Assembly (NCBI GenBank): GCA_963833125.1
Contig: CAWHWX010000001.1
Coordinates: 160,001-224,000, forward strand
Length of the DNA: 64,000 nt
Source: Candidatus Bathyarchaeota archaeon
GTDB lineage: Archaea > Thermoproteota > Bathyarchaeia > 40CM-2-53-6
Direction of reading: 5' to 3'
Part shown: piece by piece, positions 1-64,000 of the stretch
Layout: each line of letters opens with the position of its first letter
Numbering within the stretch: the first letter of the stretch is position 1
Position numbers and translations under genes: made by a program
The notes under the pieces: model-generated
What the model saw: the letters and a program-made list of their open reading frames with translations, nothing else
Told to the model about the DNA's origin: nothing
Databases searched by the model: none

Positions 1-372
1 GGGGTCAAGGACGAATAGCTTCGGCCCTGCTTCATCGATTCCGCCGACGATCGTTTGTGTAATGTATGGGAAGTAGCGGCGTTCGAAGAGCATGCTGCCC
101 ATCAGCTTGGCAGCTGTCCTGACGGTGATACTCTGCTCCCGCTCGTAGGAGTATAGGTTTAGGTAGGCTCCTACTTCCCGTGTGAGTATTTGCATATCGG
201 CTACTATGCCGGCGCAGGCGGCGCCTATTTTTTCCGCGATCTTGAAAACTTTCTTCCCACTCTTGCTCATAACGAAATAACCATACGTGACCCGACGTTC
301 GGAGGCGAGAATTACGCCGTCCTTGCAGACCACGCCGACAGTTGTCGCGCCGGGCAAATAATATTCGCTCAA
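1..372 (-). CDS. psmB: Proteasome subunit beta (3'-partial, runs off window); probably the non-catalytic paralogue
   Basis: Not in the ORF track; my translation from TTG at 372: MSEYYLPGATTVGVVCKDGVILASERRVTYGYFVMSKSGKKVFKIAEKIGAACAGIVADMQ...IVGGIDEAGPKLFVLDP, typical of Ntn-hydrolase proteasome beta subunits. Confidence 0.93.
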   Translation of the reverse strand, partial: MSEYYLPGATTVGVVCKDGVILASERRVTYGYFVMSKSGKKVFKIAEKIGAACAGIVADMQILTREVGAYLNLYSYEREQSITVRTAAKLMGSMLFERRYFPYITQTIVGGIDEAGPKLFVLDP

Positions 373-464
373 TTGAAACACCAGTTAATCAAATCCGTCG
401 CAGGCGTACTAATAAGGGCTTAGTACTCCAAAACCTAGTCACAGACACATCAGATGAAAAACCC

Positions 465-737
465 GTGGTTCATCCCCTCAAGAATGTTCTCAACCGACTT
501 CGTTGGGACACCGACGAGAAACCTGAGAATTACAAGATAATGTACCGGCACAGGGGCGCACCAGGGGATGTGAAGATCATTCGCGCCTCGAACATTAAGA
601 AACTTGGCAAATCCTACTTCACCATTCAGGAAGTTGATGGTGCGGATGAATCTCTCATTCCTTTTCACCGAATCCTCGAAATCCGCAACACGCTCGATGA
701 CTCCATAATCTGGATAAGCCGCAAAAAGCAACCGTAG
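465..737 (+). CDS. MJ1316/DUF504 (UPF0248) RNA-repair domain protein
   Basis: PLKNVLNRLRWD...IMYRHRGAPGDVKII...IPFHRILEIR matches the family pattern. Start placed at GTG 465, in frame with ORF 342..737, to avoid overlapping psmB. Confidence 0.85.
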   Translation: MVHPLKNVLNRLRWDTDEKPENYKIMYRHRGAPGDVKIIRASNIKKLGKSYFTIQEVDGADESLIPFHRILEIRNTLDDSIIWISRKKQP

Positions 738-996
738 AGATGATTACCCGATGGATACGAGGCACCCACAAGCTGGGCCCGAAATTTGTTAGCTGGGATA
801 TACTGCGGATTCTGTGGCCGTGCGTTAGAAACCTCGCTCAAGACTTGCCCGAAATGCGGAAACACTATGTGCGAAACTTGTTTGGAAGAGCATCTGAAGA
901 TGTGCACGAAGTAAAGCTGAGCTTGAAGCTAGTCGATTGTTGGCTTCAAACGAAACTAGAAATATCGGCTTTTGTTGATGCTGCTTTCGATTCTCT

Positions 997-3711
997 GTGA
1001 ACGACAATTTCGATTTTGCGAAAGGGACCATTGACAGTCCTCAGGGTAGGGCGGGTTATTTCAGCCTCAAGAAATTGAAAGAGATAGGCTGCGAGCTGGA
1101 AAAACTGCCTTACTCGATTAGAGTTCTTCTTGAGAACACGCTTCGTTCATCCGGGAAGGTTGCAGGCGCCAAGGAAGCCGTGTATAGGCTCTCTGAATGG
1201 CCGAAGAGCATTGGCGAAGAATTGCCGTTCATGCCTTACCGTGTATTGCTGCAAGACTACACTGGCGTTCCACTTATTGTCGACCTGGCGGCGATGCGAA
1301 GCGCCTTCGCACGAAAAGGCTTGGATCCGCGGACGGTCAATTCACGGGTTCCAGTCGATCTGATCATAGATCATTCGGTCCAGGTTGATAGTTGGAGCGT
1401 TCCGAACGCCCTGTCCATGAATTTGGAGAGGGAGTACGAGAGAAATTCTGAACGGTATTCGTTGTTGAAGTGGGCTCAGTCGTCGTTTAGTGGCATGAGA
1501 ATCTTCCCTCCGGGCAAAGGAATCTGCCATCAAGTCAATTTAGAGTACTTGGCGAAAGTAGTTTCAATTCACGAATCTGGCGGCACCCTAACTGCCTTCC
1601 CCGACACACTAGTTGGAACTGATTCCCACACGACGATGGTTAACGGAGTAGGCGTGTTGGGCTGGGGTGTTGGCGGAATAGAGGCGGAGGCGGTGATGTT
1701 GGGGGAGCCTTACTACATGCCTATCCCGAAAGTTATCGGGGTCAAAATCACGGGTCAACTTCCCGAGGGCGCGACTCCAACCGACTTAGTGCTAACGGTT
1801 ACCGAGGCTCTGCGAAAGGAGGATCCTGTGGGCGCGTTCGTTGAGTATTTCGGTGATGCGTACCGGGAGTTGAGTGTGCCCGATCGGGCGACGTTGGGAA
1901 ACATGTCGCCAGAGTACGGGGCAACGGTCGGCTTCTCCCCCGTGGATGAACAAACAATCTCCTACCTCACTGGGACAGGAAGAGAGAGCAGTCACACGAA
2001 TTTCGTAAGGGAATACTGCAAGTCTCAAGGCCTCTTTCTAGAGAAGAATAGCCCGCATCCGAACTACTCGAAGACCATCACAATCGACCTAGACAAAATT
2101 GAACCGTCGATAGCAGGCCCACGAAACCCTGACGAAAGGGTACCGCTCAAGTCGGCTCCAACCCTCATCGCGAACGTTCTTGAACAATACAAGAGATCCG
2201 GCCCTGCTCCGCCTAGCGCCCGCAAAATTGCTGACGACGGGTACCAGCTTAGTTTGCTCCATAATACGCCGAAGGGAAATGGAACACCCGACCCTGGTCA
2301 ATTGAGTGACGGCTCAATTGTTATCGCCGCAATAACGAGTTGCACCAACACTTCCAACCCCACAGTCATGGTTGGAGCTGGGTTGATTGCAAGAAAAGCA
2401 GTTGAACTGGGACTTACGCCCAAGGGTTACGTAAAGAGAAGTCTTGCGCCTGGCTCGAAAGTTGTGACGGATTACCTAGCGAAATCCGGGTTGCTGCAAG
2501 ACCTCGATTCTCTCGGGTTCGACATAGTTGGTTACGGCTGCACAACTTGCATTGGGAATAGTGGTCCACTTGCTCCTGAAATTGAGAAGCAGATTCGGGA
2601 CCGGAACTTGTACGCGGTTGCGGTATTGAGTGGGAACAGAAACTTTGACGGACGCATCCATCCCCTCGCCAAGGCATCTTTCCTAATGTCACCCATGCTA
2701 GTCGTAGCCTATGCTCTGGTTGGCCGAATTGAATTTGATTTCTACAAGGAACCCATAGGCACCAGCAGGGATGGAAGGAAGGTATTCCTCAAAGATATTT
2801 GGCCTACAATGAAAGAGATCCGCGAAACAATCTCCAACTCACTTTCACCAGAATTCTACAAGTCAACTTACGGCGCAGCCCTCGAAGGCGATGAAAAATG
2901 GAAAGCACTTCAATCTCCAGCAGGCGACGCGTACGCTTGGGATGAGAAGTCAACCTACATTCGCGAACCGCCATGGTTTGCGAACGAAAAGGAAGCAGTG
3001 GCCGATATTTCTAAGGCACGCGTGCTTGCGATCTTCGAAGATAAGGTCACAACCGACCATATATCCCCCGCAGGGACAATACCCATCGATAGTCCTGCAG
3101 GCCTATACCTTCAACAGAATGACGTACCCAAAACCATGTTCAGTACGTACGGAAGTCGGAGAGGCAACCACGAAGTTATGGTACGGGGTGGGTTTGCGAA
3201 TATTCGATTGAAGAACATACTCGCTAGGGGGAAGGAGGGGGGTTGGACCGTGCACCAGCCTTCGGGGGAATTGATGACGATTTACGACGCAGCTACACGT
3301 TACATCACCGAACAGACGCCCCTCCTAATTCTTGCTGGGAAACAGTATGGGGCGGGCAGTTCAAGGGATTGGGCTGCGAAGGCTGTGAAACTGTTAGGTG
3401 TGAGGGCGGTTATTGCGGAGAGTTTTGAAAGAATCCACCGCAGCAACCTCGTCGCAATGGGCGTACTACCACTCGAATTCAAACAAGGCGAAAGCTGGAA
3501 AACCCTAGGCCTTCAGGGAGACGAAATCTATGAGGTGAAGGGCATTAGTGGAATAAACGGACCAAAAACATCGTTGACTGTGAACGCCAAGGGAAAAACC
3601 AAGCAAACAAGCTTCGAAGTTACCGCCAGGGTGGATAATCAGGTCGAGGTTGAATATTATCGGGATGGCGGAGTGCTTCCGTACGTTTTCGCGAAACTCG
3701 CACCCTCCTAA
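997..3711 (+). CDS. acnA: Aconitate hydratase AcnA
   Basis: 904 aa with LLQDYTGVP, DHSVQVD, GTDSHT, ITSCTNTSNP, GYGCTTCIGNSG, SGNRNF, TTDHISPAG, GSSRDWAAK and FERIHRSNL motifs. Confidence 0.98.
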   Translation: MNDNFDFAKGTIDSPQGRAGYFSLKKLKEIGCELEKLPYSIRVLLENTLRSSGKVAGAKEAVYRLSEWPKSIGEELPFMPYRVLLQDYTGVPLIVDLAAMRSAFARKGLDPRTVNSRVPVDLIIDHSVQVDSWSVPNALSMNLEREYERNSERYSLLKWAQSSFSGMRIFPPGKGICHQVNLEYLAKVVSIHESGGTLTAFPDTLVGTDSHTTMVNGVGVLGWGVGGIEAEAVMLGEPYYMPIPKVIGVKITGQLPEGATPTDLVLTVTEALRKEDPVGAFVEYFGDAYRELSVPDRATLGNMSPEYGATVGFSPVDEQTISYLTGTGRESSHTNFVREYCKSQGLFLEKNSPHPNYSKTITIDLDKIEPSIAGPRNPDERVPLKSAPTLIANVLEQYKRSGPAPPSARKIADDGYQLSLLHNTPKGNGTPDPGQLSDGSIVIAAITSCTNTSNPTVMVGAGLIARKAVELGLTPKGYVKRSLAPGSKVVTDYLAKSGLLQDLDSLGFDIVGYGCTTCIGNSGPLAPEIEKQIRDRNLYAVAVLSGNRNFDGRIHPLAKASFLMSPMLVVAYALVGRIEFDFYKEPIGTSRDGRKVFLKDIWPTMKEIRETISNSLSPEFYKSTYGAALEGDEKWKALQSPAGDAYAWDEKSTYIREPPWFANEKEAVADISKARVLAIFEDKVTTDHISPAGTIPIDSPAGLYLQQNDVPKTMFSTYGSRRGNHEVMVRGGFANIRLKNILARGKEGGWTVHQPSGELMTIYDAATRYITEQTPLLILAGKQYGAGSSRDWAAKAVKLLGVRAVIAESFERIHRSNLVAMGVLPLEFKQGESWKTLGLQGDEIYEVKGISGINGPKTSLTVNAKGKTKQTSFEVTARVDNQVEVEYYRDGGVLPYVFAKLAPS

Positions 3712-3828
3712 ATCCATCAGGATCTAACTGAAGCCTGGGAGTACGTCGCGAGTGAAACGCTCGATTCCCGCGTCATCAAGGATTTTGGTTGCGAAATTTA
3801 AGACCTGGTAGTTCACGCCAACTGTGCT

Positions 3829-4890
3829 CTACGTCTTCAGTGCGATGCCGTTCACTGCTACGCTTCCAGGATGATGCAGTTCTCCTTCTACCTCGAACTT
3901 CACGCCCACCACCATCTCCGCGACTTTAATGTTGGTCAGGGTGTGGAGTGTAATTTCTGAAACTTGAATCATGGACTTGCCTTCGGCCACGGCCATGTAT
4001 GGGATTAAGATGTCGCCCATATGCCGATCTACCGGTGCGCCTGAGGTTAGTTCTGCGAGGAGTTTGGTGGCAGCATCTTCCCCAACCGATTCAGCGGGCT
4101 TACCCCTCTCACCTAAACTGTCGGCTCCAACGATCGTTCCGTTACTGAATTTTGCTGAGAGGGTGATGCCGCTTCCGGGTGCAAGGTGTGAGTCTTGATT
4201 TGGGGAATAGGTTTCAGTGGTGATGTTCGCGTTGGGGAATCCTTCGGCGTTGAGTTTCTCCTTCGCTGCACTCGCTTGCCTTTGGGCTACGTGGCTTGGG
4301 AGACGGACGCAGTGGCTGATTCCTTCGATACCTAGCAACTCACCCCTATCCAGAAGAGTGATGGCTTTCAGATGTCGGGGTGGTTGGATGGTGATGGATA
4401 CGTGGCCTCCGCCTTTTGGGTAGTGGCCTCGGCGTTGGAGCTGGATGGTTGCCCGATACCCCATTGGTTGTAGGAGGGGGAGGTGGATGAGGCGGAGGTA
4501 GTCGATGGTTGGGCTCCACCGCACATCCGTCCCACCAATCAGATCCAACGTCACGTCGCCGGGGGCGTAGGCGGCGGCGGGCATGAGAGCCTGCAGGATT
4601 AAGGGTATGCTGCCGGCCGTGCCCACATCAAAACTCCACCGTCCCGCGACGTGACCGTGGGGGGTGAAGGTTAGTTCCTGTGAACCTTGAGTTAGGCCGG
4701 TGGTTTCGGCGTTGCTAATTGCGCCGACAGCTTTCACCGCGACCACATGTTGTGCTTGTAAGCCTGGGTTGGGGCGTTTGTCGCGGATCTTGGTTAGTTT
4801 GATTGGGGTTCCGGTGAGGGCGGATAGGGCTATGGTGGTGCGAACAATCTGGCCCCCACCTTCCATGAGATCCCCAGATACTTCGAGCAT
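3829..4890 (-). CDS. rtcA: RNA 3'-terminal phosphate cyclase
   Basis: EGGGQIVR, RPNPGLQAQH, GTAGSIPL, GGTDVRWSP, RRGHYPKGGG, VDRHMGD and catalytic TLHTLTN motifs. Confidence 0.97.
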   Translation of the reverse strand: MLEVSGDLMEGGGQIVRTTIALSALTGTPIKLTKIRDKRPNPGLQAQHVVAVKAVGAISNAETTGLTQGSQELTFTPHGHVAGRWSFDVGTAGSIPLILQALMPAAAYAPGDVTLDLIGGTDVRWSPTIDYLRLIHLPLLQPMGYRATIQLQRRGHYPKGGGHVSITIQPPRHLKAITLLDRGELLGIEGISHCVRLPSHVAQRQASAAKEKLNAEGFPNANITTETYSPNQDSHLAPGSGITLSAKFSNGTIVGADSLGERGKPAESVGEDAATKLLAELTSGAPVDRHMGDILIPYMAVAEGKSMIQVSEITLHTLTNIKVAEMVVGVKFEVEGELHHPGSVAVNGIALKT

Positions 4891-4904
4891 GGTTGAATGG
4901 CCGT

Positions 4905-4969
4905 GGGTGGGATGGTTGGGGGGTTTGTATTGTTTGCGGGTGGGGGGGTGGGGGGTGTAATTTGTGGGG
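4905..4969 (+). other. G-tract cluster (potential G-quadruplex) across the rtcA promoter region
   Basis: Seven runs of at least 3 G within 65 nt immediately upstream of the rtcA start. Confidence 0.5.
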
Positions 4970-5195
4970 AGAACATGTTACTGTCGTGGGTACTTGGGAT
5001 CAGTGTCTGGGCTCTTAGTCGCTAAGAATAGATTTCTGTGGTTCTGTTAGCTTGTCGGGTCAATGTATTGGCGAATAGAAATATTCTGGGCCGACGAAAT
5101 TGCGGGTTCGTATCCACCGGCCACACCGGCGGCAGTAGACAACCGGGAGACCTCATCGCACTATAACGTCACATCTTATCTTGCATCCTCATTAA

Positions 5196-5468
5196 TTGGA
5201 CGGCAGACGCAAGTTGAACGTTCGATTCAAACCTCATGCTTTGGCCCGGATGAAGGAACGGCAGATTAAGCAGAGTCAAATCGAACAAGTGCTCGCTTCG
5301 CCGACCGAGACCGTGTTGGTGCGCTTTTCGAGACGAGCTTCTTTCGGAAATGTTAATGGGCGACGTCTACTTGTAATTTGCCAGACTAACGCCGACGAGG
5401 TAGAAGTTGTTACAGCCTTCTGGATCAATGAGAATGGATTGAGAAAATATGGCTTCACTCGAATATGA
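5196..5468 (+). CDS. DUF4258 family protein (RelE/BrnT-like putative toxin)
   Basis: FKPHALARMKERQI...IEQVLASP...LLVI...VEVVTAFW; overlaps the downstream DUF2283 gene. Confidence 0.8.
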   Translation: MDGRRKLNVRFKPHALARMKERQIKQSQIEQVLASPTETVLVRFSRRASFGNVNGRRLLVICQTNADEVEVVTAFWINENGLRKYGFTRI

Positions 5469-5655
5469 CCCCAGCAGCACTGCGCTTTACGTAAGAATGA
5501 AACGGGGAAAAGTGGCTACTAGTAGACCCCTCGCTGACAACATCATCCTTGATTTGAATAAGAAGAATGAACTTCTCGGTATCGAGATAATAGGACCCGT
5601 GCCTGAAGACCTCAAGGAATTCAAGCTAAAAGCCAAGATTCTAGCGCGGGCTTGA
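5449..5655 (+). CDS. DUF2283 family protein (putative antitoxin)
   Basis: YDPSSTALYVRM...IILDLNKKNELLGIEII; the canonical partner of DUF4258. Confidence 0.85.
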   Translation: MASLEYDPSSTALYVRMKRGKVATSRPLADNIILDLNKKNELLGIEIIGPVPEDLKEFKLKAKILARA

Positions 5656-5714
5656 CCGAAAATAAATATGGAGCTTAAGCTGAGACAACAACATCTTCCA
5701 AAAGTCTGACCAGC

Positions 5715-5895
5715 GAACCTGGAGATTTACGGAGGTTAAATGAGATTGGTGAAGGCGAGAAGACTGAGGCCTTCTGATTTCGCAGGTACGTTTGTAATGA
5801 CGGACTGGGAAGCGGATGGAATTTCGCGGCAGTTGATCAGGTTTTGGTCGAGATGGCGATCCCCAAGAGGCCCGTCTTACACCGATGTAATGTAG
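5715..5895 (+). pseudogene. Degenerate VapB-type (DUF217-like) antitoxin remnant
   Basis: Frameshifted ...FTEV/MRLVKARRLRPSDFAGTFVMTDWEADGISRQLIRFWSRW resembles the SFSDVIRRL...LSDFAG...E...W pattern; no intact N-terminus and no toxin follows. Confidence 0.5.
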
Positions 5896-5970
5896 ATTCT
5901 AAAATCATATTCATAGGATGCACATCCCACGCGCACAGCTACCCCATTCTAACCCGCAACCGCATAAAGT

Positions 5971-6201
5971 CTATGACAATTTGGTTTCGTCCCGCCATTT
6001 TCGTATCTCCTTAGCTCCACTCCAGCCACGGGCTTTACTTGATGAACGAAGTTGATCGATTCCTTCCGCCACCTTTTTCATCTCTTCCCGAGATACTGTT
6101 TCCTCGAAGGCTTTGCGTGCGACGCTGCTCCAGTTAATGTGATTAAGCTTCTTCATACCTAGTTTGAGTTCGTCGGGTACAGTGATGGTGACGATCGGCA
6201 T
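5971..6201 (-). CDS. Ribbon-helix-helix (CopG/VapB-like) antitoxin, orphan
   Basis: MPIVTITVPDELK..MKKL..INWSSVARKAFEE...GAKEIRKWRD; no PIN toxin downstream. Confidence 0.75.
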   Translation of the reverse strand: MPIVTITVPDELKLGMKKLNHINWSSVARKAFEETVSREEMKKVAEGIDQLRSSSKARGWSGAKEIRKWRDETKLS

Positions 6202-6339
6202 TCCTTATTCCTCAAGTGCCGAGGCATTGTGGTGTATATGTGTTCGGCGCGCCCACGAGGTGGCGCTAGGATTGCCGGATCTTTTCGCGATGCTGGCCGC
6301 TACGAAGTAACAGGATCGTAGGGGAAAGGAAGTGGGGAG

Positions 6340-7410
6340 TTATGGGTAGGTTCTGGTGGTGCGGTGGAGGAGTTGGGTTAGGTTCGCCGGGTTCACGGAG
6401 GGTAGTTGTATGTAGGTTAGGGCTCGGGCGCCGGTTAGAGTTGTGAGGCTGAGGGTTGAGAGGATTAGACTGGTTGTGGAGAATGCTAGTAGGCTTACTG
6501 AGCCGGTTGCGTAGGCGGTTAGGGTGAGTAGGGTGCTGGCGGTGAGCCAGAGGGTTGAGGGTGCGAGAGTTAGACGAGAGATGTGGGTGTGGCGGCGGAG
6601 TAGTCGTGAGGTGAGGTAGGCGATTGGGGCTATGTAGATGAGGCCGATTAGGGAAGCGGCGACTAAGCCGGCGGTTATCGCGGCTGCTTCAGTGCTGAGT
6701 GGGGCTACGAAGCCGTAGGAGTAGTAGGAGGCGTATAGGATGCCGAGTAGTGGGATGACGGTGGTTTGGATGGCGGTGTAAGCGTAGGGGTTGGTGGCAG
6801 CTGAGTAAGCGGCTGAGGGGGCCCATGAGTAGTACCAGGCGTTGAAGGTGGTTAGGAATGTGCGGCCGGCAGTTGTGTTCTGGATCTGGTTGTTGCGGAA
6901 GTTGCGGAGGAAGTCTGCGTATGGTTGGAGGCGGTTGCCGTTGGTTACGTAGCTGACGGGGCAGTTGGTTCCGACTCCGACCCCTTTCTGGGTTACGATG
7001 GCGGTGAACGTGGCGGTGCTGACTTTTGTGGTTTGGATTGTGGAGAGGGCGGTGTTGATGCTTGATTGGGTGGCCGTGTAGACGGTTGAGAAACTCGTAG
7101 TGGTTAGGGTTGTGGAGATTGTGCTGGTGTAGCTGAAGAAGGTGCTTGTGGTTGTGGCGGTTGTGCTAGTGGTGGAGCTGGAGATGCTGGTGGATAGTGT
7201 GGTCGTGGTTGCAGTTATGGTTGCAGTGCTGGTGCCGCTGTACGAGTAGCTGGTTGTTGAGCTTAGGGGTGGGGTGGAGACACAGCCGTTGATTCCGCAA
7301 GTCCCCGTAGCCACCGCTAGGTTCGCGGGGGAATTAGTAGCCATCAAGGCGGCTAGGATACCGACGATTAGTAGTAGCGCCATAGCGCCATTTCGAGTGC
7401 TGAATTTCAA
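6340..7410 (-). CDS. Secreted Thr/Ser-rich protein with CFI-box-CTERM-like domain and C-terminal multi-pass membrane region
   Basis: Signal peptide, Thr-rich stalk, then NCPVSYVTNGNRLQPYADFLRNFRNNQIQNTTAGRTFLTTFNAWYYSWAPSAA (CFI-box pattern C..A....LR.FRD....T..G..F...YY..SP), then about four hydrophobic helices. TTG start overlaps the upstream TGA. Confidence 0.8.
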   Translation of the reverse strand: MKFSTRNGAMALLLIVGILAALMATNSPANLAVATGTCGINGCVSTPPLSSTTSYSYSGTSTATITATTTTLSTSISSSTTSTTATTTSTFFSYTSTISTTLTTTSFSTVYTATQSSINTALSTIQTTKVSTATFTAIVTQKGVGVGTNCPVSYVTNGNRLQPYADFLRNFRNNQIQNTTAGRTFLTTFNAWYYSWAPSAAYSAATNPYAYTAIQTTVIPLLGILYASYYSYGFVAPLSTEAAAITAGLVAASLIGLIYIAPIAYLTSRLLRRHTHISRLTLAPSTLWLTASTLLTLTAYATGSVSLLAFSTTSLILSTLSLTTLTGARALTYIQLPSVNPANLTQLLHRTTRTYP

Positions 7411-10400
7411 GTGAACAACCTCCTGAGTAACATCGGGATTAGTAACAATAACGCCGCCAGTAAGCCGGCGCTATCTATACCCGGAGCCGGATTGAAGGGT
7501 GTGGGTTGGGTTTGGAAGCCGCATGGTAGTGGTCCGCATGGGACGGTTGTGAATTGGGTGGTGGTTGAGAAGGTGACCGTGGTTTGGGTTTGTGTTGTGG
7601 AGCTGGTTGAGGTGAATTGGGTGGATGTCATTCCGGAGACTGTGGTGATCGTGAAGTGGGTGAAGGTTGTGAAGAAGATGCCGGTTGTGCTGTAGGTGGT
7701 TGATGAGTAGCTGAAGCTGGTGGCGACGCTGGTTGTGGTTGTGGACTGGGAGGTGGTGGTTGAGGATGAGGTTGTTGTTGAGCTGAATGTGGTTATGGTG
7801 GTTGCTAGGGTGACGCCGAGGAAGTTGGACGCAAAGTCGAGGCTATCTCCTGGCGGGCAGGTTGGAGGCGTGCTCGTTGTCTGAGCAGTAGGAGCGACGC
7901 TGCACCCGGTTACGCGTGATCAAGTAATAGCCACCAGGCGCAGTAGGGAGACACAACGAACGCTCCGGAAGCGTATCCGCTGCTCATCAGACACGTCACA
8001 GGGTGGGTAAGGTCGAATAACGAATTTCCGGAAGCTGAGCTTATCGTGCAGAACGCGTCTTGCGCATTGAAACCGGTACCTGCAACCCCAACCGCCAGAC
8101 CCTGTTCCACGCTGGCCGGATTCAGCACTACTAAGGCGGATGGCGTTCCTACTGTGAAGACAGCTGATGCATTCGAGCCTGTATTATCTCCGACCTCAAT
8201 CGCGTACGTACCCGCAAGAGCCGTTGAGGGTACGATGACTGAGCCCGAGACTTGGCCGAATGGGTCAATGGCGCAACTCGGCTGGACCGTAGATCCCTTG
8301 AATGTAGGAATCACAGTAGCATTGCATTTTGTCGCATCCGACTCAAAGCCCGTGCCGGTGTAGGTGAAGACTGAGTTGATCGTTCCGGATGTGGGGACGA
8401 CCGTTATTTGGGCAGTTACGCCGAACGGTGCACCGATGGGGTGTAAGGTTCCGTTGAGTAAGTCGTTTGCAGGGTGATCCCTTCACCGTTACGTTCCAGT
8501 GAATATCTTCAGTGGCGTACGGGCTTACTACGAAGCTGCCTTGTGCCAACTGCGGAGACACGATGGAGCAGGTTGGGGAAGTTATCAGCGTATTATCCTG
8601 ATGTAGCGGTGTGATGTCGCCGCTGAAAGCTAGGATTACGCAACCCGTATCTGATGTCGACAAACCATACGCTCTGACAATAACCGTTGCGCCTGTAGTT
8701 GCGTTGGTTGGGAAGAGATCGATTTCTGATTGGCCAGGGATGACTCTCAGGACGGCTTGAGCAAAGTCCCCTACACTTGGAGCACAGCCATTGTTGCCGC
8801 CGCAACCTGTGACCTCAATCACGTACTGACCCGGCGAAGCGGTGCCGATGATGAAGCTGGCGCTCACGTTCCCTTGCGTTGATCCAACTGTGATAACGCA
8901 TCCAGAGGAACCTGGGAGTATGGGGTTGGGTGTGCTGGGGCTACTGACTGAGCATGATTGGTCTGTTGGGAGGAACCCGGTACCATTCACCAGAATCTCC
9001 TGCCCAATCATACCCGTCCCAGGACTCAACGTAAGCCTAGGCCCACCAACAACCTTGAGATTGGCCTGCGCAAAGTCGCCGACGCTTGGAGCGCAGCCGT
9101 TGTTTCCACGACAACCAGTTATCTCGATTACGTATTGACCGGGGAGCACATTACCAATCGTAAAACTACCATTAACAACCCCAGTACCGACGTTGATAAC
9201 GCAGCTCGCTGAACCAGACAAGATTGCACTATGGCCATTAGCATCAAACCCGACACTTGAGACAGTGCAACTCGTATCTGTGGGGAGGAACCCTGTACCG
9301 TTGACTAGAATATCGAAACCAGGCGAACCAGTCGACGGACGCAAACTAATACTAGGCCCACCCACCACGTTCAACACTGCCTGCGCAAAGTCACCGACGC
9401 TTGGAGTACAGCCGTTGTTCCCAAGACAACCCGTAATCTCAATAATGTACTGACCAGGGAGAACGTTACCAATCGTGAAACTACCATTAACGATCCCAGT
9501 ACCAACCCTAATCCCACAAGCAGACGTACCAGACAAGAGTGGGCTGTGACCATTAGCGTCAAATCCAACGGCTGAGATCGTACAGCTAGTATCGGTAGGT
9601 AGGAACCCAGTACCGTTGACTAGGATGTGCGCACCCGGTTGACCAGTCGACGGAGTCAAACCAATGATAGGCCCACTAACCACGTTGAGTAACGCTTGTG
9701 CAAAATCACCGACGCTTGGAGTGCAACCATTGTTTCCAAGACAACCCGTGACTTCAATTATGTATTGGCCGGGGAGTACATTACCAATTGTGAAGCTAGC
9801 GTTAACAATCCCAGTTCCAACATTGATGGTACAAGCCGCCGTACCCGACAAGATTGCACTATGGCCATTAGCATCAAACCCGACAGTTGAGAGACTGCAA
9901 CTCGTATCCGTGGGTAGGAACCCTGTACCGTTGACTAGGATGTGCGCGCCAGGCTGACCAGTCGACGGACGCAAACTAATCCTAGGTCCATTCACCACAT
10001 TGATTACTGCTTGCGCAAAGTCACCGACGCTCGGAGTACAGCCGTTGTTACCACCACAACCCGTAACCTCAATCGCGTATTGGCCGGGGAGCACATTACC
10101 AATCGTGAAACTACCGTTAACAACTCCACTACCAACAGTTATGGCACAACCAGCAGTCCCAGCCAACAGTGGACTGTGGCCATTAGCATCAAACCCAACC
10201 GATGAGATCGTGCAACTAGTATCGGTAGGCAGGAATCCAGTACCGTTAACTAGAACATGGACACCCGGTTGACCAGTCGACGGCTTCAACTTAATCGCCG
10301 GCCCACCCACCACATTCAAGACTTCTTGCGCAAAGTCACCGACGCTCGGCGTACAACCATTATTTCCAAGACAACCCGTAACCTCAATCACGTATTGACC

Positions 10401-13400
10401 AGGGAGTACGTTACCAACCGTGAAACTACCGCTTACAACTCCAGTACCAACCCTAATCCCACAAGCCGCCGTACCGGACAAGAGTGGACTATGACCATTC
10501 GAATCAAACCCAACCGCTGAGATCGTGCAACTAGTATCGGTAGGCAGGAATCCAGTACCGTTAACTAGGATGTGAGCACCAGTGCGGGCGCTCGCGGGGC
10601 TCAGTGTTATTACGGTCCATTCACCACGTTCAAGACTGCTTGCGCAAAATCACCTGAACTGGGGAAGCAACCGTTATTTCCACCACAGCCCGTAACCTCA
10701 ATCACGTATTGGCCGGGGAGTACATTACCAATCGTGAAACTACCGTTAACAGCTCCACTTCCGACAGTTATGGCACAACCAGCAGTACCTGACAAGAGTG
10801 GGCTATGACCGTTAGCGTCAAAACCAACCGCTGAGACCGTACAACTAGTATCTGTGGGTAGGAACCCAGTACCGTTGACTAGGATGTGAGCACCCGGTTG
10901 ACCAGTCGACGGATTCAAACCAATCACCGGCCCACCCACCACATTCAAGACTGCCTGCGCAAAATCACCTGAGCTAGGGAAGCAGCCGTTATTTCCACGA
11001 CAACCCGTAACCTCAATCACGTATTGACCAGGGAGTACATTACCAATCGTGAAACTACCGCCAACGATTCCACTGCCAACACTTATGACACAAGCCGCAG
11101 TACCCGACAAGAGTGGGCTATGACCGTTAGCGTCAAAACCGACAGCTGAAACAGTGCAACTAGTATCTGTGGGTAGGAACCCAGTACCGTTGACTAGGAT
11201 GTGAGCACCAGTGCGGGCACTCGCCGGACTCAACTTTATCACCGGTCCATTAACCACGTTCAATACTGCTTGCGCAAAGTCGCCTGAGCTAGGGAAACAG
11301 CCGTTGTTCCCAAGACAGCCTGTAATCTCGATAATGTACTGACCAGGGAGAACATTCCCAATCGTGAAACTACCATTAACCACTCCACTACCAACCCTAA
11401 TCCCACAAGCCGCAGTACCAGACAGGAGTGGACTATGGCCATTAGCATCAAACCCAACCGCTGAGACCGTACAGCTAGTATCGGTGGGTAGGAACCCAGT
11501 ACCGTTGACTAGGATGTGCGCACCCGGTTGTCCAGTCGACGGGGCTCAAACCAATCACCGGCCCACTAACCACATTCAACACTGCTTGCGCAAAATCACC
11601 TGAGCTAGGGAAACAACCATTATTCCCGCTACAACCCGTAATCTCGATTACATATTGGCCGGGGAGCACGTTACCAATCGTGAAACTACCATTAACAACC
11701 CCACTACCAACCTCTATGGCACAAGCGGCGGTACCCGACAACATTGGGCTATGCCCATTAGCATCAAAACCGACACTCGAAACAGTACAACTCGTATCCG
11801 TCGGCAAGAACCCTGTACCATTAACCTCAACATGAACACCAGGCTGACCAGTAGCAGGATTCAAACTAATTTTAGGACCACCCACCACATTCAACAAAGC
11901 TTGAGCTGTGTCGATCTGGAGGTTTGTAGTACTGGTGAACGTGGTGGTAGTAGAAGACGAGGTAGCCGTGGTCGCCGTGGTAGTGCTAGCTGCTAATGTG
12001 GTGGTTACGGTTGAGATAATACCTGAAGAAGCATCGATCTCAATCACATACTGACCTGGGGGTACATTTCCGACGGTGAAACTAGCATTCACAACCCCAG
12101 ATCCTTCCTGAATAATGCAAGCCGCCGTCCCGGCTAAGATTGGATTCACAAGGTTGCTGGAACCACTAACAAGAACGCAAGTCGTGTCTGAAGGAAGGAA
12201 CCCAGTACCATTGACCTCAACATGCGTACCCGGCGCAGTCTGAGGACGGAAACAGGAAAATCGATGGCCCACTGACAACGAAGAGGACAGCTTGCGCAAA
12301 ATCGCCAACGCTCGGGGAACAACCATTGTTGCCTCTACACCCAGTGATCTCAATCACATACTGCCCCGGCTGCACATTAGAGACAATGAAACTAGCATTA
12401 ACGAAACCCGTCCCAGCATTGATGACGCAGCCTTCAGTGCCTGGAACTATCACCTCGAGGGAGGCGGGAATACCCGACACGCTACACGAAGTATCGGTCG
12501 GCAAAAAGCCAGTACCATTAACTGCGATATGGGCCCCAGTACGTGCGGTCGACGGAAACAACTTAATCGCTGGTCCACTCACCACGTTCAATACTGCTTG
12601 CGCAAAATCACCTGAGCTAGGGAAGCAGCCGTTATTTCCACGACAACCCGTAACCTCGATTATGTATTGGCCTGGAAGCACATTACCAATCGTGAAACTA
12701 CCATTAACCACTCCACTACCAACCCTAATCCCACAAGCCGCAGTACCCGACAAGAGTGGGCTATGCCCGTTAGCATCAAAACCAACACTCGAAACAGTAC
12801 AACTCGTATCCGTCGGCAAGAACCCTGTACCATTAACCAGAATGTGCGCACCCGGTTGTCCAGTCGACGGACGCAAGCCAATCACTGGCCCATTCACGAC
12901 GTTCAACACTGCTTGCGCAAAATCACCTGAACTGGGGAAGCAACCGTTATTCCCACCACAACCCGTAACCTCAATAATGTACTGACCAGGGAGAACGCTC
13001 CCAATCGTAAAACTACCATTAACCACTCCACTACCAACCCTAATCCCACAAGCCGCAGTACCCGACAAGAGTGGGCTATGCCCGTTAGCATCAAAACCAA
13101 CACTAGTAACAGTACAACTCGTATCCGTCGGCAAGAACCCAGTACCGTTGACTAGGATATGCGCACCAGGCTGACCAGTTGACGGAGTCAAACCAATGAT
13201 AGGCCCACTAACCACGTTAAGTACAGCTTGCGCAAAGTCACCGACGCTTGGAGTACAGCCGTTATTTCCACGACAACCCGTAATCTCAATAATGTACTGA
13301 CCAGGGAGAACGCTCCCAATCGTGAAACTACCATTAACCACTCCACTACCAACCCTAATCCCACAAGCCGCAGTACCCGACAAGAGTGGGCTATGCCCGT

Positions 13401-14631
13401 TAGCATCAAAACCAACCGCTGAGACCGTACAGCTAGTATCGGTGGGTAGGAACCCAGTACCGTTGACTAGGATGTGCGCACCCGGTTGTCCAGTCGACGG
13501 AGTCAAACCAATCACCGGCCCACTAACCACATTCAACACTGCCTGCGCAAAATCACCTGAACTGGGGAAGCAACCGTTGTTCCCAAGACAGCCTGTAATC
13601 TCGATTATGTATTGGCCGGGGAGAACGTTACCAATCGTAAAACTACCATTAACAACCCCAGTACCAACCCTAATCCCACAAGCCGCAGTACCCGACAACA
13701 GTGGGCTATGCCCGTTAGCATCAAAACCAACACTAGTAACAGTACAACTCGTATCCGTCGGCAAGAACCCAGTACCGTTGACTAGGATATGCGCGCCAGG
13801 CTGACCAGTTGACGGAATCAAACCAATCACCGGCCCACTAACCACATTCAACACTGCCTGCGCAAAATCGCCCGAGCTGGGGTTACAACCATTATTCCCA
13901 CCACAACCCGTGACCTCAATTACGTATTGGCCGGGGAGCACGTTACCAATCGTAAAACTACCATTAACAACCCCACTTCCAACAGTTATGGCACAACCCG
14001 CAGTACCCGACAAGAGTGGGCTATGCCCGTTAGCATCAAAACCAACACTAGTAACAGTACAACTCGTATCGGTGGGTTGGAACCCTGTACCGTTGACTAG
14101 GATGTGCGCACCAGGCTGACCAGTCGAAGGCTTCAAACTAATGATGGGGCCTGACTTCACGGTGAAGATTGCTTGTACGAAGTCGCCGGCGCTGGGAGCG
14201 CATCCAGTGTTCCCGACGCAAGACGTAATCTCGATTACATACTGGCCTGGTAGAACGTTTCCAACCGTAAAGCTTCCCGTAAAATTCCCGTTGTTCGTAC
14301 CCCCGTTTATGGCGCAGGCTGCTTGCGTAATTATGTTTGGATTAGTTGGACTTGAGACAGAGCAACTAGTCTCGAAACCGGTTGTTACAGTCCCACCTGT
14401 TGTCGTGGTGCCACTAATACTCGCGCTCGCGATGGTCCCATTAAACTGAACATCTTCTCCAGTAGGACCCGTAGTCGGAAAGAGATCTAGGAAGTTCGCG
14501 GTTTGCGTGGTTGCAACAGCTTGGGGAACTGGCGTGAACATGTTGGACTGTGCGGTCGTTGCAGCGAATGCGGATAGGACAAGGAGCAGTGTGACTATGT
14601 ATTTGATGCGGCGGAGTTTCAACTCAAGCAC
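7407..14631 (-). CDS. Giant cell-surface protein with ~21 tandem Ig-like (IPT/TIG-like) Cys-rich repeats, Thr-rich stalk and C-terminal TM anchor; one gene split by six single-base indels
   Basis: ORFs 12217..14631, 11475..12353, 10610..11383, 8343..10481, 7910..8314 and 7407..7631 join at indels near 12241(+1), 11543(+1), 10613(-1), 8472(+1), 7947(+1) and 7914(+1); 7225-4=7221 nt = 2406 aa + stop. N-terminal signal peptide; C-terminus PAPGIDSAGLLAALLLLIPMLLRRLFT. Confidence 0.85.
8740..14150 (-). repeat. Coding tandem repeat array, 315-bp (105-aa) unit
   Basis: Unit P.I.L.PSTGQPGAHILVNGTGFLPTDTSCTVS.VGFDANGHSPLLSGTA.C.I.VG.G.VNGSFTIGNVLPGQY.IE.TGC.GNNGC.PS.GDFAQAVLNVV.G recurs about 17 times here, two or three copies divergent. 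Confidence 0.95.
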
Positions 14632-15276
14632 ATCTTTGAAGATAAATGTTGAAGCGATCTTTGACGATATTTAACGAATCTTGACTGAATACGGCAAATT
14701 ATTGACAGACAGACGGCAAAATTTGCTAGATTCTGCTTCATCTGCGGAAGTCGAGACAATTTCGACTTGGTTACCATCATCTGCAGCTGACCGCTCCAGC
14801 GCATGGTATGCCCTGTAAGCTATTTAATTGTTGCTATGTGCAACACATCTACAATATGCCTGTCGAGGCACAACACCTGAGCCGATTGTCACAATCATGC
14901 AAATCCACCACGACGGCACTTGTTAACTTGTACTTGTCTAATGATGGAAAGATGTCAAACTGAGACCACACGATAGGTCACGAATCAGATGCTGAGCACA
15001 TGAGATTCGTCCGCGCAACGTCCAGGGATTAACTGAGGGCAACTCTTCGCCCACGCAGCTGAAGCTAGCAAGTAATCGCCTGATCAGATTCCCGAGGGCT
15101 CTGATTTTGTTATTCAATAAATAGAGGCTTCTCAGCTTAGCAGAAACTCTTCATAATTTCCATGTAATACGACACAGAGGCAACGGGTTTTGTTGTCTCG
15201 CTTGAACTCACCTAATCATTCAAGTTACTTCGTTTGAGGCTCTAACTCGACCACAGCCAATTCACAAGCGAATGGT

Positions 15277-15807
15277 CTACTTCCTAAGTTTGCGTATTTT
15301 GAACCCTACTCCTAAGGACCACAGTCCAAGGAGCAAAAGTGAGATTGCCGGAAGAAAAGTTAACGGCAGCGGAAGATAAGTTGCTAACCCGATTATTCCT
15401 GTAATTATACTCAGATAAGCAACCCACTTGTAACGAACAGCCTTCAATGTTATCAGACCAAAAATCAGCACGCCGACTACAAAAACCGCATTGCCTAGAG
15501 CGTATGCCAAATCATGGGGTAACCTCGTAAGAAAGGATAACGTGAACAAGAGGTCTGCAGCAATTATGACAATCATCCCGAATGCGAAGAGTACCGCTAC
15601 GACTTTTGCAGCAACCTTATGCGCCTTTCGTGTGAAATGGTAAATCGAGGGTATCGCCGCGAGGAAGAGTATAGCGACCAGTGTGATGAGCCAGTGAACC
15701 CCACGCTCGAAGGTCGGAACGAACAAGGCGTAGAAGAGCAGTATGATTCCATTCACGAACAGGCAGGCGCTACCAATTTTGGACAGGGTAACCTTGTCGA
15801 TTTTCAT
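15277..15807 (-). CDS. Hypothetical polytopic membrane protein (DUF4386-like)
   Basis: 176 aa, about six hydrophobic helices; KWVAYLSIITGIIGL pattern. Confidence 0.6.
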   Translation of the reverse strand: MKIDKVTLSKIGSACLFVNGIILLFYALFVPTFERGVHWLITLVAILFLAAIPSIYHFTRKAHKVAAKVVAVLFAFGMIVIIAADLLFTLSFLTRLPHDLAYALGNAVFVVGVLIFGLITLKAVRYKWVAYLSIITGIIGLATYLPLPLTFLPAISLLLLGLWSLGVGFKIRKLRK

Positions 15808-15879
15808 TGAATACCCGATTTACTTCCAGTAATGATGCATTTAACACCTTTCGGGGGCCAAACAGGTGAGGAGTCCGGC

Positions 15880-17088
15880 TTAATTCTGGGTTCCAGTTAC
15901 GAACTTGTATCCTCTTTCCATTTCCTCATCCCAAGAGTTCTGGACTGCTGTCTTCAATCCGTTTTCGAATAGTTCGCTCCTTAATTGGTAGCTGTTGTGT
16001 AATCGCTCGAAGCTTTCTACAATCCCGGTTATGGTAGGAGTACATGAAATGCAATTGTGACCGTTCCTCAGGACAGATCGATGCGCAGGGTGATCATTGG
16101 TAACCACGGCACACCCCGAAGCCATCAATTCGAACGGAATGACTCCTGGATGAAGGGTGAACATTAGGTTAAGGGCTGCATCACACGATCTGTATAGCTG
16201 CGCCGTATCTTCCAATGAGAGAAAACCCAGATGCTTAATCTCCTCTTGAATGTCCCAATGTTCAAGATTTGCCCCAGCCGTCACGATTTCAATCTCGGGG
16301 TGCAATTTCTTTATTCTTTCAAGAGACAGAATTCCTAAATCAAATCCATTTCTGGGCATCAACGGTCTTGCGAAGAAGAAGATTTTCTGCAATTTCTCGC
16401 GCGGCTTCTTCACATCTGGATAGTAGAGAGTTGTATCTACACACGGGTTGAACGCTACCGCCTCTCCGCCATAGGTTTTGACGTACCAGTCTTTGAGGGA
16501 TAGTGCTGTTGTTATTCCTTGAAATCCGAAATGATACGTCAGCTCGGCTAGTGCTGACCGTGGTCCGGCCTCATAGAACAATGCTTCGTTGTCTTGTATG
16601 AAGTAGAATTTGCCAAGGGTGTTGTTGAATTTTAGAAGCGGATAGGCGGTGGTCCAGAATGTCGCGATACTAACCTCGGCATAGGGTATAGAGTTCAACT
16701 GGGGATTGTGATAAGTCCTCGCTCCCCGAAGCGTTGGAAAACGCTCCGTCAATTTCGATGCGATGATATCCTCAGTGCTCGGGTTTTCACCAGTGATGAT
16801 GAAATTGTTGTGTATCCCTTTTCGTTGAAGGTAATCGGCGAATCTGAAGATATTCATTATTCCGGCATAAACTTCGGGAAAATCCGGCACAAACCAATTC
16901 ACAGAGGCAATATTTCGCTTATCCACCTTTTTCCAAGACTCGACAATTCGCTGATTTTCCTTGAGATCACGTTCGGTGAAGTCATCTACAACGAGCTGCC
17001 GATCAATAAAGTGGAACGTACTTCCTGACGTGATCCGATCTGCTGCAGTTACGTCAATTTCCCTTGACAGTTGTCTACTAGAATACAT
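15880..17088 (-). CDS. GT4 glycosyltransferase, WsaF-like (putative rhamnosyltransferase)
   Basis: IATFWTTAY, FYFIQDNEALFY, FFARPLMPRNGFDLG, LYRSCD, HPGVIPFELMASGCAVVTN. Confidence 0.85.
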   Translation of the reverse strand: MYSSRQLSREIDVTAADRITSGSTFHFIDRQLVVDDFTERDLKENQRIVESWKKVDKRNIASVNWFVPDFPEVYAGIMNIFRFADYLQRKGIHNNFIITGENPSTEDIIASKLTERFPTLRGARTYHNPQLNSIPYAEVSIATFWTTAYPLLKFNNTLGKFYFIQDNEALFYEAGPRSALAELTYHFGFQGITTALSLKDWYVKTYGGEAVAFNPCVDTTLYYPDVKKPREKLQKIFFFARPLMPRNGFDLGILSLERIKKLHPEIEIVTAGANLEHWDIQEEIKHLGFLSLEDTAQLYRSCDAALNLMFTLHPGVIPFELMASGCAVVTNDHPAHRSVLRNGHNCISCTPTITGIVESFERLHNSYQLRSELFENGLKTAVQNSWDEEMERGYKFVTGTQN

Positions 17089-17253
17089 GCAGCAGGGCTG
17101 CCAGAAATCGTCGGAGACCGAACTTCTTCAAGTATCGATATCCGAGATCTAATTTCTTGGACATTACATCACGTGAAGATTATTCCGATACTTTTGATCA
17201 AGGCTGAAGCTTCCCACATAAAACCTCGTTGAGCCATGAAACAGAGAGAGCTA

Positions 17254-18718
17254 TCATTTTGAGCGATTTAGGCGCTTTGCAAGACGCCAGCAAACCAATG
17301 AGATAACCGCCACCGCTGACACGAATATGATTACGCGAACGGCGCTAAAATTGCTGCAGCTCGCCAGTACGCAAGACAGAGCTTGTTCAGGACCAGCGAT
17401 TCGCTGCAGAAGTATGTTGTAATCGGGGTAAACGCCAGCTTCGAGGCATGCCCTATAGGCGCGGGAATCCAAGTGATGTAGACAATTTAGATTCATGAGC
17501 ATATTGAAGTACAAACTCACACCCCTCTCAAAACCATCCACATAGCCAAGAAACAGGCTCAACACAAAGAGACCGAGAAAAGTCGTACGACAGTAGCGCA
17601 AACGTGCCGTGAGGGCTAACAGCGAACGATCGCATTATGATCACGAAACCGGGTATCAGGAATAGTACAGAGACCGCCACGTAGCGTGACGAAACCGCTA
17701 GACCAAGACCTGGCAAACCCCAAACCTACCAAACGCGGTTACAACTCCGGATATCACCTGCAAACGCGGCCATCTGCAACCAGGGCGTTAGGAGTGAAAG
17801 CCCGTGCCGGACGGTATAGATTGCCGCCACGAATGCGAGAGAGTATAGGACCCCGACCACGAGACTTCCGAACTCGCTGATTTACAGAGTACATACCAAA
17901 AGACATGGATGAGGAGATTATGGAATATTCAGGGTCATCACTTCGTTCATAGTAGGAGTCCAAGCCCCAAGGCCGGCTCCAAGATAAGCAAAGACGAATT
18001 CGAGGACACTAACCGGATCCAGCGTAAGCGATCCTGAAAATCCTCCTGGAATCCAAAGCTTGAGATACGTTAGGATTGCAACGCCCCCAGCGACCAGCCA
18101 TCCGCACAGAAAGATGAATCTTCCTTCCGCCACTCAGTTTAAGAAAACTTCCTAGTCCGACTGGCCAAACAATCAAACCAAGAAGGCTGGAAAAGGAGGC
18201 TAGATATGCGAATAATAAAGCGATAAAAAACGAAGCCGAGTTCGAGGGATATGCCAAAGGAAATAGATGCTCAAGAGGAAGAAGGCAAGAAAAAGGATGC
18301 CGTCATGTACCATACAAGAGGAGAAAATCCTGAAACATAATTCCCAGATTGCTCAAACAAGAAAAGGAGCCACGAGACAGGCACGATCAGCCAAGTCGAA
18401 TCAGGAACAGTTTCCTTAAGCTAACCTCCACAGGACCACTAGACTCACGTTGATCAGGAACCAGCCCGTCAACATTTCCCAAACGACATTCCATGACGTA
18501 AGAGCAGCGTTGGCTAAGAATCACAAGACTCGGAAAGACAACGAGATGTTCGTTATGGGGAGGATGAGGTAGCTTAACCAAGGCCCGCCTTCGAAGAACG
18601 CTTTAACTAATGGGATAACGTACAATCTCATCCCAAACGATTACGTTAACTCCGAATCTGACAATGAAGATCAACGTCAAGAGAGATGGAAGAACGGCTC
18701 CAAAACTCTCCAAGTCAT
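17254..18718 (-). pseudogene. Heavily frameshifted GT-C-like polytopic membrane protein
   Basis: Motifs recovered in order across frames: FGVNVIVWDE, PHNEHLVVFP, SWLLF..EQSGNY, GLIVWPVG, AVSSRY. Many frameshifts; decay cannot be distinguished from sequence error. Confidence 0.6.
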
Positions 18719-18812
18719 GAAACGCTATCAGACTCCTACGTGCGGTTATCGTATTAGATCAACTTGGTTGAGAGTTATTTCTAATTCTCACTCGTTATAC
18801 GCGAAGGAGAGA

Positions 18813-19307
18813 TCACTTGCGATTGCGGTAGATCCCCCACCATCCAAGCAACATGGATGAATTGTACCTTACTAATTGAAGCGGGATCTCGTCAGGGTCG
18901 ACCAAATTTATATGCGGTGTAACAAGCGGATGGCTTAATCTGATGAAAGAGAGAAATTCTATCAACCAATTCCATTTCTTCTTGGGCGTTGTAACAATAA
19001 GTTTCCCACTCTTCTTTAAGATACGTTTAATCTCAACATAGGCTCTGGGTTCGAGATGCTCGATTGTTTCTACACAAATAATGCAGTCAAACGTGTCATC
19101 CTCGAAACCAGTTTCATATGCACTCTTCCTCTGCAGATAAGGACTCTCTGCGCCATCCGGCAAATTGGGATCTATCCCAACAATGTTGAACCCACGATTC
19201 CTCAATGCGTTTACAAGCCATCCATCACCACAGCCGAGATCCAATATCGCCATGTCAGGAGAGATTTCCTGACAGCAAAGCCTAGTCTCTTCCGATCCGC
19301 GATCCAA
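18813..19307 (-). CDS. Class I SAM-dependent methyltransferase
   Basis: ILDLGCGDG, GID, FDCIICVETIEHL, LKKSGKLIVTTP. Confidence 0.9.
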   Translation of the reverse strand: MDRGSEETRLCCQEISPDMAILDLGCGDGWLVNALRNRGFNIVGIDPNLPDGAESPYLQRKSAYETGFEDDTFDCIICVETIEHLEPRAYVEIKRILKKSGKLIVTTPKKKWNWLIEFLSFIRLSHPLVTPHINLVDPDEIPLQLVRYNSSMLLGWWGIYRNRK

Positions 19308-19637
19308 CCAATAATTGCCAACTAAGCCGCCGCCGAAATCACTTTCTTGTTCTCTCCCCGATTAAAAATGGAAATGAAGAGCTAACCGATCAACGACTGT
19401 GGAAAATTACTATATAAGCGTCCTGCTAACTAGTCTGTTTCTGTCTAGTCAGATTACCGGAGCTTCAGCACCTACGAAACGTCCTCCCTCAACTGCGGAC
19501 CAAGATAGGGAATTGAACGCCCTACTCCAAAATCTTCAGCTAGAACAGCGGAATAGCCGATAGTGGAATAAGTTGAAATATCTACTTCGAAAGCGGGAAT
19601 ACGAAATCATTTAGGATCATCGCCTGAGTGACTCTCC

Positions 19638-21355
19638 ATGGTCCTCCTCTTAGTTGCCGTCGCAGTCTCCGTTCCAATTCTGTATTACATCCCCGGGGCG
19701 GCTGTAATGCGTCTCTTGAAATTGCAACGAGAGAGGATCAACTTGTACTCTTATTCAGTGTCAACTTTGGTCTACGCTTCAGTTGCAATTTTGGGCCACT
19801 TGCTTGGTGTGGGTCAAGTAACCTTGATGGAATTAGTCGTCGAGTTCCACGCTGATTGTTTGCGTGGTTATGCTCGCAGAAGAGGCTTCGGTCAGGAGCC
19901 ATTGTTGGCGAAGCTAAGACCCTCCTTCGTAACCAGGTAATGCTGATTCTGGTCACTGGATTTGTGCTTAGAGTCTTGCTAAGTGGATTGATTTCCGGCT
20001 TTTGGCGAGGAGGAGACTGGTATTTCTTTCATTACGACACCGCTCTGGTGCTGTTATCAAACTCCTGGACTATTGCACCGGATCGCACGCCACTGTTCAG
20101 TCTCATCTGCGCCATGTTTATGTCAGTATTTGGTAGTGAATTTTGGGTAGCGCAGATCGTCGGTGACTTTCTTAACAGCCTATTCTTAATTCCTTCCTAT
20201 TACATCACTAGACAACTTTTCGGAAGAAATACCGCAATAAGCGCTCTCGTATTCTTATCAATTCTCCCCTACTTTTCTTACAACGCGATCTACTTTTGGC
20301 CTAAGCTTTTCGCAGCATACTTCGTGCTGCTCTCTTTCTACGAGCTGCTTGCTATCGTACGTCGAAAACCAGTCAACTGGCCACTTTACATGGTGAGTTC
20401 CGCGTTAGCTGTCCTAGCCCATGAATATGCGCTTTTGTTTGCGATTTCCGGGGTGATTATTGGTCTGGTCTATAGAAAGTTGGATTACTTAGGATTCTTA
20501 CGAGGGGTGATCTGTTTTTCTGTGATTATGTTACCGTGGTGGTTGTACAATCTCACAACATTCGGATCTCCAATTGCCTCGTCATTCAAGTATTATCCGT
20601 TTGCAGTAGGAGGACCTACAGCGATTCCTCCAGCAGTACCTACGGCCGAGTTTTACCAACGATTCTTTGCGACGCCCATTTCAACATTAATTTGGATAAG
20701 AGTGAGTAATCTCCTGGTCACCTACGCTCCCCTTCTCGGGCTTCTTGAGAAGTATGTTGCAATACCATACCTACCCAGAATCGAAGTGGCAACATGGGCA
20801 TTCGAATTCGTATATCAGTTCTATAGCGTTGACACACTTTTTGGTGCGTTGACTATTTCTTTGTCCATCTTTCTGCTGGTTTCCCTTAGACATGCCCGTC
20901 TTAATGTTACACTTAGACTGATTGCTGGCTACGTCGCGATCTCATCAATCCTAATGACTCTTGATTGGGGATGGTTCGTGCGAAGCGAGTTGGGACTTGG
21001 AATCCAGGGATTGTTTCCCGCATTCGCACTCTTGACGATCGTGTCGGTCGCGGGGCTTGAGAGAATTGGTAAGGATCGTGCCTTCGTCTTCATGGGCAGT
21101 ACGTTTGAGATGGTGCTTTTCTACGTTTTCCTGCGAGCAACTGCTAACTCTAATCCGGGCGAACCAGCAGACATCACCTTATACTATCAATTCACCCAAC
21201 ATTGGCCGTTAGCCTTCTTCGTGGTTTTAATCCTAATATTTTACTTTTGTATTCTCGCTGGCTATAACATGCCCTGGAAAACTGTGCCTCTTCTCCGATC
21301 AGGAAATGTTATGGATCGTACCAACAGAGTAGACCAGACGGAGACCATATCCTGA
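19638..21355 (+). CDS. ArnT/PMT-like (GT39/GT83) membrane glycosyltransferase; frameshift near 19850
   Basis: Polytopic; GGDWYFFHY, DRTPLFSL, YFWPKLFAAYF, LAHEYAL, LPWWLYN. ORF 19638..19940 supplies the N-terminal helices. Confidence 0.75.
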
Positions 21356-21390
21356 GATCAATGAGATAGCTTATCAAGCGGACACTGAGT

Positions 21391-22791
21391 ATGCAAACGA
21401 GAATGTTGGTGCGCCGCGATCAAATCGCAATGCTCCTACTAGTTACCATAATTTTGACATATGTTGCTGTTGCGTGCCTTTTCAGTTTCTCAGTACCATT
21501 GTATGAGGCTCCAGACGAACCTCATCATCTGTTGTATGTTGATTTCATCGCTGCACAGCATAGATTACCGAACTTAAACACTCCAGATAGGGCTAGTGTT
21601 CCGAACGAGGGGTATCAGCCTCCGCTCTACTACGCGTTAGCGGCTGGACTGCTTAATCTTCTTGGCAGAAGTCGAGTCGACCCAGTAATACATGCCGAAT
21701 CCCGCCTTTTTTTGCGAACGTCCCTAACGTGCTGAATGCGTACCTTCATTCACCTAACGAGTATCTTCAGCCAGATGCCCTAGTAGTGCACATCATCCGA
21801 CTTTTGTCTGTATTTTGGGGCGCGGTGACAGTATATCTAACCTACAAGATCGCTCGCACTATTCGGCTAACGACTGACGTAGCACTTCTTGCGGCTGCGA
21901 TCAACGCCTTCATTCCGGAGTTTCTCTTTCTAACCGGAACCGTAAGCAATGACAGCATGTCTTGGGCGATGTCCTCATTGGTCCTACTGCTAACCTTACG
22001 CCTGTACATGAACAAAGACGTCGACTGGCACAATGTCCTCTACTTGGGAGCGGCACTCAGTGCGGCTTTACTGACGAAAACGACTTTGATTATTCTCATT
22101 CCCTTCATAATTGCAGTGATCATGCTGAAGGCGACCTTAGGAGAGGGACGACGAATCAGACCCGAACTGCTCAAAGTCACGCTAAGCCTGGTTGTGATGG
22201 TCGCGTTGCTGGCGGGATGGTGGTACATTAGAAGCTTTGTGCTCTACAACGATTTCACGGGGTTGAAGATGAATGCGGAACTCAACCCGTCTCTAATTGT
22301 GAACAGGAGTATCTGGTCACCATACTTTGAGACAGTCTTTCCGATTTGGGTGTTCTATAGCTTCTGGGCAGTTTTTGGATGGATGAACATATGGCCCAGT
22401 ATGGCCTCTGGCCCATATGGCTTCTACTTCGCGTTTTACGGCATGCTCTGCTTGGTAGGAGGAACTGGCGCGATTGTGGAGACCTTTGACCCGTCGGGTA
22501 CGCCGAGTTCACGTTCAACAATAAGACTTACGTTATTGATGCTAATTGGGTTCTTCGTGCTCGCTCTTGCTGCACTCATTGCGTTGAACTTAACGCTGGA
22601 TACGCCCCAAGGCCGATTTCTCTTTGTCGCGATCTCCCCATTTTGCGTTCTCTTGGCTCAGGGATTGAGCCGAGCTGGTTAGAACAAAATCCGACTGGTT
22701 TCCACGCATCGTCCTCTCAGGGTTAGTGGTTGTCATGTTCGCCCTGAGCATTCATTTCTTACTCTTCCTAAGAGCAATCTATACGATATAG
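21391..22791 (+). CDS. GT39/DUF2142-like membrane glycosyltransferase; frameshifts near 21710 and 22670
   Basis: PLYEAPDEPHH, YQPPLYY, IRLLSV, VSNDS, LLTK, WWYIRS, SFWAVFGW, PQGRFLF; final helix is in the shifted frame ending TAG 22791. Confidence 0.8.
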
Positions 22792-22871
22792 GGAGGAATG
22801 TGGCTGTCAATCTGAATAGGCCGAATGTAAGTCCTGCATACGCAAAATACTTCATGGCTTGGTGCCGATAG

Positions 22872-25800
22872 TTGGTCAGTGTGAACGAGCTTAGACGAGA
22901 AGAGTACCTGAAGGTAGCTGTCATTCTAGGGATAACGATACTCCTTGTCTACGGTGACGTTGCTTTCATGGGATACACTCTGTCTCAGGCAGTGGACAAT
23001 GAAGGTGTGCTCGTTGGCACTCAGTATGGCTACACTGGACGACGTCCAAATTTCATCACAGTTCTGGACCCACTTTCGACTGGCGCTCAAATAGAACCAG
23101 CTCTTCAGTTAATTGTTCAGAGAATTTACTCCGGGCACCTTCCCCTGTGGAATCCGTATCAGGGAACTGGAGTTCCTCTTGCTGGCGACCCCACTTGGAG
23201 CACATATTTCCCAACAAACCTACTTTACGTCATACCAAACAATTACTGGGATTACGTGGAGCTTCTCAAACTTTGGGTCGCAGCCATGTTCTCCTACTTA
23301 CTCTTGAAACGATTCGGTCTAAGCAAAGCCGTGTGCATGGGCGGAGCGTTTGCGTACTCTCTTTCAGGAGCCTTGGTCGTGAACCCATTTGTCCCCTGGA
23401 CTGACATTGCCATTATGACCCCAGCCGTATTGCTTGTAGTTAAGAGATGTATCGATAACACATGTCGTCAGTCAATAGCTCTGGCGAGTGTCGTCGTCTC
23501 AATTACGATATTGGGTGCGCACATAGAAACGCTGGTTATCGAGTTTCTCCTTGTCGGCTGGTTCGCAATCTTCGAGATAATTACAAGGAAAGCTGGGCGA
23601 ATAAAGAGCCTCTTCAGGTTGCTTTCTAGCGTAGTCTTGGGTTTCGGAGTCGCTGCATTCTTCCTATTTCCTGTCTTCGAATACTTGCTGGGTTCCGCTT
23701 TTGCACACGGCGCAGGCGTCGGGTTGCAATCTCTCTCAACAAGAGGATTACCCTATACAGATCTGAATCCAGCGTTTTACTGGATAACCCTCTTTGTGCC
23801 ATACTTTTACGGATTCTTCCAGACTTATCCTTACGCTGGCCTTAGGCACGTTTTCTTTTGGGACCTTTTCCCGGGGTACGTTGGCACTACGATTTTCTTT
23901 CTTTCACTCTTGCCTTTGTTCTTGGGAAGTTTTCGTGACCCCAGATTGAAGTACTACTGGTTCTTTTTGACCAGCGAAATATTGATCCTCATGAAAAACT
24001 TTGGCGTTCCACCAATTAATTGGATTGGATATCTCCCTGTCATGACCTTCGTAAACTGGCGCTATTCAGGTTCGGTCTTGGCACTGTCTTTCGCTGGAGC
24101 TGCCGCATTTGGGCTGGAAAGCGGCGAAGAATTTCAAAGTGGAGAGCATTAGGGGCCGTTTTCGCCGTTGCTATCATGATTATAGCAGGATTATGGGCGA
24201 GTCTATCAACCTCGGTAGTGTCACTGTCCTACTACCTTCCAGCATCGCTTGGGTATCTGATTTTCAGCCTAGGAGCCCTTGGGCTATGTGGTATCGTAGC
24301 ATCGAAAGGGGGGAGCATGGCGCCTAAGATCCTTGTAGTATTCATTGTCTTAGAACTAACAGCTTACATCCCTCGATCTCTCGCCCCAGAGTATGAAGCA
24401 GGCAGAATAGCAGTACTCTCGGTCGCAGGCCTCATAACTACTGCCATAGCTGTTTGGCCCAGAGAAAACTCGGAGCGAATTGGTTGGCCGTTTTCTTTCC
24501 GGTTTCCAAATCGGAAGCATATGTTAGCCATGCTCATCATTGCTGCAATGATCTTACAGTTTGCCATTGCGAGCGCGTCACCCGTAGGAATACCAAAGCG
24601 TTATGACGCTTTCACTGCTGCGCCATATGTCAGGTTCTTACAGGCCAACACGGGATTTCAAAGGGTTTTCTCTACCGACGGTCTATTTCTTGCTCCGGTC
24701 GCAGGCATATTTTCAGTGCAGGATCTGGGTGAATTCTCCTCATTCATGCCTTCCTCATTTGAGGCGTTCACCATTATGAACCTCGACCCAGGCCTTGTAT
24801 CAACCGTATTCCTTGGTAACGGATTTTATCGTCACGGCGACGTAGATATTGGAAACGAAATCCATAACAACCTAGCATTTTACAGCCTACTCGGAGTAAA
24901 ATACTTCGTCACAAGCGGCACTGATCCCGGCTTGGTATACGAGATACTCCTTCAACCAGAAACCGAAGGAAATTTCAGATGGATCCCTATTGGCAACAAC
25001 TCCATCTCGACAGAGTTTCTGACCGACAGGTCATTTGATGGTCTGGTCTTACGCGTCGGGACCTATGGTCGAATAAACCAAGGCGATCTCTTACTCACGC
25101 TCGATTCTATCTCAACCAACGTAACAGTGCATAGAGTTGCTCGCCTACCAGCAGAATCGATATCAAACGATGGTTGGAGAAATGAGTTTACGTTTCCTAA
25201 TGTTGAGGTGGCTAGCCCGACTGAATTCCGAGTCAATGTGACACAATCTGATACCGAGCTGGGAAATGCCCTTGCCGTAATGTGGTATCCCCAAGCAAAG
25301 CAGGATCCGGACTTGTCGATTGAGAATCGTTCACTCAATCTCGCGATGGGACTAATCCAACGAGACGAAACACTACCCATCGTGTACCGTGATCAGAATG
25401 CAACCATCTACCAGAATCTCAGAATGTTCCCGCGAACATTTTTGGTCAATCGGATAATTACGGCAAATAGTCCGGAGGACGCACTGAACAAAACAAGGGA
25501 AATCGGTTGGGAAACTCGCGACTCACTGGTGATCGAGGGGGCTCCAGAAGAACTCGGCCTATTGAAGACCGCACCGAACGCTTCCGGTGGCGCTGAGATT
25601 GAACTATATTCCCCTGAGGAAGTAGACCTGCGAGTTACGACCGCTAATCCTTCCTTTCTGGTACTCACCGACACTTTCTATCCAGGCTGGAACGCATATG
25701 TTGATGATAAACCCGTGAATACTTACCGGGCATATGGGTTGGTGAGGGCCGTTTTCGTCAATGCGGGCAGCCACCAAGTTTCGTTCAAATATGAATCCGA

Positions 25801-25945
25801 TTCATTCAAAATTGGTGTCTACATTTCGATTATCTCTGCGGCCACCCTCGTAATACTGTTGTTGCCATGCGTGCAGTTACCAAGAAAGTTGATCAGGTCA
25901 TCCAACCCTAGGAATCGGTTCGCACGTATGAAAAGCCCCGCCTAG
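22872..25945 (+). CDS. YfhO-family membrane glycosyltransferase; frameshift near 24120
   Basis: GHLPLWNPYQGTGVPLAGD, AYSLSG; C-terminal IYQNLRMFPR, FLVLTDTFYPGWNAYVD, RAYGLVRAV, GSHQVSFKY. Confidence 0.85.
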
Positions 25946-25970
25946 CGTATTCGTGCCTGGCTTTTCCCCT

Positions 25971-26045
25971 TATTCTTCGACCTTTCTCCTTGAATAGAGA
26001 CTTATCCGACCAAGGTCCATTACTGCTGCGCCCCCCTCTACTACG
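25971..26045 (-). pseudogene. Stub of the 3' end of a paralogue of the Tat protein at 31602..32577
   Basis: tattcttcgacctttctccttgaatagagac matches 31613-31642 with one indel; translates VVEGGAAVMDLGRISLYSRR versus LVELGGVAALGLGLIGLYSRR. Confidence 0.7.
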
Positions 26046-26088
26046 TTGACGCATTCTTCCTAGACGATTAAATTGGCAGCCCGCGGTA

Positions 26089-28137
26089 TCAATTCAACAA
26101 GGAGACCCACCTGATCCACGTAAACCTGAAGTTGGACTTGTCATTTGAATAGGCCTTCGTCGGGTAGTTGCGTACTGTGCTTCGGATTGTACTGCCTGGG
26201 AGCATGTTGCCGGTTGACGGCTGCCAACTTGGTTGAGTTTGATTAGAAAAATATGAATTGGCGAAAGCCTCCTGATCAGTCTGTGATGTGGGAACTTCAA
26301 CAAACGTCACTTGAATGTGAGAATCGAAGGCGTATGCCCCCGGTGTGATGAAGGAGATTTCACGGATTTGCTTGATTACGCCCCCGAAGAGATCATTGGG
26401 AACAGCCGAGACTACCAGGCCGTCCATTCCGTTCTCAAACACAAAACGGTACGTTCCGGTTGATCCGTCTGAAAAGTTTAGCTGCACAAAGACTGGGGGA
26501 GCTTTGTATAGCAAATTTCTGATAGTCCCAATGAGATTGTATTGTATTTGCACTTGAGCGAACACATAGCCACTGTAATTTGCCGGGACGGTAACGGTAC
26601 GGCCGAAAGTCGACTCGACATCCTCGATAACCACCGGTGACCCGCAGTAATTCTCCCCCCTGCGCAGAACCATGAACGTTTCATCAAATCCGGATACTTG
26701 GTAATGACACATTAAGACTCGAATGGTCAACGGTTCATCAAAGAGAGGATACCGACCATCAATTGAAGCAGGCTCATACAGTACGAATTCGGGAGCGTTG
26801 GAATCAAGGAAGTGGCGAGAGTTCAGATTATCAAGATAGGATGTGTACGCCGAGTAGCTTTGGAATACAGGTCTAGGATCCCACGTCATCCCATAAGCGA
26901 GGAGCATTGCCACATCCCAAGGAAATACGTCTACGCTGTTATTAGAAAGAAGCTTGATGGTGTTATTGGAAAGCGGGTACTGACTTCTAACGTAAAGGAG
27001 ACTCGACGAGAACATGCGTGATGAAACGCTTGGGTTGGACATTAACGCAATTGTGTCTGTGAAGTTTGTCGGTGAGTATCTACCCCCTATGATGAAGTTT
27101 CCGGGGTAAATGGCCATACCTTGACAGACCAACAGCAGAACCAACATGAGAATGCAACCATTCCTAATGACTTTATTTCGTTCCTTTATCTGAGCCAACC
27201 CGAAGAATAGCGCCGATGCTCCGAAGAAAACAATTACATGACTTCCGTCCTGTCTAACGAACCCTTCTTTGAACGCAAAGAAGAGAAAGCCAAGCGAAAG
27301 GATCACGACGGGAGAAAAATTCTTGGTTCTCACTTCGCGAATGAAATGAAGCATGAATACCACACCTGCTATTATTCCAATGTAAACCTCCCATAGCGGT
27401 CCGTCTAGTGACATAGCTGGACCAAAGCCGATCGCTACCTGATACGAGCCAACTACAAAGGAGGCCAAAGTCTCAAAGCTCTTAGTTAACACAATTCCAG
27501 CGAGAATGAAAACTGAAGTCCATGCAAAAAGCGACAGAAGAGCGAGCCGATGGTGTCCTTTGAAGTATAGAAATCCAGTCCCAAGAATCATGGTTGCAAA
27601 TACCGCAAGGCCGATATCGAGTTTGAAAAATGGTGTCGTCGCGGCGAAAGCCGAAAGTAAAGGAAAATAGGAGTAACGTTCTTCCACGATCAAGTAGATT
27701 GCAATCAGTAAGAATACGGCTGCAAGTACGTAGGATTCCTGTAGTACCGATTCGATGATAGTTCCCGAAAACGCAAAAATCACTGCATTGAAGAGGTGAT
27801 GTTCGCTCTTCAACACGAGGAACAGAAGAACCAAGTAAAACAACGTATGAATTAGGATTCGAAAAGCGACCGCCTCAATCCAAAACATTGGGTTAAGTCC
27901 GATCGGAAAAAACAAGTAGCCAAGCGGACCATTGGTGAATAATATGTCTCTGCCAAAGATTAATCCACTCGCCGCTGCCATATGCAGTGCCTGAATCCAA
28001 GACGAATCCAGGCCGGCCGCTGCCCTCCAGAATGGAGGGGGAAAGGTCGCTGCCCATGCGACCAAGAAGCACAATCCTACAACAAGGTCAGATATCCGCA
28101 CTTTTCTTGTTACTGATGAATTAATTCTTGATTCCAA
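26089..28137 (-). CDS. Polytopic membrane protein, putative GT-C-fold glycosyltransferase (copy 1)
   Basis: GLDSSW, FGRDILFTNGPLG, FKEGFVRQD..H, DVFPWD, PRPVFQSYSAYT, IDGRYP; about 10 TM helices plus an extracellular domain. Confidence 0.75.
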   Translation of the reverse strand: MESRINSSVTRKVRISDLVVGLCFLVAWAATFPPPFWRAAAGLDSSWIQALHMAAASGLIFGRDILFTNGPLGYLFFPIGLNPMFWIEAVAFRILIHTLFYLVLLFLVLKSEHHLFNAVIFAFSGTIIESVLQESYVLAAVFLLIAIYLIVEERYSYFPLLSAFAATTPFFKLDIGLAVFATMILGTGFLYFKGHHRLALLSLFAWTSVFILAGIVLTKSFETLASFVVGSYQVAIGFGPAMSLDGPLWEVYIGIIAGVVFMLHFIREVRTKNFSPVVILSLGFLFFAFKEGFVRQDGSHVIVFFGASALFFGLAQIKERNKVIRNGCILMLVLLLVCQGMAIYPGNFIIGGRYSPTNFTDTIALMSNPSVSSRMFSSSLLYVRSQYPLSNNTIKLLSNNSVDVFPWDVAMLLAYGMTWDPRPVFQSYSAYTSYLDNLNSRHFLDSNAPEFVLYEPASIDGRYPLFDEPLTIRVLMCHYQVSGFDETFMVLRRGENYCGSPVVIEDVESTFGRTVTVPANYSGYVFAQVQIQYNLIGTIRNLLYKAPPVFVQLNFSDGSTGTYRFVFENGMDGLVVSAVPNDLFGGVIKQIREISFITPGAYAFDSHIQVTFVEVPTSQTDQEAFANSYFSNQTQPSWQPSTGNMLPGSTIRSTVRNYPTKAYSNDKSNFRFTWIRWVSLLN

Positions 28138-28766
28138 ATCGTGTCACGCTGCGAGTGCCTAACACGATCCTATCGCGAAACACTTCGAAAATAGACGCTG
28201 TCGAGAAAACATCGATCGTCTGCGAATGAGTAACCAGCCCAAGATCAGATCTCGATTAATCAGGAACGCCTCCTAGACCTGAGTACAGTGTACTTTGAGA
28301 TGGGGCAAAGTGGTCTCCGTTATCATTGAGTTTGGGATTGCGATGGCCGATGACAAAGCGATCACTACAACTAAAATGGCGGCAATGCCGTTGTGCATAA
28401 CACCGGTCTGGTTGTCTGTGGACAAAAACCTTGTGAAGATTTCAATGAACGAAAGAAGTTGCAGATTCGGTTGAGGTTTCGTGTGTGCAGAGGAGGTGGT
28501 TGGTTATGGGATACCTCTCAAAAAGACGGAATATGTCGTTTCTGGGTGTGTGCGCACCGGGTAGCGGAGCGAACGGAAGAAATTGAACAAGTCGCCCCTC
28601 TAGGCTTCGGTTCATTCGTAACCTTTCCGAATAATGCACAATTGGTTTTAGGGCGAAGAAGATCTTAGGTATCCCATCACGATTTTAGAACACCATTGAG
28701 TTAGATGATTCGAAGCGGAAAAGCGGATAGGCCTTGATAATCGTGCACGCATCATTAGAGTCCAGA

Positions 28767-30440
28767 CTACTCGTACACATCTAGGAACAGCTTAGTGGTT
28801 GCGACATAATTTTCTCCTTCTTGGGTCAAGATCAGGAATGACACTACGTGCCATCCAACTGATAGGCCCGACAACGTTATTGTTCCTACCCATCCTGAAT
28901 CGTCCCATCCTTGTGGAGCTGTTCCTCCCCAGAGCCAGTTTAAGTGAAAAGATGTCGGGAAGGCTTGAACGCCATCCACCACCACGAAAACGTTTACAGG
29001 GTCAGTCACACCCACGGTCCATCCTCTTAGGAAGACAAAAGTTGTGTTAGCCTTGTTGACCGATAGGTCTGGATATTTAATGTCCAAAGGCGTGGCGCTT
29101 GGGTAGGCTAGGGCGATGTCGAGGACTATTGAACCTGTTTGGTAAGTTGTTGCCGGACTAATGCTCGATTCAATCTCTACTGGAGAGGCAGGAATAGGAC
29201 AGAACCACCCTCCTGCACCTTGATAGCCAGCGAACGGTGGAATCGGAGCGTAGATGAACGACCCCCCATTTGGATCATAGAATTTGGCATACGATTGGAA
29301 CTTAAAGTCGGAGGATGGCGGTATCATGTAGTGAACCATGAAATTTGTTCCCACTATGACGAGAAGAAGGACTGCGAACACTTGTGCTCTCTTTCTCTTA
29401 AGAGATTGGAAGCTAGCCACGGTCAATATTAGCAAGAGAGCCGAAGGAAAGAAGTAGTAACGACCCGCATTCGCTATGGTTCGAAAGACACCCGTTGCTA
29501 AGATAAAAGCTCCGGGGAGAACCATAAGCCAGCCACGAACGTTTCTGCCTATCGGAGTTCGGACAAAAGAATAGGTTATCGCACTGAAAGCCAGGACGAA
29601 TATCGTGGCAATGTAAAGTACAGTGCCAGCAGGAATGTAGGTCGAGTTTTCATATACCATATTCGTCATGATTGCAGTTGACAGATGAAACGCAGAAACC
29701 AAATCATCACTGTTGCCTTCCAAGAACCGAGAGGCTAACGCAAACACTAGGAACTGAATCAAAGACCCCATAATCGGAATCGCAACCAGGACTGTAAAAC
29801 GTCTCGATTTAGCAGCGCGTGATCGCTTCAACGCAACATGAATGAGAATTGGCAATAGCAAGAACCCTATAGCAGTGCTGAGATTGGAAATTGTTGCAAT
29901 GCCGGATTCCAGGATCGAAGAGGCGCGTTGGCGCGTTTCAACTATATCGAAATTTTGCCATTGATCCAAAGCCCAGAGCGTAAGGTAGAACCCTAGAAAC
30001 CATTGGATATTGGTGATGTTCATGATGATTTCTCCGTTGCTGGGGATGCACGCGATTAGTATGCAGAGCATGTATCGAATCCAATCGTTTGAAATGAGAA
30101 ACCTGAATCTTACCCAAGCGAGATAAGAGATGCAAAATGCGCTGATTACAAGACTGGACAAATCCATCAGAAGCGGCGCAGCGGACATCCCTGCCAAGAG
30201 TGACAGACCTGTGACGATTCTTGGAACAAAATGTAAGTATCCCGCAAATGGCGTCAGCAACGATCCCACGGGATCTTCGATCGCTTGATAGATGAAAATG
30301 GAGCCGTCTTCTGCATACGGCTGTGGGTTGAGAATTTTATCGGGACGTCTTGCATATATAACGAAACATACGATGATGAAGACAAGCAGTGAACGATTTC
30401 GCGAATTCAGGCTAAATTGTTTCCAGGCTTGGGGGAACAA
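28767..30440 (-). CDS. GT-C-like membrane protein (PQ.(W/Y)AEDG family) with C-terminal Ig-like domain
   Basis: RRPDKILNPQPYAEDGSIF, AGYLHFVPR, NITNIQW, GRYYFFP; C-terminal LRGW...VVVDG...SGW...GWH. Confidence 0.7.
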   Translation of the reverse strand: MFPQAWKQFSLNSRNRSLLVFIIVCFVIYARRPDKILNPQPYAEDGSIFIYQAIEDPVGSLLTPFAGYLHFVPRIVTGLSLLAGMSAAPLLMDLSSLVISAFCISYLAWVRFRFLISNDWIRYMLCILIACIPSNGEIIMNITNIQWFLGFYLTLWALDQWQNFDIVETRQRASSILESGIATISNLSTAIGFLLLPILIHVALKRSRAAKSRRFTVLVAIPIMGSLIQFLVFALASRFLEGNSDDLVSAFHLSTAIMTNMVYENSTYIPAGTVLYIATIFVLAFSAITYSFVRTPIGRNVRGWLMVLPGAFILATGVFRTIANAGRYYFFPSALLLILTVASFQSLKRKRAQVFAVLLLVIVGTNFMVHYMIPPSSDFKFQSYAKFYDPNGGSFIYAPIPPFAGYQGAGGWFCPIPASPVEIESSISPATTYQTGSIVLDIALAYPSATPLDIKYPDLSVNKANTTFVFLRGWTVGVTDPVNVFVVVDGVQAFPTSFHLNWLWGGTAPQGWDDSGWVGTITLSGLSVGWHVVSFLILTQEGENYVATTKLFLDVYE

Positions 30441-30629
30441 AACCCTGGCCCTGGAATATGGCTGTAATCCACTTCCTCATATATGTGTAACCGTGCGGAC
30501 ACAGCGCCAGGTAACGTGAAGTTGTCGGCTGAAACATTGGCTTTGGAAAATCGGGTGATGACGCAAAATACGCCGCCGACGGTTTGCCAACGGTTATTTA
30601 CCGAATGAAATATTGGTTAATCGGTAATT

Positions 30630-31400
30630 ATGTCTGACCCGCAGAGTTCGCTATTGGAGCTATATCGCAACAGAAAGATTTTACAGGACTTGTATCCCGA
30701 AGCCGCTAGAGGTGATCTGCTCGGATTGACTGAATACGTGACCGGATTCTTGGAGTTTGCTCCAGAGATTGAGAAGAATGACCCTGAGATGGGCTCGCTC
30801 AAGAAGTGGATTGGTCAGTACAAGGAATTCATCGGAGCACCTCCGCCCGCGATGGCTAACGGAATGACACATACCCTCACGAGGCACGAGATGACCTCGG
30901 ACATTGCTGCTCATCTCCCAACGCTCTTCATTTTAACAAAGGAACTGAGACTCGACAGAGTTCTCGAACTTGGAGTTGACATTGGAAACTCAACGATCGC
31001 ACTGTTGGAAGCAGTGTCCCAGATTAACGGCCACCTATGGAGTATCGATAATCGCTCCTGTGAAGAAGCGGGAGCGCTAGTGCGCAAGTGTGGCTTGGAT
31101 TCCTATTGGACTTTCATCCAAGGAAACGACCTTGCCGTTGAATGGAAAGAACCAATTGACCATCTATTGATAGACAGCCACCACATCTACCCACAGACGC
31201 TAGCAGAATTGAAGAAGTTCGAGCCATTCGTGTCGCCGAATGGCCTAATCAGCCTTCATGACTCATTCAGCTTCCCAGGAGTAAACCGCGCAGTTCGCAA
31301 GTACTTTGAAGGAAGAAAAGACATCACCATGTACGAGTACAGGAACAGTCATGGACTTCTCCTCCTGAGAAAAACAAATCATCCCCCTCTTTCCCTCTGA
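30630..31400 (+). CDS. Class I SAM-dependent methyltransferase (Methyltransf_24-like) with N-terminal helical module
   Basis: VLELGVDIGNST, WSID, IDHLLIDSHH, NGLISLHDS; N-terminal LLELYRNRKILQDLYPEAARGDL. Confidence 0.85.
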   Translation: MSDPQSSLLELYRNRKILQDLYPEAARGDLLGLTEYVTGFLEFAPEIEKNDPEMGSLKKWIGQYKEFIGAPPPAMANGMTHTLTRHEMTSDIAAHLPTLFILTKELRLDRVLELGVDIGNSTIALLEAVSQINGHLWSIDNRSCEEAGALVRKCGLDSYWTFIQGNDLAVEWKEPIDHLLIDSHHIYPQTLAELKKFEPFVSPNGLISLHDSFSFPGVNRAVRKYFEGRKDITMYEYRNSHGLLLLRKTNHPPLSL

Positions 31401-31601
31401 GCAAAACAGAGATCTGTGAAGCCTAGATGACGTCTTCTCTCCATCACACGAGAAATGTGACTACCCTCCCTCAACCGCTTATCACAGAGTAAGCTATCAC
31501 CCCACAACTTCGTTACTCATCTACATGTATCCCAGGCTATCATGAATCGCTCTTGGTTCATTTCGTAAAGATCCTCTCTCATTCTGCAGAGATTCAATCT
31601 A

Positions 31602-32577
31602 CTAGTCGTCCCTATTCTTCGACCTTCTCCTTGAATAGAGACCAATCAGGCCAAGGCCTAGCGCTGCTACGCCACCCAGCTCCACTAGCTCAGTGAAATC
31701 GAAGGGCTTGGTCGCAAAGGGTTGAGAACTTGTAATGGAGGTGATTGAGGTTTGTTGCTGGAGATAGACATTCGCCCAGCCGCCAGGCCACCAAAATATA
31801 TTGTCTGGAGGTGCAAAATCATTGGCGGGAAAAGACGCCCAGAATTGGGTACCGCCATTATCGTGTGATACTATTTGGTTGTCAACTACAACAATGCACA
31901 ATCTAAAGGGGTTATGCATTTCAAGCCTATTTCTGGAAGCTAGGAATTCGTAGTAAGGATGGGGTTGCGGGATTGTCGGGCTGCTAATTATTGAAAATGC
32001 GGAATCTCCGAATGATTTGTCAGTTACATGGGTACCCGGAGGAGTTGACCATCCTTTGGTTTGATCGCCAAGCCCAGTTTGATAGTATAGTTCGTGATAT
32101 GGTTCTGAGATCTCAGAGGGTTTTACGTCGAATAAATAGTCATCACCGTGAGGGACCATCCAACCCTCGTCTTTCGTGTCTAGAAGAAGCAAGAGTTCGT
32201 TGGGGTTGAATGCTCTATTTCCTGAATCGTCCGGAGAGGGGAGGTATTCAACGTAACCGTAGATGTAATTCTGGTCACACTTGAGACCGGCAAATGCGTA
32301 GCCAGTCTTTCCGCTAAACAGGTAAGTACCACCCAGCGCGTTTCACTAAATCAATTCTTGTCGAATCGTTCCAAACGTCATGCCACTGTCCGTCCATAGG
32401 AATGTTCAGCGGCTCATTTGAGATTGGGACGTATATCGAAGGAACAGTAGACCTTGGGAGCATGTTTGCCAAGACCTTTGGGAAGAGTTTCTCTATCCTA
32501 GTCGGTTTCAGGGCATAGCCGAAGCCTGTTGCAGCGAATAGGCTCCCTGAAAGCTTTAGGAAGGCTCTTCGATTCAT
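31602..32577 (-). CDS. Tat-exported, C-terminally anchored protein with possible CBM9/DOMON-like domain; frameshift near 32335
   Basis: MNRRAFLK twin-arginine signal. Removing one G of GGG joins to ...GYAFAGLKCDQNYIYGYVEY...LLLLDT; C-terminal TM helix followed by RRR. Confidence 0.7.
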
Positions 32578-32739
32578 CTGTTACCATTCAAATATTCAAT
32601 TGTGTGCTCTTATCAAGCTGTTCGATGGTAGCGTATATCTACCAGTAGAATGTTGCTAAATCGTAGTCTCTCTGAAACTCAACTGAGCAGTATCATCAGA
32701 TTTTGGAAGATCCGCGTCCAACTTCGGTAGAGCAATACA

Positions 32740-34495
32740 TTAGGTAGATGTCTGCTTTAGCGCGGCGAAATCTAGTGTGTAAAGCTTGTCTTCCGATTCA
32801 AGGGACAAGTTAGTATTATAGAATGGATCCCATCTCAATAGTTTTTCCCATTTCTTTGTGAAATATTCGTAGTCACTTAGGGGAAATGTCCGTCGGGTTG
32901 AGCCCTCGAGATGATAAAGCGCAGAGTATGGAGTGTAAACCGTAAGATATCCCAATTCATACGCTCTAATACACAAGTCCACGTCGTTACCTCCAACCGT
33001 CAAGTTCACATCGAACCCTTTCAGACGGTCGAAAAGTTGACGCTTGATCATCATACATGCAGCAGTTACGGCTATGCAGTTTCTAATGACATGGGCAAAT
33101 CCAAAATAGGTAGAATGCGAGTCGGGAGTTCCGCGAAATGGATGACCGGCCGAACCCCCACAACCAAGGATTACACCTGCGTGCTGAATTCGCATGTCTT
33201 TGTACAGAAGTTTGGCTCCTACGATTCCCACCTCCGCACGGTTCTCCAGGATACTGACCATCTCCTCCAACCATCCGGATTCTATCACTTCAGTGTCGTC
33301 GTTGAGAAATAGTAGGTAGTTTCCGTTTGCGCGTTCAGATGCAAAGTTGTTTATCTTTGCGAAATTGAACTCTTCGTCATATCTGATGACTTTACATGCC
33401 AAAGATCGTAGATATTCCATAGTTTTCCTTTTCTCGCTGCGGTGGTCGACAACGATTATTTCGTAGTTCTTGTAGCTCGTCCTCGTCTCAATGCTTTCTA
33501 AACACGTTTTCAGTAGGTCTGGTCTGTCGTGCGTGACAATGATGATGGAGATCAATGGGCAGTTCGCAAGTTTGTATCGAGTCCGATACCATTGATTGTA
33601 TCCGTCTAAGACCTCTGCCTCAATACCTCGTCGGTACATGGCTTCCTTCAGCGCCTTCTTCGCAGCATCTCTAGCAAATGGTTTTGCTGCAAGAGAGGAG
33701 GCGGTAGATTCACTCGTTCTGCGCCAGCTGTAAACCGGCTTCGCCACATGGCCGATCCTGTTAGATCTTTCTGTCACTCGCAGGGCCAGGTCGTAATCTT
33801 GTGCTCCGTCAAAGCCCTTGCGAACGCTCCCGACTGCCAAAAGAACATCTTTTCGGTAAACTACGAAGTGCGGGACATAGTTCATCGAGAGAAGTAGATC
33901 TGGAGACCAATCGGGTTTGAAGAATGGATCAACTCGGTGCCCATGCTCGTTGAGTATGTCTTCGTCTGTGTAGATGAAATCTAATTCAGGTCGAACATTC
34001 AGTGCCCTTGCAACTTCGAACAAAGCGTCCTCCGCAAGCTTGTCATCGTGATCTAGGAATCCAACAAATTGACCATTTGCCAGGGAGAGCGCTTGAGCAG
34101 TGGCTCCGGCGATTCCTTCATGCGTCTTCAGAAAAGTGGCTTTGATGCGATTATCTTGGCGGGCATAATCTTGAATGGTCTCTCTCAAGAGGTTCCGCTG
34201 ATAAGTCGTCTGCAATGCATAATTCCCAATTTGGGTAGATCTGTGCTCTTACTGACTCGATCGCCTCTGTCAGCCACTTCGGATCAGGATTATAGACTGG
34301 CATTAGAACGCTAATCGTAGGTTTCAGCAGAAAGCGACCGATTTCCTGAGCGGCATCATTGCGCATACTCTCCGTGTAGGCGAAGCGCGAAATCCAATCG
34401 CTATACCTGCCCATCTTAGTTGCGTTCCGTGACCGCAATCGTGCATAGAGCCTGAAGGGTCCGGTGATTGCTTTTCTGGATTTTGCCCAGGTCAT
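32740..34495 (-). CDS. Double-domain GT2 glycosyltransferase (WsaE/RfbC-like); frameshift near 34200
   Basis: ISVLMPVYN, WELCIADD, FLDHDD, IYTDED, FFKPDWSPD, GAQDYDL; second domain LLFLNDDTE, VTAACM, NDVDLC. Confidence 0.9.
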
Positions 34496-34531
34496 AGACC
34501 CTCGTAGTCTCCGTACTTGACTTCGGGCATT

Positions 34532-36270
34532 TCATTCGAGAGTTGGAATAGGATGGTCGTAGGATAGATTTTCGTTGAAGTATTGGTCGCCATGTGAAAT
34601 TATTTGTTGATATTTCGGGAACTCGTTCACTTTCCGCTGGCGGGGCAGATCTTGTTCCACCATAATTAGTTTGGCGTGAGGAGTGTAAACGACTCTGCGG
34701 CCTATTCCTTGTTGTGAGAGGCAATAGCCGATGTCAGCTGCGGTTTCAAGATTAGTGTCAAACCCTCCGAGCTTACGGAACACCTCGCTAGGGGTGGCTA
34801 GACAGTAACCGGATACTGCATTCAGGTCTCTGAACCATTCAGTGTGTCCCAGAGCGAGGGAAGATACTTCTCGAGCACCTCTGAAGAGATAGTCTGAAAG
34901 ACCAATGATAATTCCTCCATGCAGTATCCTATGATCAGCTTGTTAGGATCATGCATCCAACCGCTCCCACCTTGTTAATTGAAGCCCACCCCGCTAACTC
35001 TTCAAGCCAGTCTGCACTCGATACCTCCGTTAGAGAGTTGAGGAACACCAGTACTTTGCCGGAAGCATTCTTCGCCCCTTCGTTGTACGCCGCATACTGC
35101 TCAAATCGAGAATGAAAGTGGTACAGAGCGCACTTTACGAATATCAAGGTCCATCTGATCAGGAGTTACGACGATTATCTCGAAATTCTTGTATGACGAC
35201 TTATTTTTGACTGAGTTAACGCAACGACGAACGACCGTCTTTTCAGTGCCGGTGATGATTACTGAAACAAGAGGGCTATCCGGAAGCTTCCATCTAACCC
35301 GCAACGCGCCAGATGCGTGTCGCTGAGCTTTCCCATCTATCTGATTTCGTTCAAGATATTGATCTACAACTCGGAGCTGCGCCGTTTTAGCGTACGGTTT
35401 TGCATGGAATCCGACTGCTGAGACTGAGGAGGGTGCCTCTCTCCAATGATACAAGATCTTGGGTATGTGGGCGATTTTATCACTGTGCTCGGTGGTTCTG
35501 AGGAACAGATCCCAATCCTGCGCACCGTCGGTTTCGGGCCTGAAGCCCCCCAAGCTCCTAGTGAGCGTTGAGCTGAGCACACAGAGATGTGTAAGGTAAT
35601 TTACGGAAAGCATCATGTCGGGAGACCAATCAGGCTTGAAAAGAGGGTCAATCCGTTTTCCGTCGAACATCATGCGGTCCGAGTCTGAGTAGATGACAGC
35701 GCTCTCGGCATTTTGGTTTAGGAGGGACACGACCTCAAATAGTGCGAAAGGAGCCAGAAGATCGTCGTGATCAAGAAAGGTAAAGAAATCACCACGAGCC
35801 AGATCCAGCGCTTTGTTCGAATTTACTGAAATTCCCAGATTCCGCTCCAAGAATTCGATTCTCGTGTTCTTATTTTGCTTCGCAAATTCCCTGAGATAAT
35901 CTCTTACCTCTTTCCTTGAGCCTCCATCAACGATGCATAGTTCCCAGTTCTCATAGGTTTGCGCGACAACGGAATTGAGCGTTTCAGTCAATAGATCGAG
36001 TGGAGGATTCCAAACAGGAGTTATTATGCTAATCAGCGGATGATAGTCGAACTTCTTCGCAAGAAGAGGTTGTTCCGCAAGGGCGGCATCAGACGGTTCG
36101 CTTCGCGCTATCCAGCGAGCATAATCCTGATCAGGCACAGACGGACCGAGAACGTAGAACGCTCGCATTCGAAGTTTCTCTAGTGCCTGTGAAGTTAGTG
36201 AACTAAGTCCTTCGTTTCTCGCGATATGGAGACTTCGTTGCACAATTTTCCAGAGTTCAAGTAACTCCAT
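34532..36270 (-). CDS. Double-domain GT2 glycosyltransferase (WsaE/RfbC-like); frameshifts near 35110 and 34935
   Basis: ISIITPVWN, WELCIVDGGS, FLDHDDLL, FKPDWSPD, GAQDWDL, LYHWR; degenerate second domain. Confidence 0.88.
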
Positions 36271-36633
36271 TTAGAACGTCAACTCCAGACGAACAGCAAT
36301 CGCTTCCGGCCACGGAGTTCCGGCTGACGGATCGACGAAACTTGACTCCTCCATATACTCGTGCTGTATTCAAGTGGATTGAAAACTCTGGTTCTCGACT
36401 CTTATCTTGAAGGCATTTGTTGAGTTGCGTGTGGTTCAATTAAGGTTGTCATTGGACTCACGGATTATCAAGTAAGAGTTGTTCGTCGAAGTACACTCCA
36501 TTTGGATTGCTAAGGGCTGTCAAAAATCATTTATCTGTCATTGGGGGTGAGCATGCGACATAAGCTTGCAACTGGATGAGAAGCGTTATTTGGCCGTTAT
36601 ATTTTGAAAGACGAACGAGTGCGTTGAGAAACT

Positions 36634-37403
36634 TTGTCCGGCACCATCAAACATTATTTTGATACTACGGTGGTGTTGGCTCAGAAAGACTTCAAGATCC
36701 GCTACAGGAATTCTGTCCTCGGGTTCCTCTGGTCTCTGCTCAATCCGCTTGCGTACATGTTGATCCTGAGTCTAGTGTTCAGCTTTCTTCTTCACCAAAA
36801 TATACCTCACTATGCAGCGTGGGTTCTCATTGCAATCCTTAGCTTGGAGATTCTTCACCGTTGGCACCAGTCAAGGATTGATGTCGATCGTTGGAAATCC
36901 GTCATTAGTGACCAAAATCTATTTACCGCGTTATTTGATAGTCCTTTCAAATAATACTGCGAATTTCATCGGCGCAGTGATGGAATTCGTGGCGTTACTG
37001 CCCTTGCTCGTGTTCTTGGGTGCCAATTTCACGATTGACGTGATCTTGCTTCCTCTCTTCCTAGTGTTTGAGTTCTGCCTCATATTCGCTTTGTCATTAT
37101 CCCTTGCATCGCTCAATGTCAAGTACCGAGACTTCTATCAACTATGGGATATCGCGCTTCAGCTGGGTTTCTGGTTATCACCAATCGTCTACGATGTCAG
37201 TGCTATTCCATCACGATATCAGTCACTATACCTGTTAAACCCGATGGCGCGCTTGATAGGAGCTCTGCGAGGCAATCCTGCTCTTCAATCAACTGCCGTC
37301 AATATCCGATTATCTCGTAATGCTCGGTAGCATAGCAATTTTGATGACTATGGGATTCCTGATATTCAGGTCGGTCGAAGGAAAATTCGCGGAGGAACTT
37401 TGA
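36634..37403 (+). CDS. wzm: Polysaccharide ABC transporter permease; frameshifts near 36840 and 37270
   Basis: DFKIRYRNSVLGFLWSLLNPL, LVTKIYLPR, KYRDF, WLSPIVY, LNPM; shifted C-terminus ends FAEEL* at 37403. Confidence 0.9.
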
Positions 37404-37413
37404 AACGTCGCTC

Positions 37414-38181
37414 TTGAAAATAGACGGAGTTTGGAAGAAATTCACGATTCCGCACGAGAAACGAGCCAATGTCTTTGACTACTTGGCGAGCGTACTGTCT
37501 ATCTTCGAGGGAGAACGGTACACGTTTGAAACGTTTTGGGCGCTGAAAGACATCAATGTGAACTTGGATTACGGAGAGTCTTTGGGAATTATTGGCTCGA
37601 ACGGAAGCGGGAAAAGCACTCTACTAAAACTAATCGCGCACATCATGAACCCGGAAAAGGGACTCATTACCCTTAACGGTTCTTCTGCGTCCATACTTGA
37701 ACTAGGTTTAGGTTTTCACGGCGATTTGACCGTTAAGGAGAATGCCGTCGTCTATGGGGTGTTGATGGGAATCCCTCGTTCAGAAATTAAGAAACGCATT
37801 CCTGAAATTGTTGATTTTGGAGGACTAACCAGATTTCAGGATGCTAAACTCAAGACACTATCAACGGGAATGAGTGTACGACTTGCTTTCTCGATTGCCA
37901 TCCAAACAAAAGCCAACATTTTCCTAATAGATGAGGCACTTGCAGTAGGTGATGCAGAATTTCAGGAGAAATGCTTCCGCAAATTCACCGAATTCAAAAG
38001 GGACAAGAAATCAATCATCCTCGTATCACACAACATGAAGTTAATCAATCGATTCTGCGAAAAAACACTCTACCTGGCTAATGGAGAAGTAAGAACGCTC
38101 GGAAACAGCGACGAAGTTACGAGCCGGTACTTGCAAGACGTTAAATCAAGTGACGGGACAATCAACAACACGCTGTCCTAA
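37414..38181 (+). CDS. wzt: Polysaccharide ABC transporter ATP-binding protein without C-terminal carbohydrate-binding domain
   Basis: FWALKDI, GSNGSGKST, LSTGM..RLAF, IDEALAVGDAEFQEKC, VSHN; 255 aa. Confidence 0.93.
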   Translation: MKIDGVWKKFTIPHEKRANVFDYLASVLSIFEGERYTFETFWALKDINVNLDYGESLGIIGSNGSGKSTLLKLIAHIMNPEKGLITLNGSSASILELGLGFHGDLTVKENAVVYGVLMGIPRSEIKKRIPEIVDFGGLTRFQDAKLKTLSTGMSVRLAFSIAIQTKANIFLIDEALAVGDAEFQEKCFRKFTEFKRDKKSIILVSHNMKLINRFCEKTLYLANGEVRTLGNSDEVTSRYLQDVKSSDGTINNTLS

Positions 38182-38365
38182 CCTCAATTCGTATGCGGCT
38201 CAAGAGGATCGGGGGCCGCAATCTCTTGTCACTGCTAGTGACCGGAGTTATTGCGACAAATCTGCTAACTTCGAACACGTCGGTATAAATGTTTGAACTG
38301 GAAAGATGTTGCACTGAGATTTCTGCACGGGGGCTGGAGGGCGAGGTTGAAGGATTTACCTAAAG

Positions 38366-39473
38366 ATGAAAGAATCTGAGGGCAACAATCGAAGAAGTTT
38401 CCTCCGCAAAATCTTGACAGTTACAGCTTCTGCTGGCGTCGCTGGGTTACTCCTTGATCGACTACCCGGGAAAAGACGTTATTCCGCCGGTTCAGGCCGA
38501 TAACCCAATGGAAGATTGACACTGCGAACACGGGAAGCAGTATAACGTCTTTCTCCAGCGGTGGGAATGCAGCTCTAATGGCTACGAATACTATGAATGG
38601 TGCTGCGCTTCAGGGGACCTGTACTGTTGGAACCGGCGTCTTGGGAACTACTACTACTGGCACGGGTGTGCAGGGAACGGCATCATCTTCACCTGGTGTG
38701 GCGGTGGCCGGTTTCGGATCTGGAGGAGGGACTGGGGTAAGTGGGCTATCTGACACGGGGGTGCCGGTCTTTGCCACTAGCGGCGGATTCGAGGAGTATC
38801 AATTCCTCAAGTCGGGTGGTTCGCAGTATAGCCGGATGCATGCGACTGGGGATGGAATTAACAGGTTTGCTGTGAACATGAGTTATGATGGGACGCACTT
38901 CAACTTGGATAATACGGCGGATAACGGCGTCTCATTCCTAGTCAATTCAAACCTTAACGCGAGCTCCATCTTCGCAATCCAATACATCTCCCCAGGTTCT
39001 AATCCCGTCCTGCTCCTGTAAGTCGTACTTGGTCATGAAACCGAATGGAAACGTTGGAATCGGAACCGCCACGCCCAGCTTACCTACTCGACGTAGCTGG
39101 CGCCGTGCATGCTACCAGCTTCCCCACCAGCTCGGATATGCGTTTCAAGGAAGATATTCAACCCATCGATAATGCGCTTGAGAAAGTCTTAGCCTTGAAA
39201 GGCGTATACTTCAAGTGGAATGATCTGCACCGTGATGTGTTGAAGAGAGATAATACTGTGAACCGGCAGATCGGGTTGGTTGCGCAGCAAGTCAGGGAGG
39301 TGCTTCCTGAGGTTGTGTCGGAATGGGCTGATCAGGGTGCGGAGGACTACCTAGCCGTAGACTACAGCAGACTCACTGCAGTTACTATCGAGGCAATCAA
39401 GGAACTGAAAGCAGAGAATAACACGCTGCGAGACCGAATCGGAGTTCTTGAAAGAAAACTAGCGGCAAGCTAG
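38366..39473 (+). CDS. Tat-signal fibre-like protein with C-terminal peptidase S74 intramolecular chaperone; several frameshifts
   Basis: ATG 38366 MKESEGNNRRSFLRKILTVTASAGVAGLLL...(shift)VIPPVQA; Gly/Thr repeats GTGVLG/GTGVQG/GTGVSG; NGNVGIGTATP.YLLDVAG; TSSDMRFKEDIQPIDNALEKV..LKGVYF.W, IGLVAQQV.EVLPEVV, VDYSRL, terminal coiled coil. Confidence 0.8.
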
Positions 39474-39499
39474 TCTTCTCTTCATTTTTTCCCGTCATA

Positions 39500-40111
39500 A
39501 GCCGTTGAAGGTCCGACTCGTGAACTACAATCTGATCATTTCTTCTCGAAAACCGTACAAGCGAACGTACTATATTCATCAGCAGATTCGTTTTAGGCCG
39601 TAATGAGAAGTGCTTCCTCAAGCGTCTCTGCAGATTTCCTAATGAATAATCACGAAGATTCTCATGGTTCCAAGGAGGTTGCAGTGGAAGGAGTCTCACT
39701 GCCCTGTTGGGTGTTTTTAGAAGCAGACAACCATCTTCCGTCAAGACCCGCCGCAGTTCGGACAAGAGGATATCTGGCTGGGGAACGTGTTCAATGGCTT
39801 CAAAGCATGTCACTAGTTGAAAGGACGATCTCGTGAACCCCAATCTCCGGGCATCCATGACTGACACTCCCAGATGCTGCGTAGAGGCGGACCATTTTGA
39901 CAATTGACTGATTTTGGTCCTATCTATGTCTGAGGGCTACAACCTGGTTGGCCCTCTCGGCCAACCATAACGAGCCGTGTCCCGGATCGCATGCCACATC
40001 TAGGATTGTCTTCCTCGAAGCAAGTTGACCAGTGTAAACGTATGGGGTAAGAAGGCGTATGAACTCGAGGTTGGAAACACCCTCGGGTTTTGAAGGTAGT
40101 TCGAAGTTCAA
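39500..40111 (-). pseudogene. Degenerate class I SAM methyltransferase
   Basis: ILDVACDPGHG (degenerate motif I), FQLVTCFEAIEHV, LRRVLTEDG..KTPN; split into two ORFs with an eroded C-terminus. Confidence 0.7.
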
Positions 40112-40347
40112 GTGGTTCCGTTTTTCGTTCAGAGAATTTTAATGCCGCATGCCCAATGACCCAACTCCAGTAAAGCTAACGAGCATTTTCTTCTATCAAT
40201 TTCGGCGCCAAACTAGACGCCACTACACGAATCCTTGGTACAATTCAATTGTTATTTCCTCGTTTTTCTTCATGTTGAATTTCACCTCGACGGTCCATAC
40301 ACCCCGTCCCATTCTTCTCATTGAGTAAGGGTTCTTCACTAAGGAAA

Positions 40348-40566
40348 TTATCCCCCTGGCAATAGCAATTCGATTCCAGTGTAGTGATCAGGAAAATTCG
40401 TACCCTCCCAAAATGAACGATCGCCACACACTACATCTATGACATCATCAACAGATTTTACGTATTTGTCGATGGTTTCCCATTTCCTAGATTCTCCGAT
40501 AGAACCCTCTCCGCTGGACCCACCTTTCTTGTAGAGTTCTTCCCAATATCCCATGTTTATTGTCAC
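40348..40566 (-). pseudogene. N-terminal remnant of a methyltransferase
   Basis: YWEELYKKGGSSGEGS...VIDVVCGD...YTGIE, then truncated. Confidence 0.6.
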
Positions 40567-41038
40567 ACAATTGAAGAAACCCGTTAGCCGCTCATCCTTT
40601 ATTCCCGATAGGATTTGAATGAATGTTAACCACTTATTTTGACCTTTGATTTCGATGCACGCTACTATCGCAGATGAGGGCTATCCTATACGATTCAAAC
40701 TAGGCTAGGCGACGGAGACTTTACAAATCCAGAAATCACACGTGAATCGGCAATTTCTAACTAGGAAATCCATAACGAGGCTTCGTGCGACTCCCCACCC
40801 TCACAAGATTTCTGTTACTCCAAACCGTTTCGCTTGCAACCGATAACATCCACAAAGAAACGGAGGAAAAATAGATTAATCATCTGAGCAAGATGGAGTG
40901 TGACGCGACTTGCCTAGAAATATGGGCCATCATTCAGTATCGTTCTGTTTTGGTAATTGGAAACTGATGGTAAGAGCGTATGAATGGCAGAGCGAGATAT
41001 CCGGAAAAACGCTAATTCCTGATTAAGCCCTTGGGAAG

Positions 41039-42023
41039 ATGATTAGACTGAGAATCGTCGGAATGATGCCCGTTTACAATGAAGCGGACATTGTCGGACA
41101 GGCAATTGAACATTTGGCATCACAAGAAATCAAGCTCGTAGTTTTGGACAATGGTTCAACCGACGGCTCTTTCGAAATCATCAAACGCTATGTCAGCAAA
41201 GGCGTACTTGAAGTCCAGCAGATGGTGACAGAGAAATTTGAGCTCACGTTAATGTTGAGAAAGCTTTTCGCGATGACAATTGAACACAATCCGGATTGGA
41301 TATTACTTAATGGGGCGGACGAGTTTCTTGAGTCGCCTTATCGCGGCTTCACTCTCAACAACGCCATTCTAATCGAGGCGAAGAGGGGGTATAATCTGAT
41401 CCAATTCAACAATTTTGAATTCCTCCCGACGGAAAAAGATCATGATTCTCAAGAAAGCGATGTCAAGAGGCGGCTTCGGTATTACAGTTGGCACGATGAC
41501 GACCAATTTCGATGTTGGAAGGTATTCCCCGGTATGAATGTTGATGAGTTCGGTGGTCATAAACCATCTTTTCCACCCGGGGTGGAAATGAGAGTTTCTC
41601 CGAACAAATTCGTCCTTAGGCATTACAAGATTCGGTCATATGAACACGGACTAAGAAAGATATTTCGTGATAGATTACCACGATACAGACCGGAACAGCG
41701 TGCAAAAGGTTGGAATGTTCACTATGACAATTTTAGCACCAGCCGAAACTATTTTGTTATCGACTCAAGCAAACTCACACGTTATGACGACGATGGAAAT
41801 TGGAATTTGGCAAAGACATTTGATGGTTCTTTTGGGGCGTGGAATCCTCCTTCGGCCACCGAGGAGATATTAAGGCTTCAAGATGAAAATGCACAATCTG
41901 TCCTCGGAACTCAGGAAACGTGATCTGATTATCACCGAGCTAAACAATAGCTTATCCTTGCATCTGGGGCGAAGAGTTCCTTTTGGGGCTCGCATTCGCA
42001 AGTTGTTGGTTCCGAAGAAATAG
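41039..42023 (+). CDS. GT2 (Glyco_tranf_2_4-like) glycosyltransferase, copy 1; frameshift near 41895
   Basis: MPVYNEAD, LDNGSTDGS, ADEFL, GGH, LRHYKIRS; shifted tail ELRKRDLIITELNNSLSLHLGRRVPFGARIRKLLVPKK* matches copy 2. Confidence 0.88.
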
Positions 42024-42100
42024 ATGTCTCATTCGGTGCGGTATATTCTACCCGAGGCTGCTAAGAGTCGGGAATATTTGAAGGGAAATTCTATGATCTT

Positions 42101-43458
42101 TCAATTAAGAGGTTTCCCTAGGATTTTTCGATAAATCGAGTGTAATCCAGCTCTGAGCGTAGATAGGAGAGAGGAGTATAGCTGCATCTCCAATCTGTGT
42201 ATTCTTCTAGATTCCTCTTCCACTAGCTCTGGCGGCATCGTGAATTTCTCTCGGTAGAATGTGGGTGTGAAGTCGTAGTCTTTGACACCTTGTGTCAACG
42301 ATGTCATTATCTGCTTGCAGGCTTCGAGATGATCATGATGTTGTTCTGCGTAACGTCTGCCTGCATATGCCAACCTACGGCGAAGAGAAGCGTCGAGAAT
42401 TACTTCGCGTAACTTGTCGGTAACTGTTGACTCTGTGATGTCGATGACCGGACAGTCTGAAGGGGTGCGTTCTTGCTCGGCGGAATTTCTTGAAAGCACA
42501 ACATTTCCCGTCGCCAAAGCTTCGCCAACTAGAATCCCGAGAACATTTATGTACAATTGGTCTATGACGATGTCTGATTCGGTCAATAAACTGCGTATCG
42601 TGGAATTAGGGACGTTCGTGACCATTTTGAACTCGAATCGAATACCCTCTCGTTTGAGCTGATCGACTGCGGAAAGGATGCGGGCGGTCCCCTTTATTTC
42701 TGGATTGCTGGGGCAATGCAAAACGATCGGGACTTGCCGTTCGGGTACAATGAACTGGTATTCTGATAAGACGAGGGGATCTGGAAGTTTCATGTAGGGT
42801 CGGACTTGGAGTTGTCCCATATTCGGTTTAGAGAGTATCAGGTCCAGCGTAACGTTCGGCGGTTCTAACGGTATTAGTTTTCATCGAAAGGAAATCGTCA
42901 GGACGGACGTTCGAAAAGTCGACGTATGGTCTAAGTCTCATTGGTGGAAAAAGGAACCAGGGTTGGGCGTAGGCTTCCTTCTTTAGGTAGGACAAGAAGG
43001 GTTCAACTTCCTTCTCCACACCTAATGAACAAGCCTCTTGCTCGTAAGCTTGCCAATACCGAATATCAGTTCCGCAGAATACACAGACGATTTTCTTACC
43101 AAACAATTTGAGAATTGGATAATCCCAATACCTCGGCAGGAACGAGGTGCCCCAAAAAAAGATGAAAACTTGGCAAGTAATCAGGCAAGACAGAAACTGG
43201 CGGAAAATGAACATCTGACGTTTGATCCAATAAAATGCCTTCTTAGAAATCCCTAAACGTGGATCAATGAATTGTGCCGGGGGGCCGACAACATCATCAA
43301 TTACTACATCGTATTGAGCTTCCGTATAGAGAGGGTTTCTAAACCATACGATCGTACGAGTTCGATAGCCAAGTGACTGGAACCCCTTAGCGTACGTAGT
43401 AGCCTGATTCGCAACATCCTTGAGACCAATGAAGATCCGCTGATTATTCTCTCCTCAC
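42101..43458 (-). CDS. GT-B (GT4-like) glycosyltransferase; frameshifts near 43450 and 42830
   Basis: Open frame upstream of ORF 42828..43214 reads RIFIGLKDVANQATTYAKGFQSLG; then GKKIVCVFCGTDIR, HCPSNPEIKGT, SDIVIDQL, EALATG. Confidence 0.75.
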
Positions 43459-43499
43459 TAATGCTACCTGGAAGCTCCAGGTTATCAGAACGCATGGCA

Positions 43500-45490
43500 A
43501 TCGAACAGGTCTTCGTCGGGTAGCTGCGTACTGTACTTAGGATTGTACCGCTTGGGAACATGTTACCGGTTGATGCAACTTCGTCGAGTTTGATTAGAAG
43601 CAGATGAATTTGCAATAGCCTCCTGATCAGTCTGTGATGTGGGAACTTGAACAAACTTCACTTTAATCTGAGAATCGAACGCATATGCCTCAGGTGTAAT
43701 GAAGGAGATTTCACGGATTTGCTTGATTACGCCCCCGAAGAGATTACCGGGAACAGCCGAGACTACGAGCCCATCCATTCCGTTCCCGAACACAAAACGG
43801 TATGTTCCGGTTGTTCCGTCTGCAAAGTTTAGCTGGACGAAGACCTGGGGAGCTTTGTATAGCAAGTTTCCGATGTCTCCAATGAGATTGTATTGCATTT
43901 GGACTTGAGCGATCATATAGCCACTGTAGTTTGACGGGACGGGAATTGTACCGCCGAAAGTCGACTCGACATCCTCGATAACCGACTGTGACCCGCAATA
44001 ATTCTCCCCTCTGCGCAAGACCATGAACGTTCCATCAAATCCGGATACTTGGTAATGACACATTAAGGCTCGAATGGTCAAGGGTTCATCAAAGAGAGGA
44101 TACCGACCATCAATTGAAGCAGGCTCATACAACACAAAATCGGGAGCATTGGAATCCAAGAAGTGGCGAGAGTTCAAGCCATCCAGATACGATGTATACG
44201 CCTGATAGCTTTGGAATACTGGTCTCGGATCCCACGTTATCCCATTACGCGAGTGCCATTGCCACATCCCAAGGAAATACATCTACGCTGTGGTTGGAAA
44301 GCGTCTCGATGGTGTGATCGGAAAGCTGGTACTGATTTCTAACATAAGAAAGACTCGAGGAGAACACACTTGATGAAACGCTTGGGTTGGACATTAACTC
44401 AATTGTATCTGTGAAGTTTGTCGGTGAGTACCTACCCCCTATGATGAAGTTTCCGGGGTAAATGGCCACACCTTGACAGACCAACAGCAAGGCCAACATG
44501 AGGATGCGACCATTCCTGACGACTCTTTTGCGTTCCTTAATCTGGGCCAACCCGAAGAATAGTGCCCATGCTCCGAAGAAAACAATGATATGACTTGGGT
44601 CTTGTCTAACGAAGCCTTCTTTGCAAGCAAAGACAGAGAAAGCCAAGCGAAAGGATCACGACGGGGGAGAATTTCTTAGTTCTCACTTCACGAATGAAAT
44701 AGAGCACGAACGCCGCAACTGCAATTATTCCAATGTAAGCCTCCCACGGCGGTCCGTCTACTGCCATGGCGGGCCCAAAGCCGATCACTATCTGATACGA
44801 GCCAACTACAAAAGAAGCTAGAGTCCCAACGCTCTTAGTTAACGCAATTCCAGCGAAGATGAAAACTGAAGAATATGCAGCTAACGATACGAGAGTAAGT
44901 CGCCGGCGTCCTTTGAAGTATAGAAACCCATCCCCAAGAATCATAGTTGCAAATACAGCAAGCCCAATATCGAGTTTGAAAAATGGCGTCGTCGCAGCAA
45001 AAGCCGAAAGCAAAGGAAAATACCAGTAACGTTCTTCCACAATCAAGTAGATAGCAATCAGTAAGAATACGGCTGCAAGTAGGAACGGTTCCTGCAGCAC
45101 CGATTCGATGATAGTTCCCGAAACCGCAAGAGTTACTGCAGTGAAGAGGCGGTGTTCATTCTTCAACACGAGGAGCAGAAGAGACAAGTAAAACAGCGTA
45201 TGGATTGTGATTCGAAATACGACCGCCTCGATCCATAACATTGTGTTAAGACCGACTGGGAAGAACAAGTAACCAAGCGGACCGTAGGTAAACAATATGT
45301 CTCTGCCAAAGATCAATCCACTCGCCACAGCCATATGCAGTGCCTGAACCCAAGACAAATCCAAACCACCTCCTGCCTTCAACAATGGAGTGGGAAAGGT
45401 CGCTAGCCATGCGACCAAGAAGCAAATACCTACAACAGAGTCGGTTACGCTCACTCTGCTCATTGGTGATAAACTAATTCTAGGTTCCAA
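43500..45490 (-). CDS. Polytopic GT-C-like membrane protein, copy 2 (paralogue of 26089..28137); frameshifts near 44630, 44250 and 43580
   Basis: ORFs 44606..45490, 44245..44646 and 43563..44282 align colinearly with copy 1. Confidence 0.8.
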
Positions 45491-45629
45491 ATCATATCAC
45501 ACTTCGAGCGCGTAAGCGATCCTATTGCGAAACTCTTTGAGAACAGACCCTGCCGAGGAAGCATCGATCATATGCGAATTTTCAACTCAGAAGTGAGTTT
45601 ACCGGAAAAATCAACAACGATTTCTGATG

Positions 45630-46208
45630 TTAACTTTCAGCTTCGTCACGCGTTTTCGACTTTAGCCCGAGTACGGCGCGCGCTCTCAACTCACCGCGCT
45701 TTGTTCCATCTGGGAACATCCGATCAATTCTTGAAGTGAATGATCGGATCGCTCTGTAGCTGAAGCTGGACCGGACGCTTTCAAGCTCGTTTTTCCCTCC
45801 CTGCAATCGCAACCATTCGTTATTTTCGTACCATCCCGCAAAATCGTCAACCTCAGCAGCTGAGGAGTCAATGCCAGTCGATAAGCAGTCCCTAGCCCAT
45901 AGCAGGAGACCTGAGTAATCGCCGTCCTCAACCTCTGGATATGCGGATTGAAGATCAGGCCGGGTCTTGTACAGAACCAGCAGTCTCGCCATAGGCCCAC
46001 CGATTCGCATACCCTTTACAGATCTATTACGACAATCTGTTAGCAGGTTTCTGTACGGTCTTACTCGAGGATAGGCGAGGTCCCAAGCCTCATGTTCGCT
46101 TAGCCGACTCAAATGTTCTGCCCACAGCATGAAGTATCGAAGATCTCCTATAGCGACTTCGGGAAACAGCCGTCTAAGATCTCCTCTTTCGTAGTAGAGC
46201 TTTAGCAA
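45630..46208 (-). CDS. Protein of two R.DL...(F/Y)PE helical modules plus amphipathic tail; possibly the frameshifted C-terminus of the upstream GT2
   Basis: LKLYYERGDLRRLFPEVAIGDL..WA and LVLYKTRPDLQSAYPEVEDGDY..LLLWA; tail ELESVRSSFSYR...FPDGTKRG. Its frame stays open back into the end of 46216..46950. Confidence 0.65.
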   Translation of the reverse strand: MLKLYYERGDLRRLFPEVAIGDLRYFMLWAEHLSRLSEHEAWDLAYPRVRPYRNLLTDCRNRSVKGMRIGGPMARLLVLYKTRPDLQSAYPEVEDGDYSGLLLWARDCLSTGIDSSAAEVDDFAGWYENNEWLRLQGGKNELESVRSSFSYRAIRSFTSRIDRMFPDGTKRGELRARAVLGLKSKTRDEAES

Positions 46209-46215
46209 TTCTGTC

Positions 46216-46950
46216 CTAAGTTCGATTTCCCGACGCTGATTCTTGGATAGTGCACAGATGAGTGTTCCACTTCTTGCGAATCCTTTCGAGTGCTTTTAGA
46301 GGTAAGTTGTCGTCGCGTGAGATTCCACGCTGGGGGTGTTCTATGGTATCGAACATTGGCCCCGGAAGATAGGAACCTAAATGTCCGGCTTTTGCGATTC
46401 GGGAGATCATGTCCCAGTCAATAAATCGTGGCACAGAGGTGTCAAAACCTGGAAAAATATCTCGACGCATCGGAGAAGCTGCATCAATGTAGTTTGACAT
46501 ATATCCTGAATAGATTCCTTCTAGAAGTAGCTCCTTGTCGAACGGACGAGACTTAAATTCCCCGACGGCTTCTAATTTTCCGTTTTCATACCGAAGGATT
46601 CCGTAGTCACCATAGACAAACCCCACGTCATTTGATATCAAAGAGACTGCCTTCCACACTGCTTGAGGGTGCAGGATGATGTCGTCAGCTGAGAAGAGCA
46701 CACATTGCCCGCGGGATTTCTTGAAGCCGAGATTCCATGCTGCCGCTGCACCGATGTTTCTTCCGGGTTCAAGAACGAGAACGTTCGAAAGATCGTGCAG
46801 CGACTTGTTCAGTAGGTCCTTCGGTGAATTGTTGATCAATATGACTTGGTAAGGGTTAGTTTCTTGGATGCTCTTGAGCACGTAGGGCCAGAAAGGCTTG
46901 CGGCTTAGCTTCCAGCAAGGAACTATGATTGACAACGTCTTATCAGTCAT
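46216..46950 (-). CDS. GT2 glycosyltransferase
   Basis: LSIIVPCW, NIGAAAAWNLG, FSADDII, FVYGDY, FIDWDM. Confidence 0.85.
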   Translation of the reverse strand: MTDKTLSIIVPCWKLSRKPFWPYVLKSIQETNPYQVILINNSPKDLLNKSLHDLSNVLVLEPGRNIGAAAAWNLGFKKSRGQCVLFSADDIILHPQAVWKAVSLISNDVGFVYGDYGILRYENGKLEAVGEFKSRPFDKELLLEGIYSGYMSNYIDAASPMRRDIFPGFDTSVPRFIDWDMISRIAKAGHLGSYLPGPMFDTIEHPQRGISRDDNLPLKALERIRKKWNTHLCTIQESASGNRT

Positions 46951-47176
46951 TAGACGTATCGTGCCCTTAGCATAGTGAAACTGACACTACCGAAAAATCT
47001 TTGTCTTCTGCACGAATCGCCTGATTTGATAATCCTAGTTTAAACGGTCCTGTAGAAGTCAAATCCTTTGTGTTTTGCGGCTAAGGGTTTTTACTCATGG
47101 TCCTCTCGTAAATCCTCCATTGGACTTGGTTCGCCAAACGTAAAGCGCAAATTGTAATCTCAGCGAGACGTTAAGA

Positions 47177-48283
47177 ATGAAAGTAATGTTTGTCTTGGGT
47201 GCGAGGCCTCAATTCATTAAGTCGGCACCCGTGATTCATGAGCTCCTGACCAAGAGTAATGTCACCCTACAGTTGGTGCATTCGGGGCAACACTATGACC
47301 AACAATTGTCGCAAGTATTCTTCGATGAGTTTAGACTTCCAAAACCCATACTAAACCTCCAGGTGGGTTCAGGTTCTCACGCTGCCCAGACGGCAAGAGC
47401 AACGATAGGGGTTGAGCAATCAATACTCCAAGCCAAACCCAATCTCGTCCTAGTTATCGGGGACACGAACACTACATTAGCGGGCGCCCTGTCTGCAAGT
47501 AAACTCCGTGTGCCAGTCGGTCACGTAGAAGCAGGCGCTCGTTCACAGGATTTTCTAATGGCTGAAGAAATCAACAGACGCGTTACAGATCATGTAAGTA
47601 GCCTGTTATTCGCCCCGACTCGGACAACTGCCCAGAACTTGTATCGTGAGGGTATCCCAAGTCAGAATGTTCACTTGGTAGGGGACACCATAGTTGACGC
47701 TCTCAAGGGAGTTTTGCCTATGGCTTCAATCGCTCAAAGTCGCTTGCTATCCAAGTTGAAAGTTGAGCCAAGAGAATACGTGCTGGTGACGGCGCATCGA
47801 GCAGAAAATGTTGATGAATTACGGTGCCTCAAATCTCTCGTGACCTCGCTTGTTTACATATCTAGACGCATCAAAATCATATTTCTCATGCACCCAAGAG
47901 TCAAACTTAGGTTGACGAAGTTTCATCTTCTTCCAATATTGAAGCGGCAACAACGAATTACTTTAACGCGGCCTGTAGATTACATAAGTTCAATCTGCCT
48001 ACTCGACAACGCCGCTGCCGTGCTTACTGATTCAGGCGGGTTGCAGAAGGAAGCCTTCCTTCTCGGTGTTCCATGTGCAACGATGCGCAAGGATACAGAA
48101 TGGCCGGAAACAACCGTCGCGGGTGCTAATGCTCTCGTCGGTTTGGACAGTGATAACATTTTGGATGCAATCACCGAAGCGACCGATAATGACGCCCCGC
48201 ATACGCATCGTCTAACTAAGACAGCCTTTGGAGACGGAAAAGCGTCAAAGCGCATCGCTAAAATTGTGGCAACATACGAATGA
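47177..48283 (+). CDS. wecB: UDP-N-acetylglucosamine 2-epimerase (non-hydrolysing)
   Basis: GARPQFIK, SGQHYD, GDTNTTLAGAL, HVEAGARS, EEINR, HRAENVD, TDSGGLQKEA, GDGKAS. Confidence 0.96.
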   Translation: MKVMFVLGARPQFIKSAPVIHELLTKSNVTLQLVHSGQHYDQQLSQVFFDEFRLPKPILNLQVGSGSHAAQTARATIGVEQSILQAKPNLVLVIGDTNTTLAGALSASKLRVPVGHVEAGARSQDFLMAEEINRRVTDHVSSLLFAPTRTTAQNLYREGIPSQNVHLVGDTIVDALKGVLPMASIAQSRLLSKLKVEPREYVLVTAHRAENVDELRCLKSLVTSLVYISRRIKIIFLMHPRVKLRLTKFHLLPILKRQQRITLTRPVDYISSICLLDNAAAVLTDSGGLQKEAFLLGVPCATMRKDTEWPETTVAGANALVGLDSDNILDAITEATDNDAPHTHRLTKTAFGDGKASKRIAKIVATYE

Positions 48284-48403
48284 GCGAATTGATTGAAAAC
48301 TTCAAAGTCAAGTCGCAGAAAATTCCTGTGTATGATGCAATCAGCTGAAATTATTCCAGTTATTAGAACGTGGCTCGGAAAAATCGATGGATGAGTAGCT
48401 CAA

Positions 48404-49576
48404 ATGCTATTGTCGACACGCGCACGTAGCATTACGCCCCAAGTAGTGGCGATAATACCATCGGTCATTCCGTCGACCACTATCAATGTTGTTAAGCCAT
48501 TAACCCACTTGCAATTTGCACGCCTCATTTCGGCCAGGATATACCTTGAGGATAGTTTGGTGCCGTTAGACGATCTTGCGAAGGCTGACTTAGTTGTCTT
48601 CTGTCGCAATGTCCAGCCGATTTACGCGCAGTGGTTGGAATTCGTCCTAAAGAACAAGATACCATATGCGTATGACCTAGACGATAATTTCTTTGACATA
48701 CCGAGCAGAAATCCGGTTGCAAAATACTATCGGCCCAAACAGCTGGCCATGTTGAAACGATACCTAACAAATGCAAACTTAGTTCGAGTCTACTCAAACG
48801 AGTTGCTTGCGAAGATCCACGATTTGAACTCAAAAGTAGTGAGGGTTCAAGGGCCTATGGATATCCGGCTGATTCCTGAAAAAAGGTCCACTCGACGCAC
48901 AAGGCGAATTAAGCTGGCATACGAGACAAGTTTAGTTCTGGGTCACGAATACGAAGACATCTATATCGGACCATTGATGCGCGTTCTTGAAGAATACCGT
49001 GGAAAAATCGAACTGCATTTTTGGGGTCATCTCCCACGAAGACTACGAGGAAGTAAGGATGTGTATTTTCATCCATTTATGACAAATTATGATCGGTTCA
49101 TCAAGAGTTTTGCAAGTTCGAATTACGACATTGGTCTGGCTCCACTGAACGATGATAGCTTCACTCGCTCGAAGAGCGACAATAAATTTAGAGACTACGG
49201 AGCGTGCGGAATCGCCGGGATCTACTCTAAGGTGCGAGCCTACACGGAGTCAGTGGTAGACCATGAAACTGGGTTGATCGTCGAGAATAATCCTGAAGCA
49301 TGGCATAATGCAATCGTTAACCTGATCGAGGACAAACAACTTAGGGAAAAAATTCAGCGACAAGCAAGAGAATACGTTCAGATACACTACTCCCAGCGCA
49401 TGTTCGAGGAGGTGTGGTATAGACACATTCGGTATGTATTGGGTCAGCGGGGCTTGATTGATCATTTGCTTATGCTGGTCCTTAGCGTGCGTACTCACAC
49501 CACTCAAGGAGCATTCGCCAGGTTGATTTCATATATTGGATTCCGAATAACAATGAGACACGGCCTTCCAGATTAG
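48404..49576 (+). CDS. GT-B (GT4-like) glycosyltransferase
   Basis: YDLDDNFF, DIGLAPL.D..F..SKSDNKFRDY, IYS.V..Y, GLIVEN..EAW. Confidence 0.85.
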   Translation: MLLSTRARSITPQVVAIIPSVIPSTTINVVKPLTHLQFARLISARIYLEDSLVPLDDLAKADLVVFCRNVQPIYAQWLEFVLKNKIPYAYDLDDNFFDIPSRNPVAKYYRPKQLAMLKRYLTNANLVRVYSNELLAKIHDLNSKVVRVQGPMDIRLIPEKRSTRRTRRIKLAYETSLVLGHEYEDIYIGPLMRVLEEYRGKIELHFWGHLPRRLRGSKDVYFHPFMTNYDRFIKSFASSNYDIGLAPLNDDSFTRSKSDNKFRDYGACGIAGIYSKVRAYTESVVDHETGLIVENNPEAWHNAIVNLIEDKQLREKIQRQAREYVQIHYSQRMFEEVWYRHIRYVLGQRGLIDHLLMLVLSVRTHTTQGAFARLISYIGFRITMRHGLPD

Positions 49577-49751
49577 AAGGAATCTTGTCGTAAACTGAAT
49601 CATCCATTATGGCCAGAACGATCCCATCACTCTATATTATGTTGTTTTTGTAACTGGGAACCGATGATGGTTGAGGTCCATAAATTCTAGAGCAAATTAT
49701 TCGGCTGCGAAATGGACTAGTTCGTGCTTAACTCCTTGAGGAGCTGATTAA

Positions 49752-50747
49752 TTGAGAATAGTTGGGATGATACCGGTTTATAATGAAGCGGACATGGTCG
49801 GACAAGTAATTGAACATTTGACATCACAAGGAATCAAACTCGTTGTGTTGGACAATGGATCAACTGACGGCTCTTTCGAAATCATCAAACACTATGTCAG
49901 CAAAGACATACTTAGTGTCCAGCGAATCGTAACTGAGAAATTTGAGCTCACGTTAATGTTGAGAAAGCTCTTCGCGATGGCAATTGAACAAAATCCAGAC
50001 TGGATACTACTTAGTGGAGCGGATGAATTTCTTGAATCACCCTATCGCGGGTTCAGTCTCAACAAAGCCATTATGATCGAGGCGGAGAGAGGATATAATC
50101 TGATTCAATTCAACAATTTTGAATTCTTCCCGGCGGAAATAGATCATGATTCTCAAGAAAAGGATGTGAAGAGGCGGCTTCGGTATTACAGTTGGCACGA
50201 TGACGACCAGTTCCGCTGCTGGAAGGTATACCCCGGTATGAATATTGATGAGTTCGGAGGTCATAAGCCCTCATTTCCACCCGGGGTGGAAATGAGAGTT
50301 TCTCCCAACAAATTCATCCTTAGGCATTACAAGATTCGCTCGTATGAGCACGGATTAAGAAAGGTATTTCGTGAAAGGTTACCACGATACGCGCCGGAAC
50401 AGCGTGCAAAAGGTTGGCATATTCATTACGACAATATTGGCACCAGCAGAGACTACTTTGTGATTGACTCTAGCAAACTCACACGTTATGATGACGACGG
50501 AAATTGGAATTTGGCAAAGACATTTGATGGTTCTTTTGGAGCGTGGAATCCTCCTTTCGGCAACGAGAATATATCAAAGCTTCAAAATGACATCAATAAA
50601 CTCATGCGAGAACTGGATGGACTTCACGGAGAGTTAAGGAAACGTGATCTGTTCATTACTGAACTCAATAATAGCTTGGCCCTGCGTCTCGCCCGAAGAA
50701 TTCCTTTTGGAGCTCATATTCGCAGGCTGCTGGGTATGAGGAAGTAA
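49752..50747 (+). CDS. GT2 (Glyco_tranf_2_4-like) glycosyltransferase, copy 2, with C-terminal coiled coil
   Basis: Near-identical to 41039..42023; intact, with tail ISKLQNDINKLMRELDGLHGELRKRDLFITELNNSLALRLARRIPFG. Confidence 0.9.
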   Translation: MRIVGMIPVYNEADMVGQVIEHLTSQGIKLVVLDNGSTDGSFEIIKHYVSKDILSVQRIVTEKFELTLMLRKLFAMAIEQNPDWILLSGADEFLESPYRGFSLNKAIMIEAERGYNLIQFNNFEFFPAEIDHDSQEKDVKRRLRYYSWHDDDQFRCWKVYPGMNIDEFGGHKPSFPPGVEMRVSPNKFILRHYKIRSYEHGLRKVFRERLPRYAPEQRAKGWHIHYDNIGTSRDYFVIDSSKLTRYDDDGNWNLAKTFDGSFGAWNPPFGNENISKLQNDINKLMRELDGLHGELRKRDLFITELNNSLALRLARRIPFGAHIRRLLGMRK

Positions 50748-50898
50748 CCTTTCAATCAGTCAACCAATATTTGCCATCCAACGAATTCAGGTCATAGACC
50801 AACACATATCGACTTTTTTGACTGCTTCATCGACTGATGGCTTCGCGCGGAACGTGTTGAAGCGCGGAAATAAGGCGAACAGAAGAGTCAAACTATCA

Positions 50899-51977
50899 TC
50901 AAAAGTTACCGGAGACGTGTTCGAATAGGATATCAAGCAACTTTCTGAGCTGGGTGTGTTCCTTGGGTTGGTATCTTCTGAGGTCAGGGAACATCTCCTG
51001 CAAAATTTCTACTTCTCGTACACTTCTAGTCCCTTGAACCCTAAGACGGGCGGCGAAGGTGCTCCTAAAGTTACGCAGATTCCATAGAACCCCGTTCAAC
51101 AACGCGACGGTCTTGCGTGATTCGAAGGGGACGAACCCTAGGGTGAGCAGTAATGTGTAGAGGAAGTAGTTTCGAAGTGCCCAGCCAAGAGAGGATCCAC
51201 AGTTCTTGAGTATCGCACGCAGTACGTTGCGGTGGGATAGATACAATTTCTCAGGGTCGAGACCGCTTGTTTCCCTTGATCCGGAGTAGTAATGCGCGAC
51301 TTTGGCAGCCGGCTCGTAGGCTAACTTGAAGCCTCTCAACCGAAGCCTCCAGGATAGGTCAACATCTTCCACGTAAGCGAAGAACTTTGAATCGAATCCG
51401 CCTATGAGGCCGAAAGCTTTCTTCCGCACCAACATTGCTGCCCCGCACACTGAGAAGGGGGTTATGGGCAGGTCATCGTACTGACCACGATCTCGCTCGT
51501 ATTTGCCTATGTCGACGAAGCCTCGCCAGTATTTTATGCCCATTGCCCCTACCGAATCTAGAGTTGTGAGTCCTTCATAGTAACAAGCTTGCACCCAACC
51601 GCCGCTACATCCGGGTTCATCTTCAAACGCTCCACTAGAAGCTCAATCCAGTTTCGCGTCAGAATCGACGTGTCGTTATTCAGGAAGAGAACGTATTCGG
51701 CTTCAACCTCAGCGACCGCGTGATTGTAGGCTTCTGCAAATCCAAGATTAGTTTGAAATGTTAACATCCGCACGGATGGAAATGTGGTTTTGACGAAATT
51801 TTCGGACCCGTCTGTGCTTCCATTATCAATTACGTAAACGATAGAGTTGGGGTAGGTTGATTGTATAACTGAGGGTACGCATGTTTTGAGCCAGTCGATT
51901 CCGTTGAAATTAAGAATTAAAACGGCGACTCGCGGTGCATGAGCCTTGGTTAATTCGGCTGTAGCCGCTTTAACCAC
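50899..51977 (-). CDS. GT2 glycosyltransferase (WbbL/RfbF-like); frameshift near 51570; start uncertain
   Basis: ILNFNG, IDNGSTDGS, NLGFAEAYN, FLNNDT, CGAAML, GGFD..FFAYVEDVDLSWR. Confidence 0.88.
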
Positions 51978-52045
51978 CTGCTTATCGTCCCTCGGTTGCT
52001 TGAACCGTCTTGGCTGGCTGAAATGCGATATCGGGCGTGAATAGT

Positions 52046-53020
52046 CTATTGGAGAATCGCTGACCGTTGCTTGATCCATTCTAGCGTAAGAGCTAAGCCT
52101 TGTTCAAGGTTGACTTTCGGCATCCAGCCAGTCGCCATAATCTTTGACACCTCAGGGACCCTTCTTTGCACATCGTAAGTGTAGCTTGGGAGATGTTTCA
52201 CTTGGAACGGTTCCTTGCGTCCACATAACTTCCAAATCCTTTCAGCCAGCTCTAATACAGACGTCTCCACGCCGTTTCCAATATTGAAATCAGTGTTCTC
52301 GTACTTCTCAGCGAGGTACACGATGGCGTGGGCGAGGTCATCAACGTAAGTGTAACTTCTAGTCTGCTGCCCAGAGCCAAGGATTTCCAGCGGATATTGA
52401 CCTGACAGTGTCTTCTGTATCAGGTCAGGAATCACGTGTGCATACCCCACGTAATCTCCCGCCATTTCTCCAGGCCCGTAGGCGTTGAAGGGTCTGACTA
52501 TGAGGTAGTTAACCCCATACTGCTCCTGGTATGTTCGTGCTATGTATTCTGCGACAAGTTTTGAGAAACCGTAACCGCTCATAGGCGGCGGCGTCATCTC
52601 AAGCGCTGTCTCAGGGGTTGGGAAGACTGCGGCTCGTTCGAACACCATCGATGAGGATAAGCAGACGACCTTTGTCTCAGAGTCTCTAGCTGCCTCCCAG
52701 ATGTTGAAATTCATTATTGAATTGTCGCGTAGGCTTTCGGCTGGTGTCTTGTGAAAGTATCCGATTCCTCCGATTTTTGCTGCCAAGTGAAAGCAAATTT
52801 CAGTGTTTCTCATCGTCTTCCTAGCCACCTCTGAGGCCAGAAGGTTCGAGGTTGTGAATTCTATGCGATCAGATACTTCCTCCAAGTTCCTTGCCGCGCC
52901 TTTTGATAGATCGTCCGCCACCGTCACCTTAGCGTCTAGGCTTACGAGTTTTCTTACAAGTCTGTGCCCTATGAAACCGGCTCCGCCGGTGACGAGCACT
53001 CGCTTGCCGGTCCAGCTCAT
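52046..53020 (-). CDS. NAD-dependent nucleotide-sugar epimerase/dehydratase (extended SDR)
   Basis: VTGGAGFIG, HLAA, YGFSK, RPFNAYGP, GSGQQTRSYTYVDD. Confidence 0.93.
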   Translation of the reverse strand: MSWTGKRVLVTGGAGFIGHRLVRKLVSLDAKVTVADDLSKGAARNLEEVSDRIEFTTSNLLASEVARKTMRNTEICFHLAAKIGGIGYFHKTPAESLRDNSIMNFNIWEAARDSETKVVCLSSSMVFERAAVFPTPETALEMTPPPMSGYGFSKLVAEYIARTYQEQYGVNYLIVRPFNAYGPGEMAGDYVGYAHVIPDLIQKTLSGQYPLEILGSGQQTRSYTYVDDLAHAIVYLAEKYENTDFNIGNGVETSVLELAERIWKLCGRKEPFQVKHLPSYTYDVQRRVPEVSKIMATGWMPKVNLEQGLALTLEWIKQRSAILQ

Positions 53021-54297
53021 GCCTTGCCGAACCTCATGTAACGAGTCTTTTTGAAATCTGTGGGCTTATAGACACCCCACACGTCGTAGAATATCTTGCA
53101 TCCCGATTCATCGATTCTACTCGCTATGTTTCGGAATGCAGAATGATTCGTGGCCAAGATGACCGCATCTGGGCTAGTCAGAACTTTGTCTAGGGTTTCG
53201 GTACCTTTGACATGCGGATCATGAACCAGAACTTCTGCGCCGTACGCCTTGAGTATATCGATGAGTTTCACGGAAGGTGACAGGCGTGTGTCGTCGCTGT
53301 CTGATTTGAACGCGAGACCAAGAACAGCGACTCGGAGTTTGTAGAGGGGGCCCAATTCGCGCATCAAGGATTGGGCAACGTGCTGGGGCACGCCTTCGTT
53401 CAGCTTCCATGCTGTAGAAATAATGCTGCTGAAGGTTGTATTGTTGTCCAGCAGAAACCCATCCTTTCCAAGACAAGGTCCCCCAGCAAAGCCCGGTGCT
53501 GGAATCTTTGACCGCTCATAGCCCTCGTTAGCGACTCTAACGATTTCATGCGCATCCTCCCCATATCTTTCAGACCATATCGCAAACTCGTTTGCGATCG
53601 CGAAGTTGACGTATCGGTAAATGTTGGTGAACAGTTTTGCGAGTTCCGCGCCGGTTGGCGTGGTTGAGACTATCTTCTTTTTTGGGTTAATCTTTCTAAA
53701 TAGTTCAGACGCAATTTCTGCACTAACGACGTCTGCCGCTCCGATGATTTCGGGCAGTTCGTAGAGTTCTCTGTGAGCGTTTCCTTCAAGAATTCTTTCA
53801 GGGCAAACGGCGAGGGCGAAGTCTTTTCCAATTTGCAGACTAGTCTCTTTCACTAACATAGGTCGAACGATAGTCTCCATTGTTCCTGGGACTGCGGTTG
53901 ACCTGAGTAGAATGGCTTTGTTTCGTAGATCTGCCGCCAAGACCTCAAGCACGGCTGATTGGAGCTGAGAGTAATCGAGCTGGTACTGATTCCCGGTGGG
54001 AGTTCCAACGGTAAGGATTACTATGTCTGATTTCTGAATTGTCTCCTTGGCAGAACCTGAAACGGTCAGCATTCGATCGTGTACGACGGTGGCCAGCCAG
54101 TCTTGAAGTGCTGGGTAATGAAAGGGCATTTCCCCTTTCGCGATGGAGGAAAGCCGCTGCTTATCGATGTCTACGCCTATGACTTTGAGGCCTGATCGCG
54201 CGAAGACAATAGCTAGCGGAAGCCCAACTCGCCCTAAACCGAGAACGCTCACCACAGCAGTTCCGTTTCGAATTTTAGCCGGAATATCAGCTAGCAT
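53017..54297 (-). CDS. Nucleotide-sugar dehydrogenase (WecC/UDP-HexNAc 6-dehydrogenase-like)
   Basis: GLGRVGLP, VGTP, RSTAVPGT, CPERILEG, AELAKLFTNIYR, GGPCLGKD, GLAFK..SDDTRLSP. Confidence 0.9.
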   Translation of the reverse strand: MLADIPAKIRNGTAVVSVLGLGRVGLPLAIVFARSGLKVIGVDIDKQRLSSIAKGEMPFHYPALQDWLATVVHDRMLTVSGSAKETIQKSDIVILTVGTPTGNQYQLDYSQLQSAVLEVLAADLRNKAILLRSTAVPGTMETIVRPMLVKETSLQIGKDFALAVCPERILEGNAHRELYELPEIIGAADVVSAEIASELFRKINPKKKIVSTTPTGAELAKLFTNIYRYVNFAIANEFAIWSERYGEDAHEIVRVANEGYERSKIPAPGFAGGPCLGKDGFLLDNNTTFSSIISTAWKLNEGVPQHVAQSLMRELGPLYKLRVAVLGLAFKSDSDDTRLSPSVKLIDILKAYGAEVLVHDPHVKGTETLDKVLTSPDAVILATNHSAFRNIASRIDESGCKIFYDVWGVYKPTDFKKTRYMRFGKA

Positions 54298-54397
54298 CCT
54301 GTTTCCCTAACCCTAGTTTGAATTAGGCGACATTTGCCATATAACCAGTCTCTAATATCCGCATGAAATTACAGAGGCTAGGAACTGGGGTTTGTTC

Positions 54398-55145
54398 GTG
54401 TCAAAAGGAGAGGAACACAGTAAGCCCATGCTCTCAGTGGTGGTACCAGCTTACAAAGAGGAAGAGTACATAGAACAAACTCTCCGGGATCCGACGCGCA
54501 TGCAATGACTCGAGTGTTTCAACTGAAATCATCGTTGTTGTAGATATAGTGCCTGGAGATAAGACATCTGACTACGTCCACAGAGTTTCCGAAGGCAACC
54601 CCGATATCCGCGTCCACGAACGCTTGGGAAAGAGGGGAGTTGGTGACGCGGTCAGGACGGGAATTGGGATGGCCAAGGGAGAGGTTCTTGTTGTTGCAAT
54701 GGGGGACCAAAGCGAGGACCCCAACGAGATCGTCAGACTAGCCAAGAGCTGCGTTGACTACGATATTGTCTTCGCAAACAGGTTCAAGCACGGGAAGCCG
54801 CGTGGTTATCCGTTCGTCAAGTACGTGGCTAATCGGTCGTGCAATTATGCTGTCAAGTGGATTGCTGGGATTCCATATTCAGATACGACAAACGCCTTCA
54901 AAGCTTACAGACTCGAAACGCTAAGACGCGTTCAGCTGACTTCAGACGGGTTCGAAATATTCCTAGAAATCCCATTAAAGATCATGCAATGTGAAGGGAT
55001 TAGAAGTCGAGAAATCGAAGCTAGCCACGTCGTCAGAAGAAAGAAGACCCCAAAGCTCTCAGTTACAAAGGACGGCTACCGCTACCTCCGTGTGCTCCTA
55101 ACCCCACTCCGGTCTCATCCCAAAATGCTGGATAAGAAAATATGA
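54398..55145 (+). CDS. Polyprenol/dolichol-phosphate glycosyltransferase (DPM1-like GT2); frameshift near 54500
   Basis: LSVVVPAYKEEEYI in the upstream frame, then GVGDAVRTG, AMGDQSEDP, DTTNAFKAYR, GFEIFLEI. Confidence 0.8.
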
Positions 55146-55327
55146 TAGCTGCTGAGACTCGAATTAGACTTTCGCTCAAATCGGGCTAATCATGTAGGCA
55201 ATGGATCCGTTAACGATAAGTTGTCCGGTTTCACACCGAAACCTATCATCTGATACTTCCGTGCCAGCTCTTCACACAGCCTTGTGCGATGGTTCCGCTG
55301 CTTCCAACAACAAGAATTTTGCGGTTT

Positions 55328-56150
55328 TCATGTTCTACCGAAGGCTCGTCGTACTGTTTTTCCAAAGGGAACCTTTCTACCAATTTTCAAACTTAGGCTG
55401 TTGTTCAGCGTTTCGATTTGCTTCTGATAGTCTAGTTCTCTAATGCTAAGCGCTTCGATTTGCTTCTGATACTCTAGTTCTCTGCTGGTTACAACTTGGT
55501 GAAAGAGATGCACTATATGCGTTCGGTCTGCCGAGGTGGATTGCTGTTGAAATTCAGGGTACGATGAGATCGGATAGAAATATTCTGGAGAGAGCGCTTT
55601 CTCGATTAGGTTGAATCTTTGCAGATATTCTGTGAATATCGGAACGAGGCCGCCCGGTTGCCACGTCTTGGGATCAATCTGGATACAGTATTTGTATAGT
55701 TGATTAAGCATCTCAGTGTTTTTCGGGAATTTAATGACGGCGTTGCAAACCATGGTTGGTAACTGCGTCCGCGGGTTCCATGCGTTTTCCCAGGCGAATA
55801 CGTAGTCTAGTTTGAAGAATGAGGTCAGTGGTTTAATTAAAATGCAGTCCGTGTCGAAGTACCATCCTCCCTTTTCGTAGAGTAACCTGTAGCGAAATAG
55901 ACTGGATATAGCTGGAATTGCTATTCGGTCCAATGCTCGCCGTCCAACGGTCCGCAACTTCACGTGGCAGGAATTCGCTCGCGTCATGACAAACACATCC
56001 GGGAACGCGAACCAGATCCAAGTTCTTATCGTATGAGTAAAGATGAATTGTAACCCCCGGGAATCTTGTGAACGACCTTAAACACAGTTCAGCGATCCAA
56101 GTAAGCGGCCCCTCGTACCAGAAGAACTGAAACTCATTAGAATTCGCCAT
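55328..56150 (-). CDS. GT32/OCH1-like DXD glycosyltransferase; frameshift near 55950
   Basis: QFFW..PLTWIAELCLRSF, HLYSYD, DASEFLP, then SSLFRYRLLYEKGGWYFDTDCIL, CNAVIKFP, FYPI, VHLF. Confidence 0.85.
55412..55483. repeat. 42-bp tandem repeat encoding a double-heptad coiled-coil unit
   Basis: ttcgatttgcttctgata(g/c)tctagttctct at 55412 and 55454; protein RELEYQKQIEALSI-RELDYQKQIETLNN. Confidence 0.9.
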
Positions 56151-56279
56151 GCAGCAAAAGTGGGTCAGGTGCTGTAAATATCTATGTTCGTCGAGTTCAC
56201 CGATTCCCGATTTCGCGACACACTTCTCACGGAACGATGACGGTCTGTATCACACCAGCGTAGGGAACGACTGCCAGGA

Positions 56280-56711
56280 TTAGCCTGTGGGGGTGTATGT
56301 GGCGGTGTACGTGGTGCTTTGGGTTGGGAAGCTGGAGATGGAGCATCCGGGTCCGAGCTTCACGGTCACGGTGACGACTCCTGGGCCGAGGGTGATGGTT
56401 TGCGAGAAGGGGTATTCGTTGATGCCGCCTTGAAGCGTATACGTTCCGGTAGGGGCTACTATTGTGGCTACTCCATTCGGGCCAGTATATGCCCACTGGT
56501 CCGACGTGAGGCTTCGTAGTTGGACCGGAGCGTACGGAATCGGGTTACCGGCACAGTTGAGAACCGTAACCATAACCGAACCGGTACCTTGCTCTGGTGA
56601 AATTCTGACGTCGCTGATGACCACACCAATAGCTCCGGGAACGGTGGATATCGCAAGAAAAGTAGTTACAACAAGCAACAGGCCGACTAATCCAAATTTC
56701 CGCAAACCCAT
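56280..56711 (-). CDS. Small secreted protein with carboxypeptidase-regulatory-like (transthyretin-fold) domain
   Basis: Signal peptide; GSVMVTV.N..GNPIPYAPVQL...TGPNGVA....PTGTYTL; short Thr-rich tail. Confidence 0.7.
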   Translation of the reverse strand: MGLRKFGLVGLLLVVTTFLAISTVPGAIGVVISDVRISPEQGTGSVMVTVLNCAGNPIPYAPVQLRSLTSDQWAYTGPNGVATIVAPTGTYTLQGGINEYPFSQTITLGPGVVTVTVKLGPGCSISSFPTQSTTYTATYTPTG

Positions 56712-56890
56712 AACACTAAGATAATCAACTCACGGGAAGGAATATCAGAGTTACCCTCATTTATCACACGGGCCTACTTCTGCCTAGTCGGTGTTGATCT
56801 GATAGATAACAAGTAGGCGTCGCCCATCTGCAAATATGCTAGCGCCTTAGCGCAACCATTTAAGGCTCGATGTGGTGTGGTTAGGCTGCT

Positions 56891-57076
56891 ATGTCCAGGC
56901 TCATCCTTGAAAGAGAACTTCACCTGATTAGGGAAAGGCTGGAAGCGATTGAAGAAGCCCTCGGCGAGGAAATAACCGATGACGACAAGGAAGCACTCGA
57001 AGAAGCGTTAAAGGAGCACCGAGAAGGCAAGACAATCGCATTCACGCTGCCTAGGTCAAGGACTCGCAACCGTTGA
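56891..57076 (+). CDS. Antitoxin of a RelE-type module
   Basis: Acidic 61 aa, EEITDDDKEALEEALKEHREGKT; TGA overlaps the toxin TTG. Confidence 0.8.
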   Translation: MSRLILERELHLIRERLEAIEEALGEEITDDDKEALEEALKEHREGKTIAFTLPRSRTRNR

Positions 57077-57320
57077 AGGTCTTCCTGTCACGCAAGGCAT
57101 CGAAAGCACTCAATGAAGCTCCTTCAGAATTGAGACGGCGGCTTGACGAGAAGATCTCTGAACTCTCTCTAACACCCTTTCCACGGGCTGTAGGAAACTC
57201 AAAGGAGTCCAAGACTCCTACAGACTAAGAGTCGGTGATATCAGGATATTGTACGCAATACTGGCGAAAGACGAAATACTGGTCTTCAAAATTGCGCGTG
57301 GCGAAGGCGCCTACACTTAG
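57073..57320 (+). CDS. relE: RelE/ParE-family toxin; frameshift near 57186
   Basis: Not in the ORF track: MKVFLSRKASKALNEAPSELRRRLDEKISELSLTPFPR/GCRKLKGVQDSYRLRVGDIRILYAI...VFKIARGEGAYT. Confidence 0.85.
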
Positions 57321-57353
57321 CTTGTTAAAACAATCTGCAACCGCGAACATTGA

Positions 57354-57383
57354 TGGTGGGGCCGGTGAGATTTGAACCCATGA
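57354..57383 (-). other. tRNA 3'-end fragment (att-like), acceptor strand most like tRNA-Pro
   Basis: Minus strand TCATGG-GTTCAAATC-TCAC-CGGCCCC-A-CCA gives a T-loop, correctly spaced acceptor strand, discriminator and CCA; no 5' half upstream. Confidence 0.7.
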
Positions 57384-57502
57384 ATCGTGGGGCTAGTGGC
57401 TACGGCGATGGTCCGATGCTTGCGAGTCATCGCAGTTGACGGGTCAGAAGATTCCTACTCGTCTAAGCAATTAGCCGACAAGTTAACAGAGCTTCAATAT
57501 CT

Positions 57503-57633
57503 AACACAGCTCAGCGAGCCAAGTAAGAGGACCTTCGTTACCAGAAAAACTGCAACTCGTTGGGATTCGTCATGCAAGCAAAGTGAAGCAGGTGCTGTAA
57601 ATAATTGTATTCGTCGAGTGCACCGATTTTCGC
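57503..57633 (-). pseudogene. Stub duplicate of the 5' end and upstream region of the GT32 gene (56081..56218)
   Basis: MTNPNELQFFW/EGPLTWLAELC versus MANSNEFQFFWYEGPLTWIAELC; upstream caggtgctgtaaata...ttcgtcgagt.caccgatt is shared. Confidence 0.8.
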
Positions 57634-57706
57634 ATTAAGGACCGGTTGGTTCCTCAACGTAGGTGCTAAAAGTAAGGACGCTAGGGGATTTCCTCTCGTC
57701 TGATTA

Positions 57707-58006
57707 GTGGAGTTACGCTTTGCAATGCGTCAAGTTGTGTGGGGGTGGCGGCGGAGTACTTGGGACGAAGCATCTAGTAGGCTTGTGTATTTCTCCGCAG
57801 ACTGTGACTACCTCAGCAACTCCGCCAAACTGCACGACTCACGCCTAGTGATCATCAGGCGAGGAGATGCCCTCGAAGATCTTCATGAAAAAGCACTCAA
57901 GGTTAAGGGAGCTCACGTCGAGTTCACCAAAAACAAGCTCTCCCTTTCAATCGGATCCATTCGCGGTGAGGATGAGCAGAGAATAGAAAGGTTGGATGCG
58001 GGTTAG
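57707..58006 (+). CDS. Hypothetical protein; possibly the frameshifted N-terminal domain of the downstream sirtuin-like protein
   Basis: 99-aa ORF ending 5 nt before 58012; the downstream frame is open back to 57976. Confidence 0.55.
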   Translation: MELRFAMRQVVWGWRRSTWDEASSRLVYFSADCDYLSNSAKLHDSRLVIIRRGDALEDLHEKALKVKGAHVEFTKNKLSLSIGSIRGEDEQRIERLDAG

Positions 58007-58011
58007 AAGAC

Positions 58012-58749
58012 ATGAGGTACGGGATCTCAGCCATTTTCATCAGACACACGACTGGCAGCGCCGCCTCGAAGCAGATAGGCAGAAAGCGGCCGCATCTCGT
58101 TGTTTATGTTGGAAGTGGGCTTAGCTACGAGGCGGGAATCCCAACCCTTCCATCCATGCACAAACTCTTTGGAGTCGATGGCGGGCCGGGAACCGAATTC
58201 TGTCTCGGACCCGCTGACCCCTTGATCGAACTCTTGAACGCAAAGACGTTTCCCTGGTTTGTGGGTAGGGTGCAACGGTTCCATTCCGCGTGCGCACGTG
58301 CCCAACCCTCTTCATCGCATCGACACTTACAACGAGCATATCGACAGGGACGAGTATCCTTGGTTCTCACGGACAATGTTGACGACATCCTTGAAAGGCG
58401 CTTCTCAATGCCAACGCTTCCCACGAGAGGAGATGGGCTCACATCCCAACGATACGCTGGACTAGATGAGGTTGTCAAGGTTGCTGAATCTGGTCCTCAC
58501 GCTATGCTGGTCATCGGCGTCTCCGCAGATCGACGAGGCGTCATCGAGTCCCTAGCTAAGCTAATGCCGACAATTGTCATCAACCCCGCACTCCCCGTAT
58601 CCCCCTCCTCCAAGAACCTAGACTATCTAGAACCCCTCGGGTTCGATGAAACGGGCGAATCCAAGTACGGACATGTTTTCATAAAGCAACCAGCTCGAAA
58701 ATGCATAGGCAAAGTGCTCTCACTCTTGAACAAGGCAGGCGCGGGTTAG
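58012..58749 (+). CDS. Atypical SIR2/sirtuin-fold NAD-binding protein
   Basis: VVYVGSGLSYEAGIPT (GAGxS motif), AQPSSSH, VLTDNVDDILER (TxNVD), LVIGVS, IVINP. Confidence 0.75.
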   Translation: MRYGISAIFIRHTTGSAASKQIGRKRPHLVVYVGSGLSYEAGIPTLPSMHKLFGVDGGPGTEFCLGPADPLIELLNAKTFPWFVGRVQRFHSACARAQPSSSHRHLQRAYRQGRVSLVLTDNVDDILERRFSMPTLPTRGDGLTSQRYAGLDEVVKVAESGPHAMLVIGVSADRRGVIESLAKLMPTIVINPALPVSPSSKNLDYLEPLGFDETGESKYGHVFIKQPARKCIGKVLSLLNKAGAG

Positions 58750-60081
58750 TTGAAGACAATCTCAATCTTCGGCCTTGGGCACGTAGGGTTAGTGAACGCG
58801 GTCTGCTTTACTCGAAGGGGCTACAAGGTAATCGGCATCGATGTCGACCAGCAGAGATTGAAACAGGTACAGAACGCCGAACCCCCCTTCATGGAAGCAT
58901 CCCTGCCCGAGTATCTGAGAGATTCGATAAACAGGAAACTGTTGCAAGCAACGGATGACACGTCGTTAAACGCTAAAGCCGACTACTGCTTCATAGCCGT
59001 GGAGACTCCGGGTAAGCCGGATGGAAGCGTCGACCTAAGTCACATCGAAGAGGCTTCAGTGGCGATAGGGCGGTCTCTTCGAAACAGGGATAAAAGCCAG
59101 CTAATTGCGATAATGAGCACCGTCCCTCCTGGAACCGCCCGAAACCTCGTCACCCCAATCCTTGAGAAAGAATCGGGGAAGAGGAGGGGCGAGGGGTTCT
59201 ATCTTTGCTCGAATCCGGAGCTGTTTCGTCAGGGTGAAGCGATTCACGACACAGAACAACCCGACCGCATCATAATCGGCGGCGACGAACAAGACATTAC
59301 AAAACTCGAAAGATTCTACAGAGAATTCTACGGTGATAGAGAGTACAGGGTACTACGCACCACGCATGAGAACGCTGAGTTAATCAAATACGCGAACAGC
59401 GCATTCATTGCAGCAAAGATCAGCCTCATCAACTCCATCGCCGACATCGCCGAACGAATCCCCTACGCCGACGTGAAAGTTGTCGCAAAAGGCATCGGCC
59501 TCGACCCGCGGATCGGGCTGGGAGCGTTACAGGCTGGGGTTGGGTGGGGAGGGCCCTGTCTTCCAAAGGATACCCTCGCCCTCACAAAGTTCAGCGAATC
59601 CCTAAACCTCGGCACTGAACTCCTCCAAGCAATTAGGGCAGTCAATGTCGCGCATGGTTACAAGGCTGTAAAACTTGCAAAAGACCTGTTAGGTTCGCTG
59701 AAGGGAAAGAGGATTGCAGTCTTGGGGTTGGCGTTCAAGGCTGACACAGATAACATGAAAGACGCCCCATCAATCGCAATCATCAAAAACCTCCTAACCG
59801 AAGGCGCACATGTAGTGGCGTACGATCCAAAATCCACCTCAACCGCAAAGAGTATGCTCGGAGACGAAGTTCAATACGCGATCGACGCACTCTCATGCAT
59901 CGATCAAGCCGACTGCTGCATCATCGTCACGGAATGGAATGAATTCAAACAAATTCGTCCAGAAACGTTTCTCAAGAGAATGAAGCAACCCATTGTAATC
60001 GATGGCAGACGGATCTACGATATCGATGTGTTCGCTAAAGCTGGTGTCCGTCTGGTGGCTGTCGGAGCATGGAACAGCTGA
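58750..60081 (+). CDS. UDP-glucose/GDP-mannose 6-dehydrogenase family protein
   Basis: GLGHVG, STVPPGT, NPE, PDRIIIG, ELIKYA, GLDPRIG, GWGGPCLPKD, GLAFKADTDN, DGRRIY. Confidence 0.93.
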   Translation: MKTISIFGLGHVGLVNAVCFTRRGYKVIGIDVDQQRLKQVQNAEPPFMEASLPEYLRDSINRKLLQATDDTSLNAKADYCFIAVETPGKPDGSVDLSHIEEASVAIGRSLRNRDKSQLIAIMSTVPPGTARNLVTPILEKESGKRRGEGFYLCSNPELFRQGEAIHDTEQPDRIIIGGDEQDITKLERFYREFYGDREYRVLRTTHENAELIKYANSAFIAAKISLINSIADIAERIPYADVKVVAKGIGLDPRIGLGALQAGVGWGGPCLPKDTLALTKFSESLNLGTELLQAIRAVNVAHGYKAVKLAKDLLGSLKGKRIAVLGLAFKADTDNMKDAPSIAIIKNLLTEGAHVVAYDPKSTSTAKSMLGDEVQYAIDALSCIDQADCCIIVTEWNEFKQIRPETFLKRMKQPIVIDGRRIYDIDVFAKAGVRLVAVGAWNS

Positions 60082-60280
60082 CCGCGTCCCGCACTCACAT
60101 TACTAATCTTTTTTGCAGCGGGAGGGAAGGTTCCGGTCAAATTGTTTTGGTTTAGAGGAGAGTTGAAACAGGATTGTGCTCGGTGCCGAGTTTATCTAAT
60201 CTTGAATTCTGAGTCGGATTTGAGATTGTTTGACCTTAGCTGGTTGTGCTGGTTATTTTTGCGGTCAGATAGAAATACCC

Positions 60281-60478
60281 TCAACGCTTACGATCCCTAA
60301 GCCTTCCTTGACCTGCTGGGTTTGAATGGAAGGCGCTCTTGCCTTCTCTGTGTTCCTTCAGTGCTTCCCTTAACGCTTGCGTGTCCTCCGCCGTCATCTC
60401 TTCGGCCAGCACATCCTCTATGGCCTCAAGCCGTCGTCTGATCAAGTGGAGTTCCTTTTCAAGAATCAGTCTCGACAT
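60281..60478 (-). CDS. Antitoxin paralogue of 56891..57076; cognate toxin deleted after six codons
   Basis: MSRLILEKELHLIRRRLEAIEDVLAEE...EALKEHREGK; overlapping TTG begins MRVFLS (cf. MKVFLS), then similarity ends. Confidence 0.8.
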   Translation of the reverse strand: MSRLILEKELHLIRRRLEAIEDVLAEEMTAEDTQALREALKEHREGKSAFHSNPAGQGRLRDRKR

Positions 60479-60792
60479 AGCAAGATGGTAATGAGGATCG
60501 GTTCCTTAAGCGATTATGCTCCCCGCACACGGAACCGTGAACTCTGGTTACATGGGTCCCGCCGGTTTCGAGTGTTGAGTTGGGTGGAGTCTACGGCATG
60601 CTTTCTTATCCACCCATGAGGGACCCACACGAAACCCACAGTGGGCCACACCCTTGTTTTCAAGACGTTTCCCGTGGTGGATGTTCAGCACTAAATGTCA
60701 CTCGTAGTCCTGGCGCTAGAAGCTGACTTTGTACTGATTCCAGAAATGCCTAATAGTACATACCATGGTAATGACCAGAGTACTGACTAAAG

Positions 60793-61020
60793 ATGCGTAC
60801 TGTCACAATAAAATTGGACGATATACTGAAGAAAAAGATGAGTGCCGTAACCATCAATTGGTCCGAATACATTATACTTGCCATTTGCGGACAGGGTGGA
60901 GAGGGAAGAAAAGAAAGAAGCAGCGGCCAAACTATTAGATGGCCTTCAACGAGGATCCCTCCGCGGTCCCCGAAAGGGTTCGTGAACGAGACTATCCGGA
61001 AGACCAGGGAAGAGCGTTGA
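60793..61020 (+). CDS. RHH/VapB-like antitoxin, probably with compensating frameshifts
   Basis: MRTVTIKLDDILKKKM..V.INWSEYI...ETIRKTREER; overlaps the vapC start. Confidence 0.7.
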   Translation: MRTVTIKLDDILKKKMSAVTINWSEYIILAICGQGGEGRKERSSGQTIRWPSTRIPPRSPKGFVNETIRKTREER

Positions 61021-61446
61021 AGGTATACGTGATTGATGCCTCCGTAGCCTCAAGGCTTCCTACTAGTGGAAGACCTCTCCTACCGGGCCAAACTTCTTCT
61101 GAAAGGCTTTCTCGACGAATCCGTAGACATGAAAGCTCCCGACCTAATCAAATCCGAAGTAGGCAATACGCTCTGGAAGGCGGTAAAGCAGAAACTGATA
61201 CGGTTGGACGATGCTTCAGAGAAATTATCCTACTTCCATAGACTGAAGATCGGACGAATTGAACTAACAGAACGAGACTACTTAGACGCATAATAGCTCG
61301 GGGCGTCAAGAATAACGCAACATATTACGATAGCCTCTACGTCAAGTCCTCCGAGAAAACCGCTCCGGACTCTGCTAACAGCCGACAACTCGCTCTCACA
61401 ACAAGGCATCAGAAATGTAAACGTCCTCCACCTGAGAGACCTCTAA
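61017..61446 (+). pseudogene. vapC: VapC PIN-domain toxin with several frameshifts
   Basis: MKVYVIDASVA, APDLIKSEVGNTLWK, TYYDSLYV and LLTAD recovered across frames. Confidence 0.8.
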
Positions 61447-61479
61447 ACCCTCATCACCAACTCATGTTTTCGTGACCCA

Positions 61480-61894
61480 TCATGTCAGACGTCGTATGAA
61501 TCTTGAGGGAGTCAATATTTCCGCCCGCTTAGACCTGCTGATTGCTAGTAAGTCCTTGTCTCCGGTGATTATGTGCGTCGCCTTAGCCTCTGCGGCGCAT
61601 GAAAGCAGTTTCAGGTCGTCAGGGTCGCAGATAGGGCTCTTACCGGCGCAAGGGGATCGTGAGCTTCGCAATTGCCAGGAGGAAGCTAAATGCCGTTGAT
61701 ACTTCTTCTTCGGTGAGTCGAAACTTCGGCCTTGACAAAACGTCCAGAAACTCTGCAAGAATCTCGGGTGAAATGAAGACATCGATATCGTCATTTGCGG
61801 CTAATCGAAGGAGCTTGGCCTCATTTCCGTTTTCGAAGAGTATGCCTGAAACCAACACATTGGTGTCCAGAACAACTTTCGGTCGAATGGTCAA
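61480..61894 (-). CDS. PIN-domain putative toxin (PIN_3 type); frameshift near 61640
   Basis: VVLDTNVLVSG, SPEILAEF.DVLSRPKF, then CDPDDLKLLSCA...IITGDKDLL. Confidence 0.85.
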
Positions 61895-62169
61895 ATCGCA
61901 GTTTTCTTCCTCTTCCGTCGCACCTGTTCTACTTCAGACTCCACGTCTTTTCTCGTGATTCCCAATCTCTTGATTCTCTTTCTAAGGGCCTTGAGATTCC
62001 CTTCAGCTTCAGCGAGGCCAGTAAGGCTTGCGCCCTTCAGAACGATGCTATCCCCAACTTTGAAGACAAGCAACCCCGCACCCTCCCTAATTCCAAGGGA
62101 ACTACGTATTTCTCTAGGAATCACCACCTGGCCCCTGCTTGAAACTTTCGTCACGTTGACTTCCAACAT
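61891..62169 (-). CDS. AbrB/MazE/SpoVT-family antitoxin
   Basis: TKVSSRGQVVIPREIRSSLGIREG; stop overlaps the PIN start. Confidence 0.9.
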   Translation of the reverse strand: MLEVNVTKVSSRGQVVIPREIRSSLGIREGAGLLVFKVGDSIVLKGASLTGLAEAEGNLKALRKRIKRLGITRKDVESEVEQVRRKRKKTAI

Positions 62170-62390
62170 GAATCCACCTCAACAAAATAAGAAACATCTT
62201 ACTTTTAATCTCTCCCCACGATTTACGATGTGGGTAAATCCAAACGTCCACCTTTACTATGGCAGGCATGCGGACAAATTGAACTCGGATGGTCCTCAAC
62301 ACCGGTTCCGCAACACTTTAGCAAACGCTTGAAATGTAGACACGAGTCAAATATATGGTTGAGACCAACCTAAACTGAAGGTACTGCGCT

Positions 62391-62636
62391 TTGCAGAAGG
62401 CTAAGGTGATCCATCCTTACACACCAGACAAGATTGTCAGCGCGCATCCGCATCTCAAACTGAAGCAAGTACACGACGCCCTATCGTACTACTACGAAAA
62501 TAGGAATGAGCTCGATGGAAAGATAAGGAAAGACAAGCAATTCGTCCAAGAACTTTCAAAGAAGTTAGGAGCAGAGATTAACAGTTCTACAGTTTCTCGA
62601 AAACGCTTCATGGATCATCTCGGTAGATCCATCTAA
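62391..62636 (+). pseudogene. C-terminal part of a DUF433-family antitoxin
   Basis: TPDKIVSAHPHLKLKQVHDALSYYYENRNELD; the N-terminal G.P.I.GTRI motif is absent. Confidence 0.65.
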
Positions 62637-62792
62637 CCCGTTCGGTTGAACCGTACGGAGGACAAGCGCCGTCGGTCTCTGAATGAAATCTTAACAGAAT
62701 TAGTTCCGCGCCTCGTCGCATTGGGTTGAAGGAAGATGCGTATGGTTGCGTTCGCGTTGGAGGGTGGGGTGCGGTGGTTGCGTAGATGGGTG

Positions 62793-64000
62793 TTAGAAAG
62801 ATCGGGTGATTGGTTTGAAGTTAGGTCGGGTTTGCTGGTGGGATGCGTAGATGGCTAACGCGAGGCTCCATAGTTGGTCGTCATGTGTGCCGGTTGGGTG
62901 GCTGAACTTGAGCGTTCCGGCTTTGGTGGGTTCGCATTGTTGTGCGGTCATTTGGGTTAGGAGTTGTTGATTGTCTCTTGGGAGTGTGAGTTTGCCTTGT
63001 TCTAATGCGAGTTTGAGTTTGCCCATGATGTCTTCTTTCGCTTGTGCGGTTAGGGTGATTCCTTCTATTCCTCGCATGAATTGTTTGGTCTCTTCGTAGG
63101 GGCCTTCACCCACTCCGGTCTTGTCGAGGCATCCTCCGGCAAAGGCGTAGGCCTGGTTCAATCTCCTCACTGTGCCTATTACCGAGGTGTATGGGGTTTC
63201 TAGCGGCAGTTCGTTAAGGTAGATGAGGTGAAGTTGGTCGTGGTCTTTCTCTAGGATGGCTATTGCAGAGTGGTCTGCGTGTTTTCCGAAGTCTATTCCG
63301 ATGATGTATTCGCCTCGGTGCTTTTCCGTTGGTTTAGGTTCTTGGTTTAGCTCGTAGTCATCTGTGCAGGTGAGGATTAGGTTGCTTGGTAGGTAGCTGA
63401 ATTCGTCGTCGATGAAAGCGGCGTTGTATTCACGATTATAATCGTATTCTCCTATTGTGTTTCTTTCCCGTTCAAGTTTCTTGGGGGTGATTAGTGGGTT
63501 GAGGGATGAGGGCCAGGTGTAGGTTTTGAAGCCTAGCTCGGGTTTGCTGAGGGCTTCGTGGAATGGGTGGTCACGCACCCAGGGCGTCGAGATCATAATC
63601 AACCTTGAGTTGTCGCGGGTTATCATGGTGGGTCTGATTACTGAGTCGATGACTAGTCTCGGAATGAAGTTCGCTTCATCCAGGATGACCATGTCTGCTG
63701 TGTATCCTCGGAGAGTTGCTCCGTCTCTTCCGCATGGTAGGGCAACAATCTCGGAGAGGTTTGCGAAGCGGATCTTGGTTCTAGACTGGTAGGTCATTAG
63801 TTTCTTTGCTGGGATGGAGTTTTCGGCTAGGTGGAGGATTTTGTCGAAGAGTATCATGCTCTGTCTTAGGCCGGCGCTGACGATCAAAGTGCGAGTTGCT
63901 TCGTTGGCGAGGGTGTAGTGGAGGGCTTTGATGGCGGTTAGGGTTGTTTTTCCAACTTGTCGGCCGCAGCAGGCGGCGATGAGTGGGGATTGGTCGCGTA
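62793..64000 (-). CDS. terL: Terminase large subunit (ATPase plus RNase H-like nuclease), 5'-partial
   Basis: Frame open to the window end with Walker A CGRQVGKT; LRG, Walker B VILDEA, ISTP, REYNAAF, GIDFGK..D, DKTGVG, HDDQLWSLALA. Confidence 0.92.
   Translation of the reverse strand, partial: RDQSPLIAACCGRQVGKTTLTAIKALHYTLANEATRTLIVSAGLRQSMILFDKILHLAENSIPAKKLMTYQSRTKIRFANLSEIVALPCGRDGATLRGYTADMVILDEANFIPRLVIDSVIRPTMITRDNSRLIMISTPWVRDHPFHEALSKPELGFKTYTWPSSLNPLITPKKLERERNTIGEYDYNREYNAAFIDDEFSYLPSNLILTCTDDYELNQEPKPTEKHRGEYIIGIDFGKHADHSAIAILEKDHDQLHLIYLNELPLETPYTSVIGTVRRLNQAYAFAGGCLDKTGVGEGPYEETKQFMRGIEGITLTAQAKEDIMGKLKLALEQGKLTLPRDNQQLLTQMTAQQCEPTKAGTLKFSHPTGTHDDQLWSLALAIYASHQQTRPNFKPITRSF

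Follow-up and report, generated by a model that had tools for sequence, protein, structure and literature searches.

Positions 38366 to 39473 on the forward strand of the window (the whole stretch of 64,000 nucleotides of bathyarchaeal DNA that was analysed) probably encode a precursor of about 367 residues from which a small homotrimeric fibre, secreted and of the phage-tail-fibre or mosaic adhesive trimer (MAT) type, would be made, in a copy whose reading frame has most likely been broken by assembly errors. From the N- to the C-terminus the precursor is composed of a twin-arginine signal peptide, a glycine-rich stalk module, a variable head, a GNVGIGT capping loop and an S74 intramolecular chaperone. 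S74 chaperones that cleave themselves are well known from phage fibres, and the twin-arginine (Tat) pathway is the export route for folded proteins. Every motif that an initial sequence-only reading of the locus had named lies where that reading placed it. The same reading took the gene for two fragments preceded by an unlisted leader; instead, it consists of five colinear pieces across three frames, joined by four +1 shifts, and all five align in order to intact homologues (tblastn or alignment).

The first piece (38366..38473, +) carries the ATG and the leader MKESEGNNRRSFLRK with its h-region ILTVTASAGVAGLLL, and ends in LPGK. The two arginines are encoded at 38390-38395 within the motif NNRRSFLRK, which is followed by the hydrophobic core, and the piece is 94% identical over 36 residues to the leader of the intact protein P0021. 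The first frame break (+1, 38471..38476, +) is one base more than in the orthologues of genomes G016 and G019, the DNA reading gggaaaagAcg in the window and ggaaaaag-cg in the orthologues. The second piece (38475..38510, +) matches residues 27-48 of P0021 by tblastn and completes the signal peptide; the site predicted for signal peptidase is PVQA (38487-38498), which lies in the frame after that of the leader and has V at -3 and A at -1, and the pattern LPxVQA is kept throughout the family alignment A1. At the second break (+1, 38511..38514, +) the window has four bases where relatives have one codon (atggAagattg against atgg-tgattg). The third piece begins with the conserved glycine-rich N-terminal stalk module (38515..38709, +), which runs from NAALMATNT to GAALQGTCTVGTGVLGTTTTGTGVQGTASS and is 72-85% identical to P0016, P0125 and P0017, and continues into the variable head (38710..39006, +), which runs from GFEEYQFLKSGG to FAIQYISPGSNP. 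No Pfam or PHROG family matched the head, which is 66% identical over 108 residues to that of P0297, an RR-led S74 protein whose stalk and S74 subtype both differ from those of the window gene.

Comparison with P0297 places the third break (+1) somewhere within the 19 bases of 39007..39025 (+), between GSNP and SYLVM. The fourth piece (39026..39076, +), recovered by tblastn matches, contains the capping-loop motif GNVGIGT at 39047-39067, in which G, I, G and T vary little or not at all across alignments A1 and A2, and this region aligns to the Bdellovibrio protein Bd2133 (PDB 8ond). The fourth break (+1, 39074..39077, +) is an extra base in 'ccca', where homologues read TPAY. The fifth piece (39078..39470, +, stop codon 39471-39473) is composed of the last stalk strand AYLLDVAGAVHATSFPTS, the S74 chaperone and a C-terminal helix, and is 85% identical over 133 residues to P0020. 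Its Peptidase_S74 domain scores 61.9 bits on PF13884 (cut-off 22, E 7.2e-17) and spans 39132-39317, or residues 30-91 of the last, 142-residue open piece. The domain starts with the catalytic motif SDMRFK (39132-39149), which can be read directly from the DNA and whose S, D, R and K are unchanged in all 16 sequences of A1 and all 20 of A2; the MAT fibre study defines SDxxxK as the S74 catalytic motif (PMC10769870).

The four frame breaks in the window copy are most likely errors of assembly and not decay. Compared with their G016 orthologues, neighbouring genes at 34-56 kb contain 8 further frame breaks and, in 2,585 aligned residues, no internal stop codon (the count includes three stops, each of which ends its gene). 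The shift is +1 in 11 of the 12 breaks and in most is a single base inserted outside homopolymers, unlike the usual slippage pattern, and amino acid identity to intact relatives is high on either side of every break. In the same assembly rpoB is frameshifted inside a conserved motif, on contig C14 near 90.2 kb, a TGA interrupts the frame of the gene of ribosomal protein L15e, and the gene of one class I tRNA synthetase is split into many pieces; because these essential single-copy genes, which cannot be pseudogenes, are damaged as well, the breaks are probably errors. Programmed frameshifting and phase variation were rejected as causes because the same type of break occurs in unrelated neighbours and in rpoB.

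It is unlikely that the window copy is a genuine recent pseudogene in a decaying glycan island, with only a paralogue on contig 28 still working. This reading draws on the density of the breaks, 4 in 1.1 kb of the fibre gene and 12 in about 24 kb, which is far above that of the many long ORFs that are intact elsewhere in the window and concentrates them in the 34-56 kb island. The orthologues in G019 and G016 are interrupted too, the first by a TAG in frame where a Gln codon is conserved and the second by a 1-bp insertion, which could mean that the family decays frequently. Set against this are the broken essential genes, the nearly uniform direction of the shifts and the count of 8 frameshifts against no nonsense codon in the neighbours. 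Public reads were drawn from three peat-metagenome runs of one study, the best of which contained 0.12 of the sampled words. At a likeness of at least 85% these runs gave 16 short contigs (14, 2 and 0 per run), of which 12 were less than 95% and none at least 99% alike; none of the 16 extends across a break site, and at none of the four sites is an indel reported. Given that single-base errors reach even rpoB, 'broken' genes in this assembly should not be taken for pseudogenes unless reads support it.

The architecture itself does not depend on the broken copy. An intact paralogue of 323 residues is encoded in the same genome (C28:154843-155814), and a search for proteins that combine a Tat leader with an S74 domain, as the sequence-only reading had suggested, found both in one gene in this paralogue and in P0021, P0020, P0016, P0017 and P0012, the intact metagenome relatives carrying the same leader as the window gene. 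The threshold of PF13884 is likewise passed by the paralogue and by all 8 S74-bearing homologues (11 proteins scanned). The N-terminal module is common to 35 proteins, of which 20 carry PF13884 and 15 end in other tips; tips of at least four unrelated kinds are interchanged in the family, and RR-led members are present in the relatives G003, G015, G029 and G183. The S74 family at large is very large, with 225,858 profile matches at E<=0.001 among 1.84 billion representatives searched, and the top matches are giant repeat proteins of 1,200-7,900 residues. A scan of representative genomes with the family alignment returned 8 distant S74 proteins only, and the matching patterns lay in the S74 part; these proteins come from CPR bacteria, Omnitrophota, a Nanoarchaeia MAG and others.

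That the protein forms a homotrimer is supported by a model of three copies of the paralogue (residues 55-323), which scores 0.90, while the best of three controls scores 0.00. In calibration, 20 of 30 proteins whose solved structures are pairs of one chain attained this mark, as did 1 of 23 whose structures are single chains. At least 95% of contacts recur between runs, the partner pLDDT is at least 83 and the interface extends along the whole chain, though the pass may reflect likeness to S74 trimers that have already been solved. The AlphaFold monomer of P0021 is poor (pLDDT 48.1, pTM 0.23). A non-S74 tip is modelled as a jelly-roll beta-sandwich (pLDDT 75.3) for which Foldseek returns weak matches throughout (best E 1.3e-4, TM <=0.53), namely birnavirus VP2, a cyanophage fibre domain, Chlamydia Pgp3 and Bdellovibrio Bd1399, and to which no fold is assigned.

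The fibre gene is located directly downstream of, and on the same strand as, a wzm-like ABC-2 permease gene (36634-37403, +, PF01061, with two frame breaks relative to the intact G016 orthologue) and a wzt-like ATPase gene (37414-38181, +, PF00005, intact), in a window that lies in an island of glycosyltransferase, epimerase and wzm-wzt genes. The same island, intact, houses the fibre gene in G016, and in G019 the gene lies directly 3' of a glycosyltransferase gene that is orthologous to its G016 neighbour. In all six long metagenome loci it is found among glycosyltransferase, UDP-sugar, methyltransferase or ABC-2 genes, which brings glycan-biosynthesis islands to 9 of the 9 contexts examined. 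The gene thus appears to be a standing member of a strain-variable surface-glycan island, and because this linkage is constant a glycan-related role is favoured. The tip of the fibre most likely binds a polysaccharide, or perhaps trims one, which may belong to the cell itself or to a neighbour, and the fibre could serve as an adhesin, a decoy or a glycan-binder. No membrane or cell-wall anchor was identified in the fibre, and the mature form might therefore simply be released.

A purely enzymatic role, in which the mature trimer would be a tailspike-like depolymerase that trims the polysaccharide made and exported by the neighbouring glycosyltransferase and Wzm/Wzt genes, is improbable, and so is its more specific form, in which the enzyme sets chain length or frees the polymer. 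The adjoining glycan-biosynthesis and ABC-2 export genes and the position directly after wzm-wzt would fit such a role, S74 was first described on endosialidase tailspikes, and Pfam names PF13884 'Chaperone of endosialidase'. However, the mature part has only about 200 residues and matched no Pfam hydrolase or lyase family, the four or more unrelated kinds of swapped tip suit binding modules better than a conserved active site, and the sole tip that was modelled is the jelly-roll, which resembles viral capsid and fibre tips weakly at best (TM up to 0.53).

Tat substrates share a consensus of an S/T-R-R-x-F-L-K n-region, a moderately hydrophobic h-region and a cleavage site of the A-x-A type, and the window gene has all of these elements in NNRRSFLRK, the h-region and PVQA. 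Its leader, scanned as a 45-residue piece, passes the TIGR01409 (TAT_signal_seq) model with 20.0 bits against a cut-off of 16.7, and is the only one of 12 proteins scanned to do so; P0021 (15.8), the G016 protein (14.4) and P0017 (8.1) fall below the cut-off and the other 8, including the intact paralogue, give no match, nor did any Tat-signal family from Pfam match the leader at E<=0.1. All 16 family members aligned in A1 have the arginine pair, and a rule for RR leaders devised for this analysis is passed by 33 of the 35 proteins with the N-terminal module, the other two being N-terminally truncated. The genome also encodes the machinery, with TatC on contig C34 (143.6 bits) and three matches to TatA_B_E (TatA-like) over the cut-off, two of which flank tatC. 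Use of the pathway looks selective, judging from sequence, since a loose RR rule is passed by 23 of the 6,404 ORFs of at least 100 residues in the genome and since few of the best S74 homologues, 19 of 120, and no giant S74 repeat protein have an RR leader.

It is very improbable that the RR segment is a Sec signal or an uncleaved N-terminal membrane anchor and that the fibre folds outside the cell. Sec-like leaders or none are usual in S74 relatives, an RR leader being present in 19 of the 120 best S74 homologues (101 without) and in none of the 142 giant repeat proteins, the Bdellovibrio MAT fibres have ordinary signal peptides (PMC10769870), and the TIGR01409 scan passed a single protein. 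Against this stand the full RR-x-F-L-R/K consensus, which goes beyond two arginines, its conservation across the family, and the presence of TatC and TatA. The predicted trimer, moreover, is intertwined over its full length and would be hard to build from chains released singly outside the cell.

The most likely order of events for a Tat-exported fibre can be sketched as a proposal. Three chains would fold and intertwine in the cytoplasm, driven by S74, and the S74 domain would then cut itself off just N-terminal to its catalytic serine (FPTS | SDMRFK). The finished trimer, with its RR leaders still attached, would be exported in the folded state through TatA/TatC, after which signal peptidase would remove the leader. 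As there is no outer membrane, and three unfolded chains would be hard to join outside the cell, assembly is placed first and export afterwards; this order, like the cleavage itself and the nature of the ligand, is inferred.

The closest known system is the MAT fibre superfamily of Bdellovibrio bacteriovorus (Caulton et al. 2024, PMC10769870), of which the archaeal family would be a small, Tat-led and glycan-island-linked variant. Both are cell-encoded, signal-peptide-bearing, phage-fibre-like trimers (the archaeal trimer being a model); they are alike in organisation in that each has a conserved N-terminal module of its own, about 130 residues long in the MATs, directly after the signal peptide, and both swap tips and place a capping-loop motif beside S74. 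Both also mix S74 and non-S74 members, at 13 and 8 in the MAT superfamily (PMC10769870) and 20 and 15 in the archaeal family. The family profile matches solved MAT tips, with Bd2133 (8ond) at E 8.8e-13 in addition to 8oml, 8ojn, 8ol4 and 8on4, and one MAT is described there as binding prey surface glycans (PMC10769870). The differences are that the host is an archaeon and not a predatory bacterium, that the leaders are twin-arginine and not ordinary signal peptides, that the archaeal proteins have 280-560 residues whereas cited MAT constructs reach residues 922-1,031, and that a genome has 1 or 2 copies as opposed to the 21 reported for Bdellovibrio (PMC10769870). Unlike the MAT genes, the archaeal fibre genes always lie inside a glycan-biosynthesis island in the contexts examined.

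Phage fibres share the C-terminal Peptidase_S74 with SDxxxK and the beta-helical stalk before it; examples named in the MAT study are the C-terminal chaperone of the K1F endosialidase (3GW6) and the L-shaped tail fibre pb1 of T5 (4UW8) (PMC10769870). At the C-terminus there are matches to PHROG tail-fibre families, the best at 1.9e-32, and the distal subunit of a T4-like long tail fibre (6f45) matches the family profile at 1.8e-7. Virion fibres, however, have no export signal and are encoded in tail gene modules, whereas the archaeal protein has a Tat leader and cellular neighbours. The best solved match to the family profile is the ICA domain of myelin regulatory factor (MyRF, 7dc3, E 1.9e-14), which covers the GIGT loop, SD..K, the chaperone and the C-terminal helix. 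Like the archaeal family, MyRF is a cellular use of S74 for trimerisation and self-cleavage; unlike it, MyRF is a eukaryotic membrane-bound transcription factor in which cleavage frees a DNA-binding trimer into the cell and not a secreted fibre. Bacterial proteins named 'Tail fiber domain-containing protein' by NCBI (P0065, P0084 and the giant GIGT-repeat proteins) are relatives as well and share the repeat unit ..IVAQG..QTANLQEW..NGNFGIGT.. and the S74 end, but their leaders are Sec-like or missing. Some bacterial relatives carry a T9SS sorting domain (PF18962) or a YadA head (PF05658). In the literature searched, which included few subscription journals, no paper links Tat export or cellular fibres of archaea to S74 or to intramolecular chaperones.

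The setting of the gene is cellular and not proviral. The sequence-only reading had stated that no other virion genes are nearby, which holds within 20 kb in the window but not at 23 kb, where a terminase-large-subunit-like ORF (62793-63998, -) lies behind cellular sugar genes and has housekeeping genes after it. No virion gene is present among 15 neighbours in G016 either, and S74 excepted, capsid, portal, terminase and tail families matched none of the 80 ORFs of the six metagenome loci at E<=1e-6. That the gene belongs to a virus, a provirus or a phage-tail-like particle, with glycan neighbours by coincidence, is almost certainly wrong: its S74 end does match 42 PHROG families (22 of the 25 listed are tail families, and for the other 3 no function is known) and a related S74 end occurs on 59 viral contigs, and there is the terminase-like ORF, but viral matches are restricted to the S74 end (residues 224 onward, 26-60% identity) or to a generic repeat (best E 1e-9), none spans the leader and the whole protein, and the N-terminal module, the head and the non-S74 tip match no PHROG family. 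The description of the protein as domesticated viral is not established by these matches, since the S74 end matches many phage fibre families but also belongs to a family of very large extent, and the closest solved relatives of that end include the Bdellovibrio MAT fibres and the eukaryotic MyRF.

The locus is best read as encoding a Tat-led, putatively S74-matured fibre of a cellular archaeon. To our knowledge no surface appendage has been characterised in the host group. Cell-surface adhesins built with S74 were shown only recently, in a predatory bacterium, and the same kit is now seen in uncultured soil and peat archaea. A wider proposal, which is put forward tentatively, is that one archaeal order, the Bathyarchaeia, has MAT-like fibres of its own that are assembled in the cytoplasm with or without S74 and exported folded by Tat, and whose tips co-diversify with the glycans. 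The fibre gene would be kept in a hypervariable surface-glycan island in each strain, and tip and glycan type would therefore diversify together, which suggests a surface fibre anchored to the cell's own glycan, or a device for the recognition of kin, partners or viruses, in the last case as a decoy. If true, an intertwined trimeric fibre would be seen for the first time to depend on Tat for its export, and the cargo range of Tat would widen to an elongated, intertwined trimer. The intact paralogue on contig 28, which at about 300 residues is expressible, would be a model for S74 maturation, and the constant placement in glycan islands is a testable lead on the ligands of the fibres, which, if the proposal is borne out, would be the first candidate surface recognition fibres for an abundant archaeal group.

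The fibre gene occupies positions 38366-39473 of the forward strand and is composed of one coding sequence spread over three forward frames as five consecutive pieces. The first (38366-38473) reads MKESEGNNRRSFLRKILTVTASAGVAGLLLDRLPGK and matches TAT_signal_seq of NCBIfam (20.0 bits vs a cut-off of 16.7), the second (38475-38510, next frame) reads DVIPPVQADNPM, and the third (38515-39006, next frame) contains a Gly/Thr-rich stretch followed by a region without family match. The fourth piece (39026-39076) contains the GNVGIGT motif, and the fifth (39078-39470, stop at 39471-39473) starts with AYLLDVAGAVHATSFPTSSDMRFKEDI and carries the chaperone domain Peptidase_S74 (PF13884; E 7.2e-17, 61.9 bits vs a cut-off of 22). 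The sequence-only reading had described two fragments and an unlisted leader; instead, four frame changes are required, all +1. Its individual features, from the Tat leader to S74, were all recovered by reading the sequence and with Pfam and NCBIfam. The five pieces are colinear with intact homologues when metagenome proteins are compared with the window by tblastn, and a domain 66% identical to the variable head (38710-39006) is present in P0297, an RR-led protein whose stalk is longer and whose S74 domain is of another subtype. A convergent methyltransferase ORF (39397-39903, minus strand) overlaps the final 77 bases of the fibre gene (ORF 39045-39473, plus strand); this methyltransferase is itself split (39397-40566) and the overlap may be a further frame artefact.

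To judge from intact relatives, the fibre architecture is real irrespective of the state of the window copy. Contig 28 of the source genome (G000) encodes an intact 323 aa paralogue with a RRKVFRK leader, a hydrophobic core, an EVHA site, GNVGIGT and S74, which shares 61% identity with the window copy across the last 126 residues. A protein search likewise retrieved intact metagenome proteins in which a leader near-identical to that of the window copy is contiguous with S74; the N-terminus of the homologue P0021 is MKESDRNNRRSFLRKILTVTASAGVAGLLLDRLPGKSVIQPVQA, and the C-terminus of P0020 is 85% identical to that of the window copy. Both arginines are invariant in an alignment of 16 intact leader-S74 relatives. 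The proposal of a viral-type fibre secreted by a cellular archaeon is supported in part, including in the joining of Tat leader and S74 in single proteins and in the cellular context.

The family is modular. A search with the conserved Gly-rich N-terminal stalk module (the 138-aa version from the relative G019) found 35 longer proteins, of which 20 contain PF13884 and 15 do not; 33 pass our own pattern rule for an RR leader and the remaining two are N-terminally truncated. At least four kinds of C-terminus occur: S74, in two subtypes (SSDMRFKE... and SSVRWKEN...), a beta-sandwich tip with the ending ...IAYTVVEI, an end ...KIPYYA, and an end ...KGKxxQDL in the relatives G029 and G183. Of the best 120 S74 homologues, 19 have a Tat leader, each a close relative, and the 142 giant repeat proteins at the top of the profile search all lack one, so that on present sequences Tat leaders are peculiar to this clade of S74 proteins. 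The giants (P0155-P0296; 1,200-7,900 aa) have 11-51 stretches that match the repeat of the family profile, and in many the stretch with the top score sits at the very C-terminus, where it covers the S74 part of the profile. Metagenome locus L134 (8302-11633) carries a tandem pair of RR-type S74 fibre genes (450 and 530 aa), and L123 (9977-12711) a 542-aa fibre gene followed by a Peptidase_A4 gene.

The monomer model of P0021 is poor. Three copies of the mature paralogue give a trimer model score of 0.90, compared to 0.00 for the best of three controls; in calibration, proteins solved as same-chain pairs attained this mark in 20 of 30 cases and those solved as single chains in 1 of 23, and because solved S74 trimers exist the score is a measure of likeness and not proof. 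At least 95% of contacts are common to the runs, pLDDT is at least 83, and the interface spans residues 55-321. In the proposed mechanism three precursors would fold and intertwine in the cytoplasm, guided by the S74 domain if present, which would cut ahead of its own serine (...FPTS / SDMRFK...). The folded trimer would then be exported by TatAC and the leader removed by signal peptidase after PVQA, and the fibre of ~200 residues per chain may stay on or leave the cell surface and engage a glycan. Members without S74 have the same leader, which suggests that the Tat route accompanies the trimeric stalk rather than S74 per se. The source genome encodes TatC (143.6 bits) and three TatA-like genes, two of which adjoin tatC. 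Among its 6,404 ORFs of 100 aa or more, just 23 pass a loose RR rule, and under half of these seem genuine by eye; the organism uses Tat sparingly, and the leader on the fibres would therefore be a specific choice. Just downstream of the intact paralogue (C28:154843-155814) lies a gene for a 137-aa Ser/Thr-rich repeat protein (L002 1981-2394) ending ...VPEFQPDVPALLIALMLVAACIAARRRKR, which we take to resemble a PEF-CTERM-type archaeosortase sorting signal.

The frame breaks in the window copy are probably assembly errors. Comparison of neighbouring genes with intact orthologues of the relative G016 (58-91% amino-acid identity over the HSPs counted) revealed eight further breaks, two each in wzm and a 578-aa GT2 gene, one in a methyltransferase-GT and one in each of three further GTs, with no internal stop in 2,585 aligned residues. 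Eleven of the twelve breaks are +1 shifts, and those in well-aligned DNA are single inserted bases rather than homopolymer extensions, all of which argues against real decay of the gene. Decay is also at odds with damage to essential genes: rpoB changes frame within the conserved ...RTDSR / HILHYPQVP... stretch (G000:C14 ~90.1-90.3 kb, L061), the sole L15e gene has an in-frame TGA (G000:C7:47566-48033, L051) and one of four class I tRNA synthetase genes is in many pieces (G000:C19:78.3-79.9 kb, L055). Decay nevertheless finds support in the unusually high density of breaks at the fibre locus and in the orthologous RR-led fibres with a non-S74 beta-sandwich tip in G019 (L026 1553-2479, G019:C14) and G016 (L028 707-1643, G016:C1), which are both interrupted, the former by a TAG exactly at the conserved Gln codon of GQTANLQEW and the latter by one inserted base near the end; on balance it is improbable. 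With essential genes damaged in this MAG, reads are needed before its broken genes are called pseudogenes.

According to Pfam the window is a long surface-glycan island with many GT2, GT1 and PMT-like transferases, methyltransferases, a UDP-GlcNAc 2-epimerase, two UDP-glucose dehydrogenases and a NAD epimerase, and the fibre gene follows immediately after wzm-wzt in the same orientation. Three large adjoining ORFs (8343-14631, minus strand; 712, 257 and 804 aa) that repeatedly match CarboxypepD_reg / transthyretin-like beta-sandwiches are probably big surface proteins at the island edge. The same island, with intact genes, is found in G016, where the RR-led fibre gene with its non-S74 tip is located ~10 kb from wzm-wzt and flanked by glycosyltransferases; the arrangement in G019 is the same. 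Six long metagenome loci likewise place the fibre gene amid GT, sugar-nucleotide, methyltransferase or ABC-2 genes, and their 80 ORFs include no capsid, portal, terminase or tail family except S74 (E<=1e-6); one of the 80 has a retropepsin-like aspartyl-protease domain. Related S74 ends are found on viral contigs (59 loci, 26-60% identity, from query residue 224 onward), as is the generic repeat (73 loci, with 1e-9 as the best E), but none of these matched contigs encodes the leader with the whole protein. PHROG matches are limited to the S74 end, with none for the N-terminal module, head or non-S74 tip. A terminase-large-subunit-like ORF (62793-63998, minus strand, running past the window end; G000:C1 to ~224.0 kb, L037; Terminase_6C 2.1e-6, phrog_2 1e-23) is accompanied only by two small ORFs, after which come genes for GTP cyclohydrolase I, a QueD-like PTPS, QueC and ribonucleotide reductase and then housekeeping genes. 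The ORF may, along with 7-deazaguanine genes, represent the remains of a virus.

The source genome is a 3.07-Mb MAG of 39 contigs (87.8% complete, 7% contamination) and is archaeal, as it contains Ribosomal_L15e, which among 14 control genomes was detected only in the four archaea. Of 301 genomes sampled from its class, 5 (this one among them) contain the N-terminal module and 3 contain PF13884, while the paralogue is matched in 8 of 41 close relatives; the fibres are a patchy accessory family. The family profile matches eight distinct solved sequences, including MyRF (7dc3, E 1.9e-14), Bdellovibrio Bd2133 (8ond, E 8.8e-13) with four other entries of the mosaic adhesive trimer (MAT) fibres of Bdellovibrio bacteriovorus, a T4-type long tail fibre tip (6f45) and a putative tail fibre protein (8jov, E 2.1e-4). 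In the accessible text of the MAT study, the set comprises 21 fibres, 13 with S74 (SDxxxK) and 8 without, each with a conserved ~130-aa domain immediately behind the signal peptide, and with varied tips; the fibres are presented on the cell surface, one binds prey glycans, and self-cleavage occurs at the catalytic serine, which remains on the chaperone (PMC10769870). As far as that text goes, the archaeal family follows the same logic of signal peptide, conserved N-terminal module, S74/non-S74 split and diverse tips, but is set apart by its host, size, copy number and Tat leader and by its place in glycan islands. No published description of an archaeal Tat-led S74 or MAT-like fibre was found in the literature searched. 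Cellular S74 and MAT-like fibres are thus a kind already known; what is new about this predicted fibre family is that it is archaeal, Tat-led and resident in glycan islands.
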